Below, one piece after another: positions 1 to 35,547 of a stretch of DNA of 35,547 nt. Each line of letters opens with the position of its first letter. Position 1 is the stretch's first letter. The stretch is from Anaerolineales bacterium (lineage in GTDB: Bacteria; Chloroflexota; Anaerolineae; Anaerolineales; E44-bin32). The notes under the pieces are model-generated. The model had not been told where the DNA came from and did no database searches. It was given only the letters and a program-made list of their open reading frames with translations. Location of the stretch: NCBI GenBank assembly GCA_046259355.1, contig JBJYWH010000366.1, positions 1-35,547 of the forward strand. The letters are read 5' to 3'. A program made the translations under genes and the position numbers.

Positions 1-88
1 GCCCCTGACGAAGGCACCTGAGTCACGAATGGATTGGGCGTCATGATCCGCCGGTCCTGTCGGGGGTGATCGGGTTTACTCGCCGAGC

Positions 89-673
89 ATGGAGTCTCCC
101 GGCTCTGTCGATAGCCGGGACCCGAGCTCCCGAACATCGAAAGCAAGGAGTTCTCTCGTGGAAACGAAGGCAGGAACGTTTCAAGATGATCTCGACCGCT
201 ATCTCTCCGGCCCGGTCCGGCTCAGCGAGCTCATTGCTTCGACCCCACCGGGTGCCATGGATTTTGAACTGCCCGATCGCTGGACGATCCGTCAGACCGT
301 CCACCATCTGGCTGACGGGGACTACCTCTGGAAGCTCTTCATCATGATGGCGCTTGGCGATAGCCCGATGCCGTTCGAGATTCCCTGGTACTGGATGGCA
401 GGGCAGACCACGATGGCCGCCCGCTGGAACTATCATGGCCGCGAGATCCAGGGATCGCTGGCCCTTTTGGATGCCAACCGGCAACACACGTACGTGCTCC
501 TGTCCTCCATCCCGAAAGCCGACGCGAAAATCCTTGCAATCCGTTGGCCCGATGGCGATGTACAGCGAGCTTCGCTGGCCGAGGTCATCGCCAGTCAGGC
601 CGACCATGTGGATGGGCACATGGAAGATATCTGCCATATCATCGATCAGTATAAAAAGTCGACCTCGTCCTGA
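89..673 (+). CDS. DinB/YfiT-like superfamily protein (putative metal-dependent thiol S-transferase/hydrolase)
   Basis: WTIRQTVHHLAD near the N-terminus and HVDGH near the C-terminus fit the DinB His triad pattern. Start codon uncertain. Confidence 0.75.
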   Translation: MESPGSVDSRDPSSRTSKARSSLVETKAGTFQDDLDRYLSGPVRLSELIASTPPGAMDFELPDRWTIRQTVHHLADGDYLWKLFIMMALGDSPMPFEIPWYWMAGQTTMAARWNYHGREIQGSLALLDANRQHTYVLLSSIPKADAKILAIRWPDGDVQRASLAEVIASQADHVDGHMEDICHIIDQYKKSTSS

Positions 674-954
674 TTCCGGGGCGAATATTCGGCAGTCAGA
701 GGTCAACCGGACGTCCGGAAACGGACTGAAGCTTCTCCTGATTCCCTAGAAAAGTGGTTCTTGTTGGTTTGATTCCAGCGACGCGCATCCTGGCGGCAAT
801 CCATGCAGCAACGCGAGTGTCCGACTTGCTCAACTCCCCGAGTTCCCCGATCATTACACCCATCGGTCACGCCGGAGCAAGATGCTGAAATGCACGCCCG
901 TATCGAGCGAGCCCAGCGCCCGGCCGCCAGATCATCTCAGGTACCGGAGGTGCC

Positions 955-1125
955 ATGAAACTCTCGCCGCCAAAACAGGCATCGTGGACGTTGGCCCTGC
1001 TCCTCGGCCTGCTGGGGATCGTTGCCCACCAGGTCAGCATTCCATTTGCCAGCCAGTTTGACTTCTGGCTGGTCGCTTTCGCGTTCCTGCTGCTGCTCTT
1101 TGCTACCCTGCTGAGAGGGCTCTGA
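955..1125 (+). CDS. Small 56-aa two-helix membrane protein (absent from the ORF track)
   Basis: GGAGG at 946-950, ATG at 955, TGA at 1123-1125. Translates to MKLSPPKQASWTLALLLGLLGIVAHQVSIPFASQFDFWLVAFAFLLLLFATLLRGL, with two hydrophobic segments. Confidence 0.8.
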   Translation: MKLSPPKQASWTLALLLGLLGIVAHQVSIPFASQFDFWLVAFAFLLLLFATLLRGL

Positions 1126-1208
1126 GACAAGCAGCGGAACCTTTGGGACCCGTTCGCCTGAGCCTGATCCATCGCGCACCTTTCAAGGATCTGCCGATGC
1201 CTGTGAGT

Positions 1209-1892
1209 ATGTATCTGCTCGCACTGCTCGTGGTCGCCATCTTCGCCGCGGTGCTGCTGTTCATGATCCGGTCGGATCGCCGGGGGCGTCAGCGAAAATT
1301 CGATCGTGCGCGCAGTCTTGGGTTCAGCCCTTTCGATGTCGATGATTCGGATCTGGCCGAGCAGATCGTCAGACTGCATACGGCGACCTCCAGCCAGCAG
1401 CTCGAGCTGCTCCACACGTTTCTCCGGACGGAAGGCGAGCTCCGTTTCCTGCTGTTCGACCTGGTCGATACCAGCGATGGAATCAGCGTGCTGCAGGAAC
1501 AGGCGATTGCCGCGACATCGAATCGTCTGAACCTGCCGCGCTTTTCGATCTTTCCAAAGGTCGTGGAGGGCGGGAAGCTATCGAAGTGGGGCAACCGATT
1601 CCTGGAGAAGCTGTTCGAACGCCGGGGCGGCCTGATCGAGATTCCGAACCATCCGCGCTTCAACGAACGGTACTTCCTGGTCGCAAGCAACCCCACCCCG
1701 GTCCTGGAGTTCTTGACGCCGTACCGGCTCAGCCTGTTGAGTGGAGAACCATACCAATCGATCGAAGCCGGAGGTAATATCCTTACCTACGCACAATTTT
1801 CCTTTCAGCGTGCGAGCCCGAGCAGGGCAGCGAATCTGGAAGCGAATCTGGCCCAGGCCAGGAACCTGTATCAGATCTTTCTGCCGGATTAA
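1209..1892 (+). CDS. Hypothetical N-terminally membrane-anchored protein
   Basis: Hydrophobic MYLLALLVVAIFAAVLLFMI followed by a basic patch and a soluble domain. ORF is open from 1143, so the start may be 1197 or 1209. Confidence 0.65.
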   Translation: MYLLALLVVAIFAAVLLFMIRSDRRGRQRKFDRARSLGFSPFDVDDSDLAEQIVRLHTATSSQQLELLHTFLRTEGELRFLLFDLVDTSDGISVLQEQAIAATSNRLNLPRFSIFPKVVEGGKLSKWGNRFLEKLFERRGGLIEIPNHPRFNERYFLVASNPTPVLEFLTPYRLSLLSGEPYQSIEAGGNILTYAQFSFQRASPSRAANLEANLAQARNLYQIFLPD

Positions 1893-1934
1893 TGCAGTAC
1901 ATTGGCACTGCCCTGCACGGTTTGAGGACAAATC

Positions 1935-2426
1935 ATGACACCACAAATCGAACTGATCCCAATGACCAGGGAACAATATTTGGACTATCTCGAAGCCGAT
2001 AGGCCTCGCTATGCTGCCGAAAATGTGCGGGCCGGGTTCTGGTCCGAGGCCGAAGCCTCCCACCGAGCCAAAGAAACGTATGACCGTTTCCTGCCAGAGG
2101 GTATCGAGACCCCCGGCCAGCACCTGTACACGATCCACAACCAGGACAACGAGGAAGTCGGTATGATCTGGCTTGGTGCGCAGCCTGGAGGCGTGGAAGC
2201 TTCGGGCTTTGTCTACAACCTGTACATCGAGGAAGGGTTCCGCCGCCAGGGTTATGGACGCGCGGCAATGATCGCGGCGGAAGAGCAGGCTCGCGGGCTG
2301 GGGTGGACTTCGCTGGCCCTGCACGTCTTCGGCCACAACCGGCCTGCGCGCGATCTGTATGAATCCCTGGGTTATGAAATCCGGAGCATGAACATGATCA
2401 AGCAGCTGATTCCGGATGTCCCCTGA
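1935..2426 (+). CDS. GNAT family N-acetyltransferase
   Basis: Acetyl-CoA motif FRRQGYG and NRPARDLYESLGY; GAGGA RBS upstream. Confidence 0.9.
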   Translation: MTPQIELIPMTREQYLDYLEADRPRYAAENVRAGFWSEAEASHRAKETYDRFLPEGIETPGQHLYTIHNQDNEEVGMIWLGAQPGGVEASGFVYNLYIEEGFRRQGYGRAAMIAAEEQARGLGWTSLALHVFGHNRPARDLYESLGYEIRSMNMIKQLIPDVP

Positions 2427-2493
2427 TCGTGCCGGAGTGAAATCCCTGATGGCAATCCATTGAATCTTCGAGCACCGGAAAGGCTACCAGCGC

Positions 2494-3324
2494 ATGCCCA
2501 ACATCGTCATTACGGGAAGCACACGCGGGATCGGCCTCGGCCTGGCACGCGGCTTTCTCGAACGCGGCGGCCGTGTCATGGTCAGCGGGCGGCACGAGGA
2601 GACCACCTCTGCAGCGCAGGATTCGCTCGCCCGTGAATTTGGAGCGGACCGGGTGTTTGGCTTCCCGTGCAACGTGCGAATCCCGCAAGAGGTCGATCGC
2701 CTCTGGTCGCGAGCGCAGGAGGCGCTTGGAGCGATCGACATCTGGATCAACAACGCTGGCTTTGCCAATGATCCCATGCCGATCTGGGATCTCGATCCTG
2801 CTCAAGCGCATGCCGCGATCGAGACCAACCTGATGGGCGCAGTGTACGGTTCGCAGACCGCCGCCCGCGGCATGCTCGCGCAGGGAAAGGGAGCAATTTA
2901 CAACATGGAGGGGATGGGGGGCGACGGCCGTATGCAGGCTGGGCTGGCGATCTACGGGACCAGCAAGTATGCCGTGCACTACTTCACGCTCGCACTGGCA
3001 AAGGAACTTAAAGGAACGGGGGTTATCGCGGCTTCGCTGCGACCAGGGATGGTCGCGACCGACATGATCATTGAACCCTATCGCGGCAAACCTGAGGAAT
3101 GGCAGCGCGTCAAGCCGATCTTCAACATCATTGCTGAACGGCTCGAAGTCGTTACGCCGTGGCTGGTCGATCAAATCCTCACCAACAACACTTCCGACAA
3201 GGTCATCTCCTTCAGTTCAAACTGGAAGCTCATGCTGCGGTTTCTGACGTCCCGCTTCCGAAAACGGGACCTCTTCGCCGACGTGGATATTTCAAAGCCA
3301 GGAGAAGGGGAAGCTGGCACGTGA
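2494..3324 (+). CDS. Short-chain dehydrogenase/reductase (resembles the NYC1/NOL-like subgroup)
   Basis: TGSTRGIG, NNAG, catalytic YGTSK and PGMVAT motifs. Confidence 0.9.
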   Translation: MPNIVITGSTRGIGLGLARGFLERGGRVMVSGRHEETTSAAQDSLAREFGADRVFGFPCNVRIPQEVDRLWSRAQEALGAIDIWINNAGFANDPMPIWDLDPAQAHAAIETNLMGAVYGSQTAARGMLAQGKGAIYNMEGMGGDGRMQAGLAIYGTSKYAVHYFTLALAKELKGTGVIAASLRPGMVATDMIIEPYRGKPEEWQRVKPIFNIIAERLEVVTPWLVDQILTNNTSDKVISFSSNWKLMLRFLTSRFRKRDLFADVDISKPGEGEAGT

Positions 3325-4454
3325 GCGAACTGCTCCCTTCCAGCGCGGATGTCATCATCATCGGGGCCGGCGTGATCGGCTGCAGTACAGCCTACCACCT
3401 CGCCCGGCTCGGAATCCACGATGTGCTCGTGCTCGAGCGCGAGGCGGTCGGCGCCGGTTCGTCGAGCAAATCGGCCTCGATGCTCAGCCTGCAGTTCGGG
3501 GAGGACGAACTGCTGGCCCGCATGGCGCTCTACGCGTACCAACGCTACATGCAGTTCGAGGCGGAACTGGGTTCACCCATCGACTTCAAACGCACGGGGT
3601 GGCTCACGGTGGCCGATGAAGCCAACGCGCCGACCTTGAGCGAACATGCCCTACGGCTGTCGGCGCTTGGGATCGAAACCTCTCTGCTTTCGCGTGAAGA
3701 TGTTCGGCGCTTGTATCCCGAGCTCGAATTCCCCGGCCTCGAGCTGGGAACGTTTGGCCCGCAGGACGGACCCTTCGACGCCCACATGATTCTGTGGGGA
3801 TTTCTTAAGGCCGCCCGCCGGCTTGGTGTGCGGCTGGAAGAAGGCCTTCCGGTCACCGGGATCCGACAACGAAATGGGCGCATCACGGGTGTTGAAACCC
3901 CGCACGGCATTGTTGAAACCGGCTGCGTGATCAATGCGGCTGGCCCGTGGGTGGGGGAAGTCGGCCGCCTGGCGGGTTGCGAGATACCGCTCGAGAACTC
4001 GAACCGGACGATCGTCGTGACCGAACCGCTGGAGGAGCTTGATCCGGAGCGGCCATTTCTTGATATCCTCCCGCTGGGATGGTATGCCCGTCCGGAACTG
4101 CAGGGCCTCCTGATGGGCAAAGGCACCACACCCACTGGCACGCTCAGCCCGGGCCTCGAACAGGAGATGGTCGAGCAGATTGTCGAGATTGGAATCGATC
4201 TCCTGCCCGTGCTGCGGAACGCACGGCTGCAGACAGCCTGGACCGGCGTCCGCCCGCTGACCGCGGATGGACGGCCAATCCTGGGCAGCGTCGAGGCGCT
4301 GGAAGGCTTTTATCTGAATGCCGGTTGGGGCGGGGTGGGATTCATTCAGGCGCCAACCGCCGGCCAGCTGCTGGCCGAGCTGATCGCATACGGCGAGGCT
4401 CGAACGTTCGAACTGGAGCCGTTTTCCCTCGATCGTTTCCGCCGGCCGTCATAA
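3321..4454 (+). CDS. FAD-dependent oxidoreductase, DAO/sarcosine oxidase beta-like family
   Basis: IIGAGVIG dinucleotide-binding motif, NAAGPW, WTGVRPLTADGRPILG. GTG start overlaps the SDR stop (GTGA). Confidence 0.88.
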   Translation: MSELLPSSADVIIIGAGVIGCSTAYHLARLGIHDVLVLEREAVGAGSSSKSASMLSLQFGEDELLARMALYAYQRYMQFEAELGSPIDFKRTGWLTVADEANAPTLSEHALRLSALGIETSLLSREDVRRLYPELEFPGLELGTFGPQDGPFDAHMILWGFLKAARRLGVRLEEGLPVTGIRQRNGRITGVETPHGIVETGCVINAAGPWVGEVGRLAGCEIPLENSNRTIVVTEPLEELDPERPFLDILPLGWYARPELQGLLMGKGTTPTGTLSPGLEQEMVEQIVEIGIDLLPVLRNARLQTAWTGVRPLTADGRPILGSVEALEGFYLNAGWGGVGFIQAPTAGQLLAELIAYGEARTFELEPFSLDRFRRPS

Positions 4455-4493
4455 CAGCAGATCCGTAACGTGCAGCCATCAGGGAGAGAAAGT

Positions 4494-4973
4494 ATGAACG
4501 AGTATGAAGAACGGGTCGCGCGTGAACAGGCATCCGCACTGCTGCGTGGGGGCAATGCCCATATGACCTTCGACCAGGCGGTAGCGGATTTCCCCCTCGA
4601 CCGCATCAACGAACATCCGCCCAACGTGGAATACACGATCTGGCACCTGGTCGAGCATCTGCGCATCACGCAGTGGGATATTCTCAACTTCGTGATCGAT
4701 CCAGATCACATCTCGCCCAAATGGCCAGAGGGCTACTGGCCCGCCCAGGACGCAATCGCCACCGAAGCCGACTGGAATGCGACCCTTCAGCGTTTTCGCG
4801 AGGACCTGGGATCGCTGCAGGATCTTGCCGCCGATTGTGGTCGAAGCCTGACCGATGACCTGCCGCACGCGCCCGGCTACACGCTGCTGCGCGAACTGCT
4901 CCTGGCCGCCGACCACAACGCCTACCATATCGGCGAGTTGGGCATCCTGCGGCAGGTCATGGGCACCTGGTAG
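4494..4973 (+). CDS. DinB family protein
   Basis: TIWHLVEHLRITQWDIL and DHNAYHIGE motifs; AGGGAG upstream of ATG 4494. Confidence 0.85.
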   Translation: MNEYEERVAREQASALLRGGNAHMTFDQAVADFPLDRINEHPPNVEYTIWHLVEHLRITQWDILNFVIDPDHISPKWPEGYWPAQDAIATEADWNATLQRFREDLGSLQDLAADCGRSLTDDLPHAPGYTLLRELLLAADHNAYHIGELGILRQVMGTW

Positions 4974-5145
4974 CCTGCGCACAACCTGCCTCCAGCCCGC
5001 ACGTTCCCCTCCCAATACACCTGACAGCGCTCGGTTCACGCGTCAGGAATCGGCCAGAATCTTCACAGACCCCCGTCAGGCAACGCATGGCCACACATGC
5101 TAGAAAGAAATCGCAGCTGTCGGCATCCGGCATGAACTCGGACAC

Positions 5146-5949
5146 GTGCCAGACGTAGAAGCGCAGGGAGCAGCCGTGCGTAAACCCGAGATCAGCGACT
5201 TCCAGGCCCAGATCGGGCTTACCCACCACCCCGGTGAAATGGCGGCGACCGTCAGGCTGATGGAATTGGCCGGCATCAAGTCCGGAGAACGCGTGCTGGA
5301 AGTTGGTTGTGGAGCAGGAATTACCGCGGTGATACTGGCATCCTTCGGGTGCCGGGTGTTTGCGCTGGATCGCTCCGAACGCATGGTCGCCCGCACCCGG
5401 CAGCGGCTGGCACGTACCGGTCTGGTCCATCGTGCCCATGTTCGCCGGGGTGAGGTTGAAGAGCTTCCGTACACTTCAGATGGCTTCGATATCGTCCTCG
5501 GTGAGGCGGTGCTGATACAGGTACAGGACCGGGCCAGGGCGCTGCGCGAGTGTCGGCGCGTGCTGCGCCCGGGAGGGGTGCTGGCACTGAACGAGCCCAC
5601 TTGGCTCCGCAGCGGTCCGCCGCTGGAAGTGATCTCCTGGGCACACAGCGCGCCGGATGCGAGTGGTGCGCTCGCAGCACCCGCCTGGGCTGCGCTCCTG
5701 GCAGATGCCGGTTTTGAATCGCAGCACGTTGAACTATGCCGGATAAACCCCCGCACGGAGCGCCTCGAATTATTCCGGCGCTATGGATTAAAAGGCATCC
5801 TGGCAGCCGGCATCCGTCAGCTCGAGCTGTGGATGCGCAGTCGCGATTACCGGAAATATGGAAAAGCCGCCCGGGTAAAGGGTCCGGCACCTTCCGCTGC
5901 CTGCGACTACCTCGGGTACGGTCTCTACATCTGCAGCAAGCCGGCGTAA
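5146..5949 (+). CDS. Class I SAM-dependent methyltransferase
   Basis: VLEVGCGAG motif I, FDIV motif and RVLRPGG motif. Start uncertain. Confidence 0.88.
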   Translation: MPDVEAQGAAVRKPEISDFQAQIGLTHHPGEMAATVRLMELAGIKSGERVLEVGCGAGITAVILASFGCRVFALDRSERMVARTRQRLARTGLVHRAHVRRGEVEELPYTSDGFDIVLGEAVLIQVQDRARALRECRRVLRPGGVLALNEPTWLRSGPPLEVISWAHSAPDASGALAAPAWAALLADAGFESQHVELCRINPRTERLELFRRYGLKGILAAGIRQLELWMRSRDYRKYGKAARVKGPAPSAACDYLGYGLYICSKPA

Positions 5950-5969
5950 TAGCATTGGAGGGGGAGAAA

Positions 5970-7262
5970 CTAGCGCGCGGCCTCCAGCATGGTCGCGACC
6001 GCCTGGCGGGCGATCTGCACGGCGAAATTTGTGCCGCGATCCCAGGGATAAACCTGGCTCATGCTCGCGAACCACAGTCCGGGCACCGGAGTTTGCAGAT
6101 CGGGGATGGCTCGCGAGTGATCCACCGGCGGCACGGGCTGCGCGTAGGCGGTGCGGAACAGCCAGGATGCGCGCACCCAACCCGGATCGAACTCGGGATT
6201 AATGCGCTTCAGCGAGGGCAGGAATCGTTCAAGAAGTTCTTCTTTCGAGAGCGAAAAATATTCGTGGTCGGGATCGAGGTAGTCCCCCATGTATACGATG
6301 TGATCGCCGCCGAAGTGCTCCGGGGGGAGGAAGTTGGTGTGCTCGACCAGCGAGAGAAACGGAAAGCCGGCCGACTTGGGCAGGTTGTGCCAGTAGTACC
6401 CCTGTTTCGAGAGCTGCTCGCGAAGAGTGACGATCAGTACAACCGCGCCCATCGATTTCAAGGCCAGCAGCTGGGAGAGATACGATTCGGGCAGCGCCGG
6501 CGCCAGGCGGGCAAGCAGCCCCGGCGAGGTCGTCACCAGACAGGTGTCGAAGGCATGCTGCTCGCCCCCAACCGTGACCATCAGGCCACCTTCCGGACGC
6601 GGTGCGATCGCCTCAACCGCCGTATTCAATTTCAATTCAACCCCCAGCGTCTGAATGTGGGCAGCAAAATCATCCATGAAAGCCTGAAAACCTCCCACGA
6701 AGGTGCCCAGGCGCGGGGTGCGGGCTTTGAAGCGCGCCCAGAACCACGCCATGTTCACGTCCCTATAGTGTGGGCCGAATTTACCCACCAGCAGAGGCTC
6801 CCACAGGATTTCGTACGCACGATCGCCCACCCAGCGCCGCATCCACGCGTCAGCGGTAACATGCTCGAGCGGTTGCCAGCGGGCAATGTACTTCAAATAA
6901 GCGACGACCATTCCCAGCCGGATCCGATCGAGGAAGGGCAGGGCGGGAAAACGAAGTACAGCGAAAGCCGAATCGAGCGGGTAGAACTTCCCGGCGTGGA
7001 ATACGGCTGTCACCGGCCGGGGAAAGAGCACGTGGTCACGCCAACCCAGTTCGTCAATCAAGCCCAGTATGGCGTGATCCGACGCGAACCAATGGTGGTA
7101 GTACCGTTCCACGGACCAGTCCCAGCGCGAATCACGGAACCCGGCCGCAAGCCCGCCAACGTGATCGGAAGCTTCGAAGACGGTGACCTGGACCCCGGCC
7201 CGGATCAGGTCATACGCTGCGGCAAGCCCCCCGGCGCCGGCCCCGACGATAGCGGCTCTCAT
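5970..7262 (-). CDS. NAD(P)/FAD-dependent oxidoreductase (amine oxidase/protoporphyrinogen oxidase-like family)
   Basis: IVGAGAGG, EASDHVGG, ERYYHH and YPWDRGTN motifs. Start overlaps the upstream gene stop (ATGA). Confidence 0.85.
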   Translation of the reverse strand: MRAAIVGAGAGGLAAAYDLIRAGVQVTVFEASDHVGGLAAGFRDSRWDWSVERYYHHWFASDHAILGLIDELGWRDHVLFPRPVTAVFHAGKFYPLDSAFAVLRFPALPFLDRIRLGMVVAYLKYIARWQPLEHVTADAWMRRWVGDRAYEILWEPLLVGKFGPHYRDVNMAWFWARFKARTPRLGTFVGGFQAFMDDFAAHIQTLGVELKLNTAVEAIAPRPEGGLMVTVGGEQHAFDTCLVTTSPGLLARLAPALPESYLSQLLALKSMGAVVLIVTLREQLSKQGYYWHNLPKSAGFPFLSLVEHTNFLPPEHFGGDHIVYMGDYLDPDHEYFSLSKEELLERFLPSLKRINPEFDPGWVRASWLFRTAYAQPVPPVDHSRAIPDLQTPVPGLWFASMSQVYPWDRGTNFAVQIARQAVATMLEAAR

Positions 7263-8284
7263 GTCCCCTCCTCCTCTTCATGCGATCCCAGCTCCGCCTG
7301 CACAGCGTCCCAGCTCAAGCTCTCGCGTGCCATGTAATACATGCCCAGCAGGGTTATCGGCACCAGCAGGGCGGCATGCAGCACGAGCGTATAGCCCGCC
7401 GCGAGGGCGCTTGGAACGTGGTAGGCCTCCAACACAGCGATACCCGGTGCGTCGAAGGTTCCGATGTAACCCGGTGCCGAGGGGATCGTCGTCGCCAGGT
7501 TTACGATTCCATTCATCAACATCAACGCGAAGAAGCTGACCTCGAAATCGAACGCGTGCATCACGAACCAGTACTTGCCCGTTTCCAGCAGCCAGATCAC
7601 GACCGAGGTCACAAACACCATGCCGACATCGATCGGCGAGCGCAGGGATGCCAACCCATCCAGGAAACGATCGCTGAAACCGAGCAGCGCCGGTCGGAAT
7701 CGCCCCGGGATCAAGCGGTTGATGAGGATGTGCAGCAGGTTCTGCGCCTGGCGGGTGAAGATCGCCATCAACAGGAAAACCAGCACTGCACCCAGGAAGA
7801 TGCCGGCACCGATGAGAGAAAGTGCTCGAATGCTCCCGACGAATCCCGAGCCGGAGGTAAGGGAGGTCAGCTCGGGCAGGTTGAGAAAAACAAATCCGAG
7901 CATCACCACGCCATCGAAGACTCGTTCGACGATGATGGTTGCCAGCGAGGCGGAAATGGGGACCGCCTCTTTGCGGCGCAGGACATACGCCCGTAATAAT
8001 TCGCCTGCCCGCGCCGGGTAGATATTGTTGCCCATATAGCCAATGGTCACGATCGGGAACATGGTGCGGGTGGGAATCTTCTTCAGCGGTCGGAGCAGGT
8101 AATGCCAACGCCAGGCCCGTGCCCAGACCGCGACGAAGTAGACCATCACCCCCGGGATCAGCCAGCCGTAGCGGGCTCCCTGCAGGGCATCCCATACTTC
8201 CTCCAGCTGCAGGCCGCGCAGCGCCACCCACAGGAAGACTGCACTGATGATCAAGCCGAGCCAGAATTGCCAGCGTCGCAGCAT
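7259..8284 (-). CDS. Lysylphosphatidylglycerol synthase TM-region (UPF0104) flippase-like membrane protein
   Basis: RAWRW, NNIYPARAGE, ERVFD and PSAPGYIGTF motifs with multiple TM helices. Likely start MLRRWQ at 8284. Confidence 0.85.
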   Translation of the reverse strand: MLRRWQFWLGLIISAVFLWVALRGLQLEEVWDALQGARYGWLIPGVMVYFVAVWARAWRWHYLLRPLKKIPTRTMFPIVTIGYMGNNIYPARAGELLRAYVLRRKEAVPISASLATIIVERVFDGVVMLGFVFLNLPELTSLTSGSGFVGSIRALSLIGAGIFLGAVLVFLLMAIFTRQAQNLLHILINRLIPGRFRPALLGFSDRFLDGLASLRSPIDVGMVFVTSVVIWLLETGKYWFVMHAFDFEVSFFALMLMNGIVNLATTIPSAPGYIGTFDAPGIAVLEAYHVPSALAAGYTLVLHAALLVPITLLGMYYMARESLSWDAVQAELGSHEEEEGT

Positions 8285-8446
8285 ATCGTATCCTGCACCA
8301 TTCAGGGGGAATGCCGCCCTCGTGGGGCTTCGTGCGATTTCAAGCGAACAGTATTCGGTTGGACGCCATTCTACCATGCTCACTTTAAAGCAACCCGGGC
8401 GCAGATCTGCGATCTGCGCCCGGACGATCATCGTGCGAATGTCCAC

Positions 8447-8692
8447 CTAAATCGGCCGGACAGCCTCCGGGAGCATGCCATCCAGAATGCGTTCGAGCGC
8501 CATGGTGTGACTACAGACGTTGCGCGTCAGGAAGAAATCGCAGTCACAGCGCCAGGTGCCATCAATATATTCAACCGTGTGGGGATTGTTTTCGCCATCG
8601 AAGGTCGCGCGGAATTGCTCGAAAACGATGCGCTCGCGCTCCTCCGCATAGCGCTTGGCTTTTTCGATCTTGCCGATCATTCCATAATCCAT
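8447..8692 (-). CDS. Small SWIM-type zinc finger protein
   Basis: CDCDFFLTRNVCSH matches CxC-xn-CxH; strong RBS TAAGGAGG. Confidence 0.85.
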   Translation of the reverse strand: MDYGMIGKIEKAKRYAEERERIVFEQFRATFDGENNPHTVEYIDGTWRCDCDFFLTRNVCSHTMALERILDGMLPEAVRPI

Positions 8693-8715
8693 TGCGCCTC
8701 CTTATGTGTATGGTG

Positions 8716-8755
8716 AAACAAAAAGGCACGTGGGTTCACGCGCGCCCAAGTGCCT
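8716..8755 (-). terminator. Intrinsic terminator-like hairpin within the 5' leader of the SWIM gene
   Basis: Minus strand reads AGGCAC-T-TGGG...CCCA-C-GTGCCT followed by TTTTTGTTT. Confidence 0.75.
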
Positions 8756-8795
8756 GATCCGAGTCAATACCTCGATGTGATGAAAATCCGCTCAT
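8736..8795 (-). CDS. Candidate 19-aa leader peptide (uORF) MSGFSSHRGIDSDQALGRA
   Basis: ATG at 8795 preceded by GGGAGA; TGA at 8738-8736 lies in the terminator hairpin loop. Translation not proven. Confidence 0.35.
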   Translation of the reverse strand: MSGFSSHRGIDSDQALGRA

Positions 8796-8826
8796 AGCGG
8801 TTTTCTCCCGGGAATATGGTGAGCTA

Positions 8827-8855
8827 AGTATAGAACCTGGCCCGACGCGAGTCAA
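8827..8855 (-). promoter_or_regulatory. Sigma70-type promoter for the SWIM gene leader
   Basis: TTGACT (8855-8850), 17 bp spacer, TATACT (8832-8827). Confidence 0.75.
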
Positions 8856-8892
8856 TGCACGCTTGTACTACTATCGCCATACGGCAGCCCGT

Positions 8893-9654
8893 TTACTTTG
8901 CGCCGCTCAACACCCGGCCATCGATCCACGTTCCCAGTTCGCCGACGGCATGGATCCGTGCACAGTCCATCTCTGGATACAGGTCACGCGGGTCATACAG
9001 CGCCGGAGTCATACCGGCAGCCCGGGCACCCAGAATATCGGCGTGAAAATTGTCGCCAACGTATATTACACGCTGGGGTTCCTGCTTCAGCAGGCCAGCG
9101 GCATGCTGCAGGATGCGCGGATCGGGTTTGTACCAACCCACCTCACCCGCTGCCAGGATCAGGTCGACGTGCTCGGTCAGTCCCAGCTCCAGCACACGGT
9201 CATGGAAAGGCTCACTCCGGTTGGAGACGATCGCAACCGCCAGGCCGGCGCCGCGCAGGGTATCAAATGTCGGCAGCACATCTTCTTCCATGCAGTCTAT
9301 CGGCTCGTACTCGGCCCGCATGCGTAGTGTGATCTCCGGCGCCAGGGCTTCGGCCTGATCGTCCGGCAAGCCCAGCTTGAGCAGGTGTCGCCGGGCGTGG
9401 TTCGTCCAGAATTCGCCGTTATCCCGCCACTCACCAAAACGTTCGATATCCTCTTTCAGCTCGTCCGAATCCGCCCAGTACTCATTCACCCAGCGCTCCC
9501 CGCGACGCTGAAGCTCGAGATCCACGGCAAATCCCAGCTCGGAAGCAAAGCGGTAAAAAACTTCCAGCGCGGGTGGATGGTTGTGCCTTAAGGTTCCATC
9601 GAAATCAAAGAATATTCCGGAGAAACTGCTTGCATCCATTCGATCTAAATTCAT
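8893..9654 (-). CDS. HAD-superfamily hydrolase
   Basis: Motif I FDFDGTL, motif II VSN, KPDP and motif IV VGDNFHADI. Start uncertain (9660, 9654 or 9639). Confidence 0.88.
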   Translation of the reverse strand: MNLDRMDASSFSGIFFDFDGTLRHNHPPALEVFYRFASELGFAVDLELQRRGERWVNEYWADSDELKEDIERFGEWRDNGEFWTNHARRHLLKLGLPDDQAEALAPEITLRMRAEYEPIDCMEEDVLPTFDTLRGAGLAVAIVSNRSEPFHDRVLELGLTEHVDLILAAGEVGWYKPDPRILQHAAGLLKQEPQRVIYVGDNFHADILGARAAGMTPALYDPRDLYPEMDCARIHAVGELGTWIDGRVLSGAK

Positions 9655-9706
9655 TTCCATTCCTGTGCTGCAGGGTAGTGTTTTGTGATTCGCCGCTGGT
9701 CTCTGC

Positions 9707-10729
9707 CTACCCACCGATGTAGGACATTTCGATTTTCGGCAGATCGGGCGTTGACGCCGAGCGCAAGTCTGAATACCGATCGTCCCGCTTCGCCCACAGG
9801 CCGCGAATCATGCTCTCCAGTTCCTCGTCGCTGGCGCCATCTCGCAGCGGAGTCTTCAGGTCGAACCCTTTCACCGCAAACAAACAGGTGAAGAGCGAAC
9901 CATCGGCTGAGAGGCGGGCCCGCGTGCAGCCGCCGCAGAAAGGCCGGGTGACGGAGGTTATCAAGCCAACCTCTCCAGCGCCGTCGCGGTAGCGGTAGCG
10001 CCGGGCCACCTCGCCGGGGTAGTTCTGCTGAATCTCTTCGAGCGGAAACTCCTTGTCGACCCGGGCGATGATTTCGTCGCCCGGAACCACGTCGGTCAGC
10101 CGCCAGCCGTTGGTCGATCCCACGTCCATGTACTCGATAAAGCGCAGGATCCGGTTCGGTTGGCGGAAAAAGCGAGCCATGGGCAGGATGCTGTCTTCGT
10201 TCACGCCGCGCTGGACAACCATATTCACTTTGACCGGATTGAAGCCGGCTGCTTCGGCGGCGGCGATCCCTGCCAGCACACGCTGCACCGGGAAGTCGAC
10301 ATCATTCATCGCCGCAAAGACCTCATCATCGAGCGAGTCGAGGCTGACCGAGATGCGGTCCAATCCGGCGGTGCGCAGTGCCTTTGCCTTCCGTTCCAGC
10401 GCCGATCCATTGGTGGTCATGGTCAATTCGACATCCGGCAGTTCTCGCAGGAGGGCGATCAGGTGGTCGAGATCCCTGCGAACCAGCGGCTCACCACCGG
10501 TCAGCCGGATCTTTTTCACGCCCAGGTTGACGAAGACAGCCGCCAGGCGCTGAATTTCCTCAAAACTGAGCAGTTGTTCACGCGGCAGAAAAGGGTATCC
10601 AACTCCGAAGATATCCTTCGGCATGCAGTATGTGCAGCGGAAGTTGCAGCGATCGGTAACCGATATCCGCAAATCCCGCAGGCTGCGATGGAAGGTGTCT
10701 TTCACAATTGGTGTTGGATCCGACATCAC
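9707..10729 (-). CDS. moaA: GTP 3',8-cyclase (molybdenum cofactor biosynthesis)
   Basis: LRISVTDRCNFRCTYC radical SAM motif, C-terminal FCGGCTRARLS...CLF cluster and terminal MSYIGG. Confidence 0.97.
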   Translation of the reverse strand: MMSDPTPIVKDTFHRSLRDLRISVTDRCNFRCTYCMPKDIFGVGYPFLPREQLLSFEEIQRLAAVFVNLGVKKIRLTGGEPLVRRDLDHLIALLRELPDVELTMTTNGSALERKAKALRTAGLDRISVSLDSLDDEVFAAMNDVDFPVQRVLAGIAAAEAAGFNPVKVNMVVQRGVNEDSILPMARFFRQPNRILRFIEYMDVGSTNGWRLTDVVPGDEIIARVDKEFPLEEIQQNYPGEVARRYRYRDGAGEVGLITSVTRPFCGGCTRARLSADGSLFTCLFAVKGFDLKTPLRDGASDEELESMIRGLWAKRDDRYSDLRSASTPDLPKIEMSYIGG

Positions 10730-10837
10730 AATACCTGTCCAAATGATCTCAGCCCGGACGAGAGCAACCGTCCGCTCGGGCTCCTTCTCACCGGGCAGAT
10801 TCTATCACACGGGTATCGGCACTGTCCGGCGCTGGCT

Positions 10838-12190
10838 CTAGGAGCGGATGCTTGCATCCGGAGCGGACGACGGTATCGCGGTCAGATCATAGGGCATGGC
10901 ACCGGTGATCCGCGCGCTGACCATCTCACCAACCGGGATTTCGCCTTCGAGGATGACAAGCCCGTCGATCTCCGGGGCATCGCGATAGGAGCGTGCAAAA
11001 GAGAATCCATCTCCGCTGCCCTCGACCAGCACCCGTAGATCACGGCCCACGAAACCCTGGTTGATTTCGAGCGAGATCTCCTGCTGCAGCTCCATCAGAC
11101 GTGTCCGGCGTTCTTCCTTCACGGTCCCTGGAATCGGGTCTCCAAGGCTCTCGCTGGCCGTCCCCGTTTCAAAAGAAAAGGTGAAGGCCCCCACGCGGTC
11201 GAAACGGACCGTACGGACAAATTCGAGCAGGCGCGCGAAGGCCTGCTCGGTCTCTCCCGGATACCCGACGATGAAGGTCGTCCGCAGCGCCAGGTCCGGC
11301 ATCACCATCCGCATATCCGACAGCGTGCTGTGAACCCAATCGAGGTTGGCCGGGCGGCGCATGGCGCGCAGCACATCCGGATCAGCATGCTGCAGTGGCA
11401 TATCGAGGTAGGGCAAGATTTGGCGGTTAGTCCCCATGACATCCATCAACCGCGGCGTCACGTAGCCCGGATAGGCATACAGGATGCGAATCCAGTCCAC
11501 GTCCGGCACGGCATCGACCAGCTTCTCGAGCAAGGCGGCCAGCCCGTCCTTCATCCCCAGGTCATGGCCATAGTCGGTGGTATCCTGAGCGATCAGGATC
11601 AGCTCCTTCACGCCCCCGTCGCGCAAGCGGCGCGCTTCCTCGAGAATGCGCTCGGGCGGCCGGCTGACGGCCGTCCCCTTGATAAGTGGAATCGCACAGA
11701 ACGCACACGGCCGGCGGCAGCCGTCGGCGATCTTGATATACGCACTGCCGCCCTGTCGGGCGACCCTGGAGACGTGGCCCTCATCTGTTCCGACAGTAGG
11801 TGCATCCGGCAGGTGGTAAAGCGGGGCTGGCGGCCCTCCGGCGCGCAGGTCTCGCACCACCTTGACGATATCCATCCAGCGGCGCGTCCCTAGGATGCCA
11901 TCGATACCCGGCACCTGGCGGACGATCTCGGCCCCATAACGCTGAGTCAGGCATCCGGCAGCGATCAAGAGCTGATCGGGGCGTTTCGAAGCCGCCAGTT
12001 CTTGCAGCACGCTGAGCGACTCCTCTTTCGCCGGCCCGATGAACCCGCATGTGTTCACAATCAATACCCCTGCTTCATCCGGCCGGGAGCAGGGCTGAAA
12101 TCCCTCACGGCCGAGCAATTCGGCCATCGATTCGGAGTCGACGGTATTCTTCGCGCAGCCCAGCGACACGAGATGGAAACGGTGGTTCAT
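10838..12190 (-). CDS. rimO: Ribosomal protein S12 methylthiotransferase
   Basis: SLGCAKNTVDSE, NTCGFI, GCRRPCAFC and RSYRDAPEIDG (TRAM domain) motifs. Confidence 0.95.
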   Translation of the reverse strand: MNHRFHLVSLGCAKNTVDSESMAELLGREGFQPCSRPDEAGVLIVNTCGFIGPAKEESLSVLQELAASKRPDQLLIAAGCLTQRYGAEIVRQVPGIDGILGTRRWMDIVKVVRDLRAGGPPAPLYHLPDAPTVGTDEGHVSRVARQGGSAYIKIADGCRRPCAFCAIPLIKGTAVSRPPERILEEARRLRDGGVKELILIAQDTTDYGHDLGMKDGLAALLEKLVDAVPDVDWIRILYAYPGYVTPRLMDVMGTNRQILPYLDMPLQHADPDVLRAMRRPANLDWVHSTLSDMRMVMPDLALRTTFIVGYPGETEQAFARLLEFVRTVRFDRVGAFTFSFETGTASESLGDPIPGTVKEERRTRLMELQQEISLEINQGFVGRDLRVLVEGSGDGFSFARSYRDAPEIDGLVILEGEIPVGEMVSARITGAMPYDLTAIPSSAPDASIRS

Positions 12191-12193
12191 GGG

Positions 12194-13102
12194 CTAAGGC
12201 GCCTGCGGGGTGAGCGCGCCCTGGCTCGAGGTTGCCGTCGCGGTGATGAATGGCGAAGGTGTGGGCGTCACCGTCACCGTCGGGGTCGGTGTTTGGGCGC
12301 CGCGCGGCGTCCAGATCCTCACCATGACCTGCCCGATCTCACCCATCAAACCCTCATCGCGGTCGTTGAAGAATACGCGCAGCCCGCCCGCATTTCCTGT
12401 CGTCACCTCGATCGCTGCATTTCCTGAATAGGTCAATTCCTTCCCAGCCTGGGCCCTTCCCCGGAAGGCCTGCTTTCCATCGACAACAACCTCGAGAAAC
12501 GAATCGGTCTCGACAACGATCCGCAGGTTCACACGATCGAGGACATTCAAGATCAGGGTTGCGGTGGGTGTGACCGCGGTGGGCTCGACCACCGATACGC
12601 CGCCCGGACTATTGGTGGCTGTCGCTGCCGGTGCGGGAGTGGGGATCGAGGTTTCTTCCTGGATCGATGCGGCCGCGGCCCCAGTTGGGGTTTCATCGCT
12701 CTGGTTGAAGGCTTCCAACAGCTGACCGCTGCCCCATACCAGCACAGCGATCACAGCCAGCGCCACGAGCGTGGTAAGGATGAACTCGGAGGCGGAACGG
12801 CCCGGGCGCCTGGGAGCGGGTATGTGGGCGAGCTCAGCCGCCCGCGGCCGGGAGAGTTTTTGGCCGCGCGACTCATCGTAACGCGCCAGCAGTTCTTCCG
12901 GATCCAGCCCGAGCGCATCGGCATAGTTCCGTAAAAAACCGCGCGCCTGGGCCTCGGATGGCATGCTTTCCAGGTCTCCCCGTTCCAGGGCTTCCAGGCG
13001 TGCCACCCGGATGTGCGTGGTTCGTTCGATTTCACCCAGCGTGAGGCCGAGACGCTCACGTGTCTCGCGCAGGAGGTTTCCGATCTCTTCCATCGAGATC
13101 AC
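12194..13102 (-). CDS. RodZ-like protein (N-terminal HTH, single TM, C-terminal DUF4115-like domain)
   Basis: LEALERG...RGFLRNYADALGLD HTH, TM ILTTLVALAVIAVLVW, Thr/Pro linker and GNAGGL motif; adjacent to rimO. Confidence 0.85.
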   Translation of the reverse strand: MISMEEIGNLLRETRERLGLTLGEIERTTHIRVARLEALERGDLESMPSEAQARGFLRNYADALGLDPEELLARYDESRGQKLSRPRAAELAHIPAPRRPGRSASEFILTTLVALAVIAVLVWGSGQLLEAFNQSDETPTGAAAASIQEETSIPTPAPAATATNSPGGVSVVEPTAVTPTATLILNVLDRVNLRIVVETDSFLEVVVDGKQAFRGRAQAGKELTYSGNAAIEVTTGNAGGLRVFFNDRDEGLMGEIGQVMVRIWTPRGAQTPTPTVTVTPTPSPFITATATSSQGALTPQAP

Positions 13103-13105
13103 CTG

Positions 13106-13151
13106 AGAAAGAAAACCACCGGCCGGGGCGAAATTCCCCCTTGCCGGTGGT
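13106..13151 (-). terminator. Intrinsic terminator downstream of rplI
   Basis: Inverted repeat ACCACCGGC...GCCGGTGGT with inner GGGG/CCCC pairing, followed on the minus strand by TTTCTTTCT. Confidence 0.7.
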
Positions 13152-13166
13152 CAGGGGCTGCGCCAA

Positions 13167-13832
13167 TCAGCCTGCGTCCGATTCGTCCCCGGCTTCAGCC
13201 TCGAGATCCTCGCCGGCCGGCTCATCGGCCGCCTCGGCCTCCAGCATCTCTTCCATTTCGGCTTCGACCTCTTCCAGGGCGACATCGAACTCGGCTTCCA
13301 GTTCAGCCTGGAGATCGGCAAACTGACCGGCCTGTTCGGCTTCTTCGACCAGTTCCTCTTCCAGGCCGTAGGCGGTCTCGGGCGCTTCACCTTCTCGGTG
13401 AACGATGACGGTAAGCTCAGGGATCAAATCGATCGTCAGGCGCACTTCGACCTTGTGCACGCCCAGGGTTTTGATCGGCTGGGCATCCAGCTGGCGCTTA
13501 TCGAGTTGGATGCCTTTCTCCGCCTCGACCGCGTCGCCGATCATCGCCGGCGTGATCGAACCATACAGCTTGCCGGTTTCGCCGGCTTTGACGGGGAAGA
13601 TGAGCGTCATGCCATTCAGTTGTTCGGCAACTTCGCTCAATTCCTCGTTCAATCGGGCGCGTTCCAGTGCCGCCGCCTCGCGAATACGCTCAGCCTGCTT
13701 CAATGCGCCCGGTGTGGCCAGCGTGGCCAGGCGCTGGGGAAGCAGAAAATTGCGCCCGTAGCCATCGGCGACCTTCTTGACATCGCCCGCACGACCCAAT
13801 TTGTAGACGTCCTTCAGGAGTAGTACTTTCAT
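13167..13832 (-). CDS. rplI: 50S ribosomal protein L9 with long acidic C-terminal extension
   Basis: MKVLLLKDVYKLGRAGDVKKVADGYGRNFLLP and GKLYGSIT motifs. Confidence 0.96.
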   Translation of the reverse strand: MKVLLLKDVYKLGRAGDVKKVADGYGRNFLLPQRLATLATPGALKQAERIREAAALERARLNEELSEVAEQLNGMTLIFPVKAGETGKLYGSITPAMIGDAVEAEKGIQLDKRQLDAQPIKTLGVHKVEVRLTIDLIPELTVIVHREGEAPETAYGLEEELVEEAEQAGQFADLQAELEAEFDVALEEVEAEMEEMLEAEAADEPAGEDLEAEAGDESDAG

Positions 13833-13915
13833 GGTGGCTCAAGCCCTTTCATTCACAAAGTTTGAGCGCCGCATGCGGCGCTCCGGGCGAAGGGTACTAC
13901 GCCCTGCAGAGGGTG

Positions 13916-13944
13916 ATTGTACCAGAAGCAGGAATGCTGGTAAA
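13916..13944 (-). promoter_or_regulatory. Sigma70-type promoter for rplI
   Basis: TTTACC (13944-13939), 17 bp spacer, TACAAT (13921-13916) with an extended TG. Confidence 0.6.
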
Positions 13945-13963
13945 GGTCCCCCCAACACCCCTG

Positions 13964-14446
13964 TCAGCGCACGATGGCTTTCTCCATCACGATGGCGTCC
14001 TCACCGCCGCGGTAGTACTTCCGCCAGCGGTCGACCTCGACGTAGCCCTGCCGTCGGTACAGGTGCAGGGCTGCGGCATTTGACGCCCGCAGGCTGAGGC
14101 GCACCCTGGGCACATCCAGCGCGAGCTCGCACACATCCAGCAGCCTCGTCCCGATGTGCTGCCCGCGAAAATCAGGGTGGACACCGATCGTGGCAATCCA
14201 CCCCATCTGCTTCCGCTGGCGGCGGTCCCCGACCACAAAGCCGACGATGCGCCCGCCGCTTGCGGCGGCGAAGCGCACCGTCTCGGGAAAGGTCAGCGCG
14301 GCAAGGATATCGATCCAGGGCCAGGCGTCAGCTTTGAAGCAGAGCTTCTCCAGGTGATGGACCGGGCGGAAATCACGCCAGGTTGCAGCGCGTATCTCCA
14401 CCTTTCCACCCGGTCCCTCCGTCACGAACGTCTGACTACTCCTCAC
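13964..14446 (-). CDS. RimI-like GNAT N-acetyltransferase
   Basis: IGVHPDFRGQHIG, SNAAALHLY and YYRGGEDAIVM, typical of the RimI family. Confidence 0.8.
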   Translation of the reverse strand: MRSSQTFVTEGPGGKVEIRAATWRDFRPVHHLEKLCFKADAWPWIDILAALTFPETVRFAAASGGRIVGFVVGDRRQRKQMGWIATIGVHPDFRGQHIGTRLLDVCELALDVPRVRLSLRASNAAALHLYRRQGYVEVDRWRKYYRGGEDAIVMEKAIVR

Positions 14447-15326
14447 CCTTGCGGAAGCTGTCCAGCAGGCTGGTGAATTCCATCGGGAAGATGAACTTCG
14501 TTGCCGGGCTGGTTCCCATCGTCTTCAAGGTTTCGAAGTACTGCAGCGTCATGGTTTTATGGTCGACCGTCTTGGCGATGCTGAAGATCTGGTCCAGAGC
14601 TCGCGAGAAACCTTCCGCTCGCAGCAGCTGTGCTTCGCGCTCGCCTTCGGCCCGCAGGATGTTGGACTGCTTATCACCCTCGGCTCGCAGGATCGCGGCC
14701 TGCTTCTCACCATCCGCCACGTTGACAGCCGCCTCTCGCTGCCCGGTTGATTCGGTCACGACGGCGCGGCGCACGCGCTCAGCCGTCATCTGGCGGTTCA
14801 TGGCATCCTGGACTTCCTTGGGCGGGATGATCTCGCGAATTTCGACGTTGGTAACCTTCACGCCCCAGCGTTCGGTCACCTCGTCCAGCTTCACGCGCAG
14901 CATCTGGTTGATGTGATCGCGCTGTGAAAGGACATCGTCCAGCGCGATGCCGCCGATCACCGAGCGCAGCGTGGTAGTAGCCATACCCTGGGCAGCCGCC
15001 TCGAAGTTGCCAACCTGAATCACGCTCTGCATCGCATCGATAACCTTGTAGTACCAGATGAAGTCGATCGCGATCGGAGCGTTGTCGAGCGTGATGGAGG
15101 TCTGATGCGGGATCTCACGCACCTGTTCTCGTAGATCGACTTTCACCCCGCGCTCAATGAACGGGATCAGCAGTACCAGGCCCGGGCCACGCTCGCCCAC
15201 GCAGCGGCCGAGGCGGAATACCACCAGGCGCTCGTATTCCTGCACGATTCGAATCGCACTCCCCAGCACCGCAAGTGCAACCAGACCGACCGTTCCCACC
15301 AGACATGCAAGGACTGTAATGTTCAT
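14436..15326 (-). CDS. SPFH/band 7 (stomatin/QmcA-like) protein
   Basis: RIVQEYERLVVFRLG, WGVKVTNVEI and AERVRRA...AEG repeats; AGGAGGT RBS before ATG 15326. Confidence 0.93.
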   Translation of the reverse strand: MNITVLACLVGTVGLVALAVLGSAIRIVQEYERLVVFRLGRCVGERGPGLVLLIPFIERGVKVDLREQVREIPHQTSITLDNAPIAIDFIWYYKVIDAMQSVIQVGNFEAAAQGMATTTLRSVIGGIALDDVLSQRDHINQMLRVKLDEVTERWGVKVTNVEIREIIPPKEVQDAMNRQMTAERVRRAVVTESTGQREAAVNVADGEKQAAILRAEGDKQSNILRAEGEREAQLLRAEGFSRALDQIFSIAKTVDHKTMTLQYFETLKTMGTSPATKFIFPMEFTSLLDSFRKGEE

Positions 15327-15348
15327 GCTCTCAACCTCCTTCTTGCCA

Positions 15349-15960
15349 TCAATGAGACTTTGTGTCTTCGACCGGCTCAACCATCAGGATCAATCCATCG
15401 CGAGCGATGACTTTCACATGTTGACCCGGCTGGACAGGTACATCGCTTTCGGCGGTCCACAGCTCACCCAGCACGTAGACCGAACCCTGCGGGTCGAGCG
15501 GTGTGCGCACATCGCCGGTCGCACCAATGAGCCTCGCCAGGTCGATCGTCGGCTGTGCACGCTGCGCCAGCAGCACCTTGCGCACCGCCAGCCAAAAATA
15601 GCCGATCGTGAGCAGCGAAACGACCAGCGCCAGGGCCGGGTGCACGGCGACAAGCCCTTGCGTCGGCTGAAACATGAAAACGGACCCCAGGCTAAAGGCA
15701 AGCGCCGAAATGATCAAACCGATCTCGGGCTTGATGAAGCGCAGCGAAAGCAGGAAGAATACGATGCCCACCAGAAGAAGCAGCAGAGCCCACGCGTTGA
15801 GTGGGGCATACAGCGTACCCAGTCCGGCTGCACCGAGTGCGGTCAGCGCCAGCAGTTCGAGAATGCCCGTGCCCGGGCTGACAACAGCCAACGCTGCAAG
15901 CCAGATCCCGGCCATAAGAACCAGATAAAGCAGGTTCGGAAACAACGGTGATTCAAACAC
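15349..15960 (-). CDS. NfeD family membrane protein (short form, TM + OB fold)
   Basis: Several TM helices then LIGATGDVRTPLDPQGSVYVLGELWTAES; canonical position upstream of an SPFH gene. Confidence 0.9.
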   Translation of the reverse strand: MFESPLFPNLLYLVLMAGIWLAALAVVSPGTGILELLALTALGAAGLGTLYAPLNAWALLLLLVGIVFFLLSLRFIKPEIGLIISALAFSLGSVFMFQPTQGLVAVHPALALVVSLLTIGYFWLAVRKVLLAQRAQPTIDLARLIGATGDVRTPLDPQGSVYVLGELWTAESDVPVQPGQHVKVIARDGLILMVEPVEDTKSH

Positions 15961-16094
15961 CCAGACCTCCCTTCTCCTCCGGATTATCGATCGATTCGAG
16001 GATAAGGCAGGAACACAAATCCATCATACCGGAAAACCGACAATCAGCAGACATTCAGCACGGAAAGCGCATTCCCTTCGCTCCGGGATGGCGG

Positions 16095-17243
16095 CTATCG
16101 GACACGTTTTTCGTACATACGATAGGTCTTGTAGACCTCGCCGCCCAGCATGCGGATCGAACGGTTCATCATGTCGTTGGTCTCGAGAATCCAGCTCATC
16201 TCGGCCCACTTATAGCCTTTGGGGGCGGCGCGCTTGGCCGTCTCCAGGTACATGAGCGCATCTACTCCCTTGGCGCGGTAGGGGGGAAGTACTCCCAGCG
16301 CCACGACCCGCAGCCACTCGACCTTGCGGCGCACCTTCCAGTTCCAGAACAGCTGCGCCATGGTGAGCGCCTCCGGTTTCCCGGGGCGCGGGTACGCCGG
16401 GAGCAGCGCCTGATTCATATCGGGGATGGACAATGAACTGCCCACCACCTGGCCATCGGCCTCTACCATCAGTACCAGGTCGGGGTCGATGATCGGCTTC
16501 AGGCTGGCTGCCAGGTGATCGATTTCGGCATCGGTCATCGGGACAAAGCCCCAGTTGCGCTCCCACGAGCTGTTGTAGACCACTTTGAAGCGTTCGACCT
16601 CGGTCTCGAACTCCTTCATTCGCATCGGTCGGATGTGCAGGTTGAAGCGTTCTCGCACTTTCTCGGCCACGCGCACCAGCTTCTCCGGGACATGCTGTAT
16701 GAAATTGGGTACGCTGATGGAGTAGGCCCAGGAATCCATCGCCTTGGTCAGGCCAGCCGCCTCGAGGTAGTCCTTGTAGTACGGCGGGTTGTAGGTCATC
16801 AGCGCTCGCGGCGGATCATCATAGCCATCAATCAGGAGAAATGCTTCATCGTTGGTCGAGAACTGCGCCGGGCCGAGCATTGAATCATGGCCGGCATTCC
16901 GAATCCATTCTTCCGCCGTTTTCAACAGCGCCTGCGCGGCCTCGGGGTCCTGCAGGACCTCAAAAAAACCGAAGAAACCGAGGTTCAAACCTTGGAACTG
17001 GTTGTATTTCTCATTTGTGAAGGCCGCGATGGTTCCAACCGGATCGCCCTTGCGTCGGGCGATGAAGTACGCCGCCCGGGCGTGCTCAAAGAAGGCGTTT
17101 CTCGCCGGGTCGAGGAATTCTTTGCGTTCTGAGATCAAGGGAGGGACCCAGTAGCGGTTCCCTTGGTAAACTTTCCACGGAAAGCTGATGAATTCCATCA
17201 ATTCGGCGGGGGATGCGACGGTCGTAATTTCGATTTCAGCCAT
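16095..17243 (-). CDS. YghO-like / bacterial ceramide synthase (bCerS)-like GNAT-fold acyltransferase
   Basis: FPWKVY...WVPPL, FGFFE, GP..FSTNDE, YNPPYY, NWGFVP and EMSWILETN motifs, which I recognise as this family. Confidence 0.75.
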   Translation of the reverse strand: MAEIEITTVASPAELMEFISFPWKVYQGNRYWVPPLISERKEFLDPARNAFFEHARAAYFIARRKGDPVGTIAAFTNEKYNQFQGLNLGFFGFFEVLQDPEAAQALLKTAEEWIRNAGHDSMLGPAQFSTNDEAFLLIDGYDDPPRALMTYNPPYYKDYLEAAGLTKAMDSWAYSISVPNFIQHVPEKLVRVAEKVRERFNLHIRPMRMKEFETEVERFKVVYNSSWERNWGFVPMTDAEIDHLAASLKPIIDPDLVLMVEADGQVVGSSLSIPDMNQALLPAYPRPGKPEALTMAQLFWNWKVRRKVEWLRVVALGVLPPYRAKGVDALMYLETAKRAAPKGYKWAEMSWILETNDMMNRSIRMLGGEVYKTYRMYEKRVR

Positions 17244-17271
17244 ATCGATTTTCTCCTCATGCGAGATGCAG

Positions 17272-17357
17272 ATTATACATTCGCCCGGCTTGCTTTGAAA
17301 TCCTCAGACCGGCCCCCCTTCGCTTCCATTGATGCGCCCCTTCGGGCGGTGTATGAT
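17272..17357. promoter_or_regulatory. Divergent sigma70-type promoters
   Basis: Minus: TTTCAA (17300-17295), 17 bp, TATAAT (17277-17272). Plus: TTGATG (17329-17334), 17 bp, TATGAT (17352-17357). Confidence 0.65.
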
Positions 17358-17378
17358 TGCTAGCTGCACGGAGGTGTC

Positions 17379-18095
17379 ATGAGCGCGTTCCCCTGGGTTT
17401 TCACCCTGGGTATCCTGCTGGGAATGATATGGCTGGTCCTTCAGTACTCGGCCTCCTCGTCTGGAAGCGACGATGCCGATCTGCTGCCGGCAGCCGTATG
17501 TGCGTTGGGCGGCGGCCTCGTGCTGGCTCGCCTTGGCTTCGCCGCTGCGTATTCCGGATACTATCTCGAACATCCGTGGGAGCTGCTGTGGATCTGGCAG
17601 GGCGGATTGAGCGGATCGGGCGGCTTAATCGGAGCCGTGGCGGGTCTCTGGTTCTACGCTCGATTTTCTCCATTACAACTCCCGCATCTCGTCGATCGGC
17701 TTGCCCTGCCCGGGCTGATCGTCAGCCTGAGTTGCTGGATCGGCTCCTGGCTCGATGGCGTTGCGTACGGTCAGCCTATCCACTCCACGGTCCCGCTCTT
17801 CACGACGGCCGATATGTTTGGAACGCGCATATCCCGCTGGCCGGCGGTTCTGCTCGGATTGATCCCCATTCTGGGAGCCTTCATCCTGCTGCAGCGAACC
17901 CCACCCCGGCGCCGCGCCGTGGGACGGAACGGGATGATCGGCATCACCGCGATTGCGCTGAGCATACTGCTCGCCAGCCTAGTTCGCGCCGATCCGGTGC
18001 CGGTTTGGTTGGCCATGAGAATGGACACGATCACTGGCCTGATCCTGACCATTGCCGGAGGATCGGCTTACCTGTTATCCTTTCGTACAAGGTGA
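17379..18095 (+). CDS. Prolipoprotein diacylglyceryl transferase (Lgt)-like membrane protein, divergent
   Basis: LARL...HPWELLWIWQGGLS..GG and G..YG motifs with multi-TM topology, but key catalytic residues are substituted; GGAGG RBS. Confidence 0.7.
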   Translation: MSAFPWVFTLGILLGMIWLVLQYSASSSGSDDADLLPAAVCALGGGLVLARLGFAAAYSGYYLEHPWELLWIWQGGLSGSGGLIGAVAGLWFYARFSPLQLPHLVDRLALPGLIVSLSCWIGSWLDGVAYGQPIHSTVPLFTTADMFGTRISRWPAVLLGLIPILGAFILLQRTPPRRRAVGRNGMIGITAIALSILLASLVRADPVPVWLAMRMDTITGLILTIAGGSAYLLSFRTR

Positions 18096-18185
18096 ACGTC
18101 GCCGGCGGAAGAGCGGCATCCTGCCAGGGCGAAGGGAACCGGGCCGGCAGGGTTTCTACCTGCCCCGGCGCTGTGAAGGAGCGGT

Positions 18186-19061
18186 ATGCCTACATTGAAG
18201 CTCGGTCTGGCCCAGATCAACACTGTTCTCGGGAACCTCGATTCCAATCTCGGTCAGCACCTGGCGCTGATTCAGCGCGCCCGTGCGGAAGGCGCCGACC
18301 TTCTGATCTTTCCTGAGCTTTCGCTAACGGGCTATGTCCTCCAGGATCTGACCCCGGAGGTCGCCCTTGTTCCGAATCGTGATGATCCCGTCTTCGGTCA
18401 GCTGCTGGAGGCGAGCAAAGACATCGACCTGGTCGTGGGTTTCGTCGAGGCAGAACGCCGGCACCGATTCTTCATCGCCGCCGGCTACCTTTCCGGCGGC
18501 GAGGTGATCCACATTCACCGCAAAGTCTATCTTCCAACCTATGGACTTTTCGATGAGGGGCGCTTCTTCGCCTGGGGCGATACGGTGCAGGCTTTTGATA
18601 CCCGTTTCGGACGCTTTGGGATGCTGATCTGCGAAGACTTCTGGCATGCCTCACCCCCATATTTGCTCTGGCTCGATGGGGCCGAGCTGATGATCCTTAT
18701 CTCGGCCTCGCCCGGGCGGGGCCTCTCGCATGCTGGACGGCTCGAATCGGCCCAATGGGTGGAGCGCATCAACCAGGCTTATGCCAGCCTCTTTACCATC
18801 TTCGTGGCTCACACTAACCGGGTAGGATTTGAGGACGGGTTGAACTTCTGGGGCGGAGCGACGGTATTCGATCCCGATGGCTCGCTGCTCGTGCGTGGAC
18901 CCGACCATGAACCCGCGCTCACCTACGCCGAACTGGACCTCGCTCAGCTGCACCGCACGCGTGCCCGATTACCGCTGCTGCGGGATGAACGAACGCACTT
19001 GATGTCGAAGGAATTGACGCGTATTCTCGATTCCAGCCGGACGCTGGCTGACCGGTCCTGA
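18186..19061 (+). CDS. Nitrilase/carbon-nitrogen hydrolase; probable glutaminase subunit of NAD+ synthetase
   Basis: E-K-C triad in FPELS, HRKVYLP and ICEDFW; lies directly upstream of nadE. Confidence 0.88.
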   Translation: MPTLKLGLAQINTVLGNLDSNLGQHLALIQRARAEGADLLIFPELSLTGYVLQDLTPEVALVPNRDDPVFGQLLEASKDIDLVVGFVEAERRHRFFIAAGYLSGGEVIHIHRKVYLPTYGLFDEGRFFAWGDTVQAFDTRFGRFGMLICEDFWHASPPYLLWLDGAELMILISASPGRGLSHAGRLESAQWVERINQAYASLFTIFVAHTNRVGFEDGLNFWGGATVFDPDGSLLVRGPDHEPALTYAELDLAQLHRTRARLPLLRDERTHLMSKELTRILDSSRTLADRS

Positions 19062-19089
19062 GATCCATGAGTTTAGTAAGGAGCAGGTT

Positions 19090-19923
19090 ATGGTGGAAGA
19101 ACATGATCCGCTTGCGATCGATCCCGACCTCACCACACGCATCCTGACCGGTTTCATCAGCACCGAAATCCAGCGAGCAGGGTTCGAACGCGGCGTGGTC
19201 GGCATCTCGGGCGGGGTTGACTCCGCACTTTCCTGCTTCCTGGCTGCCCGCGCCCTGGGTCCCGAGAATGTTCTGGCCCTGAGCCTGCCGTACAGCTCTT
19301 CCAGTCCAGAGTCCTTCGAACATGCACAGATGGTGATCCAGGCAACCGGGGTGCAGACAACATCCTACGACATAACACCAATGGTTGAGCCTTACTTCGA
19401 GGCTCACGCGGATATGGATCAGGTCCGGCGTGGGAATGTGATGGCACGCGCTCGAATGATCGTGCTGTTCGATCATTCCGCCGCGTTTGAGGGTCTCGTC
19501 ATCGGAACCGGCAACAAGACCGAGATCCTGCTCGGGTACACCACCCTTTACGGCGACAGCGCCAGCGCCCTCAACCCGCTCGGTGACCTGTACAAGACCC
19601 AGGTCCGCCAGCTGGCGAGGGCCATCGGCGTCCCGGAGGCGATTATTCAGAAACCACCCTCAGCCGATCTCTGGGCCGGACAGACCGATGAGGGCGAGCT
19701 GGGTTTTACCTATGCGGATGTCGATCGACTGCTCTACAAGCTGGTCGACCAGCGCTACGCGCCGGCTGCCTGCATCGAAGCCGGCTTCGATTCGATGTTC
19801 GTCCACAACGTGGTCGAACGAGTCCGGCAGACGCAGTTCAAGCGTGTGCTTCCCCCGATCGCCAAACTGAGCAACCGGACGGTGGGCTATGATTTCCTCT
19901 ACTTGCGGGACTGGGGTACCTGA
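19090..19923 (+). CDS. nadE: NAD+ synthetase (synthetase subunit)
   Basis: GISGGVDS PP-loop, NVMARARM, GTGNKTE, GYTTLYGD, LYKTQV and KPPSADLWAGQTDE motifs. Confidence 0.96.
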   Translation: MVEEHDPLAIDPDLTTRILTGFISTEIQRAGFERGVVGISGGVDSALSCFLAARALGPENVLALSLPYSSSSPESFEHAQMVIQATGVQTTSYDITPMVEPYFEAHADMDQVRRGNVMARARMIVLFDHSAAFEGLVIGTGNKTEILLGYTTLYGDSASALNPLGDLYKTQVRQLARAIGVPEAIIQKPPSADLWAGQTDEGELGFTYADVDRLLYKLVDQRYAPAACIEAGFDSMFVHNVVERVRQTQFKRVLPPIAKLSNRTVGYDFLYLRDWGT

Positions 19924-19944
19924 GATGGAAGGTCAGGAAACCGC

Positions 19945-20847
19945 ATGAAGCGAGCCGTCAGCGTCAGCATCGGTTCTTCGAAGCGGGATAAATCGGTCCG
20001 GGTTGAACTGCTCGGGGAGCAGGTCCAGATTGAGCGGATCGGCACAGACGGAGATCTGAAACGTGCCGCGCAGCTCTTCCGGGAGCTCGACGGGAAGGTC
20101 GATGCTTTCGGTGTAGGTGGAACCGACCTGGCGCTGCAGGTTGCAGACCGGACCTACCCTCTCTACTCGGTACAGCATCTTGTGCGGGATGTTCATCGCA
20201 CACCGATCGCTGATGGATCCGGTTTGAAAAACACGCTCGAATCCCGTCTGGCAACCTTCATCGATGCCCACCTCGGCCTCGGGGATCGGCCGCGCCGGGC
20301 GCTCATCACCAGCGGCGCCGACCGCTGGGGAATGGCTGACAGCTTCCTGAGCGGAGGTTATGAATGCGTCATCGGTGACCTGATGTTTGGATTGGGTCTT
20401 CCGATCCCGCTGCACAGCGAGCGATCGGTTCGGATTCTTGCGCGTGTGCTGCTGCCCGTCGTTGGCCGGCTGCCTTTCGAGTGGCTGTACCCGACCGGAG
20501 AGAAGCAGGAACAGAGCAAGCCGCGCTGGGGCCGATACTACCGCTGGGCAAGCGTCATCGCCGGTGATTGTCACTACATCCGCCACTACATGCCGCCAGA
20601 ACTCCCCAATAAGCTGATCGTGACGAACACGACGACAGAGCGCGATGTGGACCAATTTCGCGCAGCCGGCGTATCGTATCTCGTCACTTCAACCCCGGTC
20701 TTCGAGGGCCGTTCATTCGGCACGAACATGATGGAAGCAGCATTGATCGCCGCAGCGGGAAAAGGGCGTCGGCTATCAATGGACGAGATCAACGAGCTGA
20801 TCGAAGCGATCGGCCTGGAACCGCAGTTTCGCATCTTGAACCGGTGA
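19945..20847 (+). CDS. Conserved uncharacterised enzyme (family often auto-annotated 'quinate 5-dehydrogenase')
   Basis: MKRAVSVSIGSSKRD...ERIGTDGD, DGSGLKNTLE, TNTTT and GRSFGTNMMEA. Family recalled from memory; the function label is unreliable. Confidence 0.65.
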   Translation: MKRAVSVSIGSSKRDKSVRVELLGEQVQIERIGTDGDLKRAAQLFRELDGKVDAFGVGGTDLALQVADRTYPLYSVQHLVRDVHRTPIADGSGLKNTLESRLATFIDAHLGLGDRPRRALITSGADRWGMADSFLSGGYECVIGDLMFGLGLPIPLHSERSVRILARVLLPVVGRLPFEWLYPTGEKQEQSKPRWGRYYRWASVIAGDCHYIRHYMPPELPNKLIVTNTTTERDVDQFRAAGVSYLVTSTPVFEGRSFGTNMMEAALIAAAGKGRRLSMDEINELIEAIGLEPQFRILNR

Positions 20848-20868
20848 TATCAGGAGCAGCGCCTACCG

Positions 20869-21237
20869 ATGCCCACCAAACCCCGCGCGATATTCGATCC
20901 ACAGGTCTATCAACGCTGCCGCGAGATACCGGCCGGTCGTGTGACCACCTATGGCCGGCTGGCGGCGATGATCCCCCCGCCCCCCGGAATGGATCCGCTT
21001 GCGTATGACCGGGTGAAAGCCCGCTGGGTAGGCTACGCCCTGTCGAAATGTCCTCCGGACGTGCCCTGGCATCGGGTGCTCAACGCCCGCGGTGAAAGCA
21101 GCCTGCAGCCCGGCCGCGAGCTGCAGCGGGCACTACTGGAAGATGAGGGGGTGCGTTTCAACCCTTCCGGCCGGGTGGACCTGGATCAATTTCTGTGGGA
21201 TGGAAGCAGCCCCGCCAAAGAAACCGGGGGCTGGTGA
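20869..21237 (+). CDS. Alkyltransferase-like (ATL, Atl/YbaZ-type) O6-alkylguanine-binding protein
   Basis: IPAGRVTTYG, ARWVG and PWHRV (Trp in place of the catalytic Cys of PCHRV), then QRALLEDEGV. Confidence 0.9.
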   Translation: MPTKPRAIFDPQVYQRCREIPAGRVTTYGRLAAMIPPPPGMDPLAYDRVKARWVGYALSKCPPDVPWHRVLNARGESSLQPGRELQRALLEDEGVRFNPSGRVDLDQFLWDGSSPAKETGGW

Positions 21238-21270
21238 ATTGCCGCATCAACGCAAGAGGTGAGAATAGGT

Positions 21271-22047
21271 ATGGACGCTATCATTCTGGCCGGGGGACGA
21301 CCGGCACCCGATGACCCTCTTTTCGAACTCGCGAATGGAAGAAACAAGGCGCTGATTCCGGTCGCAGGCCGACCCATGGTCCAATGGGTCATCGATGCCC
21401 TGTGCGGCTCCCGGCGGGTCGAAAAGATGGTGCTGGTGGGACTGCAGCCCGAGTCCGGGTTGCAGAGCTCCAGGCCGACGGAGTACATTGCCGAGGGTGG
21501 CAGCATGCTGGCCAACGTCAAGGCCGGGCTGGAATATATCAACCTGACCCGGCCGGCGAACACTCATGTCCTGCTCGTTTCCTGTGACATTCCGACCATC
21601 ACGCCGGAAATCGTCGATTGGCGGATTGAAAAGGCAGAACAGGCGGATGCCGATCTGGATTATGCCGTGGTCCGGCGCGAAGTGATGGAAGCTCGCTTTC
21701 CGGATTCCAACCGCTCCTATCTCCGGATTCGGGACGGTGAATTCTGCGGCGGGGATCTCAATGTGCTGCGGGTCGGCCTGGCGGAGCGGGAAATGCTGTG
21801 GGAGAAGCTGATCGAAGCCCGCAAGAACGTCCTGCGCCAGGCGTCGATGCTGGGTTGGGATTTGCTCTTCCTGGCCTTGACGCGCATGCTCACGCTCGAA
21901 AATGCGGAAAGGAAAGTCAGTTCACGCTTGAAATTGAAGGGGCACGCCACCATTTCCCCGTTTGCTGAATTGGCCATGGATGCCGATAAACCACACCAGT
22001 TGAGCATCCTGGATCGCGACCTGTCTCATAAGGTCAAGCCAGCATGA
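21271..22047 (+). CDS. MobA-like nucleotidyltransferase family protein
   Basis: MDAIILAGG, KALIPVAGRPMVQWV, SCDIP and MDADKP motifs. Confidence 0.82.
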   Translation: MDAIILAGGRPAPDDPLFELANGRNKALIPVAGRPMVQWVIDALCGSRRVEKMVLVGLQPESGLQSSRPTEYIAEGGSMLANVKAGLEYINLTRPANTHVLLVSCDIPTITPEIVDWRIEKAEQADADLDYAVVRREVMEARFPDSNRSYLRIRDGEFCGGDLNVLRVGLAEREMLWEKLIEARKNVLRQASMLGWDLLFLALTRMLTLENAERKVSSRLKLKGHATISPFAELAMDADKPHQLSILDRDLSHKVKPA

Positions 22048-22559
22048 ATTCGAGTCGTTGGAATGACTTCGATCACCGCTGGTTGGAGCGGCTGGGAGTG
22101 GCCGACCGCCCCGGTCACCGCCGGCGAGCAGCCATCATCCTGGCCCATTCGGGCGATTCCTGGTTCTGGCTCGCCGGACTCGGAATACTGTGGCTGACAG
22201 CACACGATCCGTGGAGAGCCTGGGCGGCAAAGATGGCGCTCTCCATTCTGGCGCTGGCTGTGATCGTGATGATCATCAAATTCAGCATTCGCCGTGAACG
22301 GCCGGCCGGTGAATGGGGAGCGATCTACCGCCGCTCCGACCCACACTCATTTCCTTCCGGGCACGCCGCCCGCGCCGTCATGCTGGCAGTGCTGGCAATT
22401 GGCTGGGGACCAGCCTGGTTGGCCGTGCTGCTCGCGCTCTGGGCACCGCTGGTGTCGTTGGCTCGCGTTCTGATGGGGCTGCACTACCCGACGGATGTCA
22501 TCGCCGGCGGCGCGATCGGATTGCTGGGGGGGTTGATCTCCGTCCTGCTCTTCCCATAG
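22044..22559 (+). CDS. PAP2 family membrane phosphatase
   Basis: C1 KFSIRRERP, C2 SFPSGH and C3 ARVLMGLHYPTDV; ATGA overlap with the upstream gene. Confidence 0.93.
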   Translation: MNSSRWNDFDHRWLERLGVADRPGHRRRAAIILAHSGDSWFWLAGLGILWLTAHDPWRAWAAKMALSILALAVIVMIIKFSIRRERPAGEWGAIYRRSDPHSFPSGHAARAVMLAVLAIGWGPAWLAVLLALWAPLVSLARVLMGLHYPTDVIAGGAIGLLGGLISVLLFP

Positions 22560-22577
22560 CCTTGCTGGTCATCCCGG

Positions 22578-22612
22578 AAAACAAACAGGACCGCGCATAC
22601 ACGCGGTCCTTG
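22578..22612. terminator. Terminator hairpin between convergent PAP2 and LCP genes
   Basis: AGGACCGCG-CATACA-CGCGGTCCT at 22587-22610; T-rich tail GTTTGTTTT on the minus strand. Confidence 0.7.
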
Positions 22613-22634
22613 CATTCCTTGAGATATGGCGTCT

Positions 22635-24077
22635 TTATCGGGAGGCCGCTGACGTCAGCTTGGCGTAGAGTCCCTGCCAATCGTAACCAACAACGAGCGC
22701 CAGGTCGATTTCGTTTCCGGGGATTGTCTGGGACAGCACCTGGGACTGCGTGAGATTCATCAAGTCCACCAGATACTGCGCCGTGTAGGGATTGCCCGTG
22801 TAGTCCACGATGCGTGTCGTGGGGTAGTCCATGCGATCGGCGTTCCCGATCTCCGTGACAGTGAGCCCCAGTGCACGCAGCGCATCCGCGAACTTGCCGG
22901 CCAGTCCCTCCTCACCCGCACCGTTCAGCACGGCGATCCTGGCGTTCTCATCCTTGGCGGCCACCGCTGGATCCTCGACCGAAATCGAAGGACCGATGGC
23001 GCTGGTCGCGGCGAACACCTGATCTCGCAGAATCCTGATCTGATCGGGCACCGGTTTCAGCACCTGGGCTGCCTCACCGCCGTAGGTCACCGACTCGAGC
23101 GTGACCATGTCCGGCGGGGCAATCACGCCCTGGCTGACGTTCTCCGGCGGGATCTGCAGCACCAGCAGTCCAAGTGCGATCATCTGGTTCAGCGTCAGAT
23201 TGGTGCGGATCCCCTGCGCCAGGTCATTGTAAAGCGCCGGGGCCTTGGCAATCAGCGTCGGGAGCATGTTCAAGCGCAGGATCTGCGAGCGGATTGCCAG
23301 CGCGACCTGCTGCTGGCGCTGGGCCCGGTCGAAATCTCCGCCATCGGTATGGCGGTTGCGGGCATAGGCCAGCGCGACAGGTCCGCTGAGCGTCTGCACA
23401 CCGGGCTCGAGCGTGACGGTATTGTGCGGTCCAATCGGATCGACGGTGATTTCAGCCGGAACGTTGATCTCGACCCCACCCATCTCGTCAACCATCCGTT
23501 CAAAGGCGGTGAAATCTATCTGGACGTAGTAGTTAATCGGAACGCCGAGAAAATTCTCGACCGTCTTGACGGCAAGCTCGGGTCCACCTCCCGGCAGGCG
23601 GTCGCGCTCGCCGAGAAAATAGGCCGTATTGATTCGGCCATGGCCGTAGCCGGGTATCTCGACCCACAGATCGCGCGGGATCGAGAGCATGCCGGCTGTC
23701 TCCGATACCGGATCGACGGTCGCCAGCATCATCGAATCGGTACGCGGTGGGCCCTCGCCGTTCTCCCAGTCACGGTAATCGAGCCCCATCAGGAGCACCG
23801 TGACGCGTTCGTTGCCCTTCCACGGGTCCGGCAGCTGTTCCAGGGGAGCGACCGTCGACGTTGGCCCGGCTCCCTGGGTGCTTTGCGTACCGGAATCACG
23901 TGAAATGGAAAATGAGGGCAATCCGCTGCCCGACCAGCTGGTGGCCAGGTCGCGCACCATACGATAAACCAGGAAGATCGAAAGCAATCCCGCAACCACG
24001 AAAGCCCCGGCCAGCACCTTGATGAGCGCCGGGGGGATCTTTATGCGGCTGCGCTTCCTGCGTCTCTCTCCACTCAT
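22635..24077 (-). CDS. LCP (LytR-CpsA-Psr) family protein with C-terminal LytR_C domain
   Basis: TM anchor, RTDSMML, SIPRDLWV, ALAYARNRH, DFDRAQRQQ and C-terminal VLNGAGEEGLA...VVGYD. Confidence 0.93.
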   Translation of the reverse strand: MSGERRRKRSRIKIPPALIKVLAGAFVVAGLLSIFLVYRMVRDLATSWSGSGLPSFSISRDSGTQSTQGAGPTSTVAPLEQLPDPWKGNERVTVLLMGLDYRDWENGEGPPRTDSMMLATVDPVSETAGMLSIPRDLWVEIPGYGHGRINTAYFLGERDRLPGGGPELAVKTVENFLGVPINYYVQIDFTAFERMVDEMGGVEINVPAEITVDPIGPHNTVTLEPGVQTLSGPVALAYARNRHTDGGDFDRAQRQQQVALAIRSQILRLNMLPTLIAKAPALYNDLAQGIRTNLTLNQMIALGLLVLQIPPENVSQGVIAPPDMVTLESVTYGGEAAQVLKPVPDQIRILRDQVFAATSAIGPSISVEDPAVAAKDENARIAVLNGAGEEGLAGKFADALRALGLTVTEIGNADRMDYPTTRIVDYTGNPYTAQYLVDLMNLTQSQVLSQTIPGNEIDLALVVGYDWQGLYAKLTSAASR

Positions 24078-24129
24078 TCCTTAAAACATCCCGGAAAACC
24101 TGTTCAACGTTTTCGACCGGCGGATTATA

Positions 24130-26028
24130 TCACGCCGACTCTTCCCCATGAGCTGCCCGCTCCCACTGCTGGAGCTTGCTCTCCAGCGTTTCCTGCAGGG
24201 CGGCGTAACGCTCGCCAAGCCGCATGACCTGCTCCAGGTCCGAACCGGCCTGTTCGATCGCCTCAGAAACCTGGGTTAACTGCAGTTCAAGCGCCGTGAT
24301 ATTCGCCTCCAGCGCATCCAGGTCGACCTTTCCAGACTTCTGCAGGGGCTTCGGCTGCTGAGAGGTTCTTCGGCCGACTTCATGCGCAGCTGCCTCCTGC
24401 CGGGCCTGGCGGCGAGCGTCTTCATACGCATCATATCCGCCCAGATGGACCTCGAGCTGACCTTCGTCCGGCGTGACAACCCAGATCTGGCTTGCCAAGG
24501 CACGAATCAGGTAGCGGTCGTGTGAAACGAGCAGAATGGTGCCGTTGAAAGCTTCGAGCGCCGCCTGGAGCGTCTCCTGGGAAGGGATATCCAGATGATT
24601 GGTGGGCTCGTCCAGCAGCAGAAGATTCGCCCCCTGCAGGACGAGTTTAAGCAGGGCCAAACGGCCGCGCTCGCCACCTGAGAGCACGCGCACCATCTTC
24701 TCGACCTCATCACCGCTGAACGCAAACCGTCCCAACAGGCTGCGAGCTTCGGAGATGCGCAAGGTGGGGTCTGTATCGAGCACTTCTTCCAGGAGCGTTT
24801 TCCCGGGCCGCAGGCCGGCATGGGCCTGCTCGAAGTAACCACACTGCAGGCTGGCTCCAAGCGAAACTTCGCCATGGTAGGGATTTATTTCGCCCAGAAG
24901 CGTCTTCAAGAAGGTCGTCTTGCCCGCGCCATTGGGTCCGATCAAGGCCACACACTCACCGCGCAGCAGCGTCAAATCCGGCACACGGAAAAGCGCTGCA
25001 TCGGCGTCGGCATAACCGATCTCCAGGTCGGATGTCTGCAGCACAATATCGCCCGAACGCGTGGCTTCCGCAAAGCGGATCTGCGCTGTGCGGGTAGCCT
25101 CCGGCAGCACGATCGCGTTATCCCGCAGCATGCGTTCCAGCCGCTTTCGACGCCCCTGCGCCTGGCGGGTGTTTTGGCCGGCGATGTTGCGCTGGATGAA
25201 ATCTTGTTCTTTACGAATGTGCTCTTGCTGCGCCTGGAAATTCGCCTCCAGCAATGCCAGCCGCTGGGAACGCTGCTCGAGGTAGGCCGAGTAATCGCCG
25301 CGGTAATGCACGATGCCGTTCGGGGAAAGTTCCCAGACCTGATCGACTACCCGATCGAGGAAATAGCGGTCGTGCGAAACGATCACCGCCGCGCCCGAAA
25401 AATCACGCAGCCAGCCTTCGAGCCATTCGATCGCCTCCAGGTCGAGGTGGTTCGTGGGCTCGTCGAGGATCAGAAGATCAGGATCTTCAAGCAGAAGCCG
25501 GGCCAGCAGGGCGCGCGTCATCTCGCCGCCTGAGAGGCGGGAAAGCGGAGAGCCCATCTCTTGAGCATTAAATCCCAGGCCGCCCAGCACCTGCCGGATT
25601 CGGGCTTCATAGGTATAACCACCCGCGAGCTCGAAGGTCTCCTGGGCCATGCCGTACTGGAGCATCGCTTCGTCGACCTGGCGGGGATCGGCCATCGCCT
25701 GTTCGAGCTCACGCAGCCGCTGTTCTCGCTGAAGCAGGTCGGAAAATGCGCCCTGACACAGCTCCCACACCGTCTCGCCCGAATGGGTCCGGGCCGCATA
25801 GGAGGATTCCTGCGGCAGAAAGCCGATATCCAAACCGCGTGCACGCTGGAGGCTGCCATCGTCTGGCTGCTCCATCCCTGCCAGCAGGTGCAGCAGTGTG
25901 CTCTTACCCACCCCGTTCGGCCCGATCAATGCAATGCGCGCCTGGCGTGGAACGGTCAGGCTCACGCCGGTCAATACATCCTGCGCACCGTAGGATTTGG
26001 AGAGGTCATTCGCCTGGATCAGTGACAT
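24130..26028 (-). CDS. ABC-F family ATPase (ribosome-associated, two NBDs, C-terminal coiled-coil)
   Basis: Two GPNGxGK Walker A motifs, two LSGGE and two LDEPTNHLD motifs, no TM segments. Likely start MSLIQA at 26028. Confidence 0.93.
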   Translation of the reverse strand: MSLIQANDLSKSYGAQDVLTGVSLTVPRQARIALIGPNGVGKSTLLHLLAGMEQPDDGSLQRARGLDIGFLPQESSYAARTHSGETVWELCQGAFSDLLQREQRLRELEQAMADPRQVDEAMLQYGMAQETFELAGGYTYEARIRQVLGGLGFNAQEMGSPLSRLSGGEMTRALLARLLLEDPDLLILDEPTNHLDLEAIEWLEGWLRDFSGAAVIVSHDRYFLDRVVDQVWELSPNGIVHYRGDYSAYLEQRSQRLALLEANFQAQQEHIRKEQDFIQRNIAGQNTRQAQGRRKRLERMLRDNAIVLPEATRTAQIRFAEATRSGDIVLQTSDLEIGYADADAALFRVPDLTLLRGECVALIGPNGAGKTTFLKTLLGEINPYHGEVSLGASLQCGYFEQAHAGLRPGKTLLEEVLDTDPTLRISEARSLLGRFAFSGDEVEKMVRVLSGGERGRLALLKLVLQGANLLLLDEPTNHLDIPSQETLQAALEAFNGTILLVSHDRYLIRALASQIWVVTPDEGQLEVHLGGYDAYEDARRQARQEAAAHEVGRRTSQQPKPLQKSGKVDLDALEANITALELQLTQVSEAIEQAGSDLEQVMRLGERYAALQETLESKLQQWERAAHGEESA

Positions 26029-26043
26029 GGGGTCTCGCGGCGG

Positions 26044-26112
26044 ATTATACCCCAGCCCGCTCCACAGCTCACGGGCCGCCGTTTTCCAAGCCAGCGGGCG
26101 CTGGACTATAAT
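26044..26112. promoter_or_regulatory. Divergent promoters for ABC-F (-) and the selA operon (+)
   Basis: Minus: TATAAT at 26049-26044. Plus: TTCCAA (26084-26089), 17 bp, TATAAT (26107-26112). Confidence 0.6.
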
Positions 26113-26141
26113 TCCCACGAAGTCAATGAGAGCTGTGTTAA

Positions 26142-26540
26142 ATGTTTGATCAGCCATCTTCACCTTACCGCAATCTGATGATCAGCGCCGCCATCATGGC
26201 CGGAATCGGATGGCTGGGGCTGCTCCTGCTTCTGTTGGGTACCGTCCCGACCGTCGGCCCCCGCTGGCTGTTCTTCTTCCTGCTCGCCATCGCGCTGACC
26301 GGGACCGCGCTGCCGTTCGTCTGGCTGCTGCACCGCCGCTTTGATGGCGAACACCAAGCACCCGCTGCGACGCTGCTCCGTCAGGCGCTTCTTTTCACCT
26401 TCTACGGTGAAATCTGCACCTGGCTCCAGGTCAACCGCAGCCTGACACTTTCGCTTGCGGTACTCCTGGCACTCGGAATCAGCGCCGTCGAATGGTTCCT
26501 GCGGGTCCTCGAACGCGGCACGCGGAGGGTCGGCCGGTGA
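26142..26540 (+). CDS. Hypothetical small multi-TM membrane protein
   Basis: 132 aa with about four hydrophobic helices; stop overlaps the selA GTG. Confidence 0.75.
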   Translation: MFDQPSSPYRNLMISAAIMAGIGWLGLLLLLLGTVPTVGPRWLFFFLLAIALTGTALPFVWLLHRRFDGEHQAPAATLLRQALLFTFYGEICTWLQVNRSLTLSLAVLLALGISAVEWFLRVLERGTRRVGR

Positions 26541-27892
26541 GCTTGCGTGACCTGCCATCCGTTGACCGTCTGATCGGTCACGACTCAGCACAGGCATTGA
26601 TCGGTGAATTCGGCCGACCGCTCCTGCTGCAGGCCCTGCGTGCCCAGCTGGAACGCGAACGTGAAGCCATACGCACCGGCAGCTCCACCCCTGCAGCAGA
26701 GCAAATACTCGAACGCGCTCACCGCCTGGCTTCAGGATGGCTGCTTGCATCGCTCCGTCCTGTCATCAATGCTACCGGCGTTATCATCCATACCAACCTT
26801 GGCCGTGCTCCGCTCAGCCGGGCCGCGCGCGAGGCGGTGACCGCAATCGCCGGCAGCTACAGCACGCTGGAATACGATCTCCTGCCCGGTAAACGGGGCA
26901 AGCGGGATCAGCACGTCGATTCGCTCCTCAGCCGTATCAGCGGCGCCGAAGCGGCTCTGGTCGTCAACAACAACGCTGGGGCGATCCTGCTGGCACTCAC
27001 CGCCCTCGCACGCCGGAAAGAGGTCCTCATCTCTCGCACCCAGCTGATCGAAATCGGGGGCGGTTTCCGCATCCCGGACGTGCTGAAACAGTCCGGAGCG
27101 AAGCTGGTCGAAGTCGGCACCACCAACCGCACCCACCTGGCCGATTTCGAAGGGGCCATCAGCATAAAAACCGCTGCCATCCTGCGTGCGCATCATTCCA
27201 ACTTCAAACTGGTCGGGTTCACCACCGAACCTTCCCTGGCTGATCTGGTCCAGGTCAGCAAAGAACACGGTCTCGTCCTGCTCGACGACCTCGGATCCGG
27301 CGCGCTGATCGACACCGCGCCATTTGGCCTCGGGCATGAGCCTACCGTGCAAGAATCGCTCCAGGCGGGTGCTCCACTGGTGGCCTTTTCGGGGGATAAA
27401 CTGCTGGGCGGACCGCAAGCCGGGCTGCTGGTGGGCGAGAAAACGCTCATCGAAAAGCTTCGCAAACACCCACTGGCTCGGGCATTGCGGCCCGATAAAC
27501 TCTGCCTGGCCGCGCTCAGCGCCACGCTGGGGCACTACCTGCGTGATGAGGCGCTGGACCAGATTCCAATCTGGCAGATGATCTCGGCGCCGCTCGGCGG
27601 CCTGGAGCAGCGCGCAGCCGGCTGGCGGGATGCATTGAAGCGCGGCAACGTCGTGCAGGGTCAGTCGACCGTTGGCGGCGGCAGCCTGCCGGAGGAAACC
27701 TTGCCCACCTGGCTGCTGGCCATCGAAACCGACCGACCCGACAGCCTGGCGGCACGGCTGCGGGAATTGGATCTGCCGATCATCGCCCGGATCGAATCGG
27801 ACCAGCTTGTGCTCGATCCGCGCACCGTCCTTCCCGAGCAGGACCAGGCTCTTCTGCATGGCCTTCGCCACGCGCTGGAAATGAAAGCCTGA
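26537..27892 (+). CDS. selA: L-seryl-tRNA(Sec) selenium transferase
   Basis: LRDLPSVD, VINATGVIIHTNLGRAPL, VNNNAGA, EIGGGFRIPD, EVGTTNRTH and PLP-Lys FSGDKLLGGPQAG. Confidence 0.96.
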   Translation: MSLRDLPSVDRLIGHDSAQALIGEFGRPLLLQALRAQLEREREAIRTGSSTPAAEQILERAHRLASGWLLASLRPVINATGVIIHTNLGRAPLSRAAREAVTAIAGSYSTLEYDLLPGKRGKRDQHVDSLLSRISGAEAALVVNNNAGAILLALTALARRKEVLISRTQLIEIGGGFRIPDVLKQSGAKLVEVGTTNRTHLADFEGAISIKTAAILRAHHSNFKLVGFTTEPSLADLVQVSKEHGLVLLDDLGSGALIDTAPFGLGHEPTVQESLQAGAPLVAFSGDKLLGGPQAGLLVGEKTLIEKLRKHPLARALRPDKLCLAALSATLGHYLRDEALDQIPIWQMISAPLGGLEQRAAGWRDALKRGNVVQGQSTVGGGSLPEETLPTWLLAIETDRPDSLAARLRELDLPIIARIESDQLVLDPRTVLPEQDQALLHGLRHALEMKA

Positions 27893-27917
27893 CAGATCAA
27901 GATTCAGGAGAAGCGGA

Positions 27918-29156
27918 ATGAAATCTGACCTCGATCGCATCATGGAAGAGTCGAACATCAACGCCCTGCTCGTACGCGGTCCGGCGATGCACAACCCATC
28001 GATGTCCTACTTCCTGGGACTGCATCATGTCTCGCGCGGCTACCTGCTGAAGATGCGCGATGCCGAACCGGTCCATTTCCACGACCCCATGGAGCGCGAG
28101 GAAGCTGCCGCCAGCGGGCTCAGGACCGAGAGTCTGTACGACTACGGCAACATGGAGTTCCTCGAGCAAACCGGCGGCGATGTCAACCTGACGAACACCA
28201 TGCTGCTCGAGCGCATCTTCACCGACTTCAAGGTCAGTGGACGGGTTGCCGTCTACGGCTACGCGGAGCTCGGCCCTGCCTACAGCACCCTCAAGCTGCT
28301 GCAGGAGAGAATGCCGGCGATCGAGCTGGTCGGCGAGGATTTCAACCGCTCCGTGCTGATGCAGGCCCGCTTGACGAAAGATGAGCAGGAGATCGAGCGC
28401 ATCCGGGCGATGGGCAAGATCACCGTCGCCGTCGTGGCCGACGTCGCCGGCTTTCTCACTTCGCACGCCGTCAAGGACGGTTACCTTGTCGATCGGAGCG
28501 GGAATCGGCTGACGGTCGGAAGCGTGAAGCAGAAGATTAACTTATGGCTGGCGATGCGCGGTGCCGAGAACCCGGAGGGCACGATCTTCGCCATCGGCCG
28601 GGATGCCGGCATTCCGCACAGTGCCGGTGCGGATGAGGACGAGATTCCGGTCGGCGTGCCGATCGTCTTCGACATCTTCCCCTGTGAAGCCGGCGGCGGC
28701 TATTTCTATGATTTCACCCGCACGTGGTGCCTTGGGTATGCGCCGGACGAGGTGGCAAAACTGCACGCGGATGTGCTCGATGTGTTCAACGCGGTCTCCA
28801 AATCACTCCGTTCGGATACGCTCTGCCGGGAGCACCAGAAGCAGACCTGCGAGTTATTCGAAGCCATGGGACATCCGACCGTGCTTTCAAATCCCAAGAC
28901 GACCGAGGGCTACGTCCATTCGCTCGCCCATGGCCTGGGCTTGAATGTACACGAATCCCCTTCCTTCACAAATATCGAGGGCAACCAGGACCGGCTGCTG
29001 CCAGGGATGGTGTTCACCGTAGAACCGGGCTTGTATTACCCCGAGCGCGGCATGGGCGCCCGCATCGAGGATACCGTCTGGATTCGGCCGGATGGCCGGG
29101 TGGAAACGCTGGTCGACTTTTCGAAGGAACTTGTCCTGAAAATGCCTGCCATGTAA
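27918..29156 (+). CDS. M24 family Xaa-Pro aminopeptidase-like metallopeptidase
   Basis: DIFP...DFTRT, HSLAHGLGLNVHE, TVEPGLY and RIED metal-ligand motifs; AGGAG RBS. Confidence 0.92.
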   Translation: MKSDLDRIMEESNINALLVRGPAMHNPSMSYFLGLHHVSRGYLLKMRDAEPVHFHDPMEREEAAASGLRTESLYDYGNMEFLEQTGGDVNLTNTMLLERIFTDFKVSGRVAVYGYAELGPAYSTLKLLQERMPAIELVGEDFNRSVLMQARLTKDEQEIERIRAMGKITVAVVADVAGFLTSHAVKDGYLVDRSGNRLTVGSVKQKINLWLAMRGAENPEGTIFAIGRDAGIPHSAGADEDEIPVGVPIVFDIFPCEAGGGYFYDFTRTWCLGYAPDEVAKLHADVLDVFNAVSKSLRSDTLCREHQKQTCELFEAMGHPTVLSNPKTTEGYVHSLAHGLGLNVHESPSFTNIEGNQDRLLPGMVFTVEPGLYYPERGMGARIEDTVWIRPDGRVETLVDFSKELVLKMPAM

Positions 29157-29180
29157 GCTGTTTGGCCGGGAGCCAAAGCG

Positions 29181-30215
29181 ATGGATGAATCCACACGCAT
29201 ACTCGGTATTGAGACCTCCTGCGACGAGACGGCGGCGGCGGTGGTGGAGAACGGGCGCCAGATTCTCAGCAGTATCGTGGCATCCCAGATCGCACTGCAT
29301 GCCCCCTTCGGCGGTGTATATCCAGAAGTCGCATCCCGGGCGCATATCGAGCAGATCGAGGGTGTCGTTTCCCGCGCGCTTTCCGAAGCCCACGTCGGCC
29401 TGGAATCGCTGGACGCGATTGCCGTCACGCGCGGCCCAGGCCTGGCGGGCTCACTGGTCGTCGGCGTCAACATGGCCAAGGGCCTGGCCATGGGAGCCAG
29501 CCTGCCCCTGATCGGCGTCAACCACCTCGAAGCGCACCTTTACTCGCTCTGGTTGATCGAAGATGAGCAGGAACCGGAATTCCCCCTGCTGGGATTGATC
29601 GTCTCGGGCGGACATACCGAACTCGTGCTGATGCAGGATCACCTGACCTATGAGCGCCTGGGAGCCACGCTGGATGATGCCGCCGGCGAAGCCTTCGATA
29701 AAATCGCCCGCCTGCTGGGATTGGGCTACCCGGGCGGGCCGGCGATCGAGAAAGCCGCCGAAGGCGGCGATCCGAAAGCCTTCGAGTTCCCGCGCGCCTG
29801 GCTGGAGGAGAGCTGGGATTTCTCCTTCAGCGGTTTGAAAACGGCGGTGCTGCGGGAGGTGCGTGAACTCGAGCCGGATCTCGAGGCGGGGGTTGAGGCT
29901 CCTTCCCGCGAACTGCCGATCGCCGATCTGGCCGCGTCCTTCCAGGCGGCCGTTGTCGACGTCCTGGTTGGAAAAACCCTTTCCGCCGCCGATGAAATGG
30001 GCGCCCGCCATCTGCTCGTGGCGGGCGGCGTCTCGGCTAACCGGGCGCTACGGACATCCTTCCTTGCCCGCTCCAAGCTGCCCGTCCACGTACCGCCCAT
30101 CTCCCTGTGCACCGACAACGCCGCCATGATTGCAGCCGTCGGCCACCGGCGTTTCCTGTCCGGGCAGCGCGACGCGCTCGACATCGACGTGCTGCCAAAC
30201 TGGCCGATTGCCTGA
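29181..30215 (+). CDS. tsaD: tRNA N6-adenosine threonylcarbamoyltransferase
   Basis: ILGIETSCDET, HLEAH, VSGGHT, DDAAGEAFDK, FSFSGLKT and CTDNAAMI motifs. Confidence 0.97.
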   Translation: MDESTRILGIETSCDETAAAVVENGRQILSSIVASQIALHAPFGGVYPEVASRAHIEQIEGVVSRALSEAHVGLESLDAIAVTRGPGLAGSLVVGVNMAKGLAMGASLPLIGVNHLEAHLYSLWLIEDEQEPEFPLLGLIVSGGHTELVLMQDHLTYERLGATLDDAAGEAFDKIARLLGLGYPGGPAIEKAAEGGDPKAFEFPRAWLEESWDFSFSGLKTAVLREVRELEPDLEAGVEAPSRELPIADLAASFQAAVVDVLVGKTLSAADEMGARHLLVAGGVSANRALRTSFLARSKLPVHVPPISLCTDNAAMIAAVGHRRFLSGQRDALDIDVLPNWPIA

Positions 30216-30402
30216 CCGCGCCTCGCGCGGCCGCAGACAGCATCAGGGGATTTCCCGAAGGACGATAAAGCGCCCGGTTTCTTCCTCCCGCTCGGTTTCG
30301 ATCCTCGGCGGGGAGAAACGAACCCGGCCGCTCATCTCCCTCCCCCGGCTTCCCCGCCGCGAATTCCCTGATTTTCGTCCAGAACTGGCGTGAGACATGC
30401 GA

Positions 30403-30453
30403 GTGACAACAATCGCCCCTGCCGGTATACTTTGATTGTGAAGATTGACGCAA
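30403..30453 (+). promoter_or_regulatory. cyd operon promoter with candidate Rex operator
   Basis: GTGACA (30403-30408), 17 bp, TATACT (30426-30431). TTGTGAAGATTGACGCAA (30436-30453) resembles TTGTGAA-N4-TTCACAA with 3 mismatches. Confidence 0.55.
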
Positions 30454-30497
30454 TATCCATACGTGTCCGGTTGAGAACCGCATAGGGAGAGCCAATC

Positions 30498-31862
30498 ATG
30501 GTCGAAGTCGCCCTGGCCCGGTGGCAGTTTGCCATAACCTCTGTCTACCACTTTTTCTTCGTCCCGCTGACACTTGGGCTTTCCATCCTGGTCGCGTTGA
30601 TGGAAACCGTCTACGTCCGCACCGGGGATGAAACCTACAAGCGCATGGCGAAATTCTGGGGCAAGCTGTTCCTGATCAACTTCGCCATGGGGGTTGTGAC
30701 CGGGATTGTCATGGAATTTCAATTCGGTATGAACTGGTCAGAGTATTCGCGCTTCGTCGGTGACATCTTCGGTGCCCCGCTTGCCATCGAAGCCCTGCTG
30801 GCATTTTTCCTTGAATCGACGTTCCTGGGCATCTGGGTCTTCGGCTGGGAGCGGCTGTCGAAAGGCCTGCACGCCGCGACGATCTGGCTGGTGGCGATTG
30901 GTTCGAACTTATCTGCTCTGTGGATTTTGATTGCTAACTCCTTCATGCAGGAGCCGGTCGGCTACGGCCTGGCGGACGGCAACCTGGTGATGACCGACTT
31001 CTTCACCCTGCTCGGCAACCCGCACGTCTGGGTCCAGTTTCCGCATGTGCTCGCCTCCGGGATGACCACGGCGGCCTTCTTCGTGCTGGGAATCAGCGCT
31101 TACAACCTGCTGCGCGGGAATCGTGAAGAGCCGCTCTTCCGCCGCTCCTTCCGCTGGGCTAGCGTGTACGGGATCGTCGCGGTAGCGCTGGTGATCGTGA
31201 TCGGGCATTCCCAGGCACAGCATATGGTCCAGGCCCAGCCGATGAAGATGGCCGCCGCCGAGGCGCTCTGGGAAACCTCCGATCCGGCTCCGCTTTCCCT
31301 GCTTACCATTGGCGACCTCTCGGGAACGCGCGAGGTTTGGTCGATCCGAATTCCGCGCCTGTTGAGCTTCCTTGCCTACAACCGATTTGACGGCCAGATC
31401 ATCGGCCTGAACGATCTGCAGCGAGCGTACGAAATGCAGTACGGGCCCGGAAACTACGTCCCGCTCCTTCCCATTACCTACTGGACATTCCGCCTGATGG
31501 TCGGTGCCGGCTTCCTCATGCTGGGGCTGGCCGGATACGCTCTCTACCTGGTCATACGCAACCGCTTCCCCAACCCGGGGCGGCTCTTCCGCTGGCTCCC
31601 GCTGGCGATCGGGCTACCGTACCTGGCCAATACGACCGGCTGGCTTCTCACCGAATTGGGACGCCAGCCCTGGATTGTCTTCGGCCTGCAGAAGACGGCC
31701 GATGCTTCCTCGCCGAACGTCAGCACCGGCATGCTGATCTTTTCAATCGTCTGCTTCACCCTGATCTACGGCTTATTAATGGCACTCGACATTTACTTGC
31801 TCGCTCGAAATGCACGGCCGACGGCCGAACAAGAACCCGCCGAATCGGCCGCAGCAGCCTGA
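30498..31862 (+). CDS. cydA: Cytochrome bd ubiquinol/menaquinol oxidase subunit I (short Q-loop type)
   Basis: ARWQFA...YHFFFVP, EFQFGMNWS, AFFLES, QPMKMAAAE, FRLMV and ELGRQPW motifs. Confidence 0.97.
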   Translation: MVEVALARWQFAITSVYHFFFVPLTLGLSILVALMETVYVRTGDETYKRMAKFWGKLFLINFAMGVVTGIVMEFQFGMNWSEYSRFVGDIFGAPLAIEALLAFFLESTFLGIWVFGWERLSKGLHAATIWLVAIGSNLSALWILIANSFMQEPVGYGLADGNLVMTDFFTLLGNPHVWVQFPHVLASGMTTAAFFVLGISAYNLLRGNREEPLFRRSFRWASVYGIVAVALVIVIGHSQAQHMVQAQPMKMAAAEALWETSDPAPLSLLTIGDLSGTREVWSIRIPRLLSFLAYNRFDGQIIGLNDLQRAYEMQYGPGNYVPLLPITYWTFRLMVGAGFLMLGLAGYALYLVIRNRFPNPGRLFRWLPLAIGLPYLANTTGWLLTELGRQPWIVFGLQKTADASSPNVSTGMLIFSIVCFTLIYGLLMALDIYLLARNARPTAEQEPAESAAAA

Positions 31863-31886
31863 TCCACCACTGCCAGGAGGGACCTG

Positions 31887-32900
31887 ATGGACCTCAACAT
31901 ACTCTGGTTCGTTCTCATCACAGTCCTCTTTATTGGATTTTTCTTCCTGGAGGGTTTCGACTACGGCGTCGGCATCCTGCTGCCGTTCCTTGCGCACGAC
32001 GATAGGGAACGACGCATGATCATCAACACCATCGGACCCTTCTGGGATGGAAACGAGGTCTGGCTGATTACAGCCGGCGGCGCGATGTTCGCTGCCTTCC
32101 CGCACTGGTATGCCAGTTTATTCAGCGCGCTGTACATTGCGCTCATCCTGATGTTGATGGCATTGATCGTGCGCGGCGTAGCCTTCGAATTTCGCAGTAA
32201 AGTCGAGGATCCTCGCTGGCGGCGGACATGGGATTGGATGCTTTGCCTGGGAAGTGCCATCCCGGCACTTCTCTGGGGTGTGGCGATGAGCAACCTGCTC
32301 CAGGGGCTGCCGATCGACGCCTCCATGACCTACACCGGCGGATTCTGGAACCTGCTCAACGGCCATGCCCTGGTTTCAGGGCTTGCTTCCCTGGTCATTT
32401 TCGCACTGCATGGCGCGGTCTTTCTCACCATCAAGCTGGATGACCCCCTCAAGTCGCGCGCCTTTGATGCCGCCTGGCGGCTCTGGCCGATCGCGCTGGT
32501 CGTGGGTATGTTTGCGGTGGGCGGTGGGTATTTCGTCTCGGATATGTACGAGCGGCTGGGTATCGGTCCCGGCGTGATCCCGCTCAGTGCTGGAGCCGCC
32601 ATGCTCAGCGCCGGCTGGTTCATCCGGAAGCGGCAGGGCGGTTGGGCATTCATCCTGACCGGAATTTGTATCGTTTTTTCCACACTGACCATTTTCCGTG
32701 GACTCTACCCTCGCGTCCTGATTTCCAGCCTCAATCCGGATTGGAGCCTGACGATCTACAACGCCGCCTCATCGAACTACACGCTGCGCACGATGTCGAT
32801 CATCGCCCTGATCTTCCTTCCGGTGGTGCTGGCCTATCAGGGCTGGTCCTACTATGTATTCCGGGGCCGCATCTCACACGAGTCCAGCCTGGAGTACTGA
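31887..32900 (+). CDS. cydB: Cytochrome bd oxidase subunit II
   Basis: LEGFDYGVG, IGPFWDGNEVWL and RGVAFEFR motifs; AGGAGG RBS. Confidence 0.97.
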   Translation: MDLNILWFVLITVLFIGFFFLEGFDYGVGILLPFLAHDDRERRMIINTIGPFWDGNEVWLITAGGAMFAAFPHWYASLFSALYIALILMLMALIVRGVAFEFRSKVEDPRWRRTWDWMLCLGSAIPALLWGVAMSNLLQGLPIDASMTYTGGFWNLLNGHALVSGLASLVIFALHGAVFLTIKLDDPLKSRAFDAAWRLWPIALVVGMFAVGGGYFVSDMYERLGIGPGVIPLSAGAAMLSAGWFIRKRQGGWAFILTGICIVFSTLTIFRGLYPRVLISSLNPDWSLTIYNAASSNYTLRTMSIIALIFLPVVLAYQGWSYYVFRGRISHESSLEY

Positions 32901-32956
32901 ATGCCGAGCCCGGATACCTGGCGCGGTAAGACGTTCAAAACCAATCAGGCCCTGCT

Positions 32957-34681
32957 TTGAGAATTGAACGCCGACTGATAGCGTCCACGCGGCCGGCGGC
33001 ACCCCGGCTCGCCCTGACGATCCTGTTCAGCCTCGGCGGGGCGTTGATCACCGTTCTTCAAGCCCTCCTGCTGAGCCGGGTCGTCACAGGGATCTTCCTC
33101 CACGACCACAGCCTGGTCGAAAACATCTCTCTTCTCATGTATTGGACTCTCCTGGCATTGCTGCGCGTGCCTCTCCATGTCGCCCGATCAGGTTTTGCGC
33201 AGTCAGCGGCAAGCGAGATTAAAGGGGAACTGCGCGCTCGCCTGACATCGAAGCTGGCCCGCCTTGGCCCCCAATGGCTCAGCGACCAGCGCAGCGGGGA
33301 ACTGCTGAACACGCTGACGAATGGGATTGAGGCCCTCGATGCCTATATCGGCGGCTATTTACCACAGCTCGTCCTGGCTGGCACCGTACCCATGCTCATG
33401 CTTGTCTTCCTGGCACCCATCGACCCAATCTCGGCACTGGTATTGCTGATTACCGCCCCGCTGATCCCCCTGTTCATGGTCCTGATCGGCGATATGGGCG
33501 AGCGCATGACCCGTCAGCGCTGGCGCACGCTTGGCCGGTTGAATGCCATTCTGCTCGATACGCTGCAGGGACTGCGGACCTTGAAGCTCCTGGGCCAGGC
33601 ACGAGCCCAGCGGGATCGCATCGCCAGCGCCAGCGAGGACTTCCGGCGATCGACCATGGATGTCCTGCGCGTGACGTTCCTCTCGGCGCTGATCCTGGAG
33701 TGGGTGGCAATGCTGGGAACGGCGGTCGTTGCGGTCGAGATCGGGCTGCGGGTCCTGTACGGGCGGCTTGGTTTCGAGCCGGCATTCTTCATTCTGCTTC
33801 TCGCTCCGGAGTTCTACGCACCCCTGCGCACCCTGGGGATGCGGTTTCACGCCGGCATGACCGGTTTCGAAGCCGCCGGGCGTATATACGGCCTGCTGGG
33901 AGAAGAGCGATCCAGGCCATCTGGCGCTGGAATGCCACCAGCTCTTTCACACGGGATTGCCTTCGAAGGGGTGACGTTCAGCTACCCGGATCGCCGCCAG
34001 GACGCCCTCGACGACATCAACCTCAGCCTGCGCGCAGGTGGGCACCTGGCGATTCTCGGCCCCAGCGGCTGTGGAAAGACCACCCTGACGAAATTGCTGC
34101 TGCGCTTCATCGAACCGGACGCCGGCCGGGTTGTGGTGGATGGCAAACCCCTCGACTCGATCGATCCGGATGCCTGGCGGGAACAGATCGCATGGATGCC
34201 GCAGAATCCCCACCTCTTCTCGGTCAGCGCCCTCGAAAACATCCGCCTGGCCCGGCCGGATGCTTCCTGTGAGCAGGTCATCGAGGCAGCCCAAGCAGCC
34301 GGGGTCCATCAGGATCTGCTCGCGCTTCCCGATGGGTACGAAACACCCCTGGGTGAACGCGGCTTCCGGTTGAGCGCGGGTCAGATCCAGCGGGTGGCGC
34401 TCGCCAGGGCACTCCTTAAGCAGGCAGCGCTTCTCATCCTCGATGAAGCGACGGCCAATCTCGATGCACTGACCGAAGCCGCGCTTCTCGTTCACCTGAA
34501 AGCGCTGCTCTCTGGTCGCACAGCCTTCATCATCACCCACCGCATCGAGACCGCCCGCCTGGCCCAGGATGTGATTTTCATGAACGCAGGGCGGATCATC
34601 CAATCGGGTTCACATGCCGAGCTTCTAGGCCAGGAAGGGCCCTATGCCCGGCTGGCATCCGCATCAAGGGGCGGCGGGTGA
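32957..34681 (+). CDS. cydD: CydDC ABC exporter subunit CydD
   Basis: YLPQL, APLIPLFMVLIG, TMDVLRVTFLS, LAPEFYAPLR.LG.RFH and Walker A GPSGCGKT; TTG start. Confidence 0.93.
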   Translation: MRIERRLIASTRPAAPRLALTILFSLGGALITVLQALLLSRVVTGIFLHDHSLVENISLLMYWTLLALLRVPLHVARSGFAQSAASEIKGELRARLTSKLARLGPQWLSDQRSGELLNTLTNGIEALDAYIGGYLPQLVLAGTVPMLMLVFLAPIDPISALVLLITAPLIPLFMVLIGDMGERMTRQRWRTLGRLNAILLDTLQGLRTLKLLGQARAQRDRIASASEDFRRSTMDVLRVTFLSALILEWVAMLGTAVVAVEIGLRVLYGRLGFEPAFFILLLAPEFYAPLRTLGMRFHAGMTGFEAAGRIYGLLGEERSRPSGAGMPPALSHGIAFEGVTFSYPDRRQDALDDINLSLRAGGHLAILGPSGCGKTTLTKLLLRFIEPDAGRVVVDGKPLDSIDPDAWREQIAWMPQNPHLFSVSALENIRLARPDASCEQVIEAAQAAGVHQDLLALPDGYETPLGERGFRLSAGQIQRVALARALLKQAALLILDEATANLDALTEAALLVHLKALLSGRTAFIITHRIETARLAQDVIFMNAGRIIQSGSHAELLGQEGPYARLASASRGGG

Positions 34682-35547
34682 GCACATTCCGGAGGCTCCT
34701 GCGACTGAGCCTGCCCTACAGCGGGCAGATGCTGCTGGCCATCATCCTCGGCATCGGTACGGTCGCAGCAGGGGCCGGCCTGCTCTCAACCTCGGCCTAC
34801 CTGATCGCGCGCGCCGCCCTGCAGCCATCCATCGCCGATCTGCAGGTCGCGATCGTCGCGGTGCGCGCCTTTGGCCTGGCGCGTGGTGGACTGCGCTACG
34901 TCGAGCGGCTGACAACCCATTCGGCCGCGTTCCACACCCTTTCACGGCTGCGGCTCTGGTTCTATGACCGGCTGGAACCGCTGGTGCCGGCCGCACTCAG
35001 CCAGGTGCATTCTGGTGACCTGCTGGCTCGCATCACCGATGACATCGAGACGCTGGACGACTTCTTCGTGCGCGCGCTGGCTCCGCTCGGCGTCGCGTTG
35101 GGCTCCGCTGTCGCCGGTGGGCTGTTTATGGCCCAGTTTGACCCGGGACTGGGGCTCGAATTGGCCGGCGCCTTCCTGCTGGGTGGAATGATCGTCCCCT
35201 CGATTACATTTACAGCCGGCCGCCGAACGGGGCCCAAGCTCATCGCGCTTCGCGCCCAGCTCAAAGTCGTCGAACTTGACCTGCTCCAGGGCATGCCGGA
35301 CCTTCTCCTCGCTGGTGCAGTGGAACGCCAGCAGGTCAGGCTGGCAGAACTGGAAGACGAGCTTGCCACACAGCAGAGGCGCGAAGCCCTCTGGCGTGGG
35401 TTCGCCGAGGCAATTCCGGCGCTCCTGGGTGAGTTGACCGTCCTGGTTTTCATCCTGACGCTGACTCCGCAAATTCGAGCAGGCTCGCTGGCGGGAATCA
35501 TGCTTCCGACCCTGCTGCTCGCCGCGATCGCCGCCTTCGAAGCGATC
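34678..35547 (+). CDS. cydC: CydDC ABC exporter subunit CydC (truncated by window end)
   Basis: GTG at 34678 overlaps the cydD stop; translates to ...LLSTSAYLIARAA...VRAFGLARGGLRYVERLTTH, a CydC signature. Confidence 0.92.
   Translation, partial: MSTFRRLLRLSLPYSGQMLLAIILGIGTVAAGAGLLSTSAYLIARAALQPSIADLQVAIVAVRAFGLARGGLRYVERLTTHSAAFHTLSRLRLWFYDRLEPLVPAALSQVHSGDLLARITDDIETLDDFFVRALAPLGVALGSAVAGGLFMAQFDPGLGLELAGAFLLGGMIVPSITFTAGRRTGPKLIALRAQLKVVELDLLQGMPDLLLAGAVERQQVRLAELEDELATQQRREALWRGFAEAIPALLGELTVLVFILTLTPQIRAGSLAGIMLPTLLLAAIAAFEAI

Follow-up and report, generated by a model that had tools for sequence, protein, structure and literature searches.

The order of promoter, upstream open reading frame (uORF), intrinsic terminator and gene is familiar from the trp/ilvB1-type and whiB7/wblC uORF attenuators, and it recurs in the leader that we describe here in front of a small SWIM zinc-finger gene of Chloroflexota. 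The whiB7 mechanism relies on an antiterminator together with stall-induced read-through. In the growth-rate attenuator of Escherichia coli ampC, ribosomes that load onto a short leader are believed to keep the terminator from acting, which ties expression to translation capacity; this leader uses a start-stop mini-frame, whereas approximately 10-14 codons of elongation are conserved in the SWIM leader. The ilvB1-type leaders also use an antiterminator and stall-induced read-through (excerpt of PMC13236596); no antiterminator was found in the SWIM leader. For E. coli pyrBI, it is described that the leader reading frame pyrL overlaps the intrinsic terminator and that tight coupling prevents the hairpin from forming (excerpts of PMC5021804 and PMC4824070). 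No antiterminator helix is needed there, which is also the case for the steric action that we infer for the SWIM leader. However, the UTP-sensitive tract of pyrBI is unmatched, as there is no conserved U-run (T runs of at least four in 15 of 79 uORF-to-stem stretches, T content 22%). The reading frame is also much shorter and comes in Shine-Dalgarno (SD)-led and leaderless forms, and the downstream gene encodes a SWIM protein and not a pyrimidine enzyme. Because the U-tract and pyrimidine-gene features fail, we do not file the SWIM leader as a member of the pyrBI type. A further likeness exists to a uORF attenuator of Sinorhizobium DUF1127, likewise a small gene of unclear function, whose uORF is proposed to monitor ribosome availability (excerpt of PMC12218461). 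In that case translation promotes attenuation via C-rich codons, as the same excerpt states, whereas the SWIM uORF runs onto an intrinsic hairpin.

The window analysed here is the whole stretch of 35,547 nucleotides of contig JBJYWH010000366.1 from an Anaerolineales bacterium (GCA_046259355.1). All parts of the leader lie on its minus strand:

8856..8883 (-), possible upstream regulator box, degenerate here and clearer in relatives as CGTA(G/T)G repeats with an 11-nt period; putative function
8850..8855 (-), sigma70-type -35 element TTGACT, by sequence match
8827..8832 (-), sigma70-type -10 element TATACT, with a predicted transcription start near 8821-8819
8804..8809 (-), Shine-Dalgarno sequence GGGAGA of the uORF
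8782..8805 (-), hairpin with the uORF ATG in its loop, which recurs in SD-led relatives without a fixed register
8736..8795 (-), uORF of 19 codons (MSGFSSHRGIDSDQALGRA), with its ATG at 8795, 42 nt upstream of the terminator core, and TGA at 8738-8736
8725..8754 (-), predicted hairpin of an intrinsic terminator, in which the outer pairs covary and the CAC/GUG core is near-invariant
8716..8729 (-), 3' arm and U-tract (GTGCCTTTTTGTTT), matching the pause consensus with G 8729, U 8720 and G 8719, where the polymerase may pause
8697..8703 (-), AAGGAGG, a strong ribosome-binding site in front of the SWIM gene
8447..8692 (-), stand-alone SWIM zinc-finger protein of 81 aa with CxC-x8-CxH, mostly single-copy in Chloroflexota

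A sequence-only reading had proposed the promoter, the hairpin with the ATG in its loop, the 19-codon uORF with its GGGAGA site, the GC-rich and U-tailed hairpin with the uORF stop in its loop, and the strong ribosome-binding site just upstream of the CxC...CxH protein, and at this locus these parts were recovered in place. The promoter (TTGACT-17 nt-TATACT) agrees with the consensus at 10 of 12 positions and ranks first of three sites between 7000 and 10500, where shuffled sequences give 1.0. The folding energies are -10.3 kcal/mol (z -1.8) for the ATG-loop hairpin and -16.7 kcal/mol (z -2.2) for the terminator-like hairpin including the U-tract TTTTTGTTT (8724-8716), within which a terminated 3' end is predicted near 8718-8716. 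In the nascent RNA of this genome, 8812-8807 can also pair with part of the upper 5' arm. Contigs from one RNA run (share 0.11) do not extend over the leader. With a z of -2.7 for the whole leader, the single-locus folds pass chance modestly (z -1.8 to -2.7), and it is the comparative data that carry the strong evidence.

For this comparison, relatives, which are Chloroflexota, were collected from 599 candidate stretches, 518 of which encoded a relative of the SWIM protein; the best 80 were kept, and 60 more loci were drawn from 150 listed matches. A promoter is detectable within 330 nt in 122 of 141 loci, and a promoter together with an anchorable terminator in 118. After dereplication, the terminator core of 74 of 100 leaders is preceded by a suitable start, located at 38-48 nt if SD-led and at 38-58 nt if a leaderless ATG, compared with 12.4 +/- 3.2 in shuffles (200 shuffles, maximum 23). 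The data had already been seen when the distance windows and the -16 threshold were set, and related leaders are not independent. No uORF qualified in 21 of the 100. Using slightly wider windows and three hand-corrected starts, we kept 79 uORFs, of which 64 are SD-led and 15 leaderless, with a median distance from start to core of 41 and 51 nt, respectively. On a quick tree, the two modes of initiation were exchanged seven times, and at least two of these switches are forced by strong branches. Beyond the Anaerolineae the pattern is weaker, as 24 of 40 loci have a detectable promoter, 23 a terminator and ten a qualifying uORF. Of 61 genomes of the order, 42 contain a match to a covariance model of the element, and the 29 highest-ranking matches outside this genome all precede a SWIM gene. 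Within this genome there is one strong match and no second one below E 0.3. A search of this genome for leaders of the same layout returned 16 strong promoter-plus-terminator sites, among which the 42-nt uORF geometry occurs at this one only. Across the relatives, the layout is kept and the terminator covaries.

Several loci show peculiarities of their own. Five long leaders (L110, L121, L131, L133, L135) have no promoter within 330 nt, and in L110, L131, L133 and L135 a terminator-like hairpin precedes the SWIM start by about 250-290 nt. In the genome of the window, promoter-plus-terminator leaders also stand before genes resembling dihydroorotase, ABC-F and DEAD-box helicase genes (contigs C247, C346 and C21 of G000), labels that were assigned by eye from the first residues. 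At one locus (L021:60-131), a group II intron (RF00029, E 2e-08) has its 3' end 26 nt before the SWIM start, where the terminator U-tract ends in close relatives, and the contig stops short of the leader. Introns of class IIC are inserted directly behind terminator hairpins. Just upstream of the -35 element, direct CGTA(G/T)G repeats with an 11-nt period were seen at loci including L016, L018, L046, L058 and L087-L099; they are inverted in one family, and TTAAG takes their place in others. These repeats resemble a response-regulator box, and no regulon for such a box was evident in this genome.

The uORFs themselves appear to be selected for where they begin and where they end. In all 79, no stop codon interrupts the frame until 16 nt remain to the core, compared with 54 in shuffles (maximum 64) and with 48 and 64 in the other frames, and in 47 the stop falls within the last 16 nt (shuffles 12). 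The conserved part of the peptide is confined to M-[R/S/K]-x-[V/F]: codon 2 encodes R, S or K in 67 of 79 uORFs compared with 32% in 701 ordinary genes, and valine stands at codon 3 or 4 in 41 of 79 compared with 9.6%. The dinucleotide GT is counted 24 and 26 times at the in-frame positions +6 and +9 and four and three times at the off-frame positions +7 and +8, and all four valine codons occur. This suggests codon-level selection on the start of the uORF, in a sample where shared descent may inflate the bias. In E. coli, the processivity of early elongation is set by codons 3-5 (excerpt of PMC6920384).

Besides the open frame, the terminator hairpin is the second conserved part of the leader. 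Across the alignment, 82 cells are changed on both sides of the stem compared with 23.8 in shuffled data, which beats all slid controls, and the RNAalifold consensus keeps this hairpin alone. A fixed, conserved ATG-loop helix was rejected, as its best pair exceeds expectation by 0.13 and it is absent from the RNAalifold consensus. The ATG hairpin has a mean energy of -7.4 kcal/mol compared with -2.9 at the SWIM start (mean z -0.54), and it is impossible in the 15 leaderless versions. The pause consensus reads G-10, Y-1, G+1. Among leader terminators, 45 of 73 have it in register (37 of 77 if the anchor is cruder) versus 8 of 124 ordinary ones, and 41 of 77 versus 27 of 124 have it in any register. 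The TTNTTT motif is not enriched in leader terminators (40 of 77 versus 62 of 124). No NusG was detected in the assembly, which is 87.7% complete, but five of five relatives have one, with VRNTPGVT common to four sequences, a motif that we take to be of the pro-pausing type. Pro-pausing NusG is supported in Mycobacterium only in the excerpt of PMC10990936, and may be relevant to the present leader.

Whether a ribosome could influence such a hairpin depends on how closely it follows the polymerase. It is known from E. coli that the trailing ribosome silences a terminator a few bases past a stop codon almost completely and that uncoupling abolishes this repression (excerpt of PMC4824070), and the ribosome is described to reach up to 12 nt past the stop (excerpt of PMC4833913). 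A short distance between stop and terminator has been used as a proxy for uncoupled transcription (excerpt of PMC7858274). Of the 182 ordinary terminators predicted in this genome, 20 follow a stop at 12 nt or less, and the distances peak at 20-29 nt (78 of 182), in a census built from home-made gene and terminator calls for one genome. Because ordinary terminators avoid the short spacing, the host looks coupled by this genomic proxy. In contrast to these 20 of 182, the stop lies at most 12 nt before, inside or beyond the stem in all 79 uORFs.

The comparison of sequences thus shows a predicted promoter, a start at fixed distance, a frame open to the stem, a covarying hairpin with a U-tract and no alternative pairing, an arrangement that occurs once per genome and precedes the SWIM gene. 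The leader probably attenuates sterically, much as pyrBI does: a ribosome close behind the polymerase would keep the hairpin from forming, so that brisk translation lets the SWIM gene be read. The polymerase would reach the U-tract and wait there, and a ribosome that has initiated at the uORF would have to translate about 9-10 codons to reach the stem. If it is close behind the polymerase, it would cover the 5' arm and permit read-through into the SWIM gene; if it is late or absent, the hairpin would close and a transcript of about 100 nt would be released. The outcome would be a race whose length is set by the spacing of 42 nt in SD-led and about 51 nt in leaderless leaders. More tentatively, the signal may be the general translation capacity, comprising initiation and early elongation through the R/S/K and V/F codons, rather than a nucleotide or a metal. 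The direction of the response is one that we infer from the geometry only. Regarding the earlier suggestion that the element senses translation or metal, an involvement of translation is favoured by the uORF geometry, whereas the consensus fold contains no conserved aptamer structure that would speak for metal.

The steric attenuator incompletely explains why the CAC/GUG pairs of the core are near-invariant (72, 71 and 73 of 75), while neighbouring pairs covary, and few ordinary terminators of this genome (7 of 182) begin with a core of this kind. This leads to the first alternative, an autoregulation in which termination would be shifted when the SWIM protein, possibly in dimeric form, attaches to the conserved stem or to the nascent leader; the ribosome on the uORF would then provide a co-input. 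That the element was found before the SWIM gene only would fit such a loop, and so would an invariant basic helix of the protein (K8, K11, Y15 and R21). C49, C51, C60 and H62 of the CxC...CxH motif are likewise invariant in the 94 aligned sequences, in agreement with the SWIM zinc finger PF04434. This protein scores below the Pfam cut-off for PF04434 (17.4 versus 19.6 bits, E 0.003), 60 of 94 homologues match it weakly at E<=0.01, and 20-74% of the members of the Atlas clusters are labelled SWIM. In contrast to PF04434, the family described here is stand-alone, has 76-100 aa and an N-terminal helix of its own, and includes no solved relative by sequence. The monomer is predicted with confidence (pLDDT 88), yet neither sequence nor Foldseek searches yielded a significant match in the PDB, and the best VIA-align hit of the monomer reached Z 2.9. 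Tandem two-domain versions exist (P0121-P0130, P0155), and the model of P0121 is compact (pTM 0.82). Judging from these fusions alone, the single-domain protein may dimerise. The top structural rows of the tandem-fusion model are the SWIM proteins ZSWIM8 (Z 4.8, rmsd 3.0, 69 aligned) and Shu2 (Z 4.1), and the absence of any RNA-binding fold among these matches weakens the case for autoregulation. Moreover, the pause register partly accounts for the first G of GUG, and binding alone leaves the fixed uORF geometry unexplained, which is why we regard autoregulation as unlikely. As further variants of the protein, two SWIM repeats are fused to a Swt1-like HEPN domain in P0131 (E 1e-05, slightly under cut-off), and P0247 joins the SWIM protein to a long coiled-coil-like region.

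A second alternative retains the steric mechanism with the opposite logic: the ribosome would normally clear the uORF or arrive too late, and a stall at late codons or at the stop, caused by a shortage of release factor or by an antibiotic, would keep the terminator open, so that translation stress induces the gene. The stops do cluster at positions from which a stalled ribosome would reach over the stem (of 79, 47 lie at most 12 nt before it and 20 inside), and small uORF-controlled genes that are induced by translation inhibitors exist (excerpt of PMC12218461). However, the 79 uORFs share neither late codons nor stop identity, their frame relative to the stem is free (31/16/32), and 12 of them extend past the terminator. 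As the ribosome would still have to arrive before the hairpin closes, we consider a late stall quite improbable.

It is very unlikely that promoter and terminator delimit a separate gene for a small RNA or a small peptide, with the SWIM gene fed by a constant leak. A strong promoter with its own terminator and the biased first four codons are what such a gene would present, but the peptide is unconserved past codon 4 and varies in length from 7 to over 30 aa, and the spacer is unstructured (mean -1.5 kcal/mol). The element is also tied to the SWIM gene while the neighbours vary, and the genome otherwise avoids the short stop-to-stem spacing. There is similarly very little to recommend a classical attenuator of the trp/ilv or whiB7 type, in which an antiterminator helix would be released by a stall at early codons, e.g. 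Val or Arg. The in-frame valine bias could be read in this sense and the ATG hairpin could serve as an anti-antiterminator, but whether or not a ribosome was masked, the 5' arm paired no more often than in shuffles (28, 38 and 39 of 79 for three ribosome positions), and the consensus fold holds no antiterminator. Instead of runs of regulatory codons there is a single Val/Phe bias at codons 3-4, and a ribosome at the stop would sit on the terminator itself, opposite to the arrangement in ilvB1 (excerpt of PMC13236596). A metal- or metabolite-binding riboswitch is hardly credible, since a terminator between promoter and gene and a product predicted to bind zinc are set against a consensus fold in which RNAalifold keeps the terminator as the sole conserved structure, without aptamer or other upstream structure, against leaderless versions in which the variable sequence ahead of the stem spans only about 40-55 nt, and against an Rfam search without a match in the window at gathering threshold or E<=10 or in 15 related loci. 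A riboswitch, which the sequence-only reading had named alongside attenuators for this layout, is consequently not supported, while the view in that reading that the leader is not recognised as a named RNA family agrees with the Rfam result.

Concerning its distribution, a match to the SWIM gene is present in 235 of 301 Chloroflexota genomes, mostly as a single copy. Six families gave no match for this query (0/4, 0/13, 0/12, 0/6, 0/9 and 0/4), which points to lineages in which the gene may be lost or too diverged. Among 140 loci the gene neighbourhood offered no clue to SWIM function: an LPG-synthase-like gene lies downstream in 48, and the remaining neighbours vary. In the window, a gene with an LPG-synthase transmembrane domain follows the SWIM gene on the same strand at 7259-8284 (-). 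Such an LPG-synthase-like gene may be co-transcribed with the SWIM gene and hence be under the control of the leader.

Taken as a pyrBI-like steric attenuator, the element appears to be a real, conserved and ribosome-gated attenuator dedicated to the SWIM gene of Chloroflexota that is apparently undescribed. The proposal of an uncharacterised cis-regulatory element is supported, with the conserved promoter-uORF-terminator layout, the covarying terminator and the missing Rfam match. In the literature searched, no description of the leader or the protein was found; it may be listed as a predicted attenuator in the supplement of PMC5314783 or in subscription papers. A bolder version, which we put forward as a doubtful possibility, is a phylum-wide, dedicated coupling gauge: by means of a pause of its own and the nascent peptide M-[R/S/K]-x-V/F, the leader would sense whether a ribosome catches RNA polymerase within about 42 nt and would control a dimeric SWIM protein that acts as an unrecognised translation or transcription factor of Chloroflexota and feeds back on the invariant CAC/GUG stem.

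For the near-universal, single-copy Chloroflexota protein flagged here, the level likely tracks the state of translation, which offers a first handle on its role. Coupling of transcription and translation in Chloroflexota is apparently unexamined in the literature found, and the leader would report on it naturally and with minimal means. Since its geometry is kept while SD-led and leaderless initiation are swapped, the kinetics of both would be directly testable.
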